From the sequence record OP991903.1: a DNA stretch of 64,000 nucleotides; one strand, given 5' to 3'. This document shows positions 1 through 64,000 of this stretch, one piece after another; the stretch's first letter is position 1, and every line of letters begins with the position of its first letter. The position numbers and the translations under genes are program-made. The notes below the pieces were generated by a model. It saw nothing but the letters and a program-made list of their open reading frames with translations, was not told the origin of the DNA and did no database searches.

Positions 1-2
1 CA

Positions 3-809
3 GCGAACAAAGTGCTGGGCCTCGACGGTAAGTTCCCGGGTGCACAGGGTCTGGCCACTGCGCTGAACACTGCTGCTGACACCGCTGGTAAGCTGTTCGA
101 AACCGTACAGCCTAAGTCCATCGAAGTTGCGGACAACATCCTGAAAGCTATCGAAGCTGCTAAGTTCAGCGACGAAGCGTCTCTGTCTTCTCTGGGTGAC
201 AACCTGGTGAAAGCGGCGGCTGACCTGAACCCTGATACTCAGCTGTTCAGCAAAGACGTTCCGGATGCGAAAGCTACTGGCTTCGGTGAAATCGGCGAAG
301 GTCTGACTCTGCGTCGTACCGAGCAGATGCCGGGTAACCAGGCTATCTTCGTGTGCTTCGCACCGGCAGGCGCTGGCGCTACTGGCGCAGCAGACAAAAT
401 CAAAGGCGCTGCCGATGCCCTGGCCCGTCGTAAAACGACTGTGACCGGCGTACTGGCGAAAGACGTTGATGATTCTTCTGTCAGCGTTGATACCGCGACC
501 ACCCAGCAGATTATCAGCATCTGCGATGCAGTCATCAAGATGGCTGACATCATCGAAGGTTACAAGCGTAAATTCGCTAAGAGCGAAGAAGCGCACAAGA
601 ACCTTGACCAGGCTGGCGACCACGTTGAGCGTGAAGCCAACGACGGTGATGCAAAAGAAGGCATGTCTGCGATTCTGTCTGACATCCGTCGCATCATCCC
701 AGCTGCGCGTCTGCTGATTGACGAGCCGTCTGCGAAACTGAGCGGTGTGTTCATGAGCGTTGGTAAAAACACGCTGAACTACTGCAACCGTTCTCTGAGC
801 GCGTACTAA
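3..809 (+). CDS. phiKZ-like internal head protein (gp93/gp162/gp163 family), 5' partial
   Basis: Frame is open to the window edge; Ala/Asp-rich, highly expressed codon bias; C-terminus resembles the next gene (LSAY vs LSQY). Confidence 0.7.
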   Translation, partial: ANKVLGLDGKFPGAQGLATALNTAADTAGKLFETVQPKSIEVADNILKAIEAAKFSDEASLSSLGDNLVKAAADLNPDTQLFSKDVPDAKATGFGEIGEGLTLRRTEQMPGNQAIFVCFAPAGAGATGAADKIKGAADALARRKTTVTGVLAKDVDDSSVSVDTATTQQIISICDAVIKMADIIEGYKRKFAKSEEAHKNLDQAGDHVEREANDGDAKEGMSAILSDIRRIIPAARLLIDEPSAKLSGVFMSVGKNTLNYCNRSLSAY

Positions 810-847
810 TCCTATAGCGCTCATGCGTTCGAGGATTCTGGTTAAAT

Positions 848-871
848 GGTAGGGAAAACGTTTTCCCTACC
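848..871. repeat. 24-bp perfect palindrome (stem-loop) between head genes
   Basis: ggtagggaaaac|gttttccctacc. Confidence 0.9.
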
Positions 872-900
872 TTTCTCAATTTGTAATGGAGATTACCCAA

Positions 901-2250
901 ATGGGTCGTATTTCAAGTGGTCTGCGTGGTTATGGTTCTCAGGTTTCTAATGAGGGCTGGCCGGAAGTCAGCAACGAAGAAGCAGAACTGATTGTCGAAG
1001 AGCAAGCGAATGATTTGGCTGCGGCCGACGCTGAGCTCGACGAAGTCTACCGTCTGCAAGACGTGGCTGACAAAACCGAAGAAACTGCCGATTACATCGA
1101 GCAGGGTATCAACCAGAAAGAAGACGGCGCAACTGAAGGTGAAGTTGCTCTGGCTGAACAGGTTGCTGACCTGGCGACTGCCGGTTCTGATGAAAGCGCT
1201 GAAACCGTGATGCCTGCGGTTGAGAGCTACATCGGTTCTAAAGTGTCAACTGAAGGCTTCCGTGAAGTTGTTCGCAACATCATCGAAACCATCAAGCGCA
1301 TGATTAAGAAAATCATCGAGCGTCTGAAATCCTTCTGGCGTAAAATGACTTCTCGTCTGTCTGCGCTGAAGCGTTCTGCCGAAGACCTGAAAAAGCGTGC
1401 TGGCGGCATGACCGGTAAGCACTCTAAAGAGAAGAAATTCGAAGTGAGCGGCTCTGTTGCTCGTCTGATTTCTTACGCTGACAAACCGGTTAAGAACGGC
1501 GCTGAGCTGGTCTCTGGTCTGCGCGACATCAACGGCGCGTTGAACTCCCTGGCAACCAAGTATTGCCCGGAAGTAGCGAAAATCGGTGAGAAGCTGGCGG
1601 ACAGCCTGAACAGCTTTGACCCGGAAGACGCGAAAGACGGTCTGAAGAAACTGAACGGTCACATCCACACCATGTTTAAGAACATGTCTAAAGATGCTGA
1701 CGCTGACAAGTCTTCTTCTGACAGCCGTTTCAGCAGCAAAGACACCAAGCTGACTGAGTCTGACCCAATCCTGGGCGGTAAAACCATCTTCTGCTCTACC
1801 TGGTCTGGTAGCGTTGACGGTGACAGCCGTGACTTCGCGCGTCGTCTGCAATCTTCTACCGTGTTCATGGCGGACACGAAGAAAGACCAGAAAGACCCAG
1901 AAGAAGCCAGCCTGGACGTGCTGACGCCTGCACAGGTTGTCGACATCGCGGAAGAAGTTATCCGTGGTTGCGAAACCATGAAGCGTTACACCGAAGGCAA
2001 AGGCCTGAAGGACATGGAAAAAGCTGGCGAGAACGTGCGCAAAGCAGCGGACAAAATTGGTAGCCGTAAGGTTGACGAAGATAAAGTCAACCAGGAAAAC
2101 CAGTCTTGCACCCGTCTGGCCGTTCAGTACGGTTCTTCCTACGTCACCTGGACCAAAGAGCCGTACACTGCATTCACTGCTCACAGCTGCGCTGTGTTCC
2201 GTGCTGCAATGGCCGCTGGCTCTAAAGCGCTGTCTCAGTACGAATCTTAA
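901..2250 (+). CDS. phiKZ-like internal head protein with acidic propeptide
   Basis: Acidic N-terminus with AVE/STE protease-site motifs, then STEGFREVVRNIIETIKRMIKKIIERLKSFW typical of the family; GGAGA SD before ATG 901. Confidence 0.8.
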   Translation: MGRISSGLRGYGSQVSNEGWPEVSNEEAELIVEEQANDLAAADAELDEVYRLQDVADKTEETADYIEQGINQKEDGATEGEVALAEQVADLATAGSDESAETVMPAVESYIGSKVSTEGFREVVRNIIETIKRMIKKIIERLKSFWRKMTSRLSALKRSAEDLKKRAGGMTGKHSKEKKFEVSGSVARLISYADKPVKNGAELVSGLRDINGALNSLATKYCPEVAKIGEKLADSLNSFDPEDAKDGLKKLNGHIHTMFKNMSKDADADKSSSDSRFSSKDTKLTESDPILGGKTIFCSTWSGSVDGDSRDFARRLQSSTVFMADTKKDQKDPEEASLDVLTPAQVVDIAEEVIRGCETMKRYTEGKGLKDMEKAGENVRKAADKIGSRKVDEDKVNQENQSCTRLAVQYGSSYVTWTKEPYTAFTAHSCAVFRAAMAAGSKALSQYES

Positions 2251-2271
2251 TTCGACTGCGGTAAGTGCTTG

Positions 2272-2311
2272 AACAAGGGGGCTTCGGCCCCCTTGTTTTA
2301 TTTTCTTTTTT
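2272..2311 (+). terminator. intrinsic terminator
   Basis: aacaagggggc-ttcg-gcccccttgtt followed by a T-rich tail. Confidence 0.9.
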
Positions 2312-2375
2312 TACACCACCAGGAAATGGTTTGAACAACCTACCATTCCTTTCCTTTCTAAATGGAACATTAAGA

Positions 2376-3818
2376 ATGAAAATTATCTTTACGGTATTTA
2401 ACAGTCAGGGCGAGTTGATTGACAGCCCAGAGCTCCAACTCTTTGACGAAGTGACACGTGAGCAACTGGTTACCGCTCTTCCGTCTTTCCGTCTGGGTGA
2501 CGCCGGACATGGCATTACTGTCCGCGCTAAAGATTTCCTGAAGTCAACGCCTGATGCAGCTATCCTTGAGATGCTGACCGATGCACTGAACGAAGCTGCA
2601 CTGTTAAGCGACGTACAGCTGGAGGAGGTCACTGACCCGCACGCTCTCCTGTTGGCTGAACTGAACGACACCGTAGTAGGTGAAGGTGACGCGCAACTGA
2701 AGTTCGTGGCCGTGGGTGATTCCCAGTCGGCGGTGTTCCAACTGCGTGATTCTGCGGATGGTCTGATTTTCAGCCTGCCGCTGGAACGTGGTCACATTGC
2801 TCGTGCCACTAACGTATACAACGCGATTGCTCGCATCAATGCTGCGGCTGAGAAGTGGGAAATGCTTCAGGCTGCGCCGGTCCAGGACGCCAAAGGTCAG
2901 AACCCAGGTGTGCGCATGTTAACGGCCGCGGATATTCAGACCATGTTCAGTCTGACCTTCCCAGGCTTCCAGATTCCTCAGCTTGACCAGGTCGTTGAAC
3001 ACCCGGCTCCGAAGATTGCCGAAATCCTGGCAGCCTACGGTGAAGCAGACAGCGCGTCTAACGCACTGACCCGTGAAACCCAACTGGGCGACCCACAGGG
3101 AACAGCTGCGCCGGTAGCACTGAGCCCTGCGGCTATCAAACCGGAAGACTTCAACTACGACCGTGACCGCGAAGAAGCAGCGCGCGCGTACGACGTTCGT
3201 TTCCGTGGTATCATCATCGACCCGAAACGCGACCCGTTTGAAGGTACCTATCTGCCAAAAGACGTGGTCCACATGGAAGGCGCACTCCATTACCTGAACG
3301 GTAAACTGGAATGGGTCAAATTCCCTCTGGCCGGTAACGGTGGTTCATGGCGTATCTGGTTGGCGTCGGTAGCAGGTAAACGTGCGGTGGGTGGTCCGAA
3401 TGCCCCGGAGGTGGAGATTCCTCCAGCGGGAAAGCCTTTGTCGATTCGCTCCGAGCTCGCAAAGCTGGCCCAAACCGCGCCACTCGCAGAAAAATCAAAC
3501 ACCACAGCCGCCGCAAGCGCAAGTGATGCCTTCTACTTCAATGTGAAAGGTACCAGTGCACTGCGCGTTGTGCTGCGTGGCACCAACCGTGTCGCAGCAG
3601 TAGAACAGGGCCTGGTGACGTTCATTCAACGTGAACTGAAATCCCCAAGCTTCCACGCCATGAGCAACACCTTTAACGTGGCTGGTGAAGTGGTGGGTGA
3701 AAGCGTCACTGTCGCGGTACGTACGGCGCTCCAGATGCTGGGCCTGAACGACGTGACCATTGATGTAGAACCGACCTTCCTGCCGCTTAACGGCGACTAC
3801 GTTGGCTTAGCCGAGTAA
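2376..3818 (+). CDS. hypothetical protein (about 480 aa)
   Basis: Long ORF with phage codon bias; start refined to MKIIFTV because the longer start lies inside the terminator. Confidence 0.75.
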   Translation: MKIIFTVFNSQGELIDSPELQLFDEVTREQLVTALPSFRLGDAGHGITVRAKDFLKSTPDAAILEMLTDALNEAALLSDVQLEEVTDPHALLLAELNDTVVGEGDAQLKFVAVGDSQSAVFQLRDSADGLIFSLPLERGHIARATNVYNAIARINAAAEKWEMLQAAPVQDAKGQNPGVRMLTAADIQTMFSLTFPGFQIPQLDQVVEHPAPKIAEILAAYGEADSASNALTRETQLGDPQGTAAPVALSPAAIKPEDFNYDRDREEAARAYDVRFRGIIIDPKRDPFEGTYLPKDVVHMEGALHYLNGKLEWVKFPLAGNGGSWRIWLASVAGKRAVGGPNAPEVEIPPAGKPLSIRSELAKLAQTAPLAEKSNTTAAASASDAFYFNVKGTSALRVVLRGTNRVAAVEQGLVTFIQRELKSPSFHAMSNTFNVAGEVVGESVTVAVRTALQMLGLNDVTIDVEPTFLPLNGDYVGLAE

Positions 3819-3824
3819 TACTAC

Positions 3825-3860
3825 CCCTCTCCTGCTTTTTGGCAGGAGAGGGCTTTATGC
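3825..3860 (+). terminator. hairpin with TTTATGC tail (terminator and/or late promoter)
   Basis: ccctctcctgc-tttttg-gcaggagaggg-ctttatgc. Confidence 0.7.
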
Positions 3861-3897
3861 TGCTTTCTATGAGACTGCTTAGAGGAGCGCGTGCACC

Positions 3898-5430
3898 ATG
3901 CCACAGCTGAACTATGGAATTCCGGATGTGTACGAGTCGGTGACGCGTCCGACGAACATGAACATTATCCGGAGTATTATCAATTCGACCGGTATCCCGG
4001 AAGACACCTTCATTGAATACGCCGGACAGAACGATGGGATTCCTACCTATCGAACCCTCCTGACCAACAATCGTAATACCGAACCTGCCAAGATGTCCAT
4101 CTACGACAAAGTGCAGGTAACGGTAGAAGAGGAGATAAAGGACGAGTATTTGTTCAATATCCCCTTTGTGTACGACGACAAGAAAACCATCTGGAAAGAC
4201 CCCAAGCTCCCTGTCTGGTTGCAACCGGTGTATGAGCACGTCGAAACCACGTTGTCATTCCGCTACCGTGTGGTGGACCTCAACAAGGCGAAAGACTGGC
4301 AGACCGGAATGCGCCGTAAGTTGGGGCTCGCCTGGAAAGACGGGTCATTCCAGTCCAGTTACAAGTTTGTGGTACCGAAACTGATTCTGTTGTTCCTGGA
4401 GCAGTTCCACAAAATGAAAGAGGCGGTGGCTCCCGAGGGAACAACGCTCCCGGACTGGTTACAGGCTCACGCCATTCAGCCGAACACCGTCCTGACTACG
4501 CAAGCCGGGACCCAACCGGAATGGGCGTTCAAAGAGAACGAACTCGATATCCTGGGCTATTTCGATTTCTCCCAGGTGCCGGTAGAAGAGAAGAAACAAG
4601 ACACCCACACTTACGAGGTTTCCTTTACCTTTAAGTTTCAGTGGGAGCGCCCGATTGAACTGGTGCTCGGTTACCCGTTGGTGATTCACAACCAGTTGGT
4701 GCCGAAGAAGTTTCGTCCCGACAACGTCATCTACGACCCGGGTGAAATCTGGGGAGCGGCGAGTAAGTCCATGTCCCGTTACCATCAGTTGATGGAAGCC
4801 GCCGGGTTTAAGAACCACAACTCTCGCGGTGGGATGATTATCCCGTTCTTCGATGAGTTCTGGCCGACCCAAATCGGACATGACTTGACGAACCTGGTGC
4901 AGTTCATGATTCAGGTGAAAGACGACCCGACGATGGTCCTCGACTTGAAGAACATCCCGGGGTTCACCTGGAATGAGAAACTGTTGGGGATTATGACCAA
5001 AGACCATAAGGGGCTCACCAAGCGTACCCAGTCCGTGGTCAACATCGTCCTCTATATCGGGGACCGCCCTCTGGATTCCAGTCGGTTGTACGTCGATGAG
5101 AACCTGGTGGTCCGTAGCACGGTGCCGTTGAAACTCACGGACGTCCATCACCTGCGCATTAACCTGTACACCCAGTTGGCGTTCCTCACCAAAGAGGCGA
5201 CCGATACCTTACGGTCTAACCCGGAGTGGGCGAACCTTATCTTCACGGTACTGGAACCCGAGATGTACAATCAGGGGTTACTGCCGAAGTCGCTCAAGAA
5301 CATCTGGATTCCTGACGATGAATGGTGGCGCTGTATTCAGTACCTGAAACAAACGGATGCGAAACTGTTCGGTCCCCGGGTCGTGTGGCCTACGGTGATG
5401 AACATGGTTATCGTTGCCAATCTTACTTAA
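3898..5430 (+). CDS. virion structural protein (phiKZ gp99-like, probable neck/tail junction)
   Basis: 510-aa ORF in a late operon; synteny upstream of DnaB/MCP. Confidence 0.55.
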   Translation: MPQLNYGIPDVYESVTRPTNMNIIRSIINSTGIPEDTFIEYAGQNDGIPTYRTLLTNNRNTEPAKMSIYDKVQVTVEEEIKDEYLFNIPFVYDDKKTIWKDPKLPVWLQPVYEHVETTLSFRYRVVDLNKAKDWQTGMRRKLGLAWKDGSFQSSYKFVVPKLILLFLEQFHKMKEAVAPEGTTLPDWLQAHAIQPNTVLTTQAGTQPEWAFKENELDILGYFDFSQVPVEEKKQDTHTYEVSFTFKFQWERPIELVLGYPLVIHNQLVPKKFRPDNVIYDPGEIWGAASKSMSRYHQLMEAAGFKNHNSRGGMIIPFFDEFWPTQIGHDLTNLVQFMIQVKDDPTMVLDLKNIPGFTWNEKLLGIMTKDHKGLTKRTQSVVNIVLYIGDRPLDSSRLYVDENLVVRSTVPLKLTDVHHLRINLYTQLAFLTKEATDTLRSNPEWANLIFTVLEPEMYNQGLLPKSLKNIWIPDDEWWRCIQYLKQTDAKLFGPRVVWPTVMNMVIVANLT

Positions 5431-5442
5431 TGGGGTTTTACC

Positions 5443-6753
5443 ATGTCCTTATTCGATGTTGATGAGTCCGTGCCCATCCCTAAGCCAGAACAGCCTGTGC
5501 TCAATCCTACGCCCTATAAAGGTGTACCGGTAGATACGCAGGTTATTCCGCTGAAAACGCTGCTGACGGCCATTGAGGGCCGTCGTTGGGTGGTTACTTG
5601 GTTCTCCCAGGTATTAGGGGGCGACGGCGAGACAGCGGCACAGCAAGACAGCCGTTTAGCCATCAACCAACAGTACAAACGTATCAACGATTTGGAACTG
5701 AAGGTTACTGACCCGATTCCGGTTAACCCGACCTATAACGTCGAGGCAACGGAGTTCGAAGCCCGGGGTCGAGCGAACATGTACCCAGGGGTGATTCCGA
5801 ACCCAGGTGACATGTTTATCGCTGACCTGGGTGACGGGCGTCCTGGTCTGTTCATCGTGATTTCCCCGGTGGAACAGAAAACCATCTTCACCCAGACCAC
5901 CTACTCTATCGAGTACACCCTCAAACAGTACCTGACCCCTGAGGACCATCAGGACCTGATTGAGAAGACGGTGCGTGAATACTACTTTGTCCGTGACTTC
6001 CTGGATACCGGCATTAACCCGCTGATTACCACCGAAGCCCACGAACAGTACGTTCAGTTACTCGAGATGCGTGAGGCGCTGCCGCAGGAATACCTGAACC
6101 AGTATATCGACCGGGAATTCAGTACGTTGTTGGTCCCGGGCTTTGACCGGGTATACGACCCGTTCCTGACCACCTTCGTTGATACCTGCTTTGGGGATAA
6201 GGTAACGGAAGTCTTTACCCGAGGGTTGAACAAACCTACGGTGATGGATGACCGTCAACGCTTACCGGTAACCCTGTTTGACGCCATCGTGGATTTGCGT
6301 CCCCGTACCTTGAAACGTGCGGACAAACAAATCAAGTTGCTGTCAACCCGGCTGTTCCACCGTAACCCGTATTACGGCGGGATTCGTTATTCCGGTCTGT
6401 ACGATGTGGTCTACCCACCGAATGCGCGTGCGGGTGACATTACGGAAGGACAGAGTTGGGCGGAACGTGGCTTACCGCCACCACCAGAACCTAACACTGA
6501 CGGTTCACGGGATATCCCAGCGGTGATGGCGGATGGTTACTACATCCTCAGTAAGGCCTTCTACGACCGTGACACCACGAACCTGTCTTTGTTGGAAGCC
6601 ATGGTCTGGCAGATGTTTGATAACAATACCGTAGACCCGGCCTCGGTCATCAAGTTGTGGGACAAGTCCTACGACTGGGAACCGCTGAGTCAGTTCTACC
6701 TTTTACCGGTACTCTACGCGCTGATTCCATCGGCGATGCGTGGCTTACCGTAA
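5443..6753 (+). CDS. virion structural protein (phiKZ gp101-like)
   Basis: Motifs QQYKRINDLELKVT and PNPGDMFIADLGDGR recalled from phiKZ-like virion proteins; synteny. Confidence 0.55.
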   Translation: MSLFDVDESVPIPKPEQPVLNPTPYKGVPVDTQVIPLKTLLTAIEGRRWVVTWFSQVLGGDGETAAQQDSRLAINQQYKRINDLELKVTDPIPVNPTYNVEATEFEARGRANMYPGVIPNPGDMFIADLGDGRPGLFIVISPVEQKTIFTQTTYSIEYTLKQYLTPEDHQDLIEKTVREYYFVRDFLDTGINPLITTEAHEQYVQLLEMREALPQEYLNQYIDREFSTLLVPGFDRVYDPFLTTFVDTCFGDKVTEVFTRGLNKPTVMDDRQRLPVTLFDAIVDLRPRTLKRADKQIKLLSTRLFHRNPYYGGIRYSGLYDVVYPPNARAGDITEGQSWAERGLPPPPEPNTDGSRDIPAVMADGYYILSKAFYDRDTTNLSLLEAMVWQMFDNNTVDPASVIKLWDKSYDWEPLSQFYLLPVLYALIPSAMRGLP

Positions 6754-6765
6754 CAGGAGCACCCG

Positions 6766-7383
6766 ATGGGCAGAGAGAACACTCTTAAAACCGTCCATGA
6801 ATCCCAACGCCCCCATTACAAACTGTTCAAGACGCTCTTCTACATCATCGCGGCGGATTACGAGTTAACCAGTACCGGTGAGATTCGCACCTACGGGTCC
6901 TTCGTTACCGGGATGCGTGATGTGGACCAGCGTCTGCCGTACCAGGAACGTCGGGCTGGGCGGTCTATCAACGAGATGATGGAAATCTGGCACCGGGGCG
7001 GAAACTTCCGTCTGGCGAACGCCAAGATTGACTTACCGTTGATTCACCAAATCATCCAGGACTACCTGATGGAGTTCCAGGCGTACAGCGAGAACTACCA
7101 TAAGGGTGGGATTCGACTCAAGGACAAAGAGAAGTACGAGAGGACGTTCAAGTACGCCATGCGTCTGGATGAGTTTGCCCGCCAGGTGTTCAACAAGGCG
7201 GTGGACTTCAAAGCCCGCAAAGACGTGGTGGTGGAAGACCTCAAAGACCTGCTCAAAACCTCGATGGTCGATTTACTCCAGGGTACGTCCGAGAAACAAG
7301 AAAGTCCGGGCGATTACAAACCGTTGCAGGAGCGTGTCAACTACAGCGGGTTGAGCAAACGGAAACGGTACGGGGCGTCGTAG
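6766..7383 (+). CDS. hypothetical protein
   Basis: 205-aa ORF, AGGAG SD, operon context. Confidence 0.7.
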   Translation: MGRENTLKTVHESQRPHYKLFKTLFYIIAADYELTSTGEIRTYGSFVTGMRDVDQRLPYQERRAGRSINEMMEIWHRGGNFRLANAKIDLPLIHQIIQDYLMEFQAYSENYHKGGIRLKDKEKYERTFKYAMRLDEFARQVFNKAVDFKARKDVVVEDLKDLLKTSMVDLLQGTSEKQESPGDYKPLQERVNYSGLSKRKRYGAS

Positions 7384-7392
7384 GAGTAACCC

Positions 7393-8736
7393 ATGAACCC
7401 AAACTTGCTGTACGACACCATTCACGCCATCCTCCTTAAAGCGCGGGGTCCGCGCTTTCGCCACAAAGCCACCTTTGTGAGTGCTAACGGGAGTGCCACG
7501 GCGATAGCGGTGATTGAGAAATGGAGCTCGGCCGATTACGTCAGCAGCTTCTGTAGGGACATGACCATTCAGGTGGCCACCTCAGTGAAGGATTACCGAG
7601 ATGTACTGTACGCACGGCGTGATAACCTGAAGTGCGTGCTCCAGAAGATTCAGGTCGACCCGGTATCCGGGGTGGACGTGATTGGGGGCATTACCACATC
7701 GTACACGTACCGTGCCTTCCTGGTGGACAACGCCGATGCTACCTTGCCACACGGTAACCCGATGACGTCGGGAACTTACCTGGACGGGAAGGACGACATG
7801 CGCTACTTCCATGTGCAGTTGGTTGACCCGGTGGCGGAGTTCATGTCTGTGCGTTCTGGCGGAGGTATCTCCCGCTATAACAGCAACGAGGATTTCCTGA
7901 AGGCGTTGGTCTTAACGGCGGCGAAATCAGAGAAAGGGGAACAGTCGGTTTACTTGAAGGGATTCGAGATGGTTCCGTCGGTGAACAAAGGCGAGATTAC
8001 CCCGGACTTTGTGGTACCGCACAGTGTCCCGCTCATCGACGTCCCTGGGTGGATTCAGGAGAATGAGAACGGGCTTTACGATAAAGGGTTGGGGTCGTTT
8101 ATCCAGGACGGGATTTGGTACATCTATCCGCTTTACCGGACGAACCACCTGAAGACCGCGGTCAAGAAGCTTGTGGTGTTCCAGGTGCCAACCAACGTGG
8201 TGCCGTTACTGGACAACACGTCGTACCAGGATGGGGATACACTGTACGTGGTTTGTACGGGCTCCCCCTCTATTCAGGATATCTCGGTCTCGGGGAATTT
8301 TGAATACGGTAACGGGGTACGTTTCATTCGGGCCGACGAGCTGATGGCTGCACCTACTGCCCAAACGGAAAACACCGCACTGCTGAACCGCAGTAAGTAC
8401 ATGGCTGAGTTTCAGGACTCCACGCGTGAGGATGGGTTTGCCATTGCGGGCATGTCCAGTGTGAAGGCGACCAACAACGTACCGTTTGAAATGTCGAAGC
8501 TGGCAGCGAATGACGGTCAGTTGTTCACCACCACCTGGCAGAACTCGAATGCGGACCTGGTGTTCCCGGGGATGCCGGTGCAGGTCTACCACGATATCGG
8601 CGGAAAGATTAAGAAGTACGGTGGGACCATGTTCCAGATTGATGAACAGTGGGCTCTCGAACGTCCCGGTCTTTCCGACCAAACCCAGACGTCAGTGGCG
8701 GGGATGGTAATGTACCTGTCGAAGAATTCGGAGTAA
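7393..8736 (+). CDS. probable virion (baseplate hub-like) protein
   Basis: 447-aa ORF, AGGAG SD, structural operon. Confidence 0.5.
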   Translation: MNPNLLYDTIHAILLKARGPRFRHKATFVSANGSATAIAVIEKWSSADYVSSFCRDMTIQVATSVKDYRDVLYARRDNLKCVLQKIQVDPVSGVDVIGGITTSYTYRAFLVDNADATLPHGNPMTSGTYLDGKDDMRYFHVQLVDPVAEFMSVRSGGGISRYNSNEDFLKALVLTAAKSEKGEQSVYLKGFEMVPSVNKGEITPDFVVPHSVPLIDVPGWIQENENGLYDKGLGSFIQDGIWYIYPLYRTNHLKTAVKKLVVFQVPTNVVPLLDNTSYQDGDTLYVVCTGSPSIQDISVSGNFEYGNGVRFIRADELMAAPTAQTENTALLNRSKYMAEFQDSTREDGFAIAGMSSVKATNNVPFEMSKLAANDGQLFTTTWQNSNADLVFPGMPVQVYHDIGGKIKKYGGTMFQIDEQWALERPGLSDQTQTSVAGMVMYLSKNSE

Positions 8737-8738
8737 CC

Positions 8739-9563
8739 ATGATTTATCCATACAACGTCGCTAACGTCGCCTCCTTCCTGACCATGGTTGACGGCGTCAT
8801 CAGTCGCGCCCCTGAAAATGCGGCGTACATCAAAAACCTGTTGGTTCACCAACCGTTCTTTGGTCGTACCGGGGTTGAGTTCAATGAGACCGAAGTGTTG
8901 CTCTTGAACGATGCGTACATCGGGACGGCTCTGGTTCAGGGTGGTATCCGGGATAACGAGATTCACTTTGCGGCGGTGGAAGCAGCCCATGAAGTGAAGT
9001 TGGCGCTCCCTCATCGGAAGATTGAGGTTATCGTTGACGGGGTGATGCAGGAGGGGGTCAGTGAACGGTTCTGGGACCGGGCTTACCATAACGGGAACGT
9101 TCCGTTGCTGGTCCCCCGCTACCGGAGCGAGGATATCTTTAATAACCTGTTGTTCACCGCCCCTCTCACGACCTGGGCGGCCTCAGGAGCCGGTCCACTC
9201 TATCCAGACAGGGATTATATCGCTGCGGGGTCAAAGTACGTCCTGAGTGCGTTTGTGGCGGCTCTAGCCCGTCACGTGGGTAAACCGGGAAATGTCTTCG
9301 TCACCGCCAGTGGGGAAAGCCTTAATCTGAACGCCACTGCACCGACCAGCGTTTACCCTAAACCGGAAACCTGGAAGGCGCAAGGGATGATGGATGCCCA
9401 CCTGCGTTCCCTGAAAGGGTGGTTGAACGTAAGTCTGACCACTGCGCAACAAACCCAGTTCAAGAACGACGGTTGGTACGAAAGGATTGAACGGTTGTTG
9501 TACGGTGTGTACTTCAGTAACTACTACTGGTGTCAGCGGATAGCCGTCACCGGGAAAGCGTAA
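8739..9563 (+). CDS. hypothetical protein
   Basis: Start refined to MIYPYNV with GGAG SD right after the upstream stop. Confidence 0.7.
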   Translation: MIYPYNVANVASFLTMVDGVISRAPENAAYIKNLLVHQPFFGRTGVEFNETEVLLLNDAYIGTALVQGGIRDNEIHFAAVEAAHEVKLALPHRKIEVIVDGVMQEGVSERFWDRAYHNGNVPLLVPRYRSEDIFNNLLFTAPLTTWAASGAGPLYPDRDYIAAGSKYVLSAFVAALARHVGKPGNVFVTASGESLNLNATAPTSVYPKPETWKAQGMMDAHLRSLKGWLNVSLTTAQQTQFKNDGWYERIERLLYGVYFSNYYWCQRIAVTGKA

Positions 9564-9567
9564 AAGA

Positions 9568-9624
9568 GCATAAAGCCCGCGGGACTGGACTGGGACGATA
9601 CCCAGTCCAGTCTGGCATTTATGC
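9568..9624. terminator. bidirectional terminator between convergent genes
   Basis: gcataaa...gactggactggg-acgata-cccagtccagtc...tttatgc. Confidence 0.75.
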
Positions 9625-9698
9625 CACCGCGAGTCTAAGAAGTCAGTTGTCGGTTGGTTGAGGTTGGCTGGTCGTAAGCTTTTGCTTTACGGTACCGG

Positions 9699-11267
9699 TT
9701 AGTTGATGGAGTACCCACCCATGTCGTCCAGTGCGCCATTATGCCAGGCGACTGCACCACCTTCACTTGCCATGCCGTCACCAGGGCGTTTCATGCTCTG
9801 GTCTTGGCCATTGATGTCATCCGGAATACCGAAGTCACCAAACAGCAAGGTTGCACGCTGGTCATCCAATGGCGTGTCATCCACACCACGGTGTTTACCG
9901 CGCCCGATGTTCAAATACGTCTTTCCTTCGAGAACCAACTTCTGCAAGTTGATTTCCATGTCCACTTCCTGCGCAAGCGTCTTACAGTCGTGGTAGTACG
10001 CACAGTTTAGAACCTCGTTTAAGAAGTTCTTCGGTCGGTCACGGTGAATCGCCAGGGCTTCGGTTGATAACTGGTGAGGCGTTATCATAAGATAGTCGTG
10101 ACGAAGCATCAGGTTACGGCTGCGGTTGTACAAAGCTTGTTTGTCACGGCCGGTGATGCCACTGTGAGTCAACCCTTTGGTCGAACACATTCCGAGGTAG
10201 TCGACGGTCAGTACGATAATCTCGTAACCCATCGCTTCCAGTTTCAGCACCGTCTGTTGCAGTTCGTCGTAACCGAAGTACTCGGGGTCGACTTGCGCCA
10301 TCAGGAAGTGCCAACCGTTTTCCATGAACTTCTCTTTCATGAAGCTTGCGGCTTCGGCAGGGTCGATTTCGTTGAAACGAATCTTCTTACCAACCAGCGG
10401 TTCCATGATTTGCTTGTACATGGTGCGCAGGTTAATCATCAGCTGGTTCTCAGTGGACAGCATGACGATTGCCGGTTTCTTCGCCGGGTCGCGCAGTTTC
10501 GGTTTGTTGTACATTGCCGCACCACGGGTCATCAGCATTGCCAGACCGGATTTAAAGTGGTGCTGCAAACCGCCAATCATAATCATCTCTTTACGGCGGC
10601 CGCCGCCTTGTGCCCCAAACAGACGGTTAACAGCCTGAATCGGGAACTTGATGATTTCATCGGGACTGACGGACTCTTTACTGTCCTTGAAGTATTTACG
10701 CAGCAGCTCTTCGTCGTTGAAGTCGAGGAACTCGCTCACCCCGTGAATAGAACGGAGGTCTTCACCTTCCTGTTCAGTAAAGCGTTCAAAGGCAGAAACC
10801 AACTCACGAGCTTTGGTGGTCAGGTCGTATTCTTCCTGACCGTACAGGATTTTCCCGCCCAATTCATTCAGTTGTTTCTGGAAGGCTTGTTTACGTTGGT
10901 ACGTTTTCAGCTCACGAACGAGAGATAGGCAATAGTTACGAACGCCCGTCTGGTCCAATTCCTGTTCGATGGAATCAAGAACCAGGTCACGGGTGCTCGT
11001 ATCGTCCGCGCAAACCATTCTGACTTGTGATACCAAGAACTCCCTTGAAATCTTGTTACCGTAATTCAGGACCTGTTTAGCGATGATGACTTGCAGGCCT
11101 TGTAAAGAAGGGTAACTTGGGTCGGTGTCAGCCATCCCGCGTTCTGGGCGTATTTCTTTGAGAATGTTCTTGACCAGAGTAGCGTTGTCTGCACCATTGT
11201 CCAGCTGTTGTTCCCAATAAAGCAATAATAGTGTGTTAATGATGACGAGTTTGTAATTCATCCCCAT
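9699..11267 (-). CDS. dnaB: DnaB-like replicative helicase (phiKZ gp118-like)
   Basis: Variant Walker A GGLQHHFKSG, LSTEN, Walker B LTVDYL, TPHQLS, GRGKHRG; divergent from the capsid operon as in phiKZ. Confidence 0.9.
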   Translation of the reverse strand: MGMNYKLVIINTLLLLYWEQQLDNGADNATLVKNILKEIRPERGMADTDPSYPSLQGLQVIIAKQVLNYGNKISREFLVSQVRMVCADDTSTRDLVLDSIEQELDQTGVRNYCLSLVRELKTYQRKQAFQKQLNELGGKILYGQEEYDLTTKARELVSAFERFTEQEGEDLRSIHGVSEFLDFNDEELLRKYFKDSKESVSPDEIIKFPIQAVNRLFGAQGGGRRKEMIMIGGLQHHFKSGLAMLMTRGAAMYNKPKLRDPAKKPAIVMLSTENQLMINLRTMYKQIMEPLVGKKIRFNEIDPAEAASFMKEKFMENGWHFLMAQVDPEYFGYDELQQTVLKLEAMGYEIIVLTVDYLGMCSTKGLTHSGITGRDKQALYNRSRNLMLRHDYLMITPHQLSTEALAIHRDRPKNFLNEVLNCAYYHDCKTLAQEVDMEINLQKLVLEGKTYLNIGRGKHRGVDDTPLDDQRATLLFGDFGIPDDINGQDQSMKRPGDGMASEGGAVAWHNGALDDMGGYSIN

Positions 11268-11280
11268 ACCCCGACAGTTT

Positions 11281-11290
11281 TATGATATGT
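11281..11290 (+). promoter_or_regulatory. putative late promoter (TATG), position equivalent to phiKZ P119L
   Basis: TATGATATGT upstream of the gp119-position gene. Confidence 0.55.
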
Positions 11291-11315
11291 GCAGAAATCC
11301 CATCTGGAGACCCGT

Positions 11316-11891
11316 ATGCGAAACAAGTTGCTCAAGCAGCTCCGCGTAGGTATTGTGCCGTCTTGGCTCGCATCAGCAATTAGCGAAACCAAAAACTGTA
11401 CGTACCTCGACGTGCTGTCTTTTCCCAAATTGGTGGCGTGTGAAGGTCAAGCGTCTATAGTAACACTGGACGAAGTATTTATTTACACGCTCGTCCAACG
11501 CGACCTCCATCGTCTGACAGATAAAGTTTTTTCCGACTTCCATACCATAGCAGACTGCGATGAAAACGCAGCGTTCTACCTCGAGCACGAGAAAGCAATT
11601 GAAGCGTTGAAGGAGAAATTGTACCGCGACGCGAAGCTGAAAGAAGTGACCGGTGGAGATTCTGCTATTGGTGTGTTAGAAACCAATCCGCTCGATGCCG
11701 AGTTTTACACACCGGTGCGTGTCGACGCGAATACCCTGCTTCTTATAGGGAGCACTACACCGGTGTACCAAGATGACCGTGCATTTTACAATGCCGTTAT
11801 CGAATCGTTAAGTGGGATTGCGGAATTCCCCGAGTTCAAAGAACTTGAGGTTTTCAGACGCTATCTCCGTCACGCCGTGAGCGGGCGCTAG
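11316..11891 (+). CDS. phiKZ gp119-like protein (between helicase and MCP)
   Basis: GGAGA SD, start MRNKLLKQ, synteny. Confidence 0.65.
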   Translation: MRNKLLKQLRVGIVPSWLASAISETKNCTYLDVLSFPKLVACEGQASIVTLDEVFIYTLVQRDLHRLTDKVFSDFHTIADCDENAAFYLEHEKAIEALKEKLYRDAKLKEVTGGDSAIGVLETNPLDAEFYTPVRVDANTLLLIGSTTPVYQDDRAFYNAVIESLSGIAEFPEFKELEVFRRYLRHAVSGR

Positions 11892-11914
11892 TACTAGCGC
11901 CTATTATGGTATGT
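11884..11914 (+). promoter_or_regulatory. 18-bp perfect palindrome followed by tandem TATG late-promoter motifs upstream of MCP
   Basis: ggcgctagtactagcgcc (11884-11901) then tatTATGgTATGt. Confidence 0.6.
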
Positions 11915-11975
11915 GATAATATCACTCGTCAAGTACTTGACACCAAAACCTTTCAACGTTGAAGGAAAGAGAAGA

Positions 11976-14276
11976 ATGGCTATTGTCAAATCCAAAGCCG
12001 CGGGCAACTCTGGTTACCGCGACCTTTTCGAAAAACTGGGTTCAGTGGTAAATGACACCTTGAACGTCCTGCCGAACAAGCAGCAGGCGGGTGCGGTGGC
12101 CGTGGCCGTTGAATCCTTCAGCGATTTCGGTATCGACCGCGATGCATTCCAACACAGCTACGACACCACTTTCGGTGAAGTTCAGCGTGTAGCAACCGAG
12201 TCTGCGTTCGCGCTGGCTTCTGAAGCTGACACCCAGGGCGGCGCAGCGTACGGTTTCGCCGTACCGCACATCCGTGCTGCCCAGAAGCGTGTTGCCACTG
12301 AAGCGGCCGCTGTGCTGCTGCAAGGCCACAACAACGTTGGCGGCTACTACAGCAACATCGGTGAAACCGGTGCTGGCTTTAAAGCTGACGACGTAATCCG
12401 CCACGAGCAGATTACTTCTGGCCCGGCTGGTGCGATTCCTGTTGTTCCTTCGCGCGCACTTCCAGCAATGGAATCATTCGATGAGAAAGTAACTGACGAA
12501 TGGCGTCAGCACTCTTACTCCATCGCGATGACTGCGGCGAAACAGCACGAGTTCAACGAGCTGTTCTACAAAACCCAAATCCTGACTCCGGACAACGCGG
12601 GCTTCATCATGACCGTGCGCCGTAACGTAGTCTGGGACGGTTGGAAAGCTCCTGACCAGTCTGGCGATGCTGGCGACTTCCAGAAGCGTAACATCCTGGA
12701 AGGTCTGCTGAACCACGAAATCCTGGAAACGGATACTACCGACCTGATTCCGTGCCTGCAAACCGGCAAAAACGAAAAATACTTCATCGACCCAACTCTG
12801 GTTGCTCCGACCACTGTTGAGCAGTCTGGTGAAGAGTTCCAGACTAACTACCTGGCGTTCAACGTTGGTAGCTTCAGTCTCATCAACCTGGCGCAGACTC
12901 CTTCTCGTATGCAGAAGGGTACGCCGAACCACACCGATTCACTGGACAGCCGTATCGCGCTGGGTGAGCTGATTGTTAAAGTCAGCAAAGGTGGCGTGAA
13001 CGAAGCAGTTGACTTCGACGTGAACCGTTCTAACTTCGCACAGTACCTGGCTACCCGCGAAATGAACTTCCGTCAGACCACTGTTAAGTTCCACAACGAC
13101 AGCCTGCCGATTACCCCGGACACCAAGCTGCACTCTAAAGCTGCTTCTGCTATCCTGAAGCCGCTGCAAGATGCTGGCTACACCATCCACCTGAGCATCA
13201 AGGTTGACGGTGAGATGAACGTTGAAAGCGGTAACGGTGACACTCGCGCGCCTGAACTGCGTATCGCGAAAGCGTTCAACGCCCAGGGTCAGGAAGTGGC
13301 TCTGTCCGACGCAACTCTGGCTCCGCTGATTGCTGGTATCACGTTCTCTCCGGCTGGCTACAGCCTGGAAAGCCGCCTGACCAACATCAACCAGCTGGAA
13401 CGTGGTCTGCTGATTGACTCCGACGTGATGAAACACGGCTTCATGATTCCAACTCTGAGCCCGCTGTGCATCATGAAACCTGCGCTGACTGACGACGAAA
13501 AAGTCTATCCGCGTATGGAAGCGCTGCAAAACGCATACCGTCTGCAACTGCGTAACGCGGGTGTTACCACCCTGCTGAACCGCGTTGACACCCTGGAACG
13601 TTACCTGGGCCAGGACACTGCACATCCGCTGGAATCTCAGCCGGGTCTGGAAGGTCTGGGTCAGTACTACGTTCGTCCGTACTTCCGCCGCATCAAGCTG
13701 GACGTTCAGGCAGAACTGAACAGCACCAACTCTGCTGGCCGCGTGGAAGACATCCAGGGTCTGTTCGTATCCGTGATTCAGGAAGCTATCTACCGTGCTG
13801 ACCTGAAAACCGGTTACTCTGCGGCGCTGGAAACTGCGTTCCCGGGCTCTAACCCGAAACCGCACGTTGCAATCGGTACTGACAAACGTCTGCCGAACTA
13901 CCTGATGATTCAGGGCGACGACCGTACCACTGGTATTGGCTTCGACTTCACCGTAGCGTCAATCTCTGACCTGCGTATGAAAGACAAAGTCATCATGACC
14001 TTCACCCTGCCACGTGAAAGCGAAATTCATCCGCTGGACCACGGCATCCTGGGCATGATTCCAGAGTACATCGTTAACTTCGCGATGATTCGTGAACAGC
14101 GCATCGCGAACGAAATCCGTCTGACGCCTCGCTACCGTCACTTCCACTTCCTGCCGCTGATGATTGTCATCGACGTGCTGAACCTGGAAGCTGCAATCGC
14201 AGAACGTACTACCTACAGCACTATTGCTAAGGTATCTGGCGACATCACCACCACTGATGCTACTCCAGCTCCTTGA
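11976..14276 (+). CDS. major capsid protein precursor (phiKZ gp120-like)
   Basis: About 766 aa, strongest codon bias in the window, propeptide with AVE/ATE/AME sites (PAMESFDE), synteny with DnaB and nvRNAP. Confidence 0.92.
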   Translation: MAIVKSKAAGNSGYRDLFEKLGSVVNDTLNVLPNKQQAGAVAVAVESFSDFGIDRDAFQHSYDTTFGEVQRVATESAFALASEADTQGGAAYGFAVPHIRAAQKRVATEAAAVLLQGHNNVGGYYSNIGETGAGFKADDVIRHEQITSGPAGAIPVVPSRALPAMESFDEKVTDEWRQHSYSIAMTAAKQHEFNELFYKTQILTPDNAGFIMTVRRNVVWDGWKAPDQSGDAGDFQKRNILEGLLNHEILETDTTDLIPCLQTGKNEKYFIDPTLVAPTTVEQSGEEFQTNYLAFNVGSFSLINLAQTPSRMQKGTPNHTDSLDSRIALGELIVKVSKGGVNEAVDFDVNRSNFAQYLATREMNFRQTTVKFHNDSLPITPDTKLHSKAASAILKPLQDAGYTIHLSIKVDGEMNVESGNGDTRAPELRIAKAFNAQGQEVALSDATLAPLIAGITFSPAGYSLESRLTNINQLERGLLIDSDVMKHGFMIPTLSPLCIMKPALTDDEKVYPRMEALQNAYRLQLRNAGVTTLLNRVDTLERYLGQDTAHPLESQPGLEGLGQYYVRPYFRRIKLDVQAELNSTNSAGRVEDIQGLFVSVIQEAIYRADLKTGYSAALETAFPGSNPKPHVAIGTDKRLPNYLMIQGDDRTTGIGFDFTVASISDLRMKDKVIMTFTLPRESEIHPLDHGILGMIPEYIVNFAMIREQRIANEIRLTPRYRHFHFLPLMIVIDVLNLEAAIAERTTYSTIAKVSGDITTTDATPAP

Positions 14277-14399
14277 ACTCCACTCAGCCAGGCTATCGTC
14301 AACCCACAGTTGAACGGTTTCACTAAACCGTGATACGCCCCATCGAGGGTTGGTTGGCGAGACCCTCCGGCGACAGTGTAGAGTGCCGTAGTTGAAGCA

Positions 14400-14442
14400 C
14401 CGGGAGCCCTTCGGGGCTCCCGGGCTTTATTTTCTTTTTTTT
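14400..14442 (+). terminator. intrinsic terminator of the MCP transcript
   Basis: ccgggagccc-ttcg-gggctcccgg plus T tract. Confidence 0.9.
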
Positions 14443-14473
14443 GTTTTCGGTCGATGTAAAGAACTTTCAAGAA

Positions 14474-14481
14474 TATATTAC
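14474..14481 (+). promoter_or_regulatory. phiKZ-type early promoter TATATTAC
   Basis: Exact match, upstream of the nvRNAP-subunit operon. Confidence 0.75.
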
Positions 14482-14590
14482 CTACTTGAACGATTCCGTT
14501 AATGGAACGGGGATGTTAGACAGAACTTTAGGAACTTCTGCTCATCAGCGATTTGGAACAAACGGCGTTTATCCCGCAGGGCGATAAATT

Positions 14591-15631
14591 ATGGAATCAC
14601 ACTACCACGGGAAACCTCCCCGCTTCAGACGGGAGGCTACATCATTTAAAGCCGTCTTAGGCACCATTATAGAAGAGGAGATTCCAAAGACTCTGCCGCG
14701 GTATGTGAGTGCCAAGAGCATTGTCAACAACACGGGCATCGACTTATACGTGAGAGAACGAGACGGGATTGTCCATCGCATCCCGAGTAAAGAGGTGGTC
14801 CTGGAACTACGCAAAGGGCTGTTCTATACCTGTGGGTATTTCTCAACAGAAGGGGTGGATTATGACGTGACGCGACGCACCGGTAACGGAATGACTTTAG
14901 ACCGTACCCGTGTATCGCAAGTAATTGAACCTTCTCGCTACGGGGCCTCTGTCCAGGTCACGAAGCTAACGCATCATTACTTCTTGGACGCTAAAGATGT
15001 AATGGATAAAGGTGGGGTGTTATATCTGCAAGAACTCGATGTTGTCGTCTCCATGCATGGCCTCGAGCACCTGCCTCAACATCCGTCAGAGAACGTGGAT
15101 TTCCAACTGGCGTTTGAAGAGCGTATTGCTACCATGTCATCGGCCACCTCTGGACTGATGATGGGCGTGGTAGATAATGAGGGCATTTTCGGAACGCGCT
15201 ACATTAACGTCAACGGCTTTGTCTGTAAGGTGTCGCCCGTTACTGACCCGTTACAGCCATCAGGTATTTATGTCTACGTTCCGGGAAACGTGGATAAGCG
15301 GACGGAAATCGTTTTTTACGAGCTCCACTCATCTGATGAACAATGTCCGATAAAGTTTTATCCGACGCAGGCGGAAGCAGCAGCACACGGTGACATTTTC
15401 GCCGAAGCTGAGAAAGCCTGGGAGCGGGAGAAGCAAGACTTCGAGAAACAGATATTAACCCTGAAGAATGAGAACGAACTGAAATCGCTCGAGCGCAAAG
15501 ACTATTTCGAATACCGTAGCCTCGACCGTAAAGACGACAGTGAACACCTGAAGATGTTTGTTGCCAGTGCCGGTATTATCGGCGGGGCAATTACCGTAAT
15601 CAGTAAGCTGGCGGATTGGTTCCGTTCTTGA
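14591..15631 (+). CDS. conserved jumbo-phage protein (phiKZ gp122-position), C-terminal coiled coil and hydrophobic tail
   Basis: 346-aa ORF between MCP and nvRNAP beta. Confidence 0.6.
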   Translation: MESHYHGKPPRFRREATSFKAVLGTIIEEEIPKTLPRYVSAKSIVNNTGIDLYVRERDGIVHRIPSKEVVLELRKGLFYTCGYFSTEGVDYDVTRRTGNGMTLDRTRVSQVIEPSRYGASVQVTKLTHHYFLDAKDVMDKGGVLYLQELDVVVSMHGLEHLPQHPSENVDFQLAFEERIATMSSATSGLMMGVVDNEGIFGTRYINVNGFVCKVSPVTDPLQPSGIYVYVPGNVDKRTEIVFYELHSSDEQCPIKFYPTQAEAAAHGDIFAEAEKAWEREKQDFEKQILTLKNENELKSLERKDYFEYRSLDRKDDSEHLKMFVASAGIIGGAITVISKLADWFRS

Positions 15632-15637
15632 CAACCA

Positions 15638-17302
15638 ATGGAGGATAAGGTGAGCTTCGACCTCGAACTATTTGATTTTATCCATGATGACCTGCCGCAG
15701 TTCAACCCGCGCATCTGCGAAGGCTTTGTGGGCGAGGCGATGGAAAGCGACCTCGAGTATCTTGACTCGGTGGCACGCTGCGCTGATGAGGGTTTTCCTC
15801 CGGAATTCCGTTACATGGGTATACGCCGGTTATCGCCGTTAGAAACCGTCAAAGAAACCCTAATGAAATCCGACAGCGGCAAGCGTGAGTTTGACATTGC
15901 TGAATCTGACCTGTACTTGGCAGAAATGCTGTTCAAGTATACTGACCCCAAAACGAAACAAGAGACGCTGATTCCCAAGCCCATCTTCTTGCCTTTCGCT
16001 GGGGAGGCCGGTAACCTTATGCTCTCGGGTACTACCAACACGATTGCATCCGTGTTAGGCGACCCGGTGTTTACGGTAACTGACCGTGACGTGTTTGTCA
16101 TCTTCGCCCGTGCGAAGTTTACTATGGAGACGCAGCAGTACCAGCTCTTGCAGGATGGGGAAACGGTTAACAGCTACGTGGTGAAGGTAACGGCGCATAA
16201 TGCCCGCCCTAAAACCAAAGCCAGTGAAGTGCGTCATTTACCCAAGACCATTTCCACAACCGGTCACTACCTGTTCTGTAAGTACGGTGTTACTGATGTC
16301 TTCCGTCGTTTCTACGGCCTGGACGTAATCGTCTGCGACGTCAACGATGTGCGTGAGATGTATCAGGGCGAGCAATGGACCGTGCTCAGTTCCAAGTACG
16401 CTTGCGGTATCGGACGTCCGGTGCACTCGCCGAAGAAATATGGGATGCCGACCCAGTTAAACCTGGTGTTCCGTACCGACCAGTTGACCATGAAGAACAC
16501 CGACTTCCACACGGCAGCGGCACACTTCTTCTACGTGGTTGACCACTTCCCGCTGTACTTCAACGCCCAGAACATTGACCATCCGGATTCCTGGAAGGTA
16601 GTGATGGGCTACACGATTCACCGCAGTAACGAGAGCGAAGGGAAACTGTTGAACAAAATCGACAACCACCTGGATTCTCTGGACCGCTACGTGGACGTGA
16701 AAGCACGGCGAGATTTACGTAACATCGGTATAGATGTGCGGGATATCTACGAGTTCTTTATCCACATGAACGACACGATTCAGCAACGCATGAACAACGC
16801 TGACCCGGGTAACATGTGGGGCAAGTACCTGATGGTAAACCGTTACGTGTATTCGAGCATTACCGACGCCATCTTTAACCTGGGTTGGTCTTTAAACCGC
16901 GAACGGCATCCGATTTCGTTACAGAAAATCAAGCTGTTACTCGGTAAGAAGATTAACATTCTTTCCTTCCCCATGGGCCGCCGTAGCCACGGTGAGATTA
17001 CCAGCGTGCAGTTCCCTGGTGACTGTTACTTGTTTAAGTACACCTGTAACATCATCCGCCAGACCAACGCAGTCATCCAGAAAGGGAAGAAGAAGAAAGT
17101 AATCAACGTCAACGACGTGAGTTACCATCTTCACCCGTCGGTGGTGGAATGTGGCAGCTACTGCAACTTCCCGAAACCGTCTCCGGATGGCCGCACCAAA
17201 CTGAATCCGTTTGCGTGGATTGACGATGACGGGATGTTTATCCGTAATCCGAAGTACGTGAACCTGCTGAACATGATGAAAGATGAAATCTCAACTTTCT
17301 AA
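15638..17302 (+). CDS. non-virion RNA polymerase beta-like subunit (phiKZ gp123-like)
   Basis: 554 aa; IFLPFAGEAG and C-terminal SVVECGSYCNFPKPSPDGRTKLNPF; synteny. True start may be GTG 15650 (GGAGG SD). Confidence 0.8.
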   Translation: MEDKVSFDLELFDFIHDDLPQFNPRICEGFVGEAMESDLEYLDSVARCADEGFPPEFRYMGIRRLSPLETVKETLMKSDSGKREFDIAESDLYLAEMLFKYTDPKTKQETLIPKPIFLPFAGEAGNLMLSGTTNTIASVLGDPVFTVTDRDVFVIFARAKFTMETQQYQLLQDGETVNSYVVKVTAHNARPKTKASEVRHLPKTISTTGHYLFCKYGVTDVFRRFYGLDVIVCDVNDVREMYQGEQWTVLSSKYACGIGRPVHSPKKYGMPTQLNLVFRTDQLTMKNTDFHTAAAHFFYVVDHFPLYFNAQNIDHPDSWKVVMGYTIHRSNESEGKLLNKIDNHLDSLDRYVDVKARRDLRNIGIDVRDIYEFFIHMNDTIQQRMNNADPGNMWGKYLMVNRYVYSSITDAIFNLGWSLNRERHPISLQKIKLLLGKKINILSFPMGRRSHGEITSVQFPGDCYLFKYTCNIIRQTNAVIQKGKKKKVINVNDVSYHLHPSVVECGSYCNFPKPSPDGRTKLNPFAWIDDDGMFIRNPKYVNLLNMMKDEISTF

Positions 17303-17332
17303 CTTTGTATCTTTAAATAAGGGGTTGTCTAA

Positions 17333-19495
17333 ATGAGCCGTTTGCCAAGTGACCGTGATATCGAATTGGACGTGATTGATGTTCTGAAGAAAGACCGTTC
17401 AATGGTTATCGAAATGTATTTCGAAGAAGTGAGCATCGACAAGTTCACTAACCGTGAATTTGACTCGCTGATGAAGTGGGTGATTGATGCGCTGGAATAC
17501 CTGTCCGACGACCGTCAGTTTGACTACAGTCGTCATCTCGCCGGTCTGGTCTTCATGAAAGCCGCCGACTTCGTGTTGAAAGACAAACGTATGTCTGACG
17601 ACCTGAACGACCGCGACTACGATGACGCACGTAAGTTCGTCAAGAAAGCCGAAGACCTGCAAGACGTGCTCTCAGACGCCCGTGGTGGTCGAGGTGGCCG
17701 TGGACGCGGTCGTGACCGCGATGACCGTGACGAACGTGGTCGTCCAAGCGACCGCTTTGGTGGTGGTCAGGAACGTGACCGTAGCAGTGGTCGTGATTAC
17801 GACCGCAGCGCACGTCGCTCTTCCCGTGGTGGTGAAGAACGTGAAGAATTGCGTTCTCGCTTACGTGACCGCCCATTACCAGAAGACCGTGCACCTGCAC
17901 AACCTTCTCGTGTCTCTGACCGTTACAGCCGCGCTGAAGAGCGTCCACGCTCTACCGGTAACACTGTTCTGGATAAAAACCAGGATGCACTGGCACAGAT
18001 GCGTGCGAAGTTGGCAGGTGGTGGCATCACTCAGGAAAAACCGGCTGCCTCTCAACCGGTGCCGGATTTCCCAGACCCGGCTGTTGTTAATCTAGCACCT
18101 GTCGCAGCTCGCGAACCGGAAGCCGTGAAGTTTGTCCACAACGGCCCAAGTCGTATGGGACAACCTGTTCGTGATGCTGCAACGCTGGACCCAGCTAAAG
18201 TGTTGGCGAAGACTGACCGCCCGACCCGTGCACAGTTGATTGAGCTGGGTGCAGACATCGAAAACCCGGAATTCATTGCTACGCTTCCGCGTAAGCCTTT
18301 GGACCCGAACAAACCAAACCTGCCAGTCCTGTACGACCCGACTGTAGTGCGTATGCGCTTAGTGGTGACGGAAGATGGCTATCAGGATGTCGTGTATACT
18401 GAGGTCGACATGAACTACGATGATGCGGTGATTCCTGACTTAGGTCGCCCACAGAGCTACGAGAACGAAGTTGCGCAGATTCGTGCACAGCTGACCAAAG
18501 TAGCTTCTACTTCCCGTTTCCGTCTGAACGATATCGAAGCAGACGAAGAACATCAGCGCAAGGAACACGAGCGCGAAATGAAGGAATGGGAAGAGGCCAA
18601 CGGGCAACTGCCGGAAGAAGAACGCGAACCAATGCCGACCTTCGCTCCGGAACTGCCGTCCCGTAATGGGGATACCGTCCTGTTAAACGGTACGGTCTAT
18701 GGCATGGGCAAGAAAGACCTCACGGTGAAAATGTGGCAGCTGGCAACAGAGAACACCGTTATGGCGGAAGACTCTGACCCAATTACCATTCAGGGTATCA
18801 CCAACGAAATGGAACTGCTGTACGTTGCGCGTACCGATGCGGAGTTCGAAGACCTGAAGCTTCAGCTGATTGACTTCACCTCCAGCAAATGGCACGACGG
18901 CCACAGCTACCAGGAATACCACAAACGTCTGATGGACCTGAAAGGGACCATTGCTCCGGCGTTGTGGGTGGGCATCAACCGTTTGTTCACAGCTGCGGTT
19001 AACCGTGCACTGCAAGGTAACCTGGGTCTGCCATGCTGGATTGACGACTTCGGCGTGGACGGTGTGGAATTCCTCGGTCGTCTGAAAGAAGACTTCGGTG
19101 TGCAAACTGTGGAACGTCTGAACAAGTTCGCCCGTGAATTGATGCGCCAGTTCCACTGCATCGAGTTTGCGGCCGGTGAAGACAACGTTGCAGTTAATCG
19201 TGGCGTGTATCACCGTGAACGTTTCGACACCATCCTGACCAGCTTCTCTACCATGGAACTAGGTCTGATGGCTCCACGTGCTAACGGGAAACCAACGCGT
19301 GTCGCTCGTGTAACCAAAGAAGCCTCTCCGTTGCTGTATAAAGCCATCAACGGGATGCGTCAACACGAAGGTATCGCAGAAGAACTGTTCGCTATCCGCC
19401 GCCGTATCTTGCTGGCTGACGGTGTGGACATGGAAATCTTCGTTAGCTGGTACGACCCAAGCCTGAGCGAATACCTGGTTCGCCTGAGCAACTAA
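17333..19495 (+). CDS. hypothetical protein with R/G/D/S-rich disordered region
   Basis: 720 aa; low-complexity GGRGGRGRGRDRDDRDER segment. Confidence 0.75.
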   Translation: MSRLPSDRDIELDVIDVLKKDRSMVIEMYFEEVSIDKFTNREFDSLMKWVIDALEYLSDDRQFDYSRHLAGLVFMKAADFVLKDKRMSDDLNDRDYDDARKFVKKAEDLQDVLSDARGGRGGRGRGRDRDDRDERGRPSDRFGGGQERDRSSGRDYDRSARRSSRGGEEREELRSRLRDRPLPEDRAPAQPSRVSDRYSRAEERPRSTGNTVLDKNQDALAQMRAKLAGGGITQEKPAASQPVPDFPDPAVVNLAPVAAREPEAVKFVHNGPSRMGQPVRDAATLDPAKVLAKTDRPTRAQLIELGADIENPEFIATLPRKPLDPNKPNLPVLYDPTVVRMRLVVTEDGYQDVVYTEVDMNYDDAVIPDLGRPQSYENEVAQIRAQLTKVASTSRFRLNDIEADEEHQRKEHEREMKEWEEANGQLPEEEREPMPTFAPELPSRNGDTVLLNGTVYGMGKKDLTVKMWQLATENTVMAEDSDPITIQGITNEMELLYVARTDAEFEDLKLQLIDFTSSKWHDGHSYQEYHKRLMDLKGTIAPALWVGINRLFTAAVNRALQGNLGLPCWIDDFGVDGVEFLGRLKEDFGVQTVERLNKFARELMRQFHCIEFAAGEDNVAVNRGVYHRERFDTILTSFSTMELGLMAPRANGKPTRVARVTKEASPLLYKAINGMRQHEGIAEELFAIRRRILLADGVDMEIFVSWYDPSLSEYLVRLSN

Positions 19496-19502
19496 ACCCA
19501 TA

Positions 19503-19531
19503 GCTGGGAGGGTAACCTCCCAGCGTTATGC
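19503..19531 (+). terminator. hairpin followed by TTATGC
   Basis: gctgggagg-gtaa-cctcccagc-gttatgc. Confidence 0.65.
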
Positions 19532-19545
19532 CATCTGGAGAGCAT

Positions 19546-19935
19546 ATGTCAAAACAGCCGGTATTACTCTCCCTGATTGATGACCCTATGGGTAAATTGC
19601 CAGGGGTGACTAACCTGCGTATCGTGCAAGCTGAACAGGAGTTTGTCAACCGCGTTAATGAGTACGTACTTAAGGGACGCACAGCCTACAAACTGATGAA
19701 TGAATATCCTGCCATCTTCAACGGTATTGTAGAGCACGAACGTAAATTCAATCAGGGTCAACGTTTCGACGGGATAGTGCTGCGCAACAGGAACATCAAC
19801 ACCTGCTGCTTGTACTACCTGATGGAAAAGCTTAAAGAAGCGGGCTACGGCTTTGCCTTCTCTGAGCAAAAACGATTGAAGCCTGGGAGTGATGTCTTTA
19901 TCCCAAGTTACATCATCACGTTTGATTTTAAATAA
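19546..19935 (+). CDS. hypothetical protein
   Basis: GGAGA SD, start MSKQPV. Confidence 0.7.
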   Translation: MSKQPVLLSLIDDPMGKLPGVTNLRIVQAEQEFVNRVNEYVLKGRTAYKLMNEYPAIFNGIVEHERKFNQGQRFDGIVLRNRNINTCCLYYLMEKLKEAGYGFAFSEQKRLKPGSDVFIPSYIITFDFK

Positions 19936-19948
19936 GGGGTTGTCCACC

Positions 19949-20575
19949 ATGAGTAGAAAAAATAACAAATCTTCTCAGGGTAAAATCGACACGTCAAAAA
20001 TCAGTAACGTCGTACCCTATCGCATCGCCACGGCTGAGGAAGTTACCGCACCTCGTCCTGAACCCGCATTCTTACCTAAACCTGAGAAGGAACCCGCTAT
20101 GTCTGAAGTGAACCCAATCGTTGCCACTATCTTCGGTAACACGTCCGTTCCCGATTTGATGGCACAGGCCCGCGCTAACAGTTTCTTTGACTCCCCGCGT
20201 TACCTGGACTTCAAACGTTTCTATCAACAGAATCCCCAAGCGGTACTGGGCGTAGTTCGTCAGTGTTTCGATGCCTGGCGTGACAGCTCTTTCGGGATTG
20301 AAGTCGCCGTCCTGGAACAGGATAACCTGTACGTCAAAGACGCTAACCAGTACAAATCTCCGTCACGTGAGGACGACCACTCCTCGCTACTGACCCAGGT
20401 TGCGTACACGCTCTTCGCCCGTAACGAAAAAGAACTCACCGAACTGTTAATGGATGAACCCGATGACGGTCGTGGAATTATGGAAATCGCTGAAACCGCA
20501 CTGCGCGAGCAGAACGTGGATGTGCTGGAGAACCTTCAGTTCTCTCGCTTCTGGCGTGACGTGGCGTACAGCTGA
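19949..20575 (+). CDS. hypothetical protein
   Basis: AAGGGG SD, start MSRKNN. Confidence 0.7.
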   Translation: MSRKNNKSSQGKIDTSKISNVVPYRIATAEEVTAPRPEPAFLPKPEKEPAMSEVNPIVATIFGNTSVPDLMAQARANSFFDSPRYLDFKRFYQQNPQAVLGVVRQCFDAWRDSSFGIEVAVLEQDNLYVKDANQYKSPSREDDHSSLLTQVAYTLFARNEKELTELLMDEPDDGRGIMEIAETALREQNVDVLENLQFSRFWRDVAYS

Positions 20576-20754
20576 TGTCCCCGCGCGCGTTTAGCTACGT
20601 TATGGGGAGTGGGTTCGGTGCATGGATTATCTGTGCGTTGATTATGGTTTCCATTCCTCCTGAGCGGGCAAACGTCCTGTGGCTGTTTGTCCTTATTACG
20701 GTTGTGCCCTTGGTTGTAACGTTGATTGCGCATCGCATCTTCCGTTATCACTAA
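20575..20754 (+). CDS. 59-aa two-transmembrane protein (below the ORF-track cutoff)
   Basis: TGATG overlap with the upstream stop; MSPRAFSYVMGSGFGAWIICALIMVSIPPERANVLWLFVLITVVPLVVTLIAHRIFRYH; terminator follows. Confidence 0.7.
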   Translation: MSPRAFSYVMGSGFGAWIICALIMVSIPPERANVLWLFVLITVVPLVVTLIAHRIFRYH

Positions 20755-20757
20755 GCG

Positions 20758-20807
20758 GCATAAACGCCACCGGGTTTCCCCGGTGGCGTTGCCTTTCTTT
20801 TTTTTTT
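20758..20807. terminator. bidirectional terminator
   Basis: gcata-aacgccaccggg-tttc-cccggtggcgtt plus T tract. Confidence 0.85.
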
Positions 20808-20809
20808 CG

Positions 20810-23587
20810 TTATGGCGTTGGTTCCGTGTCCCCTGCTGGTTCCTGTGCAGGTTCTTCTTCTGCCGCCATGTCCGCTTCCCCGGTGGTATCGGTGTCTGTC
20901 TCATCCGGAGACTCTTCCGCATCGGTATCCCCACCGTCATCGAACTCATCCATTCCTGGTGGCTCGCTGTCGAAGTCGAACTCGTCATCCCCGCTGTCGT
21001 CACTGCTGTCAGCCGAAGATGAAGAGTCCGCACTGGCTCCTGCGCTACCAATCGCCTCGGCGTAATCCGGGTTCTTGGATTGCAGCATTTCCAGATACTT
21101 CTCACGACGCAGTTTCACCGCTGAACCCCAATCCCCCAGGTTGTTCATGATGTTCGTCATGTGCACCATGTACTCTTTGGAGAGGTCGAGTGACGGATTG
21201 TCCTCGGTACCTTTACGCACCAGTTCCTGCAACTCAGGTAAGATATCCTCACGCGCCATGTACTCGCGCATCATGTACGACTTAATGGAGTTCACCATCA
21301 GGTCAACGTGAGAACTGTCTTCATCTGCCATTGCGCCGCCCAACAGTTCGTTGGTCACGTAATGACGGATACCTTCGTCAAGTAGGCCGGAGTACTTGTT
21401 CATTTCTTCCAGCTGCGTCTGGTACTTGGTACTGGACGGCGTTGGCAATTCGAGCATGAGGTCTTCCATGAAGTCTTCAATCAGCTCTTGGTGCCGGATA
21501 ACGTTACCCTGTGATTCCGTTATCTTGTACTTCTCTGGAAGCTTATCTTTAATCCCGTCGATTTCCTGCTGCAAGCGCTTAATCAATTCGCCGGACGACA
21601 GGGTATATGCCGTGACCAGTTTCTTCCCATGGCGACACGTCGCCTGTTGGATAGTTTTGATACGCTTAGCGAACAGTTGGTTTGATGTCCAGCGGGTAAT
21701 CGCGAAATCACCTTGCTGCGTCATGTCCACCATGTCAGGGGTAACGAACAGGCCCATGTACTGCTGGGTTTTCAGTTCGTTGGTAAACTCCGGGTCAATC
21801 ATTTGTTTCTGCGACTGGTAAGAGTCAACCTGTACCGTGGTGTTCGGGATACGGTCGTTACCGGTCACTTCAAAGTTCACGCCCATCTGACGAATGGTAC
21901 GGAACATCTCAGCTGCCGAGGTCACGTCAGTTGGACTGGCGTTAGACTGGCCACGGAGATACTCGTCCATCAGGATATGGTAATCCTTTTCCGGGTCCGG
22001 AGAACGCGGGTCGATGTTGAGTGTAACTTTGGTACGGCCCACGGCGTTGGCAATCGCCGACATGAAGTTCGCAAACGTGGTCATGACACGCAGGGTACTG
22101 ACCTGCTTCACGTCATCCAGCAGGGATTTACCCATACCGTTCTTGTCGTAGTCGTACGCGAAGTACGCGACCTGTTCGGCTGGGATGAACACCAGGTGGA
22201 TGTGGTTGTTTGCGAAGTGGCGAGCCAACATCACCTTGTAGAAGGATTCGTTGTCACCGAGCTTCACGTTGTGCCCGTAGATACCCGACTTGATACGGTT
22301 CAGGATGTTCTCTTCGTACACCTGAGTGAAGAGACGCAAACGTTCCGCAGCGGACTGCTTGTCCATGTCGACGTTGTAACCCGACTGAAGAATCTGCGTT
22401 TGCTGAATCAACGTCGAGGTCAGGTTCATCGCCTGTTGGTTATCCAGGTTCCCCATGCCCTTCGAGATGTTTTGTTTCATCTCTTCCATGACATCAATTG
22501 GGTGACCGTTCTCATCAATCGCCCCGATGTAACCCAGGTGTTTCTCTTCTTCCCCCGGGACATACGCCGGAACCAGGGAGTCGGAGGACCACTTCATGAC
22601 CATTGGGTGACCGATTGAGGAGCGGGAAGCAGAATGTGCCGCGGACATGATTTCCACGTTCTTTACCTGACTGCGACCGTTCGTTTGTTTGTACAACGTT
22701 CCTGCTAACGTACGGATTTGTGCCTGGTTACTTTCCGTAGCGACCGACCGGTTCGCCTGATACAACCGCGCCATCTGAGCATTACGCAACATGCGGGCAC
22801 GTGTGCGCTCTTTTAGTATGGGAACCGTCAGGATTTCGATATTGTCGGTGATGGTAGCCATGCTGTTGAAGCGCGTGTTCGTGGCGGACGCCTGGATAGT
22901 AAAGGCGGACTCCAGTGACACTTTCTTCTGCGCAGCGTGGGCATCAAACGGAATACGTTTATTGTCTTTCCAGCCAGCCATTACCGGACCCAGGAAACCT
23001 TGGGGACGGAACGTCAGGCGGTCAGCGTCCAGACGGGAGTTAATATAGTCTTCGGTGCTGACGCGCTGAGTGGTTCCGTTAATCATGTCGTCGACCGCGG
23101 CTTCGGGAACCACCACGCGGATGGAGGCACCTTGGTCGAAGAGCGCTTCGCCGACGGCCAACGGTAACACTTCGTTGAGGTCGTAGTAACTGGTGAAGTG
23201 CGAACGGATGACTTCCAGCAACGGGTTATAGACCACCCCTGGGAGTTCCGTGGATTCCGCCATTTTAAAGGTTACGCCGCCGGAGTCCATGTCAATCGGT
23301 GACATGACGATGGAGGTAATCAGGCTTTTAATCAGCTTGATGTCCGGCTGCAAGTTCATGATAGTTTCGGCGTCAAGGTTCTTCCGCCCGCGGCGGTTGA
23401 TGATGACGTCAAAGATGCTTTCGTTCGGTACGTCGACACCGTGGCCAGGTTTGTTCTGTCCGCTGTAGCGGTCAGCAATCATTTTGGAGGCGACGACAGC
23501 TGCGCGCGGGTTACGGTGGAAGAAGTCGGTGTTCTGACTTTTTACCCGTACCGACGTTGGCGCAACTTTATTTTTCTTGTAGCCCAT
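20810..23587 (-). CDS. portal protein (phiKZ gp129-like)
   Basis: 925 aa; motifs GMGKSLL, AVGRTKVTLNID, acidic C-tail; divergent from the gp128-like gene as in phiKZ. Confidence 0.8.
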   Translation of the reverse strand: MGYKKNKVAPTSVRVKSQNTDFFHRNPRAAVVASKMIADRYSGQNKPGHGVDVPNESIFDVIINRRGRKNLDAETIMNLQPDIKLIKSLITSIVMSPIDMDSGGVTFKMAESTELPGVVYNPLLEVIRSHFTSYYDLNEVLPLAVGEALFDQGASIRVVVPEAAVDDMINGTTQRVSTEDYINSRLDADRLTFRPQGFLGPVMAGWKDNKRIPFDAHAAQKKVSLESAFTIQASATNTRFNSMATITDNIEILTVPILKERTRARMLRNAQMARLYQANRSVATESNQAQIRTLAGTLYKQTNGRSQVKNVEIMSAAHSASRSSIGHPMVMKWSSDSLVPAYVPGEEEKHLGYIGAIDENGHPIDVMEEMKQNISKGMGNLDNQQAMNLTSTLIQQTQILQSGYNVDMDKQSAAERLRLFTQVYEENILNRIKSGIYGHNVKLGDNESFYKVMLARHFANNHIHLVFIPAEQVAYFAYDYDKNGMGKSLLDDVKQVSTLRVMTTFANFMSAIANAVGRTKVTLNIDPRSPDPEKDYHILMDEYLRGQSNASPTDVTSAAEMFRTIRQMGVNFEVTGNDRIPNTTVQVDSYQSQKQMIDPEFTNELKTQQYMGLFVTPDMVDMTQQGDFAITRWTSNQLFAKRIKTIQQATCRHGKKLVTAYTLSSGELIKRLQQEIDGIKDKLPEKYKITESQGNVIRHQELIEDFMEDLMLELPTPSSTKYQTQLEEMNKYSGLLDEGIRHYVTNELLGGAMADEDSSHVDLMVNSIKSYMMREYMAREDILPELQELVRKGTEDNPSLDLSKEYMVHMTNIMNNLGDWGSAVKLRREKYLEMLQSKNPDYAEAIGSAGASADSSSSADSSDDSGDDEFDFDSEPPGMDEFDDGGDTDAEESPDETDTDTTGEADMAAEEEPAQEPAGDTEPTP

Positions 23588-23628
23588 ACTGGTCCTCTTT
23601 CTCTTTAACCGCTTTTCAGGAGTCGGCC

Positions 23629-25872
23629 ATGGCAGACACCACTCAAGTGCTATATCGGAGTAATGTTCTCCAGTTAGCGCGTTCGATAACGCTCAAGTTC
23701 GCGGCCAACTCCGACGCGCAGAACAAATCGTACTTAGAACTCAAAGGTGTTGACTTTTCGGAACTTCCGCTCAATCAACAGCCCTACTATAAACATTTGG
23801 CGGGACAATACGTTGACGGTATAGACGAGGTGATGACTGTCGTCTCCCTCGATACGCTGGAGGAAATCCCGTTCACATATGATAGCCTTCAGGTACACCG
23901 CGCCACGGCGAAGGCCTACAGCATTGATTCCGACTACCACCGTGCCTTGATGGAGCGCTACCCGGACCAGAAAGATTTGATTCGCGGGATTATCAATCCG
24001 GTGGATATCAATGTGGCGGTAGCAGCCGATGACTTCTCCATCCTTGCCTGGGACACCAGTTTGGTGGAGTCACAAGAATCTAACCTGATGTTCGAACTCC
24101 AGAAGTGGGTAAAGGGGTTCGCGACCCGGTGGTGGATGTCGCGCATTGGTTTCAACCAAAGCATGTACCCGGCGTCCTTCTGGATAACGTTGTTCATGCA
24201 GATGGGTCCCGCAATACTCAACATCCGGTTGGCCAACTGCGGTACCCGTTTCGTGCACAGTTACCACATCTGGGCGTACCTCGGTTCCCACGGCAGGTTG
24301 CACCTTTATAAGGACTACCTGACCACCAAGCAGGCGTTACATTTATACCGTAACATTGCGTGGTACGAGAATAACGCCGGGAAGTCGGAAACGTTCAAGG
24401 AGTTGATTACCAACATCCTGACGGAACGCAATATCCCGCTGGCGGCTTACGAACTTTGGCAGAACGCGGCAAACATTCCGTCGGAGATTCTCCCGGAAAT
24501 GGAAGTGGCGAAGATTCCACTGAACAGTTTGGCTGCGTCTGCAACCGGGGTCGAGAAAACCACCATTGCGGCTGTACTCCGTGCCCAGGTCCCCATGGCG
24601 CGTGACAACAGTGATTACCTGGAAGCTCAGCTGTCTGATGTCCCGGTCCGTGCCAGCTCCACCTACGTGTCAACACTGCCGACCAAGGTCGTGAAGTCCG
24701 AGATGATTGACAATACGGATTCCACGCCTGTGAAGCTCGTAGAGACCATCTACAACGAATGGGTGTGGTTGGTTACCCAAGACCGCTACATCGCCACTGT
24801 GGCGCTGGAGAACCCCTTAACGCAGACGTCTATCACGTTAACGGCTAAGCAGGCGTTGGTGTTGTGGACTTACTTCCTGTTGAAGGAGTACGAGCTACCT
24901 ACGGACGTGATTCCAACGGTTCTCTGTCAGGGTGTCATGCGGGTGATGGCTCCGAAGTACACCGAGTTGGTTGCTGATACTGACATGACGGTCTTGACCC
25001 CGACGATGGTAATGTTGGCGTTAACAGAACACACCCCGGTTGGGAAGATTATCTCGACGGAAGAGTTCTACAAGACGATGGTACAGATTCACGGAAACCG
25101 GTTAGCGCATCGGGTCTTGTACTCGACGCAGGAAGACCCGGTTCGTCGCGGTTACCTGGAACGGTTGACGCAACAGTTCTACTTCGACACCCGTGTGGCG
25201 ATTGTGGATGACCCAACCAAAACGTACGACCAGTGGTTGGCGGAAAACCAGCTGGACTTCTCCAATTTCAAAACCGCAGACTTTGCGGCGATTGGGGAGA
25301 CGTTGTTTGCTCTGGTTACCGGGATGAGTCTGAAACACGTGGCGTCCTTGAAAGAGATTCAAGCGGCGATGCTCGGGATTGTCAGTCAGTTGTCCTCGTA
25401 CAGTATCCAGTTCCTGAAAGAAATCAACGACGGCCCGTACATGGTTCCTGACCGGTTAGCGATGCGCTTCAATGTGAAGAGCGAAGAAAGCTGGCAGCAC
25501 CTGTACCTTGACAACTCCGTTCGGTTCTTTGAAGAGACCAACGAGCACACGTCGATGCGCATTGAACTCCCTATTGCCAACAGTCCACTGCTGAGCAACA
25601 TCGGGATGAAGTCGCACCTCAATGTGCGGATTGGTGGCGGTACCGGTATTAAGGTGTCCCCTATCTCGGAAACCCGTCATCGGATGTACATGCCGGGAGT
25701 ACGGTTTAATCTGGTGCTCGACCCAACCATCCCGGACGTCATGGACCGCCATCGTCTAAACGGGTTAAAGGTTTATCCGGCCACCGGCGAAGAGCCAAAC
25801 TTCGTGGTAGACAACACCCGTTTAACCGGCCTCAAACTAATTAAAGTCACCGACACCGGTGATGACGACTAA
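23629..25872 (+). CDS. virion structural/baseplate protein (phiKZ gp128-like)
   Basis: PYYKHLAGQY, RYPDQKDLIRGI, HSYHIWAYLGSHG motifs; AGGAG SD. Confidence 0.65.
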   Translation: MADTTQVLYRSNVLQLARSITLKFAANSDAQNKSYLELKGVDFSELPLNQQPYYKHLAGQYVDGIDEVMTVVSLDTLEEIPFTYDSLQVHRATAKAYSIDSDYHRALMERYPDQKDLIRGIINPVDINVAVAADDFSILAWDTSLVESQESNLMFELQKWVKGFATRWWMSRIGFNQSMYPASFWITLFMQMGPAILNIRLANCGTRFVHSYHIWAYLGSHGRLHLYKDYLTTKQALHLYRNIAWYENNAGKSETFKELITNILTERNIPLAAYELWQNAANIPSEILPEMEVAKIPLNSLAASATGVEKTTIAAVLRAQVPMARDNSDYLEAQLSDVPVRASSTYVSTLPTKVVKSEMIDNTDSTPVKLVETIYNEWVWLVTQDRYIATVALENPLTQTSITLTAKQALVLWTYFLLKEYELPTDVIPTVLCQGVMRVMAPKYTELVADTDMTVLTPTMVMLALTEHTPVGKIISTEEFYKTMVQIHGNRLAHRVLYSTQEDPVRRGYLERLTQQFYFDTRVAIVDDPTKTYDQWLAENQLDFSNFKTADFAAIGETLFALVTGMSLKHVASLKEIQAAMLGIVSQLSSYSIQFLKEINDGPYMVPDRLAMRFNVKSEESWQHLYLDNSVRFFEETNEHTSMRIELPIANSPLLSNIGMKSHLNVRIGGGTGIKVSPISETRHRMYMPGVRFNLVLDPTIPDVMDRHRLNGLKVYPATGEEPNFVVDNTRLTGLKLIKVTDTGDDD

Positions 25873-25889
25873 CTAAATGGAGTCAAACG

Positions 25890-26738
25890 ATGACTGCCGA
25901 TGGCTACTACAATCTACCCACGTGGCAACTCTTTTTCCGCCAGTTGAAGTTGGATAACCCCAACATTAACTTCACCGCTGAAGAAGTGAAGCTGATTGAT
26001 ATCACACCGTTCATTACCTCCGATACGGAAGTGAATACCAAGTCCACTTTGATTGGTGTTCCGGAGTACGGGCGTGAAGGTACCTGGGAACTGACCCACA
26101 ACCGTCCTGACATCGGCGTCATCTTTGCCGACGTTGAGGTTTGGGTGGCACCGCAAGGGCAAACCCAGAAGTCTGAACTGTTATCGGACATCAATGCACG
26201 CTTTGGGTTCCAGTTAACGGCCGCTGACATCTACGACGGTTACCTGAATCCGCAGCTGGTGCCATACGCCGTTGACCTCGTGGTGCGTGAGAACAACCCG
26301 GCGTTTACCGGGAAGCTCACCGTACATATCGGTCGCCGTAAGCTCCAGTTGGAAACCGTGATGACAAACCATCAGCTGGCCGGGATTAACTACCCAACCA
26401 TGCAGACGGTGAAGATTCAAGGTCCGTTGTTCCTGTACGGGTTCGACTTCTCGTACGCCTACGATGAACTGCAAGCCTTGTTCCCACAAGGACAGGAAAT
26501 CATCGGGGAAACGCTGGACTCCTTTAACCGCAAGGTGGAAACGCCATGGGTTAATGAGGTAACACCACAGGACTGGAACCTGCGTGGTTCACTGGTAACG
26601 TGGAACGGTCTGATTAGCGGAGCCCCGGTTCCAGCGAACAGTACCTGGTACACGCACTGTGTAGTTATCAGTCTTGACGAGAACATGTGCGACAACGTTG
26701 CCGGGTATCTGGTGTTGCATTACAACTTGCCGTCATAG
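25890..26738 (+). CDS. virion tail-associated protein (phiKZ gp130/131 N-domain-like)
   Basis: Shares its N-terminal domain pattern with the 27759 protein; structural operon. Confidence 0.55.
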   Translation: MTADGYYNLPTWQLFFRQLKLDNPNINFTAEEVKLIDITPFITSDTEVNTKSTLIGVPEYGREGTWELTHNRPDIGVIFADVEVWVAPQGQTQKSELLSDINARFGFQLTAADIYDGYLNPQLVPYAVDLVVRENNPAFTGKLTVHIGRRKLQLETVMTNHQLAGINYPTMQTVKIQGPLFLYGFDFSYAYDELQALFPQGQEIIGETLDSFNRKVETPWVNEVTPQDWNLRGSLVTWNGLISGAPVPANSTWYTHCVVISLDENMCDNVAGYLVLHYNLPS

Positions 26739-26742
26739 CCCT

Positions 26743-26780
26743 AAGAGCCGGTGGGAGAGCATCCCACCGGTTTCTTATGT
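26743..26780 (+). terminator. hairpin followed by TTATGT (terminator / late promoter)
   Basis: aagagccggtggga-gagca-tcccaccggtttctt-atgt. Confidence 0.65.
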
Positions 26781-26816
26781 GTCTACCCTTTAATAAGCAA
26801 CCCGGAGAATACTCTG

Positions 26817-27746
26817 ATGGCCGTTAAGATTAGTCCGGTAACCCGGACGGCGATTGGCAGCTTGCTGCAAGATAACTTGCTGGCTGGGAAACAACAACCC
26901 CTGTTGGCCGGTACGACCCTCAACGAATTGCTCCAGATTCAGCAGAACGCGATTCTGGGCCAGGGTGAAAATCCTCGTTTTGGTTACTACGCGATTGGTA
27001 ACAAAGGTCACACCTCGAGCATTGTCGACGGGACCGATACCATCATCGACCTGTACAAACATGCGCCCGAAGATTGTGCGTGCTGGAATCATATCCCGTT
27101 TGTGCTGCGCGAAGAAGCCAACGACCTGTCGGCTGACCTGCGTCTGAACTACGGCCTGCGCCGCAGCGAGCAGCACAACGGCAAGAACTACTTCGCGTAT
27201 TACCTGAAGCGTATTGACCTTTCCGGTACATCCGCCAAAGTCATGCACACCACGGTAGTCAACGGCGTTAGCAACACCGAAGAGTACGAGTTCAGTAATG
27301 CGAACCTGAACCCGGTGCGCCCGGTGGTGTTACCGGATGAAGCCACGACGACGGCTAACGACTTCCTGTCCACTACCATGCCAGTGACCATCGCCTTCGA
27401 CCTGTTCGACGTGAACGAGCTGTTCAACGTGGCGGCGGTGCTGTGGAACAATGAGAAGCGCGCTATCATCTCTGAGCTGGCGTTCTGCTCCGGTGTTGAC
27501 CGTAACATCCAAAGCGTTGGGGCCGGTGGTGCTGCCATCAACTTTAAAGAAGTCATCGGTTGCCAGGTGATTACGCACGTGACCACCTACAAACAGCTGT
27601 CCATCGACAACGAAGGCTTCAACATCAACATGGAAGTCGGTGCGACCGAACCGATGTTGACGGGTTCTGCGCTGTCCGCTGGAGCCAACAACGACCTGTT
27701 AGCGATGGCACGTTCTTCCCTGCTCTCTAACATCACCGTCAGCTAA
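26817..27746 (+). CDS. virion structural protein (phiKZ gp139-like)
   Basis: YYAIGNKGH and HIPFVLRE motifs; GGAG SD; high-expression codons. Confidence 0.6.
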   Translation: MAVKISPVTRTAIGSLLQDNLLAGKQQPLLAGTTLNELLQIQQNAILGQGENPRFGYYAIGNKGHTSSIVDGTDTIIDLYKHAPEDCACWNHIPFVLREEANDLSADLRLNYGLRRSEQHNGKNYFAYYLKRIDLSGTSAKVMHTTVVNGVSNTEEYEFSNANLNPVRPVVLPDEATTTANDFLSTTMPVTIAFDLFDVNELFNVAAVLWNNEKRAIISELAFCSGVDRNIQSVGAGGAAINFKEVIGCQVITHVTTYKQLSIDNEGFNINMEVGATEPMLTGSALSAGANNDLLAMARSSLLSNITVS

Positions 27747-27758
27747 TAAGGGGGCGTG

Positions 27759-28358
27759 ATGGATAACCTGACGCAAACGGGGGTTATTCGTGACGAGCTG
27801 GTCCGGTTGATTAGGGTGGCAAATCCTGAGGGGCCTAACTGGGCTCCCTCTGAGTTGTCTATCGAGTACAAGTCTTACGATTCCCAGACGGACAACAACA
27901 CCATCTGGGTCCGTGACTTGACCAACCGGTTCTTCAGCTACCGCGATTTCGAATACCACCGGGTGGAATTCTCGCTTTTGTTCAAAGGGATTACTCCCAT
28001 GGTGCAGGTTCGTGAAGGGGAAACGGTTGCGGCCGTCCTCAAGCGTTTCTGTATCCAATACGGGTTACCGCAGTACCTGGCTACCGACTTTGAAGACTCC
28101 TCGCTTTTTACGCAAACCGTCCATCTTATTGATGGAAGAGGGAACCTCACGGCGATATTCGCCGATGACTCGCTCGGTTGGCACGGGATTCTTGACATCG
28201 GTCTCTGGGACGGCGTTCCGCACCTGAACACTGCGATTAAGACCACCGACCTCGATGGCTTTACGCCGCCGAACAACGACCTCAGTGAAGCGATTATCTA
28301 CCCTACGCTCGCTGGCTACCGTTACCCCAGCCTCCCAGACGATGAGCAACCCGAATGA
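27759..28358 (+). CDS. virion tail-associated protein with two LxxAIxxxxLxG[FY]xxP motifs
   Basis: Paralog-like to the 25890 protein; C-terminal tandem motif. Confidence 0.55.
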   Translation: MDNLTQTGVIRDELVRLIRVANPEGPNWAPSELSIEYKSYDSQTDNNTIWVRDLTNRFFSYRDFEYHRVEFSLLFKGITPMVQVREGETVAAVLKRFCIQYGLPQYLATDFEDSSLFTQTVHLIDGRGNLTAIFADDSLGWHGILDIGLWDGVPHLNTAIKTTDLDGFTPPNNDLSEAIIYPTLAGYRYPSLPDDEQPE

Positions 28359-28705
28359 AACCACCAATTCAAATCTTGGCAAAAATTGCTGAGCAGGCCC
28401 ATGCCGTGAACAACGTCTGGACCAAAGAAGTCGGTAACGAAACCCGTCCGGAATGGAACACCCTGTCACAGGACGATAAAGAGCATTACATCCACGCGGT
28501 AGCCAACGCCATTGATTCCAAACTCTCCAGTCCAGCGGATGCCCACAAACAGTGGTCGACCTGGATGATGGAACAAGGGTGGGAACACGGTGACTACGAC
28601 AGAGAAGGGAAGAAACACCCTAACCTCGTGCCGTACGACCAGCTGCCTGAAACCGAAAAGGTAAAAGACATCCTTTTCATTGCGGTATGTAAACCGTTCT
28701 ACTAA
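28355..28705 (+). CDS. RyR (ryanodine-receptor repeat) domain protein
   Basis: AHKQW...GWEHG...GKKHPNLVPYDQLPETEKVKD matches the RyR consensus. Confidence 0.8.
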   Translation: MKPPIQILAKIAEQAHAVNNVWTKEVGNETRPEWNTLSQDDKEHYIHAVANAIDSKLSSPADAHKQWSTWMMEQGWEHGDYDREGKKHPNLVPYDQLPETEKVKDILFIAVCKPFY

Positions 28706-28740
28706 AAAGACGGGGGCACAGTCCCCCGCTTTTATTTTTT
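28706..28740 (+). terminator. intrinsic terminator
   Basis: cggggg-cacagt-cccccg plus T tract. Confidence 0.7.
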
Positions 28741-28756
28741 GTTCAGGAGGTTGCCC

Positions 28757-29317
28757 GTGGACGGGAATATTTTACGTGTTGTCGGGATTGACCCCGGTAG
28801 CCAGTCACTGGGGTTCTCGTACTTTGAGCACAACATCGAAACCAACGACCCCCGGTTAAAGTTTGCCCGTACCTTCCATGCGGAATCGGTGATGAAGTCG
28901 AATCCCCGGTTTGATATCTTTGGCGTGCGTGGGAAACGGTTGCGGTTGTGCGGTGAGTTCATCACGCGTCAATTGACCGAACTGAATCCCCACATCGTCT
29001 GTTGTGAAGATGCGTACCTGGGGCGCTTCCCTGCGGCGTTTCGTTCACTGGTCGAAGGGGTGGTCTGTATTCAGAACGCCGTGTACGCCTGGAATGAAGA
29101 GACCCGTTTGTGGTTAGTGGACCCGCCGACGGCGAAGATTGCTGTCGGTGCACCGGGACGCGGTGGTGGTAAAGATGCGGTACGGGATGCCCTCTTGAAG
29201 AACAAGGACTTCGCCTTTGAGGTAGAAGTGGACTTGTTAGACGAACACAGCGTTGACTCCGTTGCCATCGGGTGGTGGGGCCTCAAGCGCTGGATAGAAG
29301 AAAACCAACCGGAGTAA
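28757..29317 (+). CDS. ruvC: RuvC-like Holliday junction resolvase
   Basis: VVGIDPG, VCCED, K-x5-G-x3-K, DEHSVDSVAI; AGGAGG SD before GTG. Confidence 0.88.
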   Translation: MDGNILRVVGIDPGSQSLGFSYFEHNIETNDPRLKFARTFHAESVMKSNPRFDIFGVRGKRLRLCGEFITRQLTELNPHIVCCEDAYLGRFPAAFRSLVEGVVCIQNAVYAWNEETRLWLVDPPTAKIAVGAPGRGGGKDAVRDALLKNKDFAFEVEVDLLDEHSVDSVAIGWWGLKRWIEENQPE

Positions 29318-29320
29318 CCC

Positions 29321-30070
29321 GTGGATAAATTGATTCCTTTCTTCCTGGACATTGAAGGTCTTGATGGTGCAGGAAAAACAACGTTGCGCAATCTGATTAG
29401 TATTGCTTTACAAGACCAGGGCTACGATGTCGTTCTGGCTCGTGAGCCCGGCGGTACGCCGTTAGCGGAACAGTTCCGTGACCTGGTCAAGTACGGGCAG
29501 TCTAAGTACAATGAACCGATGACGGAACAGACTCGCCTCTGTCTCCTGAACGCCAGTCGCAGTCAACACCTGGAACACGTTATTCGTCCACACCTCGCCA
29601 AAGGCTCTGTAGTGCTCTGTGACCGTTTCTTCTGGTCAACCCTGGCCTACACAGACCCAGAGACGTACGAGCTCGCACAACAGCTCCACGTGCTGTTAGG
29701 GAATGACCTGGAACCGGACCTGATTATTTATCTGGACCTGGACCACAAAACGTCCCTGGCTCGGCGTAAAGCGCAGGAAGATGCACACTGGGAAGAATTG
29801 TTCCCCGGCGTACCGCGACGGGATGAACCCTGTGACATCGAAGCCAAGCTCGATACCCGCTACGAATCCGCTCGCTTAGTCTACCAAAATCTTGCTGCTA
29901 ACGCTCCTAATGCTGTGACATTGGATGCACGTCAACCGATGAGCACAGTCTTTGCTAAAGCAATGGAAGCGATTAGCAAGGTGCAAGCGAGGCTGAACGA
30001 AAATGAAAGTAAGCGAGCTGTTACAAGTGAAACCGACGACGCTGGGCGTCTCGGGGATTCAGCTCAGTAA
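29321..30070 (+). CDS. tmk: thymidylate kinase
   Basis: IEGLDGAGKTT P-loop, REPGGT, CDRF, PDLIIYLD. Confidence 0.93.
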   Translation: MDKLIPFFLDIEGLDGAGKTTLRNLISIALQDQGYDVVLAREPGGTPLAEQFRDLVKYGQSKYNEPMTEQTRLCLLNASRSQHLEHVIRPHLAKGSVVLCDRFFWSTLAYTDPETYELAQQLHVLLGNDLEPDLIIYLDLDHKTSLARRKAQEDAHWEELFPGVPRRDEPCDIEAKLDTRYESARLVYQNLAANAPNAVTLDARQPMSTVFAKAMEAISKVQARLNENESKRAVTSETDDAGRLGDSAQ

Positions 30071-30572
30071 CGGCAAGAGCTTAGTAGAAACCCTCCAGGG
30101 ATACGAAGAGCTTGCCGTCGCGTGTAGCGACTGCTTAATGTTGCAACACGTGATTGATTCTGTCGCTCTTTTGACCCCAGAGCACCAGGAGGAATTCATG
30201 AGTCTGGACGTAGATGATAAAACGGTGGAGAAAACACCCAACGCGGTGCCGCCGTTAACCGTGTCCCCTGAATACCAACGGGAAGCGAAAGTCCGGGCCG
30301 TGATTGGTGTGACCATGTGTGTGGTTCTCGCCCTCATGGCGCTGATGTTCGCGGCCACTATCTGTTGGGTGTCCATCGACCGCAAAGAGTTCCCGGACTG
30401 GTTCCTGGTTCTGGTGGTGGTTGGCCCTGTGATGGGGATTGGTTGGTTGTTCATGGGCTTAATCAACAAAGAGCGCCGTGACCTGATGTCGGTGGTGTTA
30501 GGTGACAGCCAGGCAGGTGGTGGATTTGTTGGGGCCTTCTTTGACTTCCTGGCCACACGACGAAAAGTCTAA
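30003..30572 (+). CDS. membrane protein with two C-terminal TM helices
   Basis: Hydrophobic AVIGVTMCVVLALMALMFAATICWV and WFLVLVVVGPVMGIGWLFMGLI. Confidence 0.65.
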   Translation: MKVSELLQVKPTTLGVSGIQLSNGKSLVETLQGYEELAVACSDCLMLQHVIDSVALLTPEHQEEFMSLDVDDKTVEKTPNAVPPLTVSPEYQREAKVRAVIGVTMCVVLALMALMFAATICWVSIDRKEFPDWFLVLVVVGPVMGIGWLFMGLINKERRDLMSVVLGDSQAGGGFVGAFFDFLATRRKV

Positions 30573-30580
30573 CGCTAACA

Positions 30581-30622
30581 ATGGCGGCGTTACCTTCGGG
30601 TAGCGCTGTCATTCTTTTATGC
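30581..30622 (+). terminator. hairpin followed by TTTTATGC
   Basis: atggcggcgttacc-ttcg-ggtagcgctgtcat-tcttttatgc. Confidence 0.7.
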
Positions 30623-30634
30623 TTCGAGGTACGT

Positions 30635-31414
30635 ATGCTAGAAATGGTGATGGGTGGGAAGAAGAAAATCGAGGTTCTTCCTAGCCAGGCGATGTGGGTT
30701 GCCGCCGGAACCTTTAACTGGGTTGTACCCGACGGCGTAAAGAGTATCAGCGCAGTGGCTATTGGTGCAGGGGCACATGGAGCGTACGGAACCTTTGACG
30801 GCGTGACCACGACCGTTGGTGGGGTCGGTGGCTCCCTGCGCTACAACAATGCGATTTCAGTTACCCCCGGTGAAACACTGACCATCATTGTCGGGGCGGG
30901 AACCAGTAACCTTGGGTATACAACCGGTGGGATTGGTTGGGTAGACGGTAAGGACACCAGTATCCTCCGCGGTTCCACCGTGCTTTTGAAAGCGTCTGGT
31001 GGTCGGGCAACCAAAGATGCAATGGTGGCCAACTCTCTGGGAGCCGGTGGCGGGGATGGTGGTGTAAGGATTGCAACCAGTAGTACCCAAGGTGCGCCGG
31101 GGTCCGGTACGGGCGGGTACTACGGAGACGGCGGTGGTACTACAGCAGGGGCAACTCCGACCGACACGACCGCGGGTAAGGCTGGTACCATGACCAGTAA
31201 CACCGTCAACGGCGTGAACATCAGTGGCGGGAACAACGGGGTGGGCTCACAGCTGTATGGGGCATTGGTCAAAGGTACTCGCTGTGGTGTATCCGCAGGG
31301 GTGGCTCGTCGTTCGAGTGACAACGCCCGTGCGTATGCCGGGGCAGGTGTGGGTGGCGTAAGAATCATGTGGGGTGACACGCGCGCATTCCCTGAAAATG
31401 CAGACGACGTATAA
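30635..31414 (+). CDS. glycine-rich tail-fibre-like virion protein
   Basis: GTFNWVVPDGVKSISAVAIGAG...GVRIMWG glycine-rich domain; starts MLEMVMGGKK. Confidence 0.65.
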   Translation: MLEMVMGGKKKIEVLPSQAMWVAAGTFNWVVPDGVKSISAVAIGAGAHGAYGTFDGVTTTVGGVGGSLRYNNAISVTPGETLTIIVGAGTSNLGYTTGGIGWVDGKDTSILRGSTVLLKASGGRATKDAMVANSLGAGGGDGGVRIATSSTQGAPGSGTGGYYGDGGGTTAGATPTDTTAGKAGTMTSNTVNGVNISGGNNGVGSQLYGALVKGTRCGVSAGVARRSSDNARAYAGAGVGGVRIMWGDTRAFPENADDV

Positions 31415-31423
31415 GGGGGAGGT

Positions 31424-32194
31424 ATGATTGAAGCGCTCTTGATGGGAAGAAGGAAACCGTCCGCAGCGTGGGCATTGGGCACTGAGATGTTGGCGTGGGA
31501 CTCGAGTATCTTCAGGGACACTGGTTTTGTCGATTACACCGGAAAAACTTTGAAGGTCACCAGTGTTATCCCAACCGCCGGTGCAGCAGTCCCCCCACTA
31601 TTACCTTCATTGGGTGCCGAAAGTTTTCAATACGGAAAGGGTGTGGAAATGGGACATGGTTCTGTCGCCACTCCACCCGGGACTATTACACCAGGATTTG
31701 TGACCAGTGCCTGGACGGTGGATTATTGGAAACGGGACTTGGACGTCCTTTCCCCGGTTAACAAACACCAACCGTTAGTCCCCCTGATTGTTTATCCCGA
31801 CCTCACGGTAAACGGCTACTGGACCAACCGGTTACAGTGTACCTTGGGGTACGCCAACACCGCCCGCTTGGTTGGGATTTGGAACAATCAGGCTGCGCCC
31901 AGAATCAACGGAATGAAACAGAACGATGCATTCTACGGCACCGACTGGAAACACATTGCAGTCATGTACTCTGGCGGCAAGGTTTACTTCTTCTGTAACG
32001 GGGTGTTGATTGACACGCTGACGTACACGATTCTGACTCCTACGGGTAACCAACAGGTTGGTATCATGTCGCAGTCTGTGGCGAACAGTCCCGATGTCAG
32101 GGGGATGGTAGAACGTTACCGACTGCGTGCCGGGGCACTGTTCCCGACCACCGGGTTCACTGCGGACACGGCAACCCTTTACCCCAGCGCGTAA
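31424..32194 (+). CDS. LamG/ConA-like lectin-domain virion protein
   Basis: WTVDYW, WKHIAVMYSGGKVYFFCNG; starts MIEALLMGRRK. Confidence 0.7.
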   Translation: MIEALLMGRRKPSAAWALGTEMLAWDSSIFRDTGFVDYTGKTLKVTSVIPTAGAAVPPLLPSLGAESFQYGKGVEMGHGSVATPPGTITPGFVTSAWTVDYWKRDLDVLSPVNKHQPLVPLIVYPDLTVNGYWTNRLQCTLGYANTARLVGIWNNQAAPRINGMKQNDAFYGTDWKHIAVMYSGGKVYFFCNGVLIDTLTYTILTPTGNQQVGIMSQSVANSPDVRGMVERYRLRAGALFPTTGFTADTATLYPSA

Positions 32195-32207
32195 CGAGGA
32201 TGAAACC

Positions 32208-32957
32208 ATGCAAGAACTTTTGTTAGCTGGGAAGAAAAGCGGTAAATACCCCGGGGCGACCACACCCATTGGACGATACGTCGACCCCAACAACAGTGCG
32301 CGTTTTACGGAGTTCTACGGAGAGGTGGCGAACAGCGCTATGCCCTCAGTAGCCGCATTGCGAGCACTCGGGGGTAATGTGGGGTCGGCTATCAACGCAA
32401 CCATCCCGTGGTTGAAATTCGGGATTGACGGTCGCCTCCTCTATACACCGAAGAAACCTATCACCTCTGCTTACGGGTGGAGTGCACTTTACTCTTCGGG
32501 TTTAGTCTGGGGGTCAAACGACAACGGGCTGTTCAACAACGGAACACCGCGTAACCAGTTACGGACCATCGTCTTGAACGGGGTCACGTATAAGGTCATG
32601 TTGTGGAACGTCCTGCAACCCGGTCTGGGTAAGCTCCCTTATAACGGGAACTACGCCAACCGAACGGAGATGCTGGGGTCGGATTGGATGCGATTGATTC
32701 CCAACATCGTTTCCACTACTGTCTCTGCGCAGGAAGGCCCGAAGTGGGAAACATATGACCCGGTAAACGACCTGATGCTGATTGGTGGTACCACTACACC
32801 CGGTGGATTACAGTTGTGTCGCGAGCAGGTCAATGCCAACGACAGCCTGGCCCGTGCCGCGACCGTCTGGAGTAGCATCTGGACAGTGGGTGCGCCTGTT
32901 ATCACTGACGTTCAGGCCTATTTAGGTTGGCGTCCTGTTTTGGAAATCATTCCTTAA
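32208..32957 (+). CDS. phiKZ gp131-135-like tail-associated protein
   Basis: FYGEV, WLKF, GVTYKVML, GWRPVLE; starts MQELLLAGKK. Confidence 0.65.
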   Translation: MQELLLAGKKSGKYPGATTPIGRYVDPNNSARFTEFYGEVANSAMPSVAALRALGGNVGSAINATIPWLKFGIDGRLLYTPKKPITSAYGWSALYSSGLVWGSNDNGLFNNGTPRNQLRTIVLNGVTYKVMLWNVLQPGLGKLPYNGNYANRTEMLGSDWMRLIPNIVSTTVSAQEGPKWETYDPVNDLMLIGGTTTPGGLQLCREQVNANDSLARAATVWSSIWTVGAPVITDVQAYLGWRPVLEIIP

Positions 32958-32967
32958 GGGGTAGACC

Positions 32968-33675
32968 ATGTTAGAAGCCATACTCCTCGGTAAGAAGAAC
33001 GGATTTGTTCCGGGTGAGCAGCCCTATATCGGTTATAATTTCGAGAAAGGACTATCGACCGGCAAACAGGTTATCAGTCTCACTAACCTGATTGCTAGTG
33101 ATGTGGTCACACCACCGGTAGCCCTTTCGGGGTACAGTAAAGCACTGTTCACGGGAACCAAACAGTTCCCCATCATCCCGTTGACGTCAATGGATGTAGG
33201 GACCGGGGATTTCACGATTGAATTTCCTTTCTATTGTACCCAGACCAGTAATGGTTATACGACTTTGATGTACCAACGCCCGAATACATCCAGTTGGGGC
33301 GGATTAATCATTCGCTTTGGGGATAACGGGTACGGTAACCGCTTACAGGTTTCGACCCAACCTGATATAGGTAACTCGAACTACTCAACCAGTACAACGC
33401 GAGCAACCGGGACCAATCGCTGGATACATTTCGTCATGCAGCGACGTAACGGGAAAATCTCCGTCTACCTGAATGGGGTGAAACAAGGATTGGCGGTATT
33501 CACGGGGAGCGATTACAGCCTGACTGAACGGGACTCGTTGACTAACATTGCGGCGTCAACCATCTTTCAGATTGGCGATGGTACTGCTTCCAACCTTTAT
33601 ATCCCGGAGTTTGCCTGCTATCGCAAGGCAAGGTATAGCGCCAACTTCACACCTTCCTTTCCCATCGCAGCATAA
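32968..33675 (+). CDS. LamG/ConA-like lectin-domain virion protein
   Basis: GTGDFTIEF, WIHFVMQRRNGKISVYLNG, ARYSANFTP; starts MLEAILLGKK. Confidence 0.7.
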   Translation: MLEAILLGKKNGFVPGEQPYIGYNFEKGLSTGKQVISLTNLIASDVVTPPVALSGYSKALFTGTKQFPIIPLTSMDVGTGDFTIEFPFYCTQTSNGYTTLMYQRPNTSSWGGLIIRFGDNGYGNRLQVSTQPDIGNSNYSTSTTRATGTNRWIHFVMQRRNGKISVYLNGVKQGLAVFTGSDYSLTERDSLTNIAASTIFQIGDGTASNLYIPEFACYRKARYSANFTPSFPIAA

Positions 33676-33722
33676 AACCCCTGAGGACCTTCGGGTCCTC
33701 AGGAGGTTCTTTTTTTTTATTT
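33670..33722. terminator. bidirectional terminator
   Basis: gcataaaacc-cctgaggacc-ttcg-ggtcctcagg plus T tract. Confidence 0.85.
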
Positions 33723-34301
33723 TTTATCGGGCAGTTGAACGCGGTCGTAACCATTGGGGTCGGCAACAGTTCGGTTGTATTCATCAACGGCGCGCTGCCA
33801 ACTCAAGAGGGTATCTTGAGCGCCTTTGAGTTGAACGGCACATTGGTTGGCGCGTTTAGCTTCGCCTGCAAAAAAGTCTCGAGCCTGGTCTGAAAGTTGG
33901 GCTCGATAGGTTGCATTATTGCCGGGTCCAGCGGTGGCAGTACCAGCGGCTTTGGTTTCGCCTGGGGTACCAGGACTGGCTTTGACGTACACCCCAGCAT
34001 TAGTGAGGTTATGCAGACGAGCATCAGCATCGTCATTGTTTTTGAAGCCACCTTGAAGAATGAGGTTAATCGCATTGGTATCTCCAAGCAGTCTGGCGTT
34101 TATCCCACCGACCTGCGTGTTAATTTGATTGGTCAGGATAGTCCCCAATTGCGTGGAAACACTCGAGACCGCCGAGTCGACCGCCGTGGTCTTCTCTTTT
34201 TCAATGTGTCCGCCGAACCAGTACGTGAAGGTCAGGGTCGCAATCCAGATGACCCCGTACAACACTTTACTGCCGACAGCCGCTTCCAGTTTTTCGAACA
34301 T
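33717..34301 (-). CDS. Rz: inner-membrane spanin (Rz-like)
   Basis: Single N-terminal TM, periplasmic helix, C-terminal LSDQARDFFAGEAKRANQCAVQL typical of i-spanins; contains an embedded lipoprotein gene. Confidence 0.8.
   Translation of the reverse strand: MFEKLEAAVGSKVLYGVIWIATLTFTYWFGGHIEKEKTTAVDSAVSSVSTQLGTILTNQINTQVGGINARLLGDTNAINLILQGGFKNNDDADARLHNLTNAGVYVKASPGTPGETKAAGTATAGPGNNATYRAQLSDQARDFFAGEAKRANQCAVQLKGAQDTLLSWQRAVDEYNRTVADPNGYDRVQLPDKK
33803..34075 (-). CDS. Rz1: outer-membrane lipoprotein spanin (Rz1-like), embedded in +1 frame
   Basis: GGAGA SD 5 nt before ATG; signal peptide ending SLMLG-C29; Pro-rich mature region KPVLVPQAKPKPLVLPPLDP. Confidence 0.85.
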   Translation of the reverse strand: MRLTSFFKVASKTMTMLMLVCITSLMLGCTSKPVLVPQAKPKPLVLPPLDPAIMQPIEPNFQTRLETFLQAKLNAPTNVPFNSKALKIPS

Positions 34302-34310
34302 GGTTACACC

Positions 34311-35564
34311 TTACGGTTTGCTGATGTAGAGCAAATGCGCTGCGGGACGTTTGAGCGGACGATTAGTCTCGTTCTGGTCACGCAACAGTTGGTAGTTCGT
34401 ACCGAGGTTGTCTTCCTTGGTTGTTGTTTTCCAGATACGGTTGAACATCTGGTTGTTCGGTACCGCCAGGGCATTGAACCCCCATTGGTAACTGACGTTG
34501 TACGCCACCACATACCCGTTACCAATCATCACCGGGACGTCGGGGTCAGCGTCGTTAGGTGCACGGTATAAACCCGGTTGGTCAGTCTCACCAAGACGAA
34601 CCTTCTCCACGGTGATACCCGTCGTTGGGATAACCACAAAGAACGTTTGGCTCATGGTCAGTACAGCACGCACAAACGCATCGGTGTGGAACTCCCCTTC
34701 CACGAACTTGGCCGGGTCATTAACGTCCATGGTCATTGGTAGTGCCGACAAATCCATCAGGGTATAGTTGTCGATGAACCACTCAACCAGGTCGTAGTGT
34801 TTCAGAGTCAACCGCACTCGCGTGGAGCTCACCATGTCAAAGGACGAGTTCAGGGGATACAGCATCCCGCCGATAACCACGAACAGGGTTTTCCCTTCCA
34901 GCGTTTCCGGGAGGTCAATGTACAGACTGTCCTCAAGACCGATGGTGTCCTTGGTGGAACGAATCATTTCGTTGGTAATCGGTAACAGCGTCACCCCACC
35001 CAATGACGAGAAGTCCAGCACTGTTACCCGGTTGTCGTTCCCTTTGGTGACCGTACGACCACCGTCAAACAACACGATACCGTCTTCGGTGTAGTCAGAC
35101 TTGTGGAACAACCCGTTGACCGCAAAGAGCGCATTCGCCTGGAGGCGTCGATAATCACTGATATCATTATGGTAGACCAACAAGTCAATCTTCTGGTCCG
35201 GAAGCAATTCGGTATCCGGATGGAAGTTGTTGTTGAACCCTTTCAGTGCGTAGCCGTATGCCCCGGCGTAATAGGACGCCACGCGGGGAGTCGTTGAGCG
35301 GGTAGCGGGACTGTCGGTTAAGACGATTAACCCTACCGCAATCTCCAGGTAGGCCTTCAGGGTCATGGCTGAACTGCGGGTCACCACCGGGAGAGAATAA
35401 AGGTCGAGGTAGCCGTTGGTATCGGCTACGGTGTCGTACACCCGTACGATAGCGGCCGAGTAGCGCTTAAACGATTGAAACATCGGCACGTCCGCCAAGT
35501 TGGCGGTTTGCCACCCGCCAGATGTCCCGGCGGCTATAACTTGGGCGGAAATCACACGTAGCAT
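34311..35564 (-). CDS. virion structural protein
   Basis: 417 aa, divergent from the tail fibre gene, CAGGAG SD. Confidence 0.55.
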   Translation of the reverse strand: MLRVISAQVIAAGTSGGWQTANLADVPMFQSFKRYSAAIVRVYDTVADTNGYLDLYSLPVVTRSSAMTLKAYLEIAVGLIVLTDSPATRSTTPRVASYYAGAYGYALKGFNNNFHPDTELLPDQKIDLLVYHNDISDYRRLQANALFAVNGLFHKSDYTEDGIVLFDGGRTVTKGNDNRVTVLDFSSLGGVTLLPITNEMIRSTKDTIGLEDSLYIDLPETLEGKTLFVVIGGMLYPLNSSFDMVSSTRVRLTLKHYDLVEWFIDNYTLMDLSALPMTMDVNDPAKFVEGEFHTDAFVRAVLTMSQTFFVVIPTTGITVEKVRLGETDQPGLYRAPNDADPDVPVMIGNGYVVAYNVSYQWGFNALAVPNNQMFNRIWKTTTKEDNLGTNYQLLRDQNETNRPLKRPAAHLLYISKP

Positions 35565-35640
35565 GAGCTAACTCCTGAAAACGGTTAAATTCTATGTCTA
35601 CCCATCCGGCCGGGTGAATAAACCTCGAGGAACTTTTTCC

Positions 35641-38217
35641 ATGGTAACGAAAGCGTACGCGTTCGAGTTTGACCCATACGGGACGAATACGAACAACAAG
35701 ATTACTAAGGAGCGTCATACCATTACGCCTGTGGGCAACGGTCAGACGAACTTCTTTATCCCTACCAAGGGACCGTTTCACCGACGTGGTTTCGTGCTAC
35801 GGAATGCCGCAACCCAGTTGCCGTTACGTCCAGGGTACGACTATTACTTCGGTTTCCGTTTTGACCAGATGATTCTGTCGGGGGCGATGCAACCTATTTA
35901 CGGTGCCATCGTCATGAACGACCCGCAGGCGAACCTGATAGTCGAAATTGATTATCAGACGCTGGGCGGCGAGTTCGTTCTGGATACCAACCAGATTACG
36001 ACCCTGCTGGCCAACAAACAACTTGACCCGCGCACCGTGACCTGGTCTGCGGTGGTGGACATCCCGGATGAGTTACCACCGGTACCACATCGTCACAATG
36101 TGGACGACATGGTCGGGATGAATGAAGTGGTGGCGCGCCTGTATGACTTGATTGACGCACAGGAAGCCGGGTACAACAAAGCGCTTCAGGCACTCCTTGA
36201 GCACATTGCTGACCACGCCAACCCGCACCACATTACCTTGGCTGACTTGGGCATTGATGACCTGGGTAACCTGGTTCCGGCCAGTAAAGAAGAAGCCGAG
36301 ACCGGTACCGACAACGTCAAGTACATGACGTCATTGCGTGTGATGGACTTCACTAACAAGTTCATTGTTCCGATGATTAATGCGCACGCGAATCGGACGG
36401 ATAACCCGCACGGTACAACGAAAGCCCAGGTCGGTCTGGGGTCAGTTGACAACTACCAGACGGCGACCGTTGTGGAAGCACAGGCGGGTGTAGCAACCAA
36501 CCGCTTCATGACTCCTGCACTGACTAAAGCGGCCATTGACGTATTGGCTCCGTTGGCGCTGGCGTCACACACCGGGAACACCAACAACCCGCATAACGTC
36601 ACGAAGGCGCAAGTGGGTCTGGGTAGCGTACCGAACTATGCGATGGCGACATTGGCCGAAGCGATTTCGGGAACCAGCACCACCACCTTTATGTCTCCGT
36701 ACTTGGTAGCGCAAGCTATCTCCAATGGTTCGGGTCAGGGTCTCTCTGCGCACTTGCTGGACTTCAGTAACCCGCACCAGGTCACCAAAGACCAGGTTGG
36801 TTTAGGTAACGTGCCAAACTACGGAGTGGCAACGCTACAGGAAGCCATTGCAGGAACGGCCACCGATAAGCTGATGACCGCTTACCTGGTGAACCAGATT
36901 CTGAAAGCCACCGGTAGTGATGGGATTGCTGCGCACATTGCGGATTACAACAACCCGCATAACACGACCAAAGCACAGGTCGGACTCGGTAATGTTCAGA
37001 ACTACGGTATGGCAGAAGACGCTGATATTCTGGCGATGACAGCAGACGACAAATACGTCTCTGCGGCTGACCTGCGTATCTTCCTGAACGGTCCCGTACA
37101 CGACATGATTGCAGCGGGTGCTGAACCTGTAACCAAAGACTCGATTGGGTTGGGTCAGGTGCAGAACTACGCGACAGCGTCGGAGACGGATGTACTGAAT
37201 GGTGCGCCAGACAAGTACATGATTCCATCGACGGCCGGTGCTTTGCTGGATACGCTGTTGGTTGATGGTTATCACTTGACGGCGAACACCGGTTGGGTGA
37301 ACGACATCATTACCCGTGCGCCGTTTGAAGGTCTGTTGGCTGACTCTACCGTGGAAGGTGATTGGACTGCGTCTCGTTTGGGTCTCGTGACCAAAGGGAA
37401 CAGTACCGGTACCCCAACCCTGACATGGCAGTTCACGGACAACGAGTACGACGTATTACCGTCCGTCCTGACCTTTACGGGGACGTTCACCATGCGTGCG
37501 GGCATTGCGGTGTACTTGCCGTTAGTGCACTACCAGGTGGATACCGGGTCCGGTAACATGGAAGACAACTTCATGGCGGCGCGTATTCGTACCACCGGCG
37601 TGACAGAAGTGTACCTGGACAGCCAAGGGACGTTGGTGGATGCGAAAGCAGAAGCTGCGTTAAGTACCGCCGCAGGAGCAACCCTGACCTACAGCGCGAA
37701 AATCACCCGTGGTGTTAACCTTCAGATTATCCTGAAGAACGGGACTACGCAAATCTTCACCGCAACGTATCCGTTGACCAACATCCTGACTGAAACGGGT
37801 CTGACGTTGACTGACTTGGCATACGTCTTCGGTGCTGGCTTACTGGCCCCAACTACTGACCTAGCCGATGTCACCTTCAAACCGGATAACTGGCCGAGCC
37901 TGAACTTCGTCTTCACTGACGTTGTTGGGGCGAAGACCTACAGTTACGCCAAAGGTGCTTGGACCAATGCGGCAGGCTTCGAAGGCCCACTTCGTAAATC
38001 CCGTTTCTACTTTAACGAGTACACGAACGAAGTCTTCATGGCACTGAGCACTGAGCGTGTGATGTTGATGGCGTCTCCGACCTTCGGTATCGCAGACAGC
38101 ACGGAAATCAAAGCGACCAGCAATGGTTACGGCGTATCTCTGGCGCTGACCGGTACAGTCGACCGCGACCTGACCGTCAACGGTGATATCAAGTACGACG
38201 ATGGTACCACCGCGTAG
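35641..38217 (+). CDS. tail fibre (phiKZ gp145-like) with NPHxxTKxQVGLG repeats
   Basis: Four full and two partial repeats; N-terminal FDPYG..N domain. Confidence 0.8.
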   Translation: MVTKAYAFEFDPYGTNTNNKITKERHTITPVGNGQTNFFIPTKGPFHRRGFVLRNAATQLPLRPGYDYYFGFRFDQMILSGAMQPIYGAIVMNDPQANLIVEIDYQTLGGEFVLDTNQITTLLANKQLDPRTVTWSAVVDIPDELPPVPHRHNVDDMVGMNEVVARLYDLIDAQEAGYNKALQALLEHIADHANPHHITLADLGIDDLGNLVPASKEEAETGTDNVKYMTSLRVMDFTNKFIVPMINAHANRTDNPHGTTKAQVGLGSVDNYQTATVVEAQAGVATNRFMTPALTKAAIDVLAPLALASHTGNTNNPHNVTKAQVGLGSVPNYAMATLAEAISGTSTTTFMSPYLVAQAISNGSGQGLSAHLLDFSNPHQVTKDQVGLGNVPNYGVATLQEAIAGTATDKLMTAYLVNQILKATGSDGIAAHIADYNNPHNTTKAQVGLGNVQNYGMAEDADILAMTADDKYVSAADLRIFLNGPVHDMIAAGAEPVTKDSIGLGQVQNYATASETDVLNGAPDKYMIPSTAGALLDTLLVDGYHLTANTGWVNDIITRAPFEGLLADSTVEGDWTASRLGLVTKGNSTGTPTLTWQFTDNEYDVLPSVLTFTGTFTMRAGIAVYLPLVHYQVDTGSGNMEDNFMAARIRTTGVTEVYLDSQGTLVDAKAEAALSTAAGATLTYSAKITRGVNLQIILKNGTTQIFTATYPLTNILTETGLTLTDLAYVFGAGLLAPTTDLADVTFKPDNWPSLNFVFTDVVGAKTYSYAKGAWTNAAGFEGPLRKSRFYFNEYTNEVFMALSTERVMLMASPTFGIADSTEIKATSNGYGVSLALTGTVDRDLTVNGDIKYDDGTTA

Positions 38218-38224
38218 TAATCTA

Positions 38225-38255
38225 AGAAGAGGGGATTCGTCCCCTCTCTTTATTC
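38225..38255 (+). terminator. probable terminator
   Basis: agagggga-ttcg-tcccctct followed by cttt. Confidence 0.65.
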
Positions 38256-38279
38256 TGATTAAACCATAAAGGGTGTAAC

Positions 38280-38834
38280 ATGAAAGTATCTCTCAGAGCG
38301 GTACTCAAGCCCGTATTAGATTTTGTTACTCAATTCGTTAATAACACCAATAACCCGACCAACGTTACTGCCGCTCAAATCAATGCGTACACCAAAACCG
38401 AAATTGATTCTCTGCTGGCCGCCAAACTCCAGTTGAGTGACGTTCCCATTTCTTACTGGGGACAATCCGACACCTTCGCCATTTCCGTGGCGGTCGATAG
38501 CGCAGGGCTGAAGATTAACACTGCCGTTCCTTCCCTGTTGGCGGGTATCCGTGTGGTTCTTCCGGTCAGTACCCTGACTATCACTAAAACCTCCGGGTCA
38601 ACGAACTTCATTTACCTGAAGGCAGATGTGGGGGCGTTGACCTACGTGGTCAGTGCGACTGAACAGGCTGAGTCGAATACGTTGATGTATCTCGGTAAAG
38701 CAGTGGGGACAGGTACCAGTGCAACGTTGACCGATTTTACTCCAGTCATCCAGATTGGCGGTAAGCGTCTGTCTAACACCCGCCGCGGGAACGCCATCCC
38801 TGTTTCGAACAGTGCGGGGAATACGTCATGGTAA
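38280..38834 (+). CDS. short tail-fibre-associated protein
   Basis: NPTNVTAAQ.NAYTK N-module; C-module shared with the next gene. Confidence 0.6.
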   Translation: MKVSLRAVLKPVLDFVTQFVNNTNNPTNVTAAQINAYTKTEIDSLLAAKLQLSDVPISYWGQSDTFAISVAVDSAGLKINTAVPSLLAGIRVVLPVSTLTITKTSGSTNFIYLKADVGALTYVVSATEQAESNTLMYLGKAVGTGTSATLTDFTPVIQIGGKRLSNTRRGNAIPVSNSAGNTSW

Positions 38835-41509
38835 AATCGGTGAGTGTTGGTGAGACCATCAAATCGGTGACCGATTACCAGCAGGCCATTGATGACGGGG
38901 CAAACCCAAACGAGGTTACCACGGACCAAGTCGGGACGTACACCAAAGACCAGGTGGATGCGAAACTCGCCCTGATAGCAGGTTCCGGTGACCTTCCGTT
39001 GTCCCAGTTCGGCGACCTGGGGTTCATCCCGCCAAATATCTCGGTGAAGTACGAAGGGGCGGCGACTTACAACCCAGGGATTGCGTACAACGTCGAAGCA
39101 GACGGGTCACGTAACTATCTTCGGGCAGGATGCGACGGTTCGCAGTACGGAGTTTACCTCTGTAAGTACAATGTCAATGCGTTAGGGAATGTCGAAGGAT
39201 ACAGCCCGTTAGCGAACATCTGGCAACCGTCGTACCTACCGGACACCCAACGTCCTATCGCCGTGATAAACGGTCTGGAGACACAGGTAGCATTACTGGT
39301 CAGGGATAGCGCAAACAACCGTTCTTTCTTTGCGGTCAGTGAACGCACGGGGACACTGGACCCGGCTGCCCACGCGACTGGACTGAAAGGGATTATCGGT
39401 AGCACCTGGACCCCGAGCCTTTCTTGCGTACTGGCGCACAAGGGTAGTCTCTACCATTTCCATTACAACCTCAACGACACGCAAGGTGTGGCCTTGTCTA
39501 TCGTGGTGGATAAAATGGAAACGTACACGGGCAACCCAGCAAGTGCTCCAACTCAGCTCTTAGGTTGGACGGGCAAAGACATCCACGGCAACCAGTTCAA
39601 CAGCTGGGATGCGATTGCGGTGTCAAAGTACTACATCACTGGGGTACCTGGTTTAGGGAATGACTCGGTCTATTTCGAATGGACGGATAACCTCCCGGCG
39701 ACCGCGCCGATGATTCAGCCGCCGAGTATCCACGCCACATTCTTGTCGGGTGATACGTATCGACTTTTCTTTGTCCATGAACAATGGGTGAGTTTGGCGA
39801 GCGGGGCCTCTATCCGCGTTCTGGTCAGTCGTCAAGTGGATGTTAACCTGATAACGAGGACCTTTACCTGGCAAGCTAACTCGTTGGGTCCGACACAAGC
39901 GGTCGGGGACACCAACGCCAACAGCATCGTTATCAATGGATTAGCTTCTTACCCGGATTCCGTTAAGTACGGTCTTTCGGGACTGGGTAACGTCAGGCCG
40001 TCGTTTGGTCGGTGCCCGCGGACGAAAGAAGTGTTGACGCAAACCAACTCTGTGGTCTACGGGACTTCCCAACAGCAGTACCTTGGGGTGGTTCCTGATG
40101 CGGTGTGGTTGGACCCGAAACAACGCAACTTCAGTGGGAAACCACCGTATGCGTATAAAGGTAACTATCCTACGCCCCTGACGGTGAGTATCCGTATCCC
40201 GAAAGTGTTAGCGAAGGATAAACTCCGCGTCTCTTTCGATGGTGGGCAGGCGAACATCACCGGTATCAACTACAACGATACCACGGTGTTCAACTACCCG
40301 GACGGCACCACCTCGACGTGGGCATTGGACACGGGAAGGGAAGCGACCGGGCCGATGGAAACTTCCCGGATGTTAACCGAAATTGATGTTAACTTTAATG
40401 TCCGGTTATCCAATACATTTACTCGTGACGCCCCCAGTGGGTCTTCTAACCTTGACCAATACGGGATAGGGACGAATGATACTACAGTGACGGCGGCTGT
40501 CTTCGATGCGATTGAAGCGTCTGCCCGCGCTGAGTTAGGCGGGGTAGGGACAATTCGCAGTATGCACACGGTGGTTGCTATACCGCGTATCCTGACGAAG
40601 AAGCTGACCAACAAGTTCGTGTCACTGACTTTGATTATCATGGGCGACGGGGCAGGTTTCAATTTCCTGACAATGGGGGATAAAACCGGATGGTCCGGCG
40701 GGACGTTGTCTGCGGTGTCGATTTCCCAAAAACGGTTGTCTGAACAAGTCGCTACGGGCGTTATCTCCGTGGTAAATGTGGGTGCCGGTGGTATCGGGCT
40801 GACCATTGCTGAACAAACGGACTACACCTTTGTGGGCGGGTCTATTCCGTTCTCCACCAGTTATCCGGGGAACTCTGGACATCCGTCTCAGGCGGTGGGC
40901 TTCAACGACAGCGACGGGGCGATGTTCGCTATTCGCGATTACCAAGGACATGGGTACGCGAACCAGGACGAACTCTTTGCTCTCCCCTCTTCGTTAGGGG
41001 TAGTCGCGATGAACACCAGTGTCGACAGTTTATTCGTACAAACCACCCTGACGGTGATGTCGTACGGACGAACCAAGACCGGTGTGTTGTCAGGGGCAAC
41101 CACCAAAGCCAAGGTAATTGCAACACAGGCAGTGAAGGGGAGCTGGAACGTATACTTCTCAGAAGAGGTGTATTGTCAGATTGCGGGCATCAAAGGTCGT
41201 GCGCCGAAGAAAACCGTCAATTTGACCAGCGTAATAGCCGACCCCAGTAACAAAACCTTTTACATTTACGTTCAGTTGACCGATGGACAGTTTGACTACC
41301 TGGTCACCAACGGTCCACAAAGCGCTGACCGGAACCGATTACTCGTAGGGACTGTCGCTACCGACACGACGCACGTTGTCAGTGTAACAGTCTTTAAAGT
41401 GGTAGGGATTGACGGCTTCTCCTTGTCGTTCGATAAGGCTCCGTTCGCTATCCCGGCCTCGAGCGGTAACCCGACAACCACCGGTGCTTTAAACTGGACC
41501 TTCCCTTAA
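38828..41509 (+). CDS. tail fibre (phiKZ gp146-like)
   Basis: 893 aa; NPNEVTTDQVGTYTK; beta-rich central region. Confidence 0.7.
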   Translation: MVKSVSVGETIKSVTDYQQAIDDGANPNEVTTDQVGTYTKDQVDAKLALIAGSGDLPLSQFGDLGFIPPNISVKYEGAATYNPGIAYNVEADGSRNYLRAGCDGSQYGVYLCKYNVNALGNVEGYSPLANIWQPSYLPDTQRPIAVINGLETQVALLVRDSANNRSFFAVSERTGTLDPAAHATGLKGIIGSTWTPSLSCVLAHKGSLYHFHYNLNDTQGVALSIVVDKMETYTGNPASAPTQLLGWTGKDIHGNQFNSWDAIAVSKYYITGVPGLGNDSVYFEWTDNLPATAPMIQPPSIHATFLSGDTYRLFFVHEQWVSLASGASIRVLVSRQVDVNLITRTFTWQANSLGPTQAVGDTNANSIVINGLASYPDSVKYGLSGLGNVRPSFGRCPRTKEVLTQTNSVVYGTSQQQYLGVVPDAVWLDPKQRNFSGKPPYAYKGNYPTPLTVSIRIPKVLAKDKLRVSFDGGQANITGINYNDTTVFNYPDGTTSTWALDTGREATGPMETSRMLTEIDVNFNVRLSNTFTRDAPSGSSNLDQYGIGTNDTTVTAAVFDAIEASARAELGGVGTIRSMHTVVAIPRILTKKLTNKFVSLTLIIMGDGAGFNFLTMGDKTGWSGGTLSAVSISQKRLSEQVATGVISVVNVGAGGIGLTIAEQTDYTFVGGSIPFSTSYPGNSGHPSQAVGFNDSDGAMFAIRDYQGHGYANQDELFALPSSLGVVAMNTSVDSLFVQTTLTVMSYGRTKTGVLSGATTKAKVIATQAVKGSWNVYFSEEVYCQIAGIKGRAPKKTVNLTSVIADPSNKTFYIYVQLTDGQFDYLVTNGPQSADRNRLLVGTVATDTTHVVSVTVFKVVGIDGFSLSFDKAPFAIPASSGNPTTTGALNWTFP

Positions 41510-41553
41510 GGACTCTTCTCCACGGACGGAGACCAATTTAGAAGGGTGTTGCG

Positions 41554-42648
41554 ATGAAAATTAGTTTGCGGGAATTTTACCAGCAATTTAAGGTGTTGGT
41601 GAATACCGGTATTTACGACCTCCTTGACCGCCCTAACTGGAGTAAGGGTGATGCGTTGTTCAGCAAAGTTGAGGACGGTACGCCGAGCGTAGTTTCCGGA
41701 CCACTGGTAAACTTTTATCCTATCGTCAACACGGATGCTCAACTTAACGACCAAAAGAGTGCCAGTTTTGGAACCGTGTTCAACCAGTGGGAGCGCATCT
41801 CACTGAACGGGACCAACAAGATGACGGACCCAACCGAAGCTGCTGCGTGGAACTACGACTCAGCGAACGATGCGATTGTCTGCACCGTGAACTCCGTGTA
41901 CACCACCGGTTTCCTTTCCCCTGACAAATACGACAGCTACATCTTTGAAGTCGAGTTGTCCAGTGCGGATGGCGATGACGATGCTATCGGTCTGTGTCTG
42001 GCGTATCTGGAAGAGAACGGCGTCCCGATGTCGTTGATGGTGTACCGCACTTTCTCCACGGTTGTCCCTCATGACGCCAGTTACCGCATTGACCCGGTGT
42101 ACGTGGTACTGAACCCGGCGAGTCCGACCGGTACCATGAAGTACATCGGTGGCGTGACTGGTACCCTGCACCATGCGGATGGCTCAGTGATTCCTGCGGA
42201 AGGGATTACCACCAACGGCGGGAAGGGGAGCTGGGGTACAGCAGGACCTGTGCGGTTGAAGGTGGAGCGTACGGCAACGCAGATTAAAATCTGGGCCTCT
42301 GACGTGGGTTCACCGACCGTGTACAGCGAAGCCAACTCCTTGGTCATCCCATTGACTAGTGCTGACCTGAAACGCTTCCAGCAACCGGCAAAGATTGGTT
42401 ACATTGCATTCAGTCAGCCACAGGCTACCTTCAAGGTGTTCCAGTCACCGGGTAGCAATAAACCGATTATCGACGCCCGTGACAACTCCACCTGGAAGTA
42501 CGAAAACCGTGCCTGGGTCAAGTATGCTGCGGGTAACCCAAAGGCCGTCATGGAGATGCCGCAGGGTCGCCTGTTCAGTTCCACCGTGGACAAGCAACTC
42601 TACTTCACCAAGGAAGACGGTGTCTTGTCGAACATCACTCCGCCGTAA
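41554..42648 (+). CDS. tail-associated lectin-like (ConA-fold) protein
   Basis: FLSPDKYDSYIFEVELSS.DGDDDAIGL jelly-roll pattern. Confidence 0.55.
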   Translation: MKISLREFYQQFKVLVNTGIYDLLDRPNWSKGDALFSKVEDGTPSVVSGPLVNFYPIVNTDAQLNDQKSASFGTVFNQWERISLNGTNKMTDPTEAAAWNYDSANDAIVCTVNSVYTTGFLSPDKYDSYIFEVELSSADGDDDAIGLCLAYLEENGVPMSLMVYRTFSTVVPHDASYRIDPVYVVLNPASPTGTMKYIGGVTGTLHHADGSVIPAEGITTNGGKGSWGTAGPVRLKVERTATQIKIWASDVGSPTVYSEANSLVIPLTSADLKRFQQPAKIGYIAFSQPQATFKVFQSPGSNKPIIDARDNSTWKYENRAWVKYAAGNPKAVMEMPQGRLFSSTVDKQLYFTKEDGVLSNITPP

Positions 42649-42711
42649 GTCTCATTTTATAGACTGACCCGCTTTATATTCGCTTGAAGTAACCCCAAAG
42701 GGAGCCTTACG

Positions 42712-44532
42712 ATGGCCTTAACCAAACCCAAGTACCCGTTGGACAGAACGGGGCAGAGTGCGGCTAACCGAGTAATCGGTGAAGAGCGCACCGTCGATAA
42801 ACAGTTTAACCGAGCGTTTCAGCCCTTTGGTGGTCCGTTCTACGGCGACTCCATGGTCGTTACTGACAAAGCCAGTGGGAAGAAACTCGACCTCGGTACC
42901 GACTACACCCTGATTTACCCGTACGTTGAAGCCACTCAGAACCTTGGCTTACCGGTGTACAACATCCTGAACCTGGTGAACCGCGACTACGATACCGTGT
43001 TGCTGACGTATCAGGTTGTGGGCGGACCTTACTCCTACAGCATCGACGCCATCGTGAAAATGATGAACGATTTGATGCAGGACGACCGTGTGGTCTCCTG
43101 GGGTAACATCTGGGGTAAACCGCTGACCTTCAACCCGACTAAACACTTACATGCTGCCACTGACCTGTATTCCCTGGAGTACGTGGTGTTGGCGCTGGAA
43201 GAGTTGACGCGGGCTGTGATTCAGGGTGACGTCGCTTCGCACAACGTTATCTACGAATACATCAACCGTGTTCGTCAGCAGATGTTGGATGAAGTGGCAC
43301 GGCTCGATGCAGTGGATGCAGACCTGTACGCCAACGTCAATCGCCTGGATGCTCGTTGCCTGGCCATTGAGCAACACCTGGCGCAAGTGGAAGCGAACCT
43401 CAACGCCCACATCGCAGACAAGAACAACCCCCACAATACCACCAAGGCGCAGGTTGGCTTAGGGATTGTGGAAAACTACCGCCCTGCTACTCAGGCGGAA
43501 GCGGAAGCGGGCACCTCGTCGACATTGTACATGACGCCGCTGACTACCTGGCAGGAAATCGCCAAGTACACCGCGCTCAACATCACTCCGGTGATTCAAG
43601 CCCACATCAACGATAAGAACAACCCCCATGCGACAACCAAAGCGCAAGTCGGGTTAGGTTCCGTTGAGAACTACGGGATTGCCACCCAGCTTGATGCTGA
43701 GAACGGAACCAGTAACGTCCTGTACATGACGCCTCTTCGTACGGCCCAGGCTGTTTCGAAACAGGCGTTGATTCCGTTGAACGCCCACATCAACAACCGC
43801 TCTAACCCACACGGGGTGACGGCAGCACAAGTTGGTTTGGGTGCAGTACAGAACTACGGTATCGCCAGTCAGTCGCAGGCACAAGTCGGGGCGGATAACG
43901 CCACGTACATGACGCCGCTGCGTACTGCGCAAGCGATTAACGTACTGGCAGTGCCACTGATTAACGCCCACGCCAACCGTCAGGACAACCCACACAACGT
44001 GACGAAAGCGCAGGTTGGGTTGGGTAACGTCAATAACTTCCTGACGGCTAACGATGCGGAAGCGCAAGCAGGGACGGCTTCTGACCGTTACCTGACGCCA
44101 CGCGGTGGCTCACTGCTGGTAACGCGCATGATGAACGAAGCAGAGGGGCAGACGGGTAACCAGACGCTCCCTGGTTGGTCTCAGGGCGGTGCTATCCGTA
44201 CACCAACGGCCATCTACCGTATCCCGGGTGCAAACTTCGCGCGTACGCTTTCTGGTCTGAACGTGTACTGCGGTTCCGGCGAACGTCAATACTTCTACGT
44301 CTACAGTGGCGGTGACGGTATTGGTGATGCGCAGGTGATGTACAAAGACACCGGTAACAACGGACGTAACTCCGGTACCGTGAACGTGGGTCCATTCAAC
44401 CTGCCAGCTGTTGGGGTTGGTCGCTGGAACTACATCAAGGTCTACAACGATACCGGTCGTGGAACCAACTGGAGCATGAGCGGTGAAATCACTATCACCA
44501 AACAGGGCTCTACGTTAATCTCCCGCGTGTAA
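42712..44532 (+). CDS. tail fibre, paralog of the 35641 gene
   Basis: Four NPHxxT[KA]AQVGLG repeats at 61-65 aa spacing; homologous N-terminus. Confidence 0.8.
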   Translation: MALTKPKYPLDRTGQSAANRVIGEERTVDKQFNRAFQPFGGPFYGDSMVVTDKASGKKLDLGTDYTLIYPYVEATQNLGLPVYNILNLVNRDYDTVLLTYQVVGGPYSYSIDAIVKMMNDLMQDDRVVSWGNIWGKPLTFNPTKHLHAATDLYSLEYVVLALEELTRAVIQGDVASHNVIYEYINRVRQQMLDEVARLDAVDADLYANVNRLDARCLAIEQHLAQVEANLNAHIADKNNPHNTTKAQVGLGIVENYRPATQAEAEAGTSSTLYMTPLTTWQEIAKYTALNITPVIQAHINDKNNPHATTKAQVGLGSVENYGIATQLDAENGTSNVLYMTPLRTAQAVSKQALIPLNAHINNRSNPHGVTAAQVGLGAVQNYGIASQSQAQVGADNATYMTPLRTAQAINVLAVPLINAHANRQDNPHNVTKAQVGLGNVNNFLTANDAEAQAGTASDRYLTPRGGSLLVTRMMNEAEGQTGNQTLPGWSQGGAIRTPTAIYRIPGANFARTLSGLNVYCGSGERQYFYVYSGGDGIGDAQVMYKDTGNNGRNSGTVNVGPFNLPAVGVGRWNYIKVYNDTGRGTNWSMSGEITITKQGSTLISRV

Positions 44533-44535
44533 GCA

Positions 44536-44582
44536 GCATAAAGCCTCCTCCTGCCTTTCGGGGCAGGAGGAGTGCTCTTATG
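44536..44582. terminator. bidirectional terminator
   Basis: gcataaag-cctcctcctgcc-tttcgg-ggcaggaggag...tttatgt. Confidence 0.8.
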
Positions 44583-45558
44583 TTCCCTGGTTGGGTTTTT
44601 TGGTTCTGCTGCCAGTCTCGTCGTGGTCGTGACCGGAGACGGAGACGTTGTTGAACGTACCTTCTTTCTCCACGGTAAGCGGACCCTTCATCTGCGCCAC
44701 GTAGCCACCTGCCACACCGTCGTCCTGAACAATCGGACCGTTCAGGTGCAGGATGCCGTTTAACAGGATGTCGATGGCTTCTAACTCGATACGCTTCCCA
44801 CCGAGAATCTTGATGAAGTCTTTGGCTTGAATCGTCCCGTTCTGTTTTAGGTCGATTAGCATCCGGGCAAATTGCATCACCCCATCTTCATCCGCCGAGA
44901 CAAGAAAGTCACGTTGGTTCAACTGAAGCACCGTTTCCATGGCGTTCATTAACTGCACCACCGTATTAACCGTGTCCAGACTGAAGCGGTTCCCTTCGCC
45001 ATCCCCCAAGAGAATCAAACCCCCTTTTCCGTCGATGGTAAACTGGTAGCGACTCTTCTCACCATTTGCCTGACTGGTGAGCAAGTTAATCGCCCCGGTG
45101 TGCCCGGAGAGTTCAAAGAGGTAGTGAGTGTCTTCGGTGACTTCTCCGGTACCGTTCGGGTCAAGGGTCGCAGAGGCAGACCAACGAATCGTTTCCCCAC
45201 GACGCAGTTTACGGTCGGTGTTCATCTCTCGCCAGAAGTACGTCTTACCGTCGGCGTAACGATAGATGAAGACTTTCTCGCCACGCATCACATCGGGAGC
45301 CGTATCGCGGTTTGCATCAGACGGGAGCCAGGTTGCTTCCATCGCAGCGTCGGTGTTTGCCTGGGCCTGGAACTTGTTCCCTGAGGCATCCGTCCCTTCT
45401 ACCTTTATCTGCTGTGCATTCGCCATCAAGTCGCCCTGCATCAGCGGGGTTTTCTCTAAAGGCGTAAAGAGAATGTTATTCGTACTGAGGGGTTTGTTCT
45501 CAGCCACCACCCCAATACAAAAGAGTCTCCAGGGAGAGGAATCTTCTTTGCTGGCCAT
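44578..45558 (-). CDS. baseplate central spike (phiKZ gp164-like; gpV/gp138-like)
   Basis: OB-fold-like N-terminus (APDVMRGEKV.IYR), beta-helix repeats, C-terminal SVSGHDH HxH tip. Confidence 0.75.
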   Translation of the reverse strand: MASKEDSSPWRLFCIGVVAENKPLSTNNILFTPLEKTPLMQGDLMANAQQIKVEGTDASGNKFQAQANTDAAMEATWLPSDANRDTAPDVMRGEKVFIYRYADGKTYFWREMNTDRKLRRGETIRWSASATLDPNGTGEVTEDTHYLFELSGHTGAINLLTSQANGEKSRYQFTIDGKGGLILLGDGEGNRFSLDTVNTVVQLMNAMETVLQLNQRDFLVSADEDGVMQFARMLIDLKQNGTIQAKDFIKILGGKRIELEAIDILLNGILHLNGPIVQDDGVAGGYVAQMKGPLTVEKEGTFNNVSVSGHDHDETGSRTKKPNQGT

Positions 45559-45640
45559 GACGTCCTCGCTAATATGATTTTTTACATAGCAAGCGTATCT
45601 GTTAGACCGCTTAACTTTAGCCTCACGAGGAATAAGAATA

Positions 45641-48118
45641 ATGGCTTACCGGATAACCGAATCCGAGGTAGTGAAAAACAAACGTCTGATGCTGAATGCT
45701 GTCAGCCGCATCCTTTACCGTCCCCAATCTCCGTATCAAGTGATTGTTGGAAAGAATGGTTCGGGTAAGAGTACACTCCTCAAAATGCTGACGTCATACA
45801 ACCCCGAGGCAGGGGACTTTCATAAACAAGGATTCATGCGTACAAAAATACACGCAAATGAATCCGACTACGAAATAGTCGCCGAAGCCGCAGGTAAAGG
45901 CGTGCGTTACTCGTTTAAAAAGAACGGACGGGAATTGAACGAAGGCGGTACCCGTACCGTCCAGCGGGATTTGTACGCCCTGGAATTTAACTACACCCAA
46001 GACGTTCACGAAATCCTCACCGGGGAAATTCGTTTGACACGCCTGGGGCCTGCGAAACGTCAGGAGTTGTTCTCCCGTATTGGCGGAACCGACGTTACGT
46101 TTGCGTACAAGGTCTACAACCGCCTGAAAGGGAAGTTGCGTGATGCGGTCGGTTACAAACGCGGGCTGGAAGAGTCTCTGGTGCAGCGCCAGACCCGTGA
46201 TATCTCCGAAGAGGAGCACGAAGTCCTCAAGCAACGCCTTAAAGGCTACCAGGACACGGTTACAGAGCTTCTACAAGAGTACCGACCTGATATTGAGGAC
46301 AAACATGCCGATGCCTTAGAAGCGATTGTAGCGCGTCTGGAGACCATCGGGGATAAAGCACTGGAGCACGGGAAGAAGTTAATCCCGGACGCACCTCTCG
46401 ATGCGACGAACCGTGACATGTACACGGACCGTCTGGGTGGACTGCAACTGGAGTACCAGGAGTACGCCACCAAAGAGAAAGCGTATCAGGAACAGTACGA
46501 TTCTCTTAACACCACCCTCGAGCAGTTGGTCGGTGACGGTTCCGTGGATAACCTGGAAGAAGAAGTCCGCCGGTTGGAGCAACAGTTGGTGAGCTTCCGT
46601 AATGTCACCTGGTTCCAACCGGGGATGGAGTACCCTAACCCGGAAGCGGCGTGGGATTCCATCAGTGCCATTCTCCCGTCTCTCCAGGATGCATTGTTCA
46701 ACCTGCCCGTTAATGCCGATAATCAGTACAACGCCAATGCGTTGCACGAAACGAACCAGTCGTTGTCTCGTGGTCGCTCCTTGCTCTCCAAGGTGGAGAA
46801 TGAGATTGCACAAGCCGAGGCACGACTGCACCACCTCAATGAAGAACATGACGCGAAATGCCCGAAGTGCGGTTACTCCTCGAATGAAGAGAAACGCGCC
46901 TCAGAGGCCCGTGTGCTCACCGAGAAGTTGGGAACCATGCGAACCCAACGGGAGACCTACGGAAAGCGTCTGGTAGAGCTGGAAGAGCAACAAGGGAAGA
47001 TTACCGAGTGGATTCGTGCGTATGAACGCGTGATGTCTTTCGAACAGTCGAACCCTAGCCTCAAGTTGTACTTCAGCACCCTCTTCCATGCCGCTGACAT
47101 CATGAAGAGTCCGATGCTTCTGGTGTCGATTGCCGGTAACCTGGCGGTGGACTTGGAGCACCATGCACAGTACGCCAAACTCTCCCGTGAACACGCGGAC
47201 AAAGAGAAACTCTTGTTGACCTTGCAGGAAAAGGACATCAAGGGGACTGGTCAGTTACGGGCACGGATGGAACAGCTCAGTAAACAGATTGAGGATGTGG
47301 TCTACGCTCGGGTGTACCTCCACGAATTGATTAAGCGCGACCAGGCACGTCTGGAACAAGCCGATACATACAGTCGCTACGTGGACAGTCTGACGGGTCA
47401 GGTAGAAGCATTAGGGGGAGATGTTCAGGTTGCACTGGAAGCCATGTTCAACCGTATCCGTAAAATTGCTATCGAGGATTTACAGGGGTGGATTGGGACG
47501 CTCACCAAAGAGCTGAACGATGTCCACACCAACCGCGAAGCCATTAAGGATGCGATGGAACAGATTCGTCTGGAGGAGGAGAAGATTGCAGGGTATAAGT
47601 TTGCGATTGAAGGACTGTCGCCAGCAAACGGTCTGATTGCCAAACACATGACCGGTGCCATCAATAACTTCATCAACGAGATGAACAGTATCATCCGCCA
47701 GATTTGGACCACACCGCTGGAAGTGATGCCGTGTGGGTTCGATGACAACGCGGAACTGACGTACGTGTTCCCAGTAGTGGTAAACGAAGATGACAGTCAC
47801 CCGGCAAAGGACGTGAACCAATGTTCCGATGGCCAGGTGGAAATCATCGACTTCGCTTTCAAGGTAGTGGCGTTGTTACAGCTGGGTCAGGAGGGAGCAC
47901 CATTACTCCTGGATGAAACTGACCGTCCTCTGGAAGTGGCCCACAAGACCAGGCTCATGAACTACGTTAAGGAACTCATCGAGAATAACGTCTTCTCGCA
48001 AGTGTTCCTGATTAGTCACCATGAAGCAGCATGGGGTGCGTTACCTTTCCACGACGTATTGGAAGTGGGTCTGCACAAATCCCATCCGGATTACAACAAA
48101 GTAGCCCAACTCGCTTGA
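45641..48118 (+). CDS. sbcC: SbcC/Rad50-like ATPase (phiKZ gp165-like)
   Basis: GKNGSGKST Walker A, coiled coil, CPKC zinc hook, CSDGQ signature, LLLDE Walker B. Confidence 0.92.
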   Translation: MAYRITESEVVKNKRLMLNAVSRILYRPQSPYQVIVGKNGSGKSTLLKMLTSYNPEAGDFHKQGFMRTKIHANESDYEIVAEAAGKGVRYSFKKNGRELNEGGTRTVQRDLYALEFNYTQDVHEILTGEIRLTRLGPAKRQELFSRIGGTDVTFAYKVYNRLKGKLRDAVGYKRGLEESLVQRQTRDISEEEHEVLKQRLKGYQDTVTELLQEYRPDIEDKHADALEAIVARLETIGDKALEHGKKLIPDAPLDATNRDMYTDRLGGLQLEYQEYATKEKAYQEQYDSLNTTLEQLVGDGSVDNLEEEVRRLEQQLVSFRNVTWFQPGMEYPNPEAAWDSISAILPSLQDALFNLPVNADNQYNANALHETNQSLSRGRSLLSKVENEIAQAEARLHHLNEEHDAKCPKCGYSSNEEKRASEARVLTEKLGTMRTQRETYGKRLVELEEQQGKITEWIRAYERVMSFEQSNPSLKLYFSTLFHAADIMKSPMLLVSIAGNLAVDLEHHAQYAKLSREHADKEKLLLTLQEKDIKGTGQLRARMEQLSKQIEDVVYARVYLHELIKRDQARLEQADTYSRYVDSLTGQVEALGGDVQVALEAMFNRIRKIAIEDLQGWIGTLTKELNDVHTNREAIKDAMEQIRLEEEKIAGYKFAIEGLSPANGLIAKHMTGAINNFINEMNSIIRQIWTTPLEVMPCGFDDNAELTYVFPVVVNEDDSHPAKDVNQCSDGQVEIIDFAFKVVALLQLGQEGAPLLLDETDRPLEVAHKTRLMNYVKELIENNVFSQVFLISHHEAAWGALPFHDVLEVGLHKSHPDYNKVAQLA

Positions 48119-48122
48119 GGTC

Positions 48123-48130
48123 TATATTAC
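48123..48130 (+). promoter_or_regulatory. early promoter TATATTAC
   Basis: ggtcTATATTAC. Confidence 0.75.
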
Positions 48131-48163
48131 TCAAGCGAGAACCTTAACTAAAAGGATTGTGTC

Positions 48164-48466
48164 ATGATAGCTAACCATCTGGTTGTCCCGTTCATCCTCC
48201 GCGATTTTGAAAGTGACGTGGAGTACCTGAAACTTCAGGAAAAGAAAACAAAGATGATTGCAGCGGGAAAACACCGCACGACGGAAACGTACGGGGGTAA
48301 ACTCTATTACGTCTATACCCCTGAATTCATCGAACTGAATAACGCCCTGCTGACCTTGGAGGGGTTACGTAACTGGGGCGGCGGTGACCAGCACTACCGT
48401 CTCCTGACAGAAAAAGAGCGGGCGAATACAGTGGTTCTTAACCTAGGTGGCAAGGAGAATGCATAA
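48164..48466 (+). CDS. early hypothetical protein
   Basis: AAGGA SD, directly downstream of an early promoter. Confidence 0.7.
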   Translation: MIANHLVVPFILRDFESDVEYLKLQEKKTKMIAAGKHRTTETYGGKLYYVYTPEFIELNNALLTLEGLRNWGGGDQHYRLLTEKERANTVVLNLGGKENA

Positions 48467-49059
48467 TGTCAGATAACTTCGAAATGCCCAGTGATGATGT
48501 CTTACGTGAGGCGCAGCGTCGGGAAAACAACTTCTGGAAACATGCCCTCCCTTACTGGATGGAAAATTGCTTAGGCGTACCCTCCTCTCCGTTACTCGAC
48601 GGGCGGGTACGGGAGATTAAGCACGTCAGTACATTGGATGGCTTCCTCCGTAACTACCCTGGGTTTGATGAGCCGCCGTATCTCCTCAAGATTGCGCCAG
48701 AGGTAAAGTATCTGGTGAAAGACCCGAAAGAACCGTACCGTCGTTCCCCGAGTCTGGAAGCAATGAAAGGATACAAAGCTGACCCATCGAAATATCCCAA
48801 CGCCATGCCGTGTATCATTCGTCAACCAATACGATTGAACAAGGTCACCTGGCATCTCTTCCCGTTTCGAAACACCACACCGCAAACTACCTTCACCCAC
48901 CCAGAACGCCATCATCAGTACATGCGTAGACTGGAACAGGGTGCGGTAACGTACTACACCGTAGGGGGACCTAACTCAGCATTGCGGGATGTGCTGCTAA
49001 AGAACATGATAACGGGGCTGGAATACAGCGCCCAGAGAGCGTGGTCTAAGCACATTTAA
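48466..49059 (+). CDS. early hypothetical protein
   Basis: TAATG overlap with the upstream gene. Confidence 0.7.
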   Translation: MSDNFEMPSDDVLREAQRRENNFWKHALPYWMENCLGVPSSPLLDGRVREIKHVSTLDGFLRNYPGFDEPPYLLKIAPEVKYLVKDPKEPYRRSPSLEAMKGYKADPSKYPNAMPCIIRQPIRLNKVTWHLFPFRNTTPQTTFTHPERHHQYMRRLEQGAVTYYTVGGPNSALRDVLLKNMITGLEYSAQRAWSKHI

Positions 49060-49063
49060 AGTC

Positions 49064-49071
49064 TATATAAC
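49064..49071 (+). promoter_or_regulatory. early promoter variant TATATAAC
   Basis: gtcTATATAAC, one mismatch to consensus with the same gtc prefix. Confidence 0.6.
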
Positions 49072-49126
49072 TGGGGTGACCAAACCAACTATATCGCAAA
49101 TACCAACACCTGCTTAAGGAAAGAAG

Positions 49127-49546
49127 ATGAACATTGACCAAGTTTTAGAAACTCTGGACCAATTCGTTGCACAACTTCCACGGTCGTTAGGTAACTTTGC
49201 GCTCACCTCAGGAGCAGCGTTAGTCGTCCACGGGGTGCGCGACAATTGTACCGACATCGACATCCAAGTGGACGAGGAAGTCTGGCACTCACTCGAGTGG
49301 CGCTTTGGTGCCAACATGCAGTACGTGCACGGCTTCCCCCAATTCTTATCTTTCACGGTAGGACCAGAAGGGGACGACTACCGTGTGAAGATTACCAACA
49401 CCCGCTTCCATACCGAAATGGTTGACGGCGTCCATGTGCAGACACTGGACAGTATTGCTCGTGCGAAAGAGGTTTGGGGGCGTCGTAAAGATGCCTTCGA
49501 CCTCGAACTTATTGCCGCACACCTGGAAGAAACTAAGGAGAATTAA
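49127..49546 (+). CDS. minimal pol-beta-superfamily nucleotidyltransferase
   Basis: SGAALVVHGVRDNCTDIDI (G.AL..HG..R..T.DxD) and C-terminal K...GRRKD..D. Confidence 0.75.
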   Translation: MNIDQVLETLDQFVAQLPRSLGNFALTSGAALVVHGVRDNCTDIDIQVDEEVWHSLEWRFGANMQYVHGFPQFLSFTVGPEGDDYRVKITNTRFHTEMVDGVHVQTLDSIARAKEVWGRRKDAFDLELIAAHLEETKEN

Positions 49547-49549
49547 TCA

Positions 49550-49903
49550 GTGAACCTGAAAGAAATACAATTCGCGTACCGTAACCTGCAAATGGCATTC
49601 AAGACCAACCTCGGACAGTACGCTGTTGTGCTGCCCGCGGCACATGTCGTGCACGGGGACGGTAACGCTACACTTGCCATGAATATCCAGGTTGACAAAC
49701 GGGTGTTCAGCAAGCTAGTCCAGGAGTTTCGTGGCGGGAATCAAGTGGACCGTGAAGACGGTCCTCACCTGCGTATCGAAACCCGGATGTTTGGGTTGAT
49801 TGACATTGTAGCCGCAAGCTACCCCACCATGATGAAGAATGAGGTTCTGGTGATGACGCCGGAAGCGATTTCTTTAAAGATTGACAGGGCAGGAAACAAA
49901 TGA
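49550..49903 (+). CDS. degenerate (DxD-less) paralog of the upstream nucleotidyltransferase
   Basis: 18/60 ungapped identities with the 49127 protein; D43->A, D45->N. Confidence 0.7.
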   Translation: MNLKEIQFAYRNLQMAFKTNLGQYAVVLPAAHVVHGDGNATLAMNIQVDKRVFSKLVQEFRGGNQVDREDGPHLRIETRMFGLIDIVAASYPTMMKNEVLVMTPEAISLKIDRAGNK

Positions 49904-50571
49904 CAGAAAAAGTGATGATTGACGAAGAACTCGAAGAAGAAACGTACGAGGGTATTGACGTAAGCGAACTCCGCTTACAAATCTACCCATTGGACGCGCT
50001 TCGGGAACTGGGTGCTTTGACGGGCCCGCAATTGATGGAACAGGTCCACTTCTGGTTTAGCAATTACGACCAGATGTGGTACAAGCACGACAGCGAGTTT
50101 ATTTTCGACCACCTCGTCAGAGATATGTTGAAGCTGGGGGTGAACTACCAAGACATCTTCGTTGCTGATACGTCAGACTTCTTCACCATAATTGCCAAAG
50201 ATTCTGGTGAGCAAGGCGGTGCCACCCTGAACAAGGTGTGGAAAGAACGTAAAGGCGATGCGGCTGTCAGCGTGGTTCACCATGCCAGAGCACAGGCGTA
50301 CGGCTGGCTCAACCAACGTCAGAAATTACCGGGGCGTCAAACCCCCGGTAACCTGGTCCACAATTACTTCACAGTGCAACACAACTACATCAAGTTGCTC
50401 CACTGGACGGCGCTGGTACTCTGGTCATTGAAACAACATTGGCCGATGGACGAACGTGTCATCCGTATTGACGCGTTAATGGCGAAACTCAACACTCTCG
50501 ATTTCTCGGTCCGTAACGTGAATCGTCAGTATGAACTGAGTGAAATCACTCAACAACTTCAATCACTGTAA
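49900..50571 (+). CDS. early hypothetical protein
   Basis: ATGA overlap with the upstream gene. Confidence 0.7.
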   Translation: MTEKVMIDEELEEETYEGIDVSELRLQIYPLDALRELGALTGPQLMEQVHFWFSNYDQMWYKHDSEFIFDHLVRDMLKLGVNYQDIFVADTSDFFTIIAKDSGEQGGATLNKVWKERKGDAAVSVVHHARAQAYGWLNQRQKLPGRQTPGNLVHNYFTVQHNYIKLLHWTALVLWSLKQHWPMDERVIRIDALMAKLNTLDFSVRNVNRQYELSEITQQLQSL

Positions 50572-50580
50572 GGATAGGTA

Positions 50581-51216
50581 ATGGATAAGCGCAAGATTTG
50601 TTTAGACCTGGCCGATGTGCTGGAAAAAGAACTGTACACGCAGGCTGAGTGGGAAGAGCGTCTGTCTACCGTATGGTTGCGCCTGAAAGACGATGCGACA
50701 CTGGAACTGTGCGAACGTCTGGTGGAACACGTCATTGAAACCAACGCACCGAAGATTGACATCAGCGCTCTACCGCAAACGGTATCCGGTTTCCGTGAAA
50801 TCACCCGTGTGGTGAAAGACTGGTCTCTGGACTTGCAGCACAAGTACGACTCTCGCGAACTGGATGCTACTATTGGTCTGGTGCAGAGCATGGTCCAGGA
50901 TATGGTAAACAGCGCGCTGAGCAGCGAAGCCAGTCACGCTACCGAAGTGTTCTACGGTACCCGCGTACAGAAAGCCTTCAACCAGTTCTGCCTTGACCAC
51001 AAAGTCTACAGTATCTACCCAGAGCTGCGCCAGACCGTGGTGAATGGCTACTACCCGCATAACTTCGCTGCGGGCAACCGCTGGCGCTTCGGCGGTCCAT
51101 TCGGCTACGGGGCGGTTGATGTTGATTCTCGCGTGTACATCAACTCCCGTCTGCACCAAACGCTGACGGCACTGCGCGATGCTGACAACCCAATGTTCAG
51201 CGAAGAAGCAGAATAA
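50581..51216 (+). CDS. early hypothetical protein
   Basis: AAGGA SD, highly expressed codon bias. Confidence 0.75.
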   Translation: MDKRKICLDLADVLEKELYTQAEWEERLSTVWLRLKDDATLELCERLVEHVIETNAPKIDISALPQTVSGFREITRVVKDWSLDLQHKYDSRELDATIGLVQSMVQDMVNSALSSEASHATEVFYGTRVQKAFNQFCLDHKVYSIYPELRQTVVNGYYPHNFAAGNRWRFGGPFGYGAVDVDSRVYINSRLHQTLTALRDADNPMFSEEAE

Positions 51217-51227
51217 AAAAGCAGAAT

Positions 51228-51260
51228 AAGAGAGGGCTTTCGCCCTCTCTTTTTTTTTTG
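51228..51260. terminator. intrinsic terminator closing the early island
   Basis: aagagagggc-tttc-gccctctctt plus T tract. Confidence 0.9.
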
Positions 51261-51273
51261 TTGTTTTCCTGAG

Positions 51274-51891
51274 TTAAGGATTTTGCTGCTTCTGCTCTAA
51301 CAAGGACTGAAGTTCCGCCACCTTATTCTGCAAGACAGTCGTACGTGCCTGTTCTTGCAACAGCAGGGCATAAGTTGTGGAACGGTTCTTGATAGCCGCA
51401 GTGCGGGCCGCTTCCATAGCGTCGTATTCTTCCCGTGTCATGACCGTACTGCTATCCAGGACGTCAACGAACACTTCCGGGACGACTCCGATAGTATCCG
51501 AGATTACCTCTCCCACTTTCGAGCGTAAAAAGTCCATATTGACATCCATTCGCATGGGTCCAATACTCGCGCTCAATACAAAGTGGCCGACAGCAGGCAC
51601 TGATGAGTCAGGATAAGAAACGACGTAGGTATCCGGGACATTAATGATGCTCCCGTCGTCCCCTTGCAAGACACAAAGGATTGCTCCGGCGGCATTGTCA
51701 GCTTCGTAGTCGCTTTGCTGCAACCCCTTCGGCTGGTAATACGTGACGAACACGTCATTGCCGTTTGCAATCAATTCCCTAAAGGTACGCAGGGCCGTAC
51801 AGGTGTACAAGACCTTGTTGTCCGTTGTCCATGGCATCCGCAGTGTGTACAACCCGCGCATGTTTGGTAACGGCGTGATTCTCGTTGCCAT
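51274..51891 (-). CDS. probable virion structural protein
   Basis: 205 aa, co-oriented downstream of the gp157-like gene. Confidence 0.55.
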   Translation of the reverse strand: MATRITPLPNMRGLYTLRMPWTTDNKVLYTCTALRTFRELIANGNDVFVTYYQPKGLQQSDYEADNAAGAILCVLQGDDGSIINVPDTYVVSYPDSSVPAVGHFVLSASIGPMRMDVNMDFLRSKVGEVISDTIGVVPEVFVDVLDSSTVMTREEYDAMEAARTAAIKNRSTTYALLLQEQARTTVLQNKVAELQSLLEQKQQNP

Positions 51892-51901
51892 CAGAAACCC
51901 C

Positions 51902-53203
51902 TTAGCTCAGAGCAAAGCCTTGCTTAATTGGCACCAGGTACTGCACTGCTCCGACGGTTGTTGTGAGGTAATATACCCCGTCACGTTGCGTACGAGTCAT
52001 GTCAGTCGGTATGATGCTCTGCGGCGTTGCCACCTCGGCGGCCATCAGAAGGGTAATTAACTTCGTGATGAACGTCTGGGTGTCGGGCGGCAGTTTCGCA
52101 AATTCAGCGGAGACCGGCGGTACGTTCGCGTACTTCGGCCACTCGCGGTCGAAGCGGGTATCGGCACCGTAGTTCAACTGGTTCCCGCAACTGAGGAACT
52201 GCAACGACTGATATGAGCAACTTGTAACGCAGAGGTTTGCCGTAATGTGCGCAGGGAGGTAGCCTTTAAAGTACTTCAGGGCATACGTCATCTGGTCCGA
52301 ATACGGGATGGTCGGACTGTAAACCCCAGTCTCCAATGCCTGGTTCGGTAAACTATAGCGGTCCCAGATGGGCACGATGTAGAATTCCGTTGGCGTAAAG
52401 ATTTCCGGTAACACCTTAGCCCATTCGGATTCGGTGTGTTCGGAATTTGCCAGGATGTACGCGCGAATCGCCTCTTTGATGTAATCAATGTTGACGCCAG
52501 CTTGCCCGTTGATAATCGCGGTGAATGGCGCAGGCCAGGTCACGTCCTCGTTATCAATGTCGTGCCAGTTGAAGTTCTTCGTCCAGATGTATGACTGTGG
52601 TTTCTTACCAATCGCAGCCTGCACTTTGGCGTTGTGGCTTTCACTGGTGATGGCCTTGAGCATGGCCAGGACAGCATCACGTTGATTGAAGAATTGGTCT
52701 ACGGGTTCCAGAGCAGGGACAATTCGGAACTCTTTGCCCGGATACTCAGCAAGGAAGTTATCGTTCGCAAACCAGACGAACAGGTCATTCGTTTCGCCGG
52801 AGTTGTTAACCTTAATCTCCATGCTTGCCGGGTAGTAGTAATGACTCTGGAGTAAGATGGGTCCCACAGCAACGAATTCAACGCTGTCGCCGAACTCGGC
52901 GGTCAGTGCCTGCTTCAGGGCAACCGAGTCTTGACCAACTGCGCCCTGAATGGACCGGTCATACAGCCACTGCGAGATGTGAAGAATCGTATCGTAATAC
53001 GTCAACCCGACTTCGACAAGAACATCGTCGCGGCGCGAGTCGATGCTGTGAAATACGACGTTGGAATAGGTGCCCGTGCGATAAGTACCGACTTCGGTAC
53101 TGTACTGGAAACCTATATCTTCCAGCTCACCAATGGTGGCAGTCTTACCGGGTCCGTTGTTTTTGAAGTTGGGGATACCCACAAAACCGTATAAGCTGTA
53201 CAT
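51902..53203 (-). CDS. virion structural protein (phiKZ gp157-like)
   Basis: N-terminal LYGF...NN.PG....IGEL and IF..TEF.IVP.W motifs; synteny with RNase H. Confidence 0.6.
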   Translation of the reverse strand: MYSLYGFVGIPNFKNNGPGKTATIGELEDIGFQYSTEVGTYRTGTYSNVVFHSIDSRRDDVLVEVGLTYYDTILHISQWLYDRSIQGAVGQDSVALKQALTAEFGDSVEFVAVGPILLQSHYYYPASMEIKVNNSGETNDLFVWFANDNFLAEYPGKEFRIVPALEPVDQFFNQRDAVLAMLKAITSESHNAKVQAAIGKKPQSYIWTKNFNWHDIDNEDVTWPAPFTAIINGQAGVNIDYIKEAIRAYILANSEHTESEWAKVLPEIFTPTEFYIVPIWDRYSLPNQALETGVYSPTIPYSDQMTYALKYFKGYLPAHITANLCVTSCSYQSLQFLSCGNQLNYGADTRFDREWPKYANVPPVSAEFAKLPPDTQTFITKLITLLMAAEVATPQSIIPTDMTRTQRDGVYYLTTTVGAVQYLVPIKQGFALS

Positions 53204-53262
53204 GTTGTATCGTCTCCGAAAAAACTATTATAAAGAAAGGGTTGTTTAACGCAGGAGGTCAC

Positions 53263-53769
53263 GTGTTTTCACTCTTGGTTCGTTTAATCCCATACCTTTA
53301 CTACTTCATAAAGGAGAGTCACCGCCGGGATATGGAAGAAGAGTTACCACCCAGCAAGCGAACAAAGTATCGGACGTACGTCGCCATTCTGGTTGCTGCG
53401 TTAATACTGGGTTCGATTTTTGGGTACTTCCGTTACCGGAAAGACGCTGACGCGTTGGGGCTCTGCCTGGTCGAGGTACAAAAGGTAAAAGATAGCGTAG
53501 TGGGGAAACCGGCGGACTATATTTTACGCACACAGTACGACCATGACATGGATGAGCTTAGTCATAAGAATACCGAGCTGGGTATCTACAACGAAATGTT
53601 GCTGGAGAAGGTTAGGGAGGCTTGTGCGAAGGACCCTGAGAAGTGTGGGGTACTGACCAAAAAGCTTATCGAGAAGGTTGAACGGTTGCATCCGCAGGAA
53701 GAACCAGAGCCCACCGGACCGGGGCTCAGTGAGCAATCTTCCGCTATTGTTAATGATGTTAAAAAATAA
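53263..53769 (+). CDS. single-pass membrane protein (holin candidate)
   Basis: AGGAGG SD + GTG; basic KRTKYRT then TM YVAILVAALILGSIFGYF; Cys-containing C-domain. Confidence 0.6.
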   Translation: MFSLLVRLIPYLYYFIKESHRRDMEEELPPSKRTKYRTYVAILVAALILGSIFGYFRYRKDADALGLCLVEVQKVKDSVVGKPADYILRTQYDHDMDELSHKNTELGIYNEMLLEKVREACAKDPEKCGVLTKKLIEKVERLHPQEEPEPTGPGLSEQSSAIVNDVKK

Positions 53770-53814
53770 TCCACGGTTACTTCCTTTGACCGAAGCATTT
53801 ATTTCGAGGTAATC

Positions 53815-55395
53815 ATGGAATTGTCGCAGGACTTTACGGCGCAACCAGGCGAATTTGGTGCCGTACTGTACGTTGATGGAGGCAGTCACTCAGGTTACCG
53901 TGTTGGTAGCTGGGGTCTCCACGGGTACACGTATAGCCTGGTAGAAGAAAAGAAAAACAAATTCACGAAGAAGAAGAACGCGCCGAGTCACCTGGGTTAC
54001 GTGGATGGGCGGCTGGGACAGTACACGAAGGAGTTCAAGGACACCTCACGTGAACAGACCGAGCCTTTTTACAACGGATTGTTGATGCCCTATCCGAGCC
54101 CGCCTGCGGCGAGACCGGTAGAACCAGATTTCTTCTTTGACTGGTATGGCGGTCGCGAGGAATGGACCGTCAGTCAGGGTGAAATAAACGCCATGATTGA
54201 GGCGTTGACCTTTGTAAACAAGTATCATCCAAAACAGGTGGTAATCCTGGGGGATTCACAATACGTCTTAGACGGAATCACTCGGGATTACCCCAATTGG
54301 CTGAAGCGTGGGGGATTAACTTCGACCGGGAAACCGGTGGCACACTGGGCATGGTGGCAGACGTTAGCAACCTTGTACCTGGATGCCATCAAGAAGGGCA
54401 TCTCCATTTACTTCGCCAAAGCGGAAGCACACTCCGGCGACCCGGGTAACGACCGAGCCGACTGGAACTCCACGAAGGGACAAGTTCGTGGCATCCGCGG
54501 AGTTTTCACCGACGAATACCGTTGCTCTTCACCGAAAGGATACGTTCAGAAAACGAAGTTGAGCAACCGTATCATGGAGCACAACTGGTGGTATGGGCTT
54601 TCTGACCGCAAAGCCACAGACTACGCATTTAAGGACAAGTCGGTATATTTCTTCGGCAACCACGGTAAAGCGGATGTCGAAGACGATTTGGTGGGCAAGG
54701 ATACCGCCACAGCGAAAGTCGCCGTATGGGTCAGCAGCGAGCCAGAACCGGTACTGGATTTGCTCGCGAGCAGCCTCGAGAAGCGATACTATCGCGGGGT
54801 CAGTGAAGTGACGCTCGGTAATCTGAGCAACATTCTTAACACCGAACGCTATGCGGCCATTTTGGAGGAGAAGGAAGATATCCTGTTCCCGAAATGGAAT
54901 GAGGAGGTTGTTGTAACTCCTGACCGTTGCCCCGTGTTGAAGACCCTCCGTCCGGCTTACCATGGTTTCCACCTAGTGGGACACTTTGAGAGCCTGGTGC
55001 GGATTATCGAGCGTTATCTCGCAGGTGACGACGCCCTGGTAGTGACCGATTTAACTGATAAGGTTTATCAGGTAATCGAAGAGAAGAACAAGCAGGTTTA
55101 CAAGGCTCGTAAAGAGATTGACCCGCCGCATAACACGGCGACGTTTACCTTGGATTTCTGCGTGGACCTGAAGACCGTTGAACAACGTCCGGTGAAGTTT
55201 AAGCTGGGTGCTGACATTCCAACGCGTAACACTTTGGTGGCCGTCGCAGGGCCGAATACCACAGTGAAGGCGATTACTTGGCGTGAAACGGCAACTTCGT
55301 TCCGGTATGCCACGATTGTGGAAACCGATGGGGACCTTCTCCTCAGTGCGTCGTTTAAGTCCAACCTAATAGTGTTAATTGGAAAGCGTGTATGA
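53815..55395 (+). CDS. rnhA: RNase H (phiKZ gp155-like) with long C-terminal domain
   Basis: LYVDGGS, GEINA, GDSQYV, AHSGDPGNDRAD catalytic motifs. Confidence 0.88.
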   Translation: MELSQDFTAQPGEFGAVLYVDGGSHSGYRVGSWGLHGYTYSLVEEKKNKFTKKKNAPSHLGYVDGRLGQYTKEFKDTSREQTEPFYNGLLMPYPSPPAARPVEPDFFFDWYGGREEWTVSQGEINAMIEALTFVNKYHPKQVVILGDSQYVLDGITRDYPNWLKRGGLTSTGKPVAHWAWWQTLATLYLDAIKKGISIYFAKAEAHSGDPGNDRADWNSTKGQVRGIRGVFTDEYRCSSPKGYVQKTKLSNRIMEHNWWYGLSDRKATDYAFKDKSVYFFGNHGKADVEDDLVGKDTATAKVAVWVSSEPEPVLDLLASSLEKRYYRGVSEVTLGNLSNILNTERYAAILEEKEDILFPKWNEEVVVTPDRCPVLKTLRPAYHGFHLVGHFESLVRIIERYLAGDDALVVTDLTDKVYQVIEEKNKQVYKARKEIDPPHNTATFTLDFCVDLKTVEQRPVKFKLGADIPTRNTLVAVAGPNTTVKAITWRETATSFRYATIVETDGDLLLSASFKSNLIVLIGKRV

Positions 55396-55757
55396 AGACG
55401 ACCATACTGCTGCACCTCAGTAAACGATTCCTCAGTGACAAGTCGCGGAGGATTTTGTTAACGGGGTCACTTTATCTCCTCTTAACGGACAGATGTGAGC
55501 GCAAGGCTGACTTCAAGGTCCTGAATGATGAACTCCGTTTCTTGCAGGACGAACGGGGATTCCTCCTTTGTGGACTACTGACGAAAGCCTGGCGTGGGGA
55601 AGTCAAAAAGCGTGACTTCCGACACATTGCTCCTCCGACGTTGGAACGCTATCTGCGCCGTATTGCTCCGTGCTGGTTACATTACTCTGACCAGTGCAAA
55701 TACGACCTGGATAACGATGTTAAGCAAATCGTACGCATTGCGCGCACGATGGCATAA
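55392..55757 (+). CDS. hypothetical protein
   Basis: ATGA overlap; followed by a terminator. Confidence 0.65.
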   Translation: MKTTILLHLSKRFLSDKSRRILLTGSLYLLLTDRCERKADFKVLNDELRFLQDERGFLLCGLLTKAWRGEVKKRDFRHIAPPTLERYLRRIAPCWLHYSDQCKYDLDNDVKQIVRIARTMA

Positions 55758-55800
55758 AACCCAGGGGACCTTCGGGTCCCCTGGGGTTATTTTTTTTTTG
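55752..55800. terminator. bidirectional terminator
   Basis: gcataaaa-cccaggggacc-ttcg-ggtcccctggg plus T tract. Confidence 0.85.
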
Positions 55801-56658
55801 TTACACCGCTTTGACCAGTTTGTCAACCGCGGCCTTCATGGCGTTCGCATGGTTGATGAACAGGGTTCTGACTGCCGCGTAGTACTCTACTGACTCTGCC
55901 ACGTTGTACGCAGCCGTGGCCAGGTTAGAGATGGTCTTACCGTTCAGACGGAACTGTTGGTTAGTATCCGTAATGTTGGCCGACAGTTGACCGAACAACT
56001 CACGCAGCTCATCAATCTCCGCCATCAGCATCTGTGGGTTGGAGTTCATGAAGACGTGTTCGAAGTTGTTGGTCAGGTCCAGGACTTCTGCCATGTCCGA
56101 GTTACGCGCCACACACTCACCGTACTTGCGCACGTTCACAGAAGCGTTACCGCTAACCGAGGCACCCAGTGACTTCTTCAGCAGCTCGTAGTCCACGAAG
56201 TTGACGGTGGAGTTCAGGGCGCTGGAGGAGAACTTCTCTGGGTTAGTCAGGGCGGTGGCGACGAACTGCTTGAATGGGTGAATCACGTTCTCTTGCAAAC
56301 TGACCGAGAACTCAACACCAGGTTTCATGTTGTGGAGCAGGTCCAGCCACGTCACACGCAGACCAGGAACCACCGGGACACGAATCGGTGCCAGGTTCAG
56401 GTAGTCAGTGCCAGGCAGGCGCGACAGTAACAGCTCCTGTCCCTTTTTAGTTTTTACGTCCGTCTTAAATAAGGTGTCCTGAATACCACTAACACGATAC
56501 CCTAAGTCATCGCCCAGCTCTTTCAGGAAACCAGAAAGTTTGGCAACTGTCCCGGCAAGAGGACGGTGTACGGAAAGGGATTCGGTCGAGACCAGTGACT
56601 TCCCTTCCAGTGCGATAATGACGGCTCTCGTACGAAACGTACTCAAATTGTTGTTCAT
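55801..56658 (-). CDS. virion head protein (phiKZ gp153-like)
   Basis: N-terminal ALE/STE cleavage-type motifs; TATG upstream on the minus strand. Confidence 0.55.
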   Translation of the reverse strand: MNNNLSTFRTRAVIIALEGKSLVSTESLSVHRPLAGTVAKLSGFLKELGDDLGYRVSGIQDTLFKTDVKTKKGQELLLSRLPGTDYLNLAPIRVPVVPGLRVTWLDLLHNMKPGVEFSVSLQENVIHPFKQFVATALTNPEKFSSSALNSTVNFVDYELLKKSLGASVSGNASVNVRKYGECVARNSDMAEVLDLTNNFEHVFMNSNPQMLMAEIDELRELFGQLSANITDTNQQFRLNGKTISNLATAAYNVAESVEYYAAVRTLFINHANAMKAAVDKLVKAV

Positions 56659-56752
56659 GGGGGTACAACCTCCGGGGTTAAATTACATAAAATTAAATGT
56701 ATAGCCCATATTAGATGACAGAATCACTCTAACCAGCTTAAGGAATCGCACC

Positions 56753-58180
56753 ATGTCCTTTTTCTTAGACCCAATGGATGGCGTAATGGATGCAACGCAA
56801 CAAGCCGATGCTTCTACGCCAAAACTGAACGTGGGTTGCCTTTTTGACCATTTCTCCGGCCGTTATACCCGCGGTGCACACGGTGAATCCTTGCTGAACG
56901 GCGGTATGTCTCACATCACCGCTATCGTGGGTAAGAACAACCAGTATAAGTCCACGACGGCTGACTATTTCATGGCCGCTGCCCAGAACAACTACTACGA
57001 CGTGGGTAACAGCTTCTATAAAGAAACCGAAGGTTCTCGTGACCTGGAAGGCCTGGAGTTCCGTATGGGACAGTTCCCGCGCATCCAGGAAGCCGGGGTT
57101 ATCGGTAACCCGAAAATGTTCTTGACGAACATGATTAAGATATCGGCGGAAGACTACTGGGAAAAACGTAAGGAATACGGGAAGAAGAAAGTCGCCACCA
57201 AAGGTGCGATGCTTGAAACCCCGTTCCTGAATGCCGATGGTAGCTTCATCCAGGTCCTGGCCCCAACCTTTGAAGAGATTGACTCCTGGTCGATGCTGAA
57301 CTTCGAAGCGTTGGAGAAGAAAGCCGATAAAGCCAAGAACGTCGCCGACAGTAAAAACAACATGTTGTTCGCCAACGATGGGATGTACAAAACCCGTATC
57401 ATCATGGCCATGCCGGGTGTGAACGGTCGCACAGGCTTCTACAGCGTCATGACCGCGCACCTGGGCGATGCGTTTAACATGGACCCTAACAGTCCGCCTG
57501 AGAAAATCATGGCGCACATGCAGGCGGGTACCAAGATTAAGAACGCCACCGAAAAGTTCACCTACATCCCGAACAACATGTGGATGTGTCACTCGCAGAA
57601 ACCGCACCTGGATAAAGAAGGTATCCCGATGTACGGTCGCGGTGAGAAAGGTGAGCAGTACGACAAAGACCTGGTCGAAGTGAAGATGCTCAACCTGCGC
57701 GGTAAGTTCGGTCAATCCGGTGCCCCGTTCAAGGTTATCTTCTCACAGACCGAAGGGTTACAGCCGCACCTGACAGAACTCTGCTACCTGCGTGAGAATG
57801 GTCAGTACGGCATGGGTAGCAACATGGTCAACATGTCCATGGAAATTTACCCGGACGGCAAGTTCACCCGTAACTCCATCCGTGACAAAATCAAAGAAGA
57901 TGCGAAGCTGTGCCGTGCCCTGGAATTGACCGCCGGGCTGTGCCAGATTAAGCGCGTCATGTGGTACTTAGGTGACATCGTGCACCAGACGCCACCGGAC
58001 ATCTTCCAGAAGCTGAAAGAGATGGGTTACGACTGGGATGAAATCCTGGGTGGAACGCGCGGCCACTGGCAGTTTAACGGTATCAAAGAAGACAAACAGT
58101 TCCTGTCGGCTTTGGACCTCCTCCGTATGGCAGCTGGCGAATACCATCCGTACTGGATGCAGCCGCTGAAGAAAAAATAA
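56753..58180 (+). CDS. uvsX: UvsX/RecA-like recombinase (phiKZ gp152-like)
   Basis: GKNNQYKST Walker A, EIDSWS Walker B, NLRGKFGQSG, YHPYW C-terminus. Confidence 0.85.
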   Translation: MSFFLDPMDGVMDATQQADASTPKLNVGCLFDHFSGRYTRGAHGESLLNGGMSHITAIVGKNNQYKSTTADYFMAAAQNNYYDVGNSFYKETEGSRDLEGLEFRMGQFPRIQEAGVIGNPKMFLTNMIKISAEDYWEKRKEYGKKKVATKGAMLETPFLNADGSFIQVLAPTFEEIDSWSMLNFEALEKKADKAKNVADSKNNMLFANDGMYKTRIIMAMPGVNGRTGFYSVMTAHLGDAFNMDPNSPPEKIMAHMQAGTKIKNATEKFTYIPNNMWMCHSQKPHLDKEGIPMYGRGEKGEQYDKDLVEVKMLNLRGKFGQSGAPFKVIFSQTEGLQPHLTELCYLRENGQYGMGSNMVNMSMEIYPDGKFTRNSIRDKIKEDAKLCRALELTAGLCQIKRVMWYLGDIVHQTPPDIFQKLKEMGYDWDEILGGTRGHWQFNGIKEDKQFLSALDLLRMAAGEYHPYWMQPLKKK

Positions 58181-58192
58181 GAGAGCAGAGAA

Positions 58193-58477
58193 ATGGTTAA
58201 GCAAGACGCCCGCTTTCATCTCGTGATGATGCTGTCGCGTTATTCCAACCGTGTCGCCAACTATTTTGAGCGTCGGTTCGAACACGCCCCGCGTGAGCGT
58301 AGCAGCAACAAGTCCGAGATGCGCGAAATCAACGAGTGGTTCACCGTCTTCCTCGATGAGAAAGACCCGGTGGCTGCTAAACGTGCCAGAGAACTTCCGG
58401 TAGAAGGCTCCATTGACCAATGGATTCGTGCCTTTGAACGGGAACTGGTAGACGACCTGGTGCGCATCATTCATTGA
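58193..58477 (+). CDS. hypothetical protein
   Basis: 94-aa ORF in the UvsX operon. Confidence 0.65.
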   Translation: MVKQDARFHLVMMLSRYSNRVANYFERRFEHAPRERSSNKSEMREINEWFTVFLDEKDPVAAKRARELPVEGSIDQWIRAFERELVDDLVRIIH

Positions 58478-58490
58478 TGACGGAGGACGT

Positions 58491-58937
58491 ATGGACTTAA
58501 TATACGTCATGGTCAGTGGGTGTAGACATTATACATCCTACTGGCAGTTTGCCAAGCGCATGGACCACCTCCTCAAGAACTTTGACCGGGAGAAGGTGGT
58601 TCTGATTGAAGGGGGTGCCAGGGGGACCGATTACCTGGCGTATCTGTACGCCCGCCGTCGCAAGCTGGCGCACGCCACCTACGATGCCGATTGGGACGAA
58701 CACGGTAAGTCCGCAGGCTACATCCGTAACGCGGAGATGATGGAAATCGCCCGCTATGGCGTTGCCTTCTGGGACGGTTACAGTCGCGGCACGGGCCACG
58801 TGGTTAAAGAAGCGACTAAGTATGACGTAAGCTTACGCGTGGTGAAGATTCCTGAGGAGAATCCCAATGGGAAAAAGAGAAGAGGTAACGGCGCTTGGCG
58901 TGCAAAGAATGGCCGAGTTGTTCCCCGGGACCGGTAA
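58491..58937 (+). CDS. SLOG/YspA-family (DUF2493-like) protein
   Basis: VSGCRHY, IEGGARGTD, ADWDEHGKSAGYIRN..M, VAFWDG.SRGT. Confidence 0.85.
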   Translation: MDLIYVMVSGCRHYTSYWQFAKRMDHLLKNFDREKVVLIEGGARGTDYLAYLYARRRKLAHATYDADWDEHGKSAGYIRNAEMMEIARYGVAFWDGYSRGTGHVVKEATKYDVSLRVVKIPEENPNGKKRRGNGAWRAKNGRVVPRDR

Positions 58938-59544
58938 TGCCGAACAATTTAAGAAGGACCTTGATGCCCTCAGCCCGACGCAATTTGCCGCGCTGATGAA
59001 AGGCTTTGGAGACGGGACGCAAACTCCATCTGCTATTCTCCCCAACTTGACCAAACACACCCTGACGGTTGACCACCTGAAGAACGTGGCCAAGAAATGG
59101 GGCGTCGAGTTATTCCACCGCCTGGTGGTGACAGACCCTGATACGGGGCGGGAGATGATTACCCCGCTCAAGTACATGGTGATTAAAATCCATGTTACTC
59201 GCCTGTCTCAGATGCAAGAGACGAAGATGTCGATTCCGGAAGACAACTTGTCGACCGATGAACTGACCGGTCAGGTGACCGGGGACTCGAAAGGGTCACG
59301 TCTCTCCTTCCCGGAAATCGGGGTGCTACACGCCCGTGGACACGATGCAGCCATTCTGGAAGCCATCTCTGTTCGTGGGGGTGATGACGCCGCTAACCGT
59401 CAGCTGGAGTACGATATCATGACGTCCGGTAGCGGGTCGTTGAATCGTGCCCTGGATGCCGGGGAAGGAACCACCTCTACCCAGAACATGGCGACCTACT
59501 TCCGTGTGGCGCATCTGGATACCACTTTGGATAAAGGGCGTTAA
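58867..59544 (+). CDS. virion RNA polymerase beta C-terminal subunit (phiKZ gp149-like)
   Basis: KMSIP...DELTGQVTGDSKGSRLSFPE and LSVRGGD-like motif; GAGGAG SD. Confidence 0.85.
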   Translation: MGKREEVTALGVQRMAELFPGTGNAEQFKKDLDALSPTQFAALMKGFGDGTQTPSAILPNLTKHTLTVDHLKNVAKKWGVELFHRLVVTDPDTGREMITPLKYMVIKIHVTRLSQMQETKMSIPEDNLSTDELTGQVTGDSKGSRLSFPEIGVLHARGHDAAILEAISVRGGDDAANRQLEYDIMTSGSGSLNRALDAGEGTTSTQNMATYFRVAHLDTTLDKGR

Positions 59545-59545
59545 G

Positions 59546-60034
59546 ATGGAAAAAGAAATCTCAACCTTTGAACAGTTTGTGTCCACGTCTGCTGGGGCCG
59601 TCATTGATTACCTGCAAGATTCGCCGAAAGCCGAAGACCAGAAGCTGCGGGAATTCCTCTCCAGCTTCTATGCAGGTAGCCAGTACATGAACCTGGTGAC
59701 TGAATCTTCACTGGTTCAGTTGGCAGAACAGGTGCACGGTAACCTAGTCTACCAGAACTTCGTCTATGACCTCCAGATGGTGGTCCTGACCCCGTTCGGT
59801 CGTAAAGGTACCGAGGAAGTCATTGAGCACCTCTCTTACGGCATTGCGCCGGTGGTGGTGTACGATGCCAGCCAGAAGGTCCAGGAGTTCGCTGTGGGCC
59901 CTACAGACGACGCACGGTTCAAGGTCACTGACCAGGACATCGCAAACCGTCTGCGGGCGAACCGTTGGCTGCTGCCGCTGTTGGTACTATCCTGGGCAGA
60001 ACTGCCGGAGTCAACGCACAATGGAACCGATTAA
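59546..60034 (+). CDS. hypothetical protein
   Basis: Start refined to MEKEIST after the vRNAP stop. Confidence 0.7.
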   Translation: MEKEISTFEQFVSTSAGAVIDYLQDSPKAEDQKLREFLSSFYAGSQYMNLVTESSLVQLAEQVHGNLVYQNFVYDLQMVVLTPFGRKGTEEVIEHLSYGIAPVVVYDASQKVQEFAVGPTDDARFKVTDQDIANRLRANRWLLPLLVLSWAELPESTHNGTD

Positions 60035-60731
60035 AGTCCTCGTCAGTATGGACGACCTGTACGACACCCGGTTGTCGTTTCTGGCCAGTCTGTCGGTGCA
60101 CCGGGCAATCACCTGCGTGCAAGCCGGATACGGAAAGCGGACATCGGACCACATGGTGTACGAACATGCGGGGATGACCGAAGAACAATGGAAAGAACGG
60201 TTCCGTAAACGTCCTGACCTGGTATTGATGCGGGCATCGCGTAGTAAGATGTACAACCTGCTGGTCGACCTGAAACGGGAATCGAACAGTGCCCCGTGGC
60301 AGGATGCGCAAACTGCTAACTTCGAAGTGCTGGTAAACGAATGGCCCTATCGCCTGAGCAAACCCGTGCAGAACGAACAGATTGCGGTGATGAAACAGCT
60401 GTTGGGGCCGGAAACCAAAATCCGCTTTGTCCGTGTGGCCAAGAAACGGCTGTCCCCGAAGTACCTGGCCGAACACTGCACCCACTTTATCCTGTACGAC
60501 TTCACCGATTGGATGGAGACGCACAAGGACACCGATGAACCTGGAAACCTGCTGGCCGTAACAGTGGTGGCTGCGGCCCTGCTGAAAGACCTGCCATCGC
60601 CCGAAGACACCAAAGTCTTTGAGCCGATGATTAAGGAAATGGGGATTCTGGAATTGGCGGAACAGTTCATGGCTCCGGCGATGAACCTGCGCTTTGAAAA
60701 AGTGGATTACTGGTGTGCCCCCAACCGGTAG
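60021..60731 (+). CDS. hypothetical protein, possible HAD-like fold
   Basis: GGAG SD; N-terminal VLVSMDDLYDTR. Confidence 0.6.
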   Translation: MEPIKVLVSMDDLYDTRLSFLASLSVHRAITCVQAGYGKRTSDHMVYEHAGMTEEQWKERFRKRPDLVLMRASRSKMYNLLVDLKRESNSAPWQDAQTANFEVLVNEWPYRLSKPVQNEQIAVMKQLLGPETKIRFVRVAKKRLSPKYLAEHCTHFILYDFTDWMETHKDTDEPGNLLAVTVVAAALLKDLPSPEDTKVFEPMIKEMGILELAEQFMAPAMNLRFEKVDYWCAPNR

Positions 60732-60785
60732 GGCATAGAACCCAGAGGAGCCGAAGCTCCTCTGGGCCTTCTATTCTTCTTTCTC
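60732..60785. terminator. bidirectional terminator
   Basis: gcatagaa-cccagaggagc-cgaa-gctcctctggg. Confidence 0.8.
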
Positions 60786-61319
60786 CCCGCGACGCAATTC
60801 GGGGTGGTCGTTCTCCATACGTTCGAAGAAGTCGGCGGAGGTTTCTTGTTCCACCTGTTCTTTGAACTCCCCTTCCAGCGTTACCGGTTGGGACAGGAAG
60901 CTTGGGTCAAGTGCGTTGGCCGCACGGGTCGGTGCGGAGTTGGAACCCGTCAACTGCTTACGTTCCAATTCCAGCTGGGCTTTCTCCAGAATCTTCGCAA
61001 TCATGGTGTCATTCTGGACTTGCTTATCCGCCTGCTTAGTACGACGTTTGGTGTGGACAGCACGGTCAATGCCATCAAGGGTGGCCAGCAAACGGTCAAT
61101 CTCTTTCAGGTCGGTCGGGGCTTTCCCTGTTGGCATCAGTCCGGTAACAATTTGCTCACGGACATTCTGGGTAAACTCAAGGCGGTCGTCATCCACACGG
61201 TCTTCTTCAGACTGTCCGGCCGGTTCAGTCTCCGGTAGTTCATTCTGGTCAACGACTTGCGGTAAAGCCCCAGCCTTCTTCGCCAAGTCTTCGGGTTCAA
61301 CAAACTCAATAGCGCTCAC
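60771..61319 (-). CDS. hypothetical protein
   Basis: GGAGG SD, 182 aa. Confidence 0.7.
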   Translation of the reverse strand: MSAIEFVEPEDLAKKAGALPQVVDQNELPETEPAGQSEEDRVDDDRLEFTQNVREQIVTGLMPTGKAPTDLKEIDRLLATLDGIDRAVHTKRRTKQADKQVQNDTMIAKILEKAQLELERKQLTGSNSAPTRAANALDPSFLSQPVTLEGEFKEQVEQETSADFFERMENDHPELRRGEKEE

Positions 61320-61349
61320 GGCTAGGTCCTCCTAAAAACGGAACAGGTC

Positions 61350-61357
61350 TATATTAT
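61350..61357 (+). promoter_or_regulatory. early promoter variant TATATTAT
   Basis: ggtcTATATTAT. Confidence 0.55.
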
Positions 61358-61398
61358 AGAATTGACTTCAGCTACTTGTATCACAGGAGTTACACAGA

Positions 61399-61920
61399 AT
61401 GTTAGCAAAAATGTTACGGCGTTACTTTCAATCCCGTCAGTTGAACAAGGCGTACGCCCTACTGGGTGGTATCGACGGGGAGATAGAGGTCAGTCCGGAA
61501 ACCATGCTTATCCTATGGAAAGGGTTAAGAGCACTCCGTCTCTCTGAGGAAGAGTTGCTACTACTGCTCCCGATTCAAGGCGACTTCTATTACCAGGCAC
61601 ACGACGTAGCCGAGCGTTTAGAAAAAGGCACGTTGTATTTCGCCCGCACGGAAGAACCGCCGCGCACTCACTACCCGCCGGAAATCAATTCGAGTTCCCT
61701 ACGCTTTTGGCTGAGCGATAAACAAGGGAGCCACCTGGAAGCCATCTCCTTCTTACTGGAACTTGAGGAACTTATCAAGGACAATGTGGAAGCGATGGAC
61801 CTCTCCCGGGAGACTGAGGCGGAGCACGTGTACAATTACCGTATCGGTGAGATGTATTACGTGTATTGTGACATTATGACCTTCTGCGAGAGTATTCTGC
61901 GGAGGGCTCACTCTACGTAA
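61399..61920 (+). CDS. hypothetical protein
   Basis: AGGAG SD, 173 aa. Confidence 0.7.
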   Translation: MLAKMLRRYFQSRQLNKAYALLGGIDGEIEVSPETMLILWKGLRALRLSEEELLLLLPIQGDFYYQAHDVAERLEKGTLYFARTEEPPRTHYPPEINSSSLRFWLSDKQGSHLEAISFLLELEELIKDNVEAMDLSRETEAEHVYNYRIGEMYYVYCDIMTFCESILRRAHST

Positions 61921-61927
61921 ATAAGGT

Positions 61928-62719
61928 ATGCACATGAGGAGTAGTCTACCACTTCGCTTCGCACTCGGCGCTCTACTCAACGAGCCAGAAGAGGAGAACA
62001 TTAGTGGCATGAACATCTTGGCTTTGATGTTCCGCCAGATAAAAGGTGACCTGAACATCTCCTCCCATCGGTGGTCAATGCTGATGAATCAGTATTTGAA
62101 AGACCCCCGGAACGAGGTGCTGCAAACCAGTCGTGGACGTTCTTCGGAACGCAGCAATCTCAACCGTGGGTTAACCAACCCGGGACTGACGTTCAAAAAC
62201 TTCATGAAAGGTCTACGCTTATTGGCACCGCTCAAGGTGACACTGAAGATGGACCTGGAATTCGACAACGAGGTAACTGTATCGACCAGCGTCAACATTG
62301 ACGAAGAAATGCTGTACCTGCCTTTCCATAACGAGAAATACCCGGACCGCCAAAACTTCCTGGCGACCATGTTCCGTAACATTAAGAACACCTTGGAGAT
62401 TAATGACGAACAATGGCGTAAGCTGATGTCGGCGTATCTCAATAACCCACTGAACGGTTTCGTCGAAACAACGGTAGCGGACAGTGGGGTGAAGTCTTCA
62501 GTCGTGAACGGTGGTAAGCGGAGTTCGGAGCGCAGTAACTTAACCCGTGGGTTGAGTAACCCGGACATGTCTATCAAAGTGTTCACTAAAGGGCTCAAAG
62601 TACTGAACCCAAAACAAATCTATTTTAAGGTGCGCCTGGAATACTCTGGCGGCCGCTCGACTTCTCACCACATTCAGGTAGCCGGTAACGCACTGGTGGC
62701 GGTAGAAGGAGAAGAATAG
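61928..62719 (+). CDS. protein with an internally duplicated domain (putative DNA-binding)
   Basis: LA.MFR.IK..L.I....W..LM..YL..P.N...RSSERSNL.RGL.NP occurs twice. Confidence 0.7.
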   Translation: MHMRSSLPLRFALGALLNEPEEENISGMNILALMFRQIKGDLNISSHRWSMLMNQYLKDPRNEVLQTSRGRSSERSNLNRGLTNPGLTFKNFMKGLRLLAPLKVTLKMDLEFDNEVTVSTSVNIDEEMLYLPFHNEKYPDRQNFLATMFRNIKNTLEINDEQWRKLMSAYLNNPLNGFVETTVADSGVKSSVVNGGKRSSERSNLTRGLSNPDMSIKVFTKGLKVLNPKQIYFKVRLEYSGGRSTSHHIQVAGNALVAVEGEE

Positions 62720-62725
62720 TTTACG

Positions 62726-62753
62726 ACCGGGGGAAACCCCGGTTCTTTTTTTG
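62726..62753 (+). terminator. intrinsic terminator
   Basis: accgggg-gaaa-ccccggt plus T tract. Confidence 0.85.
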
Positions 62754-62772
62754 TCTCATCGAGGACGCTACC

Positions 62773-63840
62773 ATGGTAGACATTACCAGCAAATTGAGCG
62801 ACGCCAAAACGGCAGCCAGCAGTGCCACGAAGTCGGTGCAGGCAGGCAGTACGCTGATGACCACCAAAGCCAAAGACGCGTTAATGACCGTCGATGGTTA
62901 CGGGAAGACAGCGAAAGACACCCTCACCGGGATGTCGAACACCATCCAGAACAAGATAGCCGCCGCCAAGAACTTCCTCTTCAACACGAAGATTGGGGAC
63001 CTCGGTTCCCTGAACGATGCGTTGGCTACGGCGAAAGAAGTACGGGAAGACGTCACCGCGCTGACCACCCAGTTGAACTCGGCACTGGATGGGACCATCG
63101 GGACCGTCAAAGGGATGTCCAGTGACCTGCAAAGTCAGATACAGGGCCAGCTGAATAACCTGAACAAACTTCCCTTCGACCAGGTGCAGAACGGGAACAG
63201 TTTCCTCAAGGTTGCCTTGGGTGCCACTGTCCCCGAAATCAACAACCTGATTGAAACCAGTAACCGTTTGCTGGATTTGCCAGGCGAAGAATTCGGGCGC
63301 ATCAAAGACAGCGCTTCGGATTACGCGATGCGCGTCAGTATCCTGACCAACGCCGCGCGTCTGGGGATGACCAACATCATTGACCGGGTGATGAGCACCA
63401 ACCCGAATGACGTGGTAATGAAAACGGCGTTAATCGACCAGTTCGATTTCGCAGTACAGAACGGCGACGTCACCATCCTCAACAGTATGCTCGACCACCT
63501 CGGGGTCGACTTCGTTCTGCAACGTTACCCGACGGCTGTGGCCGACATCATCAGCTACTACCGTTTACCGGTAGGGGCACTGGCCGCTGACTACAGCAAC
63601 TACAAGAACGAACTGGTGGCGATTCTCACCCGCTTCAATGCGAACTGGGACCGCCTGTCTTTCAAAGCCACCAACCCCCGCAACCTCTCTGTGTTCAATG
63701 GTGCGTCAAACGACGTGAAGAAGCTGATGATTACCGATACGTTGTATAATCGGATGCTCACTGTCTCCGGTCACTTCACTGCGACCACCAGTCTGAAATC
63801 CCTGGCGAAGCAGATGTACCCTTACGCCGCCATTGCTTAA
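62773..63840 (+). CDS. probable virion structural protein
   Basis: 355 aa, Ala/Thr/Ser-rich helical N-terminus, GAGGA SD. Confidence 0.55.
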   Translation: MVDITSKLSDAKTAASSATKSVQAGSTLMTTKAKDALMTVDGYGKTAKDTLTGMSNTIQNKIAAAKNFLFNTKIGDLGSLNDALATAKEVREDVTALTTQLNSALDGTIGTVKGMSSDLQSQIQGQLNNLNKLPFDQVQNGNSFLKVALGATVPEINNLIETSNRLLDLPGEEFGRIKDSASDYAMRVSILTNAARLGMTNIIDRVMSTNPNDVVMKTALIDQFDFAVQNGDVTILNSMLDHLGVDFVLQRYPTAVADIISYYRLPVGALAADYSNYKNELVAILTRFNANWDRLSFKATNPRNLSVFNGASNDVKKLMITDTLYNRMLTVSGHFTATTSLKSLAKQMYPYAAIA

Positions 63841-64000
63841 ACTCATTTTTTACAGCCGGTCCACTCTTTATGCGAGTGGATGAGAACGGTTGTAAAGTCT
63901 CCCGTTCAGCATCTTCCTGCTATTAGGCTCGCACCCCTTTAGTCAAGAGACTTTACGTCTTTTGGCTGGAGGGGAGATTCTTTCTTTATTCCCTATCTAA

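Follow-up and report, generated by a model that had tools for sequence, protein, structure and literature searches.

Capsid proteins extended at their C-terminus by recoding are textbook cases, exemplified by A1 of phage Qbeta and 10B of T7. In Qbeta a leaky UGA ends the coat gene, and the few percent of subunits that are extended are part of the capsid and serve in host interaction. However, that phage is small, with an ssRNA genome and a T=3 capsid, and what its readthrough adds is a folded domain of ~200 residues. The locus described here belongs to a jumbo phage with a dsDNA genome, whose major capsid protein (MCP) has the HK97 fold, and the part behind its stop is a linear motif of 18–55 residues (window and relatives) that appears to copy the linker of another virion protein. 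No sequence relationship to Qbeta A1 is claimed.

Closer in virion type are 10A/10B of T7 and T3, Listeria phages A118, A500, and PSA, and Lactobacillus phage A2, all tailed dsDNA phages in which 3' recoding yields a minor, C-terminally extended MCP (PMC5009743). These systems use a -1 or +1 frameshift and the added part is often an Ig-like domain, whereas the locus studied here has an in-frame stop, no slippery heptamer, and a short candidate docking peptide. In the luteovirid CP-RTD the stop is typically UAG and is read by eukaryotic ribosomes. Readthrough of the luteovirid capsid gene (10.1101/2024.10.14.617924) produces a minor surface component for interaction with another organism, which is the likeness to the present case; the differences are that these are plant RNA viruses and that a large structured domain is added. 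Luteovirid CP-RTD and the MCP considered here are unrelated in sequence and fold.

A second point of comparison is the docking of DUF7941 virion proteins, represented by gp22 and gp23 of Goslar and gp126 and gp127 of phiKZ. These carry the motif h..hh....L.G[FLY]..P directly after their N-terminal domain. A 2026 Goslar preprint predicts head-to-tail fibres in which the linker of one DUF7941 protomer docks onto the N-terminal domain of the one that follows, and reports that purified gp22 forms filaments. The basis is an AlphaFold3 prediction together with negative-stain filaments, not a solved interface, and the anchor that it proposes is at the baseplate, not the capsid, with fibre assembly put at the peripheral baseplate. 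The same preprint leaves ~2,500 DUF7941 copies per virion unplaced in its maps, finds no DUF7941 density on the capsid, and does not mention readthrough. The MCP shares the motif but carries the peptide alone, without a DUF7941 domain. Appendages on the head are also known to raise host encounters, as for the head fibres of phi29, T4 Hoc, and the capsid fibres of flagellotropic phages, the last of which are cited in the discussion of the preprint. Those are separate proteins on the folded MCP surface, whereas here recoding of the MCP would itself create the attachment site. No account was found in the literature of a tailed dsDNA phage whose MCP gene undergoes programmed stop-codon readthrough, nor of MCP stop-codon readthrough in the phiKZ/Chimalliviridae group. 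The reading set out below is that programmed readthrough probably yields a few extended MCP copies, which would be translated past the stop and would bind DUF7941 proteins to seed fibres on the capsid.

The MCP stop codon and its counterparts in relatives

The window, a 64,000-nucleotide stretch of record OP991903.1, comes from the Erwinia jumbo phage vB_Ea277G/PhiEaH1. Its MCP gene, of the phiKZ gp120 type, occupies 11976..14276 on the plus strand, encodes 766 aa from an ATG at 11976 (with an additional GTG upstream at 11913), and ends in TGA. The product matches PF25620 PhiKZ_MCP over its full length (E=6e-220) and no other Pfam family. It also matches phrog_3231 and, in the PDB, the capsids of Klebsiella phage Kp24 (8bfl, E=2e-219) and phiKZ (8y6v, E=5e-46); the PhiEaH1 annotation is 'major head protein'.

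A sequence-only reading had described the MCP stop as TGA-A followed by an in-frame peptide and a further TGA, and this is what is read at 14274–14333 (plus strand). The candidate leaky stop signal, codon plus next base, lies at 14274..14277 and was judged from the sequence and the stops of relatives. It is followed in frame 0 of the MCP by 18 sense codons at 14277..14330, TPLSQAIVNPQLNGFTKP, of which 14283–14330, LSQAIVNPQLNGFTKP, form the core of the hook motif. The second stop, TGA at 14331..14333, is unchanged in position and codon in the related contigs L068, L069, and L070. An open run of 18 codons is by itself not significant ((61/64)^18 ~ 0.4); significance lies in the motif. The -1 frame of the window holds neither the motif nor a slippery heptamer (X_XXY_YYZ). 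Further 3' of the MCP transcript, at ~14398..14443 on the plus strand, sequence and MFE folding indicate an intrinsic terminator-like GC hairpin with a T-run, and PCH45, Moabite, and others have a comparable hairpin 3' of the extension.

In enterobacteria UGA is the leakiest of the stops, and both UGA-A and UGA-C are leaky in E. coli. Work by Poole, Brown and Tate in 1995, cited in the review PMC5829715, is reported to have found termination in E. coli to be weakest at UGA-C. TGA is an ordinary though minority stop in the window phage, with 59 ORFs ending in TAA (44), TGA (8), or TAG (7). Since highly expressed E. coli genes mostly end in UAAU (same review), it is unusual for the gene of the most abundant late protein to end in TGA. 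Decoding by a suppressor tRNA or a reassigned stop was considered and rejected: ARAGORN, run on the window and on positions 1–100000 and 104600–154599 of OP991903 (~98% of the genome), detected no tRNA gene, and TGA closes 8/59 ORFs. A second in-frame pair in the window, 14591–15631 (ending TGA-C) and 15638–17302, was also set aside, as this arrangement is not kept in Moabite or Totoro.

A leaky stop followed by an in-frame motif peptide is kept in ~20 relatives, both genomes and metagenome contigs, with MCP identity down to 27% and including the E. coli phage Goslar. The carrier lineages are the window phage with PhiEaH1 and L010; L068, L069, and L070; L071, L072, and L011; PCH45, L015, L020, and SPLA10; L017, L075, and L076; Moabite, 2050HW, and Totoro; pEa_SNUABM_54, L033, and L034; and Goslar with L032. 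Among relatives the in-frame length past the stop is 15–55 sense codons (28 residues in Goslar), and within the window phage type the stop and all 18 codons are identical in three independent isolates or contigs. Every frame-0 extension stands behind TGA (with A, C, or G as the +4 base) except that of L073, which follows TAG-C. Conversely, TAA is the stop of every MCP without an extension in any frame (FBKp24, KpLz-2_45, L012, L078, Eowyn, DT01, Machina, Asesino, and EarlPhillipIV). The metagenome scan gained a single new lineage, L020, and scans with single proteins returned close relatives only.

Three further lineages encode the homologous peptide in the -1 frame, behind canonical slippery heptamers. 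In L074 and L077 it is reached across a TAA, 3' of the heptamer C_CCA_AAG, and in L079 it lies 3' of A_AAA_AAG. These lineages appear from their sequences to use a -1 frameshift route to the extension. The convergence of different recoding mechanisms on one peptide is an unusually clear natural example of its kind.

The sequence behind the stop is not uniform across the group. Extensions of the PCH45 type contain another conserved module after the motif. In phiKZ and PhiPA3 the MCP extension is conserved with a different peptide sequence, which bears no resemblance to DUF7941 linkers. A motif-like MCP C-terminus with no preceding stop, the pattern that the sequence-only reading had named as a sign of a nonsense mutation or error, was found in distant clades only: the SPN3US-like L028 and L036–L039, Xanthomonas phage RTH11, and Proteus phage 10. 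A motif that is constitutive in distant clades argues for function rather than error.

Likeness to the linkers of DUF7941 virion proteins

Two plus-strand genes of the window encode DUF7941 virion proteins. The longer product (25890..26738, 282 aa) is the counterpart of Goslar gp22 and phiKZ gp127 (PF25613, E=7e-71, with a weak PDB match to PHIKZ127), and has one linker motif at 26349–26396. The shorter (27759..28358; PF25613, phrog_1037) is the counterpart of Goslar gp23 and consists of an N-terminal domain (residues ~1–150) and two linker motifs, 28224–28271 and 28281–28328. Five homologues (70–99% identity) show no change at the motif residues. Between these two genes sits that of a DUF7208 protein (26814..27746, plus strand; PF23838, E=3.5e-104), which aligns with Goslar gp32 and is a homologue of this and the phiKZ gp139 baseplate spoke protein. 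A further plus-strand gene at 23629..25872 encodes a homologue of Goslar gp35 (phmmer E=5e-106), for which the 2026 preprint gives an upper-wedge baseplate role. The C-terminal 41 aa of this homologue (25747–25869) hold two motif-like L.GL copies.

The MCP extension shares 8/16 residues with each tandem motif of the 27759 protein and 6/16 with the motif of the 25890 protein, so that both the match and the looser match first claimed for it hold. A regular expression, written post hoc and run on the six-frame translation of the window, matches only the extension, the two 27759 motifs, and the one 25890 motif. A scoring matrix was also built only from the MCP extensions of other phages and scanned over 249,040 six-frame positions covering ~98% of the genome. 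Its top score fell on 28224–28271 (16.6 bits, runner-up 13.4), with the window's own extension at rank 13 (10.4 bits), and reciprocal matrices agree with the likeness between extension and DUF7941. The second-best matrix match within the window, at 1276–1323, lies on the minus strand opposite a 454-aa ORF and was taken as chance.

By Smith-Waterman alignment, the best partner of each extension is the short DUF7941 protein of the same phage in 3/3 lineages tested. The scores are 40 for the window phage, 57 for Goslar with gp23 (which have DNVADGF in common), and 31 for Moabite with gp136. Residue-by-residue co-variation beyond the common core was not seen between the L069 extension and its DUF7941 protein P0004. 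The search for a fourth pairing through the DUF7208 neighbour led to contigs that lacked either a matching MCP locus or a short DUF7941 gene. An AlphaFold2 monomer of the short DUF7941 protein, from a 5-sequence alignment, had a pLDDT of 38 and was uninformative.

On these comparisons the motif of the MCP extension is the linker motif of DUF7941 virion proteins, and the 27759 protein is proposed as its template and candidate binding partner. The N-terminal globular DUF7941 domain (PF25613) is absent from the MCP and, as the extension is only 18 residues long, it is regarded as a linker copy rather than a family member. Klebsiella phages of the Kp24 group keep DUF7941 proteins in the absence of an MCP extension, indicating that some lineages can do without the hook.

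The strongest of the alternatives concerns the role of the peptide. The extension could be translated by recoding and serve a role other than anchoring DUF7941 fibres, such as contacting a decoration protein, the phage nucleus shell at docking, or the host surface, or tuning capsid assembly. The likeness to DUF7941 would then reflect a common partner other than the N-terminal domain, or competition with fibre assembly. Conservation and selection show that the peptide matters and not what it binds, and the second module of PCH45-type extensions, the conserved and dissimilar peptides of phiKZ and PhiPA3, and the baseplate location given to DUF7941 proteins in the preprint all fit such a role. 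Against this, in each of the three lineages tested the extension matches the short DUF7941 tail of its own phage, a lineage specificity that is most simply explained by a common binding site evolving with the DUF7941 N-terminal domain. A different role is regarded as unlikely.

Coding constraint and RNA structure behind the stop

The extension shows purifying selection in the MCP frame, with a pooled pN/pS of 0.36 compared to 1.21 and 1.42 in the other frames. Third codon positions vary and synonymous changes are many, while amino acids are retained. In the comparison of the window with L068, L069, and L070, nucleotide identity is 96, 83, and 94% in the extension, 85, 70, and 65% in the last 60 nt of the MCP, and 91, 76, and 72% in the 54 nt past the second stop. 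In the window lineage the extension is conserved on par with the MCP core while the flanks on both sides diverge. The concern that the downstream frame might not be conserved did not hold.

An in-frame UGA conserved in this way could in principle be read as selenocysteine through a SECIS-like hairpin within the extension, as the machinery is general in enterobacterial hosts and the window RNA at 14260–14450 is strongly structured (z = -4.2). However, most of this fold energy lies in the terminator hairpin and in pairings 3' of the second stop. RNAalifold placed 0 common base pairs immediately 3' of the UGA over 10 lineages and Rfam gave no match at E<=1. What is conserved is the amino-acid sequence, through many synonymous changes, and the codon is replaced by TAG in one lineage and bypassed in the -1 frame in three. 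Selenocysteine is hence considered very improbable.

Equally improbable is that the conserved stretch represents, in place of an MCP extension, a small ORF of its own or a signal in the nucleic acid (terminator, promoter, or packaging element). The location would suit this, as the stretch sits in the 3' part of a transcript expressed at very high levels, immediately 5' of the terminator. Yet no ATG, GTG, or TTG precedes the motif within the extension in the window, nor among the codons before the motif in PCH45, and in every case the peptide is in frame with the MCP or in the -1 frame with a slippery site. The pattern of variable third positions with kept amino acids and no conserved structure also speaks against a signal.

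The least probable explanation, that a recent nonsense mutation or sequencing error truncated an ancestral C-terminus and left decaying codons behind, draws on the distant relatives with no stop before their motif (L028, L036–L039, RTH11, and Proteus phage 10), but is refuted by the stop and open frame retained in ~20 independent genomes and contigs, by selection confined to the MCP frame with conservation above both flanks, by the agreement of three isolates or contigs of the window phage type on the stop and 18 codons, and by the lineages that reach the peptide through a -1 frame and slippery heptamers.

Proposed seeding of capsid fibres by a leaky stop

Programmed readthrough, the preferred reading, would operate as follows. 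The majority of ribosomes would stop at the UGA at 14274–14276 and release normal MCP. A small fraction would decode the UGA through a near-cognate host tRNA, add 18 residues, and halt at the second UGA. If the capsid is T=27 as in Goslar, a minority of its ~1,600 subunits would then display LS.AI....L.GF..P, a putative copy of the linker or tail of the phage's own short DUF7941 protein. DUF7941 fibres would start from, or be anchored on the head by, the extended MCP, and their number would depend on how leaky the stop is. We infer the translation of the extension, its rate, the decoding tRNA, binding by the DUF7941 N-terminal domain, and the role in fibres. The sequence-level parts of the original proposal, a minor MCP form made by programmed UGA readthrough with a tail-type hook, are supported by the kept stop and extension, the purifying selection, and the DUF7941 motif.

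Published structural work is compatible with an exposed position. The C-terminal arm of the phiKZ MCP touches the outer decoration protein gp244, with the C-terminus on the outside of the capsid, and a Goslar MCP with a C-terminal GFP fusion shows capsid-like localisation. Because the MCP C-terminal arm is on the outer capsid face, the peptide would be displayed on the surface. Flexible, sub-stoichiometric fibres would average out in maps of the Goslar type.

The post-stop extension is present in model phages, in Goslar with the hook motif and in phiKZ and PhiPA3 with a different peptide. Label-free Goslar virion mass spectrometry data and cryo-EM maps of Goslar and phiKZ exist, leaving the idea open to re-analysis. 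For annotation, such MCP genes merit a recoding note, and the post-stop peptide should be included in proteomic search databases.

A broader proposal is more tentative, with a little under an even chance. Strong selection for a sub-stoichiometric hook may have produced four routes to it, namely readthrough of UGA or of UAG and a -1 frameshift at either of two heptamers, with the peptide on every subunit in other clades. Each extended MCP, displaying a copy of the DUF7941 polymerisation tail, would seed a DUF7941 head filament, and recoding would set fibre number in Chimallivirus-type phages, explaining part of the ~2,500 unplaced copies. Read in this way, the leaky MCP stop offers an answer to the question raised by the 2026 Goslar preprint, namely at which site and by what means the DUF7941 fibre subunits, in their thousands, may attach to the virion.

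The MCP stop and the frame beyond it

The window matches positions 154507-218506 of the Erwinia amylovora jumbo phage vB_Ea277G (OP991903) at 100% identity and is 99.8% identical to PhiEaH1 of the genus Iapetusvirus. The gene at 11976-14276 encodes a phiKZ-type major capsid protein (MCP; PF25620, E=6e-220; phrog_3231) with PDB matches to the Kp24 and phiKZ capsids. On the plus strand, its TGA stop (14274-14276, next base A) is followed in frame 0 by an extension of 18 sense codons, TPLSQAIVNPQLNGFTKP (14277-14330), a second TGA that closes it (14331-14333) and, further 3', a terminator-like hairpin with a T-run (~14398-14443). No start codon lies upstream of the motif carried by this peptide in the window or in Serratia phage PCH45. 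From this layout the sequence-only reading had proposed programmed UGA readthrough adding a docking peptide. The stop, in-frame peptide and second TGA are as it described, and a recount agrees both with its 8/16 identities to each tandem motif of a short DUF7941 protein (27759-28358) and with its looser match to a longer one (25890-26738).

The most likely explanation is UGA readthrough producing an extended MCP that seeds head fibres. The main rival keeps the recoding and has the peptide bind another partner; the coding evidence fits both, and they part over the likeness to DUF7941 proteins. Sequencing error, which the sequence-only reading had offered as an alternative source of the stop, is excluded since the PhiEaH1 and vB_Ea277G records are identical to the window here and a near-identical IMG/VR contig keeps stop and extension unchanged, with a different sequence right after the second stop. 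A frameshift site in the window was rejected, as the extension is in frame 0. The next gene (14591-15631) ends in TGA-C, in frame with the gene at 15638-17302 after a gap of two codons; for the latter, the Kp24 homologue carries the annotation putative RNA polymerase beta subunit. This frame relation is lost in Moabite and Totoro and is thus probably chance.

Conservation of the extension and possible other routes to it

The extension evolves as coding sequence. Pooled over four roughly independent pairs, the MCP frame gives pS 0.62 and pN 0.22, a ratio of 0.36, against 1.21 and 1.42 in the other two frames of the same nucleotides, which contain stops; most changes fall at codon third positions. 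The synonymous conservation that the sequence-only reading had suggested looking for is found in the MCP frame only. In the nearest MCP relatives, L068 (95%), L069 (93%) and L070 (89%), both TGAs are retained and the codons between them number exactly 18, with 1-3 amino acid and 1-3 synonymous changes. Nucleotide identity of the extension to these three (96/83/94%) is comparable to that of the MCP core (95/93/89%), with more divergent flanks (85/70/65% over the final 60 nt of the MCP gene, 91/76/72% in the 54 nt past the second stop).

Stop and extension are kept in homologous MCP genes down to 27% MCP identity, in Escherichia coli phage Goslar, and the lineages counted are a minimum. In PCH45 (MCP ~55% protein identity) the TGA precedes, in frame, LSEIFKDEVLDGFALP and 32 further codons. 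The same layout occurs in Salmonella phage SPLA10, the Moabitevirus phages Totoro, 2050HW and Moabite, the IMG/VR and metagenome contigs L011, L015, L017 and L020, the Logan contigs L071, L072, L075 and L076, and Erwinia phage pEa_SNUABM_54 with its relatives L033 and L034 (33% MCP identity). A second conserved module deeper in the extension is common to PCH45, L020 and SPLA10. In contig L073 (2959-3075), TAG-C replaces TGA before a 37-codon in-frame extension bearing the motif, so the use of a leaky stop is not restricted to UGA. TAA is the stop of every same-clade MCP that has no extension in any of the frames (FBKp24, KpLz-2_45, L012, L078), and likewise of Eowyn, DT01, Machina, Asesino and EarlPhillipIV, which are more distant. 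None of 50 database homologues of the window MCP carries the motif before its stop. In Ralstonia phage RP12 (L042 1413-1460), TGA-A is followed by 15 in-frame codons with a partial motif (..SPDGFNEF..).

In three further contigs, L074, L077 and L079, the MCP ends in TAA and frame 0 is empty; a clear homologue of the peptide is encoded by the -1 frame, which runs open through the stop. L074 (~2850-3020) and L077 (~2855-3025) read ..LSELFNKPNLNGF.. and then a PCH45-like second module, with a C_CCA_AAG heptamer two codons ahead of the stop; farther upstream, the -1 frame of L077 is closed. L079 (~2945-3020) has ..LSEVFGTSLNAF.. after the heptamer A_AAA_AAG, whose X_XXY_YYZ class is known from E. 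coli dnaX. In all three contigs the heptamer is of the canonical X_XXY_YYZ form and ends 1 or 2 codons before the TAA, and these sites are candidates for programmed -1 frameshifting in place of readthrough. Reaching the same peptide via UGA readthrough, UAG readthrough and two different -1 slippery sites is hard to explain unless selection maintains a minor extended MCP. Distant clades have a motif-like tail within the normal MCP C-terminus, for example in Proteus phage 10, in Xanthomonas RTH11 and in SPN3US-like phages (...LAANIATAVLDGLNAQP..). It lies within the last ~25 codons of the MCP ORF, ahead of a TAA, in L028 (SA002), L036-L039, L026 (RTH11) and L041 (Proteus phage 10), with examples such as ..VLDGLNAQP.., ..YLNGLKYP.. 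and ..DLDGLKQP..; in these clades every MCP subunit would bear the tail.

Likeness to DUF7941 linkers

The two motif-bearing window proteins belong to DUF7941 (PF25613; phrog_1037 'virion structural protein'). Directly after an N-terminal domain of ~150 residues comes the motif, whose residues do not vary among homologues of 70-99% identity. The window MCP lacks this domain and is therefore not a DUF7941 member. Members of this chimallivirus-specific family consist of an N-terminal domain, a 'disordered linker' and, in some cases, a C-terminal domain; in AlphaFold3 predictions they form head-to-tail oligomers, each linker docking on the N-terminal domain of the following protomer, and purified Goslar gp22 forms filaments (10.64898/2026.04.21.720040). 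Goslar virions hold ~580 copies of gp22 and ~2,140 of gp23, neither visible in maps, and the proposal made there is a cloud of fibres with its anchor at the peripheral baseplate; readthrough is unmentioned in that preprint (10.64898/2026.04.21.720040).

Post-stop peptides resemble the DUF7941 proteins of their own phage. The window extension matches its 27759 protein, the Goslar peptide ..SLDDILDDNVADGFIAP.. the C-terminal tail of Goslar gp23 (..QLATVLADNVADGFVKP..), and the Moabite peptide TLGEAFENPLSGFDPA the tail of the gp23 homologue Moabite gp136 (..TLQSFSENLGGFDAPAA). Among 13 proteins compared by Smith-Waterman, the own-phage short DUF7941 is the best partner for all three extensions (window 40, Goslar 57, Moabite 31), and by sequence the mimicry is lineage-specific. 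With a matrix built only from the MCP extensions of other phages, the top match genome-wide is the first of the two linker motifs in the short DUF7941 protein of the window. Reciprocally, a DUF7941-linker matrix gives +3 to +19 bits to the post-stop peptides in frame 0 of all TGA/TAG lineages but RP12, phiKZ and PhiPA3. MCP C-termini that lack the motif score about zero or less, except L012 (6.2 bits). A monomer AlphaFold2 model was poor.

Moabite gp138 (L050 2474-3622) and Kp24 gp363 (L051 2474-3619) hold at least five tandem linker-motif copies (..DLEGLEYP..), and such tandem motifs could permit branching. Kp24-group phages retain multi-copy DUF7941 proteins; their MCP has no extension. The C-terminus (25747-25869) of the 23629-25872 gene product, a homologue of the upper-wedge baseplate protein Goslar gp35, has two motif-like copies, ..RLNGLKVYP.. 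and ..RLTGLKLIK... Similar L.GL...P-like tails occur in Goslar gp35 and the L059 homologue, and could be baseplate-side hooks for DUF7941 proteins. In phiKZ (L047 1386-1469) and PhiPA3 (L046 1419-1514), the MCP gene ends in TGA-G, followed by 26 and 30 in-frame codons encoding a common peptide with two RYLE[ND]G repeats; a 19-codon block has 7 synonymous and 5 non-synonymous codon changes, and its differences split 5/3/11 by codon position. As this peptide is unlike DUF7941 linkers, phiKZ may have a different readthrough extension.

Proposed decoding of the stop and display on the capsid

Code reassignment was rejected because this phage uses TGA as a normal minority stop (TAA 44, TGA 8, TAG 7). 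A phage suppressor tRNA is unlikely, as an ARAGORN scan of the window and of genome positions 1-100000 and 104600-154599 gives no tRNA gene. For ten lineages RNAalifold finds no common base pair 3' of the stop, and there is no Rfam match, which argues against a SECIS element or conserved stimulatory structure; lacking a conserved hairpin, this is not a selenoprotein gene. Stop contexts across lineages are UGA-A, UGA-C (the commonest) and UGA-G. Poole and colleagues reportedly found in 1995 that UGA-C is the weakest E. coli termination signal, and tRNA-Trp reads UGA at a low rate. Most highly expressed genes of E. coli end in UAAU (PMC5829715), which makes TGA unusual for the most abundant late protein.

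In the phiKZ capsid the MCP C-terminal arm is modelled through its last residue and, at pentons, inserts between copies of gp244 on the outer surface (PMC11297242). Goslar MCP with a C-terminal GFP shows capsid-like localisation. Together these suggest that the extension would point outward. We infer from sequence its translation, its rate, its binding of DUF7941 proteins and its biological role. The UGA would be read through at a low level, presumably by a host near-cognate tRNA, yielding extended subunits, perhaps a few to some tens, among ~1,600 MCP copies if the capsid shares the T=27 geometry of Goslar. These subunits would each carry a copied DUF7941 polymerisation tail, where the N-terminal domain of a DUF7941 protein could dock and so seed a fibre on the head.

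Full-text literature searches gave no account of MCP readthrough, either for jumbo phages or for other tailed phages. Coat-gene readthrough as proposed here is known from Qbeta A1 and the luteovirid readthrough domain, and the MCP is extended by frameshift in T7/T3 10B, Listeria A118, A500 and PSA, and Lactobacillus A2 (PMC5009743). The window phage is another type of virus, and where those systems add a domain its extension would add a short docking motif, one that copies the fibre protein's own assembly tail.

Follow-up and report, generated by a model that had tools for sequence, protein, structure and literature searches.

A small nucleotidyltransferase-fold protein and its degenerate paralogue encoded in tandem by an Erwinia jumbo phage

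Introduction

Why would a lytic jumbo phage keep, one directly after the other, a gene for a small protein with nucleotidyltransferase (NTase) motifs and a second, related gene in which most of those motifs have been lost? The question is raised by a locus of vB_Ea277G (OP991903.1), an Erwinia jumbo phage of 218.5 kb that belongs to the genus Iapetusvirus. The locus lies within a 64-kb stretch of the genome that was analysed as a whole (referred to here as the window), and which also carries a phiKZ-type major head protein of 787 aa, tail-fibre genes, an SbcC-like gene, an RNase H and a UvsX-like recombinase. Over 48,400–50,600 of the window, the sequence is 100% identical to vB_Ea277G and 93.9% identical to PhiEaH1. 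The records of these two phages annotate every gene at the locus as 'hypothetical protein', and no functional study came up in literature searches on DUF6036, PhiEaH1, vB_Ea277G or jumbo-phage NTases. An earlier reading of the DNA, referred to below as the original prediction, proposed that the two genes (A and B) form an early operon of a minimal NTase and its catalytically dead twin, acting on host defence proteins or tRNAs. Here we describe the locus, the predicted folds of the two proteins, their relatives and their probable expression, and weigh what the pair might do.

Results

Organization of the locus

All coordinates refer to the + strand unless stated otherwise. The region begins with an SbcC/Rad50-like ATPase gene of 825 aa (45,641–48,118; phrog_77, E = 1.9e-68; SMC_N); an SbcC-like gene of 822–825 aa also lies upstream of a member of the A family in phage EL and in the related genomes L008 and L009, providing a synteny anchor. 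Next come a promoter-like box, GTCTATATTAC-N6-G (48,120–48,137), which is an exact copy of the pattern described below and sits inside the loop of a 10-bp inverted repeat (48,108–48,140), and, downstream of this box, two small genes of 100 and 197 aa with no assigned family (48,164–49,059). The 197-aa gene, located immediately upstream of A, is variable between relatives.

A second promoter-like box, GTCTATATAAC-N6-G (49,061–49,078), recognized by its conservation and layout, is positioned 49 nt 5' of the ATG of gene A (49,127–49,546; 139 aa). Gene B (49,550–49,903; 117 aa) starts with GTG, and an AAGGAG sequence is located 10 nt upstream of this start codon. Two further co-oriented genes of 223 and 211 aa, without family matches, follow (49,900–51,216), the first of them overlapping B by ATGA; both are found in the same order downstream of B in L008 and L009. 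No intergenic gap of more than 10 nt separates A, B and these two genes, and the unit ends at a bidirectional intrinsic-terminator-like hairpin (51,228–51,251, no strand assigned), which has a 10-bp stem with 6 GC pairs and T runs on both strands. The 223-aa and 211-aa genes are likely to belong to the same transcription unit as A and B. No HEPN gene was seen among the neighbours; next to A stands the degenerate paralogue B, and the other neighbours searched for an antitoxin partner gave no family match.

Gene A encodes a predicted pol-beta-fold NTase

The pol-beta NTase superfamily is defined by an hG[GS] motif, a [DE]h[DE]h motif, a third-strand h[DE]h motif and an alpha-beta-alpha-beta-alpha-beta core (PMC2794190). 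This core is present in the AF2 models of both A and B. In the model of A (pLDDT 91.7, pTM 0.85, from a 33-sequence alignment), an initial helix leads into a beta-alpha-beta-alpha core; a four-strand sheet extension follows, and two helices (107–117 and 120–138) make up the C-terminus. When searched against the PDB with Foldseek, this model matched TM1012 best (E = 8e-6, TM 0.64), followed by LnuA (E = 2e-3) and ANT(2'')-Ia (E = 1e-2), with OASL, Pol mu, vaccinia poly(A) polymerase, Pol beta and CCA enzymes among the further matches. For A and B alike, the top PDB matches were nucleotidyltransferases only, and the NTase fold that had been proposed for the pair is supported for both proteins.

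The translation of A includes each of the sequence elements listed in the original prediction. Motif I comprises S28-G29, with T-S-G29 opening helix 28–35, and continues to the near-invariant G36 and R38 (49,208–49,243). Motif II, D43-I-D45-I on strand 43–48, contains the predicted metal-binding carboxylates D43-I-D45 (49,253–49,261); both motifs were read from the translation and from the family counts given below. The C-terminal segment, G118-R-R-K-D122-A-F-D125, supplies a +DxxD element resembling motif IV of AbiEii, K121-D122-A-F-D125, and is preceded by K114, which resembles motif III (49,466–49,501; family counts and PMC3985639). A therefore satisfies the hG[GS] and [DE]h[DE]h definitions, but not the third: in an alignment whose register at this strand is uncertain by two residues, Y85-R-V-K88 occupies the place where the family has h-D-h-H, and the R86/K88 substitution is invariant throughout the A lineage. 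The earlier claim of pol-beta NTase motifs is borne out for motifs I and II, the C-terminal +DxxD and the fold, with the correction that the classical third-strand h[DE]h is absent.

Two observations bear on whether A could be an active enzyme. Since the third-strand carboxylate is missing, A could itself be catalytically altered. However, A keeps all of the near-invariant residues of its family (G29, A31, G36, R38, D43 and D122), and because it has the full AbiEii-type set (G29; R38; D43/D45; K114; K121-D-A-F-D125) we regard it as probably active. In the definition of AbiEii (DUF1814), motifs I and II are joined by a motif III centred on a lysine and by a motif IV with the pattern '+DxxD'; mutagenesis showed that GTP binding requires motifs I, II and IV (PMC3985639). 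With the caveat of the strand carboxylate, A is probably active as a Mg2+-dependent nucleotidyltransferase. The gene is conserved at the protein level (dN/dS 0.09–0.16 among the related genomes), and its product is strongly acidic (pI 4.8).

Neither A nor B matched a family model in Pfam (E ≤ 10), NCBIfam or PADLOC, the sole output being a chance-level acylphosphatase match for B. Sequence-only searches of the PDB gave no significant NTase match (E 0.1–0.6); TM1012 appeared with E = 0.11 for A alone and 0.6 for a 10-sequence profile, and was lost from the search with the 147-sequence profile because fusion proteins had inflated that alignment to 832 columns.

Gene B encodes a degenerate paralogue of A

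A and B are true paralogues. BLASTP aligns them with E = 3e-7, and hhalign comparison of the two lineage profiles gives a probability of 96% and E = 3.9e-9 over 107 columns (A 1–112, B 1–109). Both also match phrog_12854, A over its full length (E = 1e-50) and B at positions 1–108 of 137 (E = 1.9e-6), and B is found by the family HMM with E = 6.6e-8. A structural search of BFVD with the A model also retrieved B of PhiEaH1 (E = 8e-6). A recount of the first 60 residues, which align without gaps, gave the same 18 identities as had been reported at the outset, including LG, AA, VVHG and IQVD, and the BLASTP and hhalign results place this similarity beyond chance.

The model of B (pLDDT 90.3, pTM 0.84, from a 33-sequence alignment) has the same core as A, but ends after a short helix (104–108). 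In the Foldseek search of the PDB it matched LnuA (E = 3.7e-4) and TM1012 (E = 7e-3), then JHP933, a CCA enzyme, ANT(2'')-Ia and MenT1, the last of these weakly (E = 0.08, TM 0.53). Relative to A, the protein carries the substitutions G29 to P, R38 to G, D43 to A, D45 to N, G101 to E and K114 to I, and it lacks the C-terminal helix segment that bears D122 and D125. The hG[GS] motif is replaced by L-P29 and the [DE]h[DE]h motif by A43-M-N45; at the third-strand position, which could be shifted by two residues in the alignment, B retains I-D85-I. Without G29, R38, D43, D45, K114 and the D122/D125 segment, catalysis of the usual kind is excluded. P29, A43, N45 and the end of the protein before the KD segment are as originally predicted. 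B is also basic (pI 9.05).

Despite these losses, B is under purifying selection, with a dN/dS of 0.10–0.14 (dS up to 1.6) that falls in the same range as that of A. Its reading frame is intact in four related genomes, where it always follows A; in PhiEaH1, L008 and L009 it lies directly downstream, separated by a 3-nt gap or overlapping by ATGA. A decaying pseudogene is ruled out by the intact frame in four genomes together with a dN/dS of about 0.1. It was also considered that A and B might be a single gene read across the TAA, since the two share a frame here and in L009; this is ruled out by L008, in which B overlaps A in another frame. As far as fold, motifs and selection are concerned, the description of an enzyme beside a dead twin has good support.

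Outside the Iapetusvirus lineage and metagenomic relatives of that lineage, no B-type copy was found, and in pairwise searches B matches A only. B may have arisen from the 'D-x-N / W-x-R' subfamily typified by EL ORF121, or by a separate duplication.

A widespread family in phiKZ-like jumbo phages

An exhaustive profile search recovered 977 sequence clusters with E ≤ 1e-3, of which 354 reached E ≤ 1e-10; most are 130–150 aa long. For residue counts, A was aligned to 146 representatives (n = 147). Several positions are strongly retained: G29 in 138/147, G36 in 137, R38 in 144 and D43 in 137, with A31 near-invariant; D45 is present in 131 and replaced by N in 12; and, towards the C-terminus, K114 is found in 127, D122 in 146 and D125 in 122. 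T41 and G101 are also strongly conserved. The strand motif h-D-h-H is more variable, the aspartate being present in 81/147 and replaced by serine in 35 (24%), and the histidine present in 115.

By sequence, this family is distantly related to DUF6036 ('nucleotidyltransferase of unknown function') rather than belonging to it. Seven of the 147 members reach DUF6036 (E = 1e-5 to 2e-3), the scores of two of them (18–22 bits) being below its gathering score of 23.6 bits, and neither A nor B matches the DUF6036 profile. None of the 147 members matched the Pfam AbiEii model (E ≤ 0.01) or the MNT models. Natural fusions within the family join the domain to a GNAT acetyltransferase in three cases and to GNAT plus NUDIX in one. 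BFVD structural matches of A are all labelled 'uncharacterized'.

Cultured members are all phiKZ-like jumbo phages. By sequence they comprise Iapetusvirus, Chiangmaivirus (RSF1 and FLC8), Ripduovirus RP12, FLC1-1B and EL-like phages, as well as RVTF4, D6, Vibrio pir03 and Yersinia phiR1-37; by structure, 201phi2-1, Noxifer and Phabio were added. Metagenomic members are found on contigs of up to about 220–230 kb, and a search with a close-alignment profile recovered one IMG/VR contig that encodes a protein 100% identical to A. Among 185,579 representative bacterial and archaeal genomes, searched with an EL-type sub-alignment and one narrow peptide pattern, there was no relative, a result that, with so narrow a query, says little about true absence.

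Tandem copies take several forms. Both copies in FLC8 are intact and they share 45% identity, whereas in EL the intact ORF120 precedes ORF121, a copy with D-L-N and W-x-R; this variant is seen in about 8 of the 146 representatives. Most other phages have a single copy, sometimes with a C-terminal extension. In the 273-aa protein of pir03, we considered whether the C-terminal part could be a fused B-type domain, which would have tied the A-type and B-type proteins together, but only the N-terminal half matches the family. The two intact copies of FLC8 and the single copy in most phages indicate that a dead partner is no general requirement of the family. In the tandem pairs of Iapetusvirus, FLC8 and EL the first copy is acidic (pI 4.7–5.2) and the second neutral to basic (6.5–9.4), against a family median pI of 5.85.

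The genomic context of family members was also compared. In Iapetusvirus and EL the gene comes after SbcC. It adjoins a DNA ligase gene in EL, RSF1 and FLC8 and DHFR/RNR genes in RVTF4 and D6, and in RP12 and FLC1-1B a DnaB helicase gene is close by. Taken together, these neighbours, the GNAT and NUDIX fusions and the acidity of most members make a nucleic-acid end or a nucleotide or other small molecule at least as likely a substrate as tRNA or a host protein. Nor is A, being strongly acidic, a favourable candidate for binding tRNA by itself. In our ranking, a nucleic-acid end or a nucleotide or small molecule of phage DNA metabolism comes first, and a host protein or tRNA second.

A conserved promoter-like box precedes gene A

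The 67-nt gap upstream of A holds the GTCTATATAAC-N6-G box introduced above. The underlying pattern, GTCTATATWAY, occurs in 3 exact copies in the 64-kb window, compared with 0.01 expected, and each copy lies 44–66 nt 5' of a + strand start codon, with a G after 6 nt. The box before A and 20 nt around it are identical in PhiEaH1, the match covering 33 nt, while the flanks have diverged, and the box is retained in L008 and L009 although dS is about 0.7–1.5. A similar layout is known from virion RNA polymerases (RNAPs): the early promoter of the AR9 virion RNAP is AAATATATATTAT-N6-G, and in phiKZ and phiR1-37 the distance from an AT-rich element to the transcription start downstream is likewise 6 nt (PMC5312081). 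The box before A shares the AT-rich element and the 6-nt layout with these phiKZ-like early promoters (PMC5312081), suggesting that it is a phage promoter of the virion-RNAP type.

The timing of expression can be approached through phiR1-37 g077, a homologue of A and the one source of timing evidence, although a distant relative. This gene is annotated as 'lincosamide adenylyltransferase LinA' in the category nucleotide metabolism, has its own promoter, verified by RNA-seq, and gives equal reads in the early (2–5 min), middle and late phases, which places it in the class 'constitutive'; an antisense RNA covers its 5' end (PMC4848604). With its own promoter and constitutive expression from 2–5 min, g077 makes expression of A and B from the very start of infection plausible by analogy. 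Of the proposed 'early operon', the tightly packed single unit behind a conserved virion-RNAP-like box is supported; an exclusively early role is a weaker claim, the phiR1-37 homologue being constitutive.

Comparison with characterized NTases

TM1012 of Thermotoga maritima (2ewr, 2fcl, 4hx0), a putative nucleotidyltransferase and the best structural match of A, is of similar size (about 160 aa) and has, like A, a strand of the DIDIQ type and, close to its C-terminal end, a D-x-x-D segment, although the sequence link is not significant (E 0.1–0.6). TM1012 has no known function, and so gives no clue to the role of A. The closest matches of characterized function are LnuA (4fo1), which ranks first for B and second for A in the structural comparison, and ANT(2'')-Ia (4xje, 4wqk, 5cfs). 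Both are small (roughly 160–177 aa) and combine the core with a helical C-terminus, as does A, but they are only 14–17% identical to A and B with modest E-values. They also differ from A in that A is encoded by a lytic jumbo phage, in no resistance context, and is without the third-strand carboxylate.

AbiEii and MenT1–4 share with A the signature hG[GS], Arg, DhD, C-terminal Lys motif and +DxxD (PMC3985639), and each is part of a two-gene unit. However, A is half their size or less, it has a motif I–II spacing of 13 where theirs is 15, and its partner is a degenerate paralogue rather than an antitoxin of the AbiEi/MenA type. Neither A nor B matched Pfam PF08843 or the PADLOC AbiE models. With respect to the minimal NTase antitoxins (MNT/MntA; NTP_transf_2, Polbeta), A and B had no Pfam match and no neighbouring HEPN gene. 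The original prediction had placed the pair among relatives of the MenT, AbiEii and MntA NTases. AbiEii-type motifs are indeed present, but the nearest structures are those of TM1012, LnuA and ANT(2'')-Ia, and no AbiEii or MNT match was obtained; judged from the motifs and these searches, the tie to MenT/AbiEii is one of common motif architecture, not of family membership.

The retention under selection of an inactive NTase-fold paralogue beside an active one, as proposed for B beside A, has counterparts in OAS/OASL and in the NF45–NF90 DZF dimers, and OASL and NF90–NF45 are among the weak Foldseek matches of A and B. These proteins are eukaryotic, much larger and homologous in fold only.

Discussion

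We propose that A is an active NTase, that B is its non-catalytic partner, and that the two are expressed as one promoter-driven unit, a reading to which we assign a probability of roughly 55%. A would be a small, Mg2+-dependent member of the pol-beta superfamily, from a phiKZ-like jumbo-phage family distantly related to DUF6036 and TM1012, with a predicted nucleotide-binding centre formed by G29, R38 with D43-x-D45, K114 and K121-D122-x-x-D125. B would have been born by tandem duplication, and would have kept the alpha/beta core but shed the C-terminal helical segment and the residues that bind nucleotide and metal, while turning basic. It would be co-transcribed with A, probably with translational coupling to it, from a phage-specific promoter of the virion-RNAP type that would be on from the start of infection. 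Most likely, B would serve as a non-catalytic partner in a hetero-oligomer, either regulating A or giving a substrate-binding surface. The analysis itself shows the fold and motifs, the paralogy of A and B, the motif losses in B, the selection on the pair, their conserved adjacency and the conserved box; the catalytic activity of A, its contact with B and the timing of expression are all inferred.

Several alternatives differ in what they assign to A and B. It is unlikely, in our estimation, that the pair serves counter-defence or host takeover, as the original prediction had it; here A would nucleotidylate a host tRNA or defence protein soon after infection begins, much as MenT/AbiEii or MntA do, and B would act as adaptor, regulator or decoy. 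The four AbiEii-type motifs of A, the presence of MenT1 among the structural matches of B, the virion-RNAP type of the box before A and the RNA-binding surface that a basic B could offer are all consistent with such a role, and MenT toxins are reported to modify tRNA acceptor stems and to be regulated by bound partners (PMC7450476, PMC10435456, PMC11375011). However, the searches gave no match to Pfam AbiEii, NTP_transf_2 or PADLOC models, MenT and AbiEii structures are absent from the best 50 Foldseek matches of A, and A, at 139 aa, is strongly acidic within a family whose median pI is itself 5.85. Moreover, the neighbouring genes are those of replication, repair and nucleotide metabolism, with no known takeover genes, and the phiR1-37 homologue is constitutive. 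The most specific version of this idea, an obligate asymmetric heterodimer in which basic B targets acidic A to a host tRNA or defence protein that is nucleotidylated from the first minutes, making the pair a phage-borne and self-regulated counter-defence analogue of the bacterial MenT/AbiEii toxins, appears quite improbable. Another candidate, which we hold only tentatively and consider doubtful, is a small-molecule or nucleotide NTase of phage DNA or nucleotide metabolism resembling LnuA and ANT(2'')-Ia, with B a diverged, non-enzymatic protein and no obligate partner. LnuA and ANT(2'')-Ia adenylylate small cationic molecules, and an acidic surface is typical of enzymes that bind cationic substrates. 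The acidic character of A fits this, as do the rank of these enzymes as its closest characterized structural matches, the LinA-like annotation of phiR1-37 g077 under nucleotide metabolism, the GNAT (3) and GNAT plus NUDIX (1) fusions, and the position of the gene beside DHFR/RNR or DNA ligase genes and near DnaB in relatives. Against it, the E-values are modest (2e-3 to 1e-2) at 15–16% identity, no candidate substrate can be named, and the strict adjacency of A and B, their coupling and their complementary charge speak for a joint function.

Finally, both proteins could be NTase-fold binders with a structural or regulatory role, A being as inactive as B. Inactive NTase-fold domains are common (PMC2794190), and R86/K88 replace the D/H strand motif of the family invariantly in the A lineage. 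Yet A keeps all other near-invariant residues, including D43, D45 and D122; serine at the strand position in 24% of the family indicates that the aspartate is not essential to it; and AbiEii-type NTases are defined without a third-strand motif. We consider this explanation very improbable, and an active A beside a non-catalytic B is the reading that we prefer.

The advance made here is one of annotation, in fold, motifs, family and pairing, with the mechanism at the stage of hypothesis. What is new is an uncharacterized family within a superfamily that is itself well known, together with a pseudo-enzyme partner confined to one lineage. The pair defines a family of minimal NTases of about 980 sequence clusters, for which there is no Pfam model and which PHROGs label 'unknown function', and which has the AbiEii/MenT active-site layout in about half the size. 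Its genes are probably read from promoters specific to the phage, and acidic/basic tandem pairs recur in it. On the inference that A is catalytic and contacts B, the Iapetusvirus genes represent a clean natural phage case of an enzyme with a selected pseudo-enzyme partner. If the heterodimer described above were real, the acidic-first, basic-second order shared by three phage lineages would be the signature of an ancient enzyme of two subunits. Should A act on host molecules, it would represent a new phage takeover or counter-defence activity; should it act on DNA ends or nucleotides, it would add an extra step to jumbo-phage DNA metabolism.

Genomic context of the nucleotidyltransferase-fold gene pair

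Gene A, which is predicted to encode a pol-beta-fold nucleotidyltransferase (NTase), and gene B, its degenerate paralog, lie behind a variable slot (window 48466-49059) that separates them from a gene for a 100-aa protein. The product of this slot is 197 aa long in the window, 169 aa in PhiEaH1 and 176 aa in the related locus L009, and in the related locus L008 there are two products of 93 and 230 aa; relative to PhiEaH1, nucleotide identity in this region starts only from about window position 48847. Downstream, the convergent neighbor (51274-51891, minus strand) is a member of DUF7194/phrog_3241 (a strong match, E 1e-70) of unknown function; next in the window comes a gene for a virion structural protein (51902-53203).

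The 139-aa start of A is common to Ea277G, L008 and L009. In PhiEaH1, the deposited gene model (AGX01906.1; L002 4230-4700) has its start 51 nt further upstream, giving a product of 156 aa, so that gene A as annotated there spans the conserved promoter-like box.

Only a TAA and one codon separate A from B (window 49544-49552), both being in the same reading frame, and the same arrangement is found in L009 (3995-4003). In L008, B overlaps A at an ATGA (4001-4004) and is in another frame; therefore the in-frame layout is not conserved, and read-through from A into B was not adopted.

Homologs in other phages

The phiR1-37 homolog, g077 (L005 2941-3336), is among the constitutively transcribed genes of that phage, and an antisense non-coding RNA, misc_3, has been reported across its 5' end (PMC4848604). 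In Vibrio phage pir03 (L004 2995-3816) and Pseudomonas phages RVTF4 (L011 2498-3235) and D6 (L012 2498-3250), the NTase domain is followed by a C-terminal extension of ~100-130 aa, in which similarity to the NTase family was not detected; that of pir03 ends in a very basic tail.

Promoter-like elements

The promoter-like box occurs for a third time, as GTCTATATTAT-N6-G (window 61347-61364), in a divergent intergenic region, 52 nt upstream of a 173-aa gene at 61399. Directly 3' of the stop codon of the SbcC-like gene, the box GTCTATATTA is flanked by the arms of a perfect 10-bp inverted repeat, CTCGCTTGAG and CTCAAGCGAG (window 48108-48140), and would therefore occupy the loop of a hairpin. This hairpin and box could serve as a combined terminator and promoter, or as a regulatory structure.
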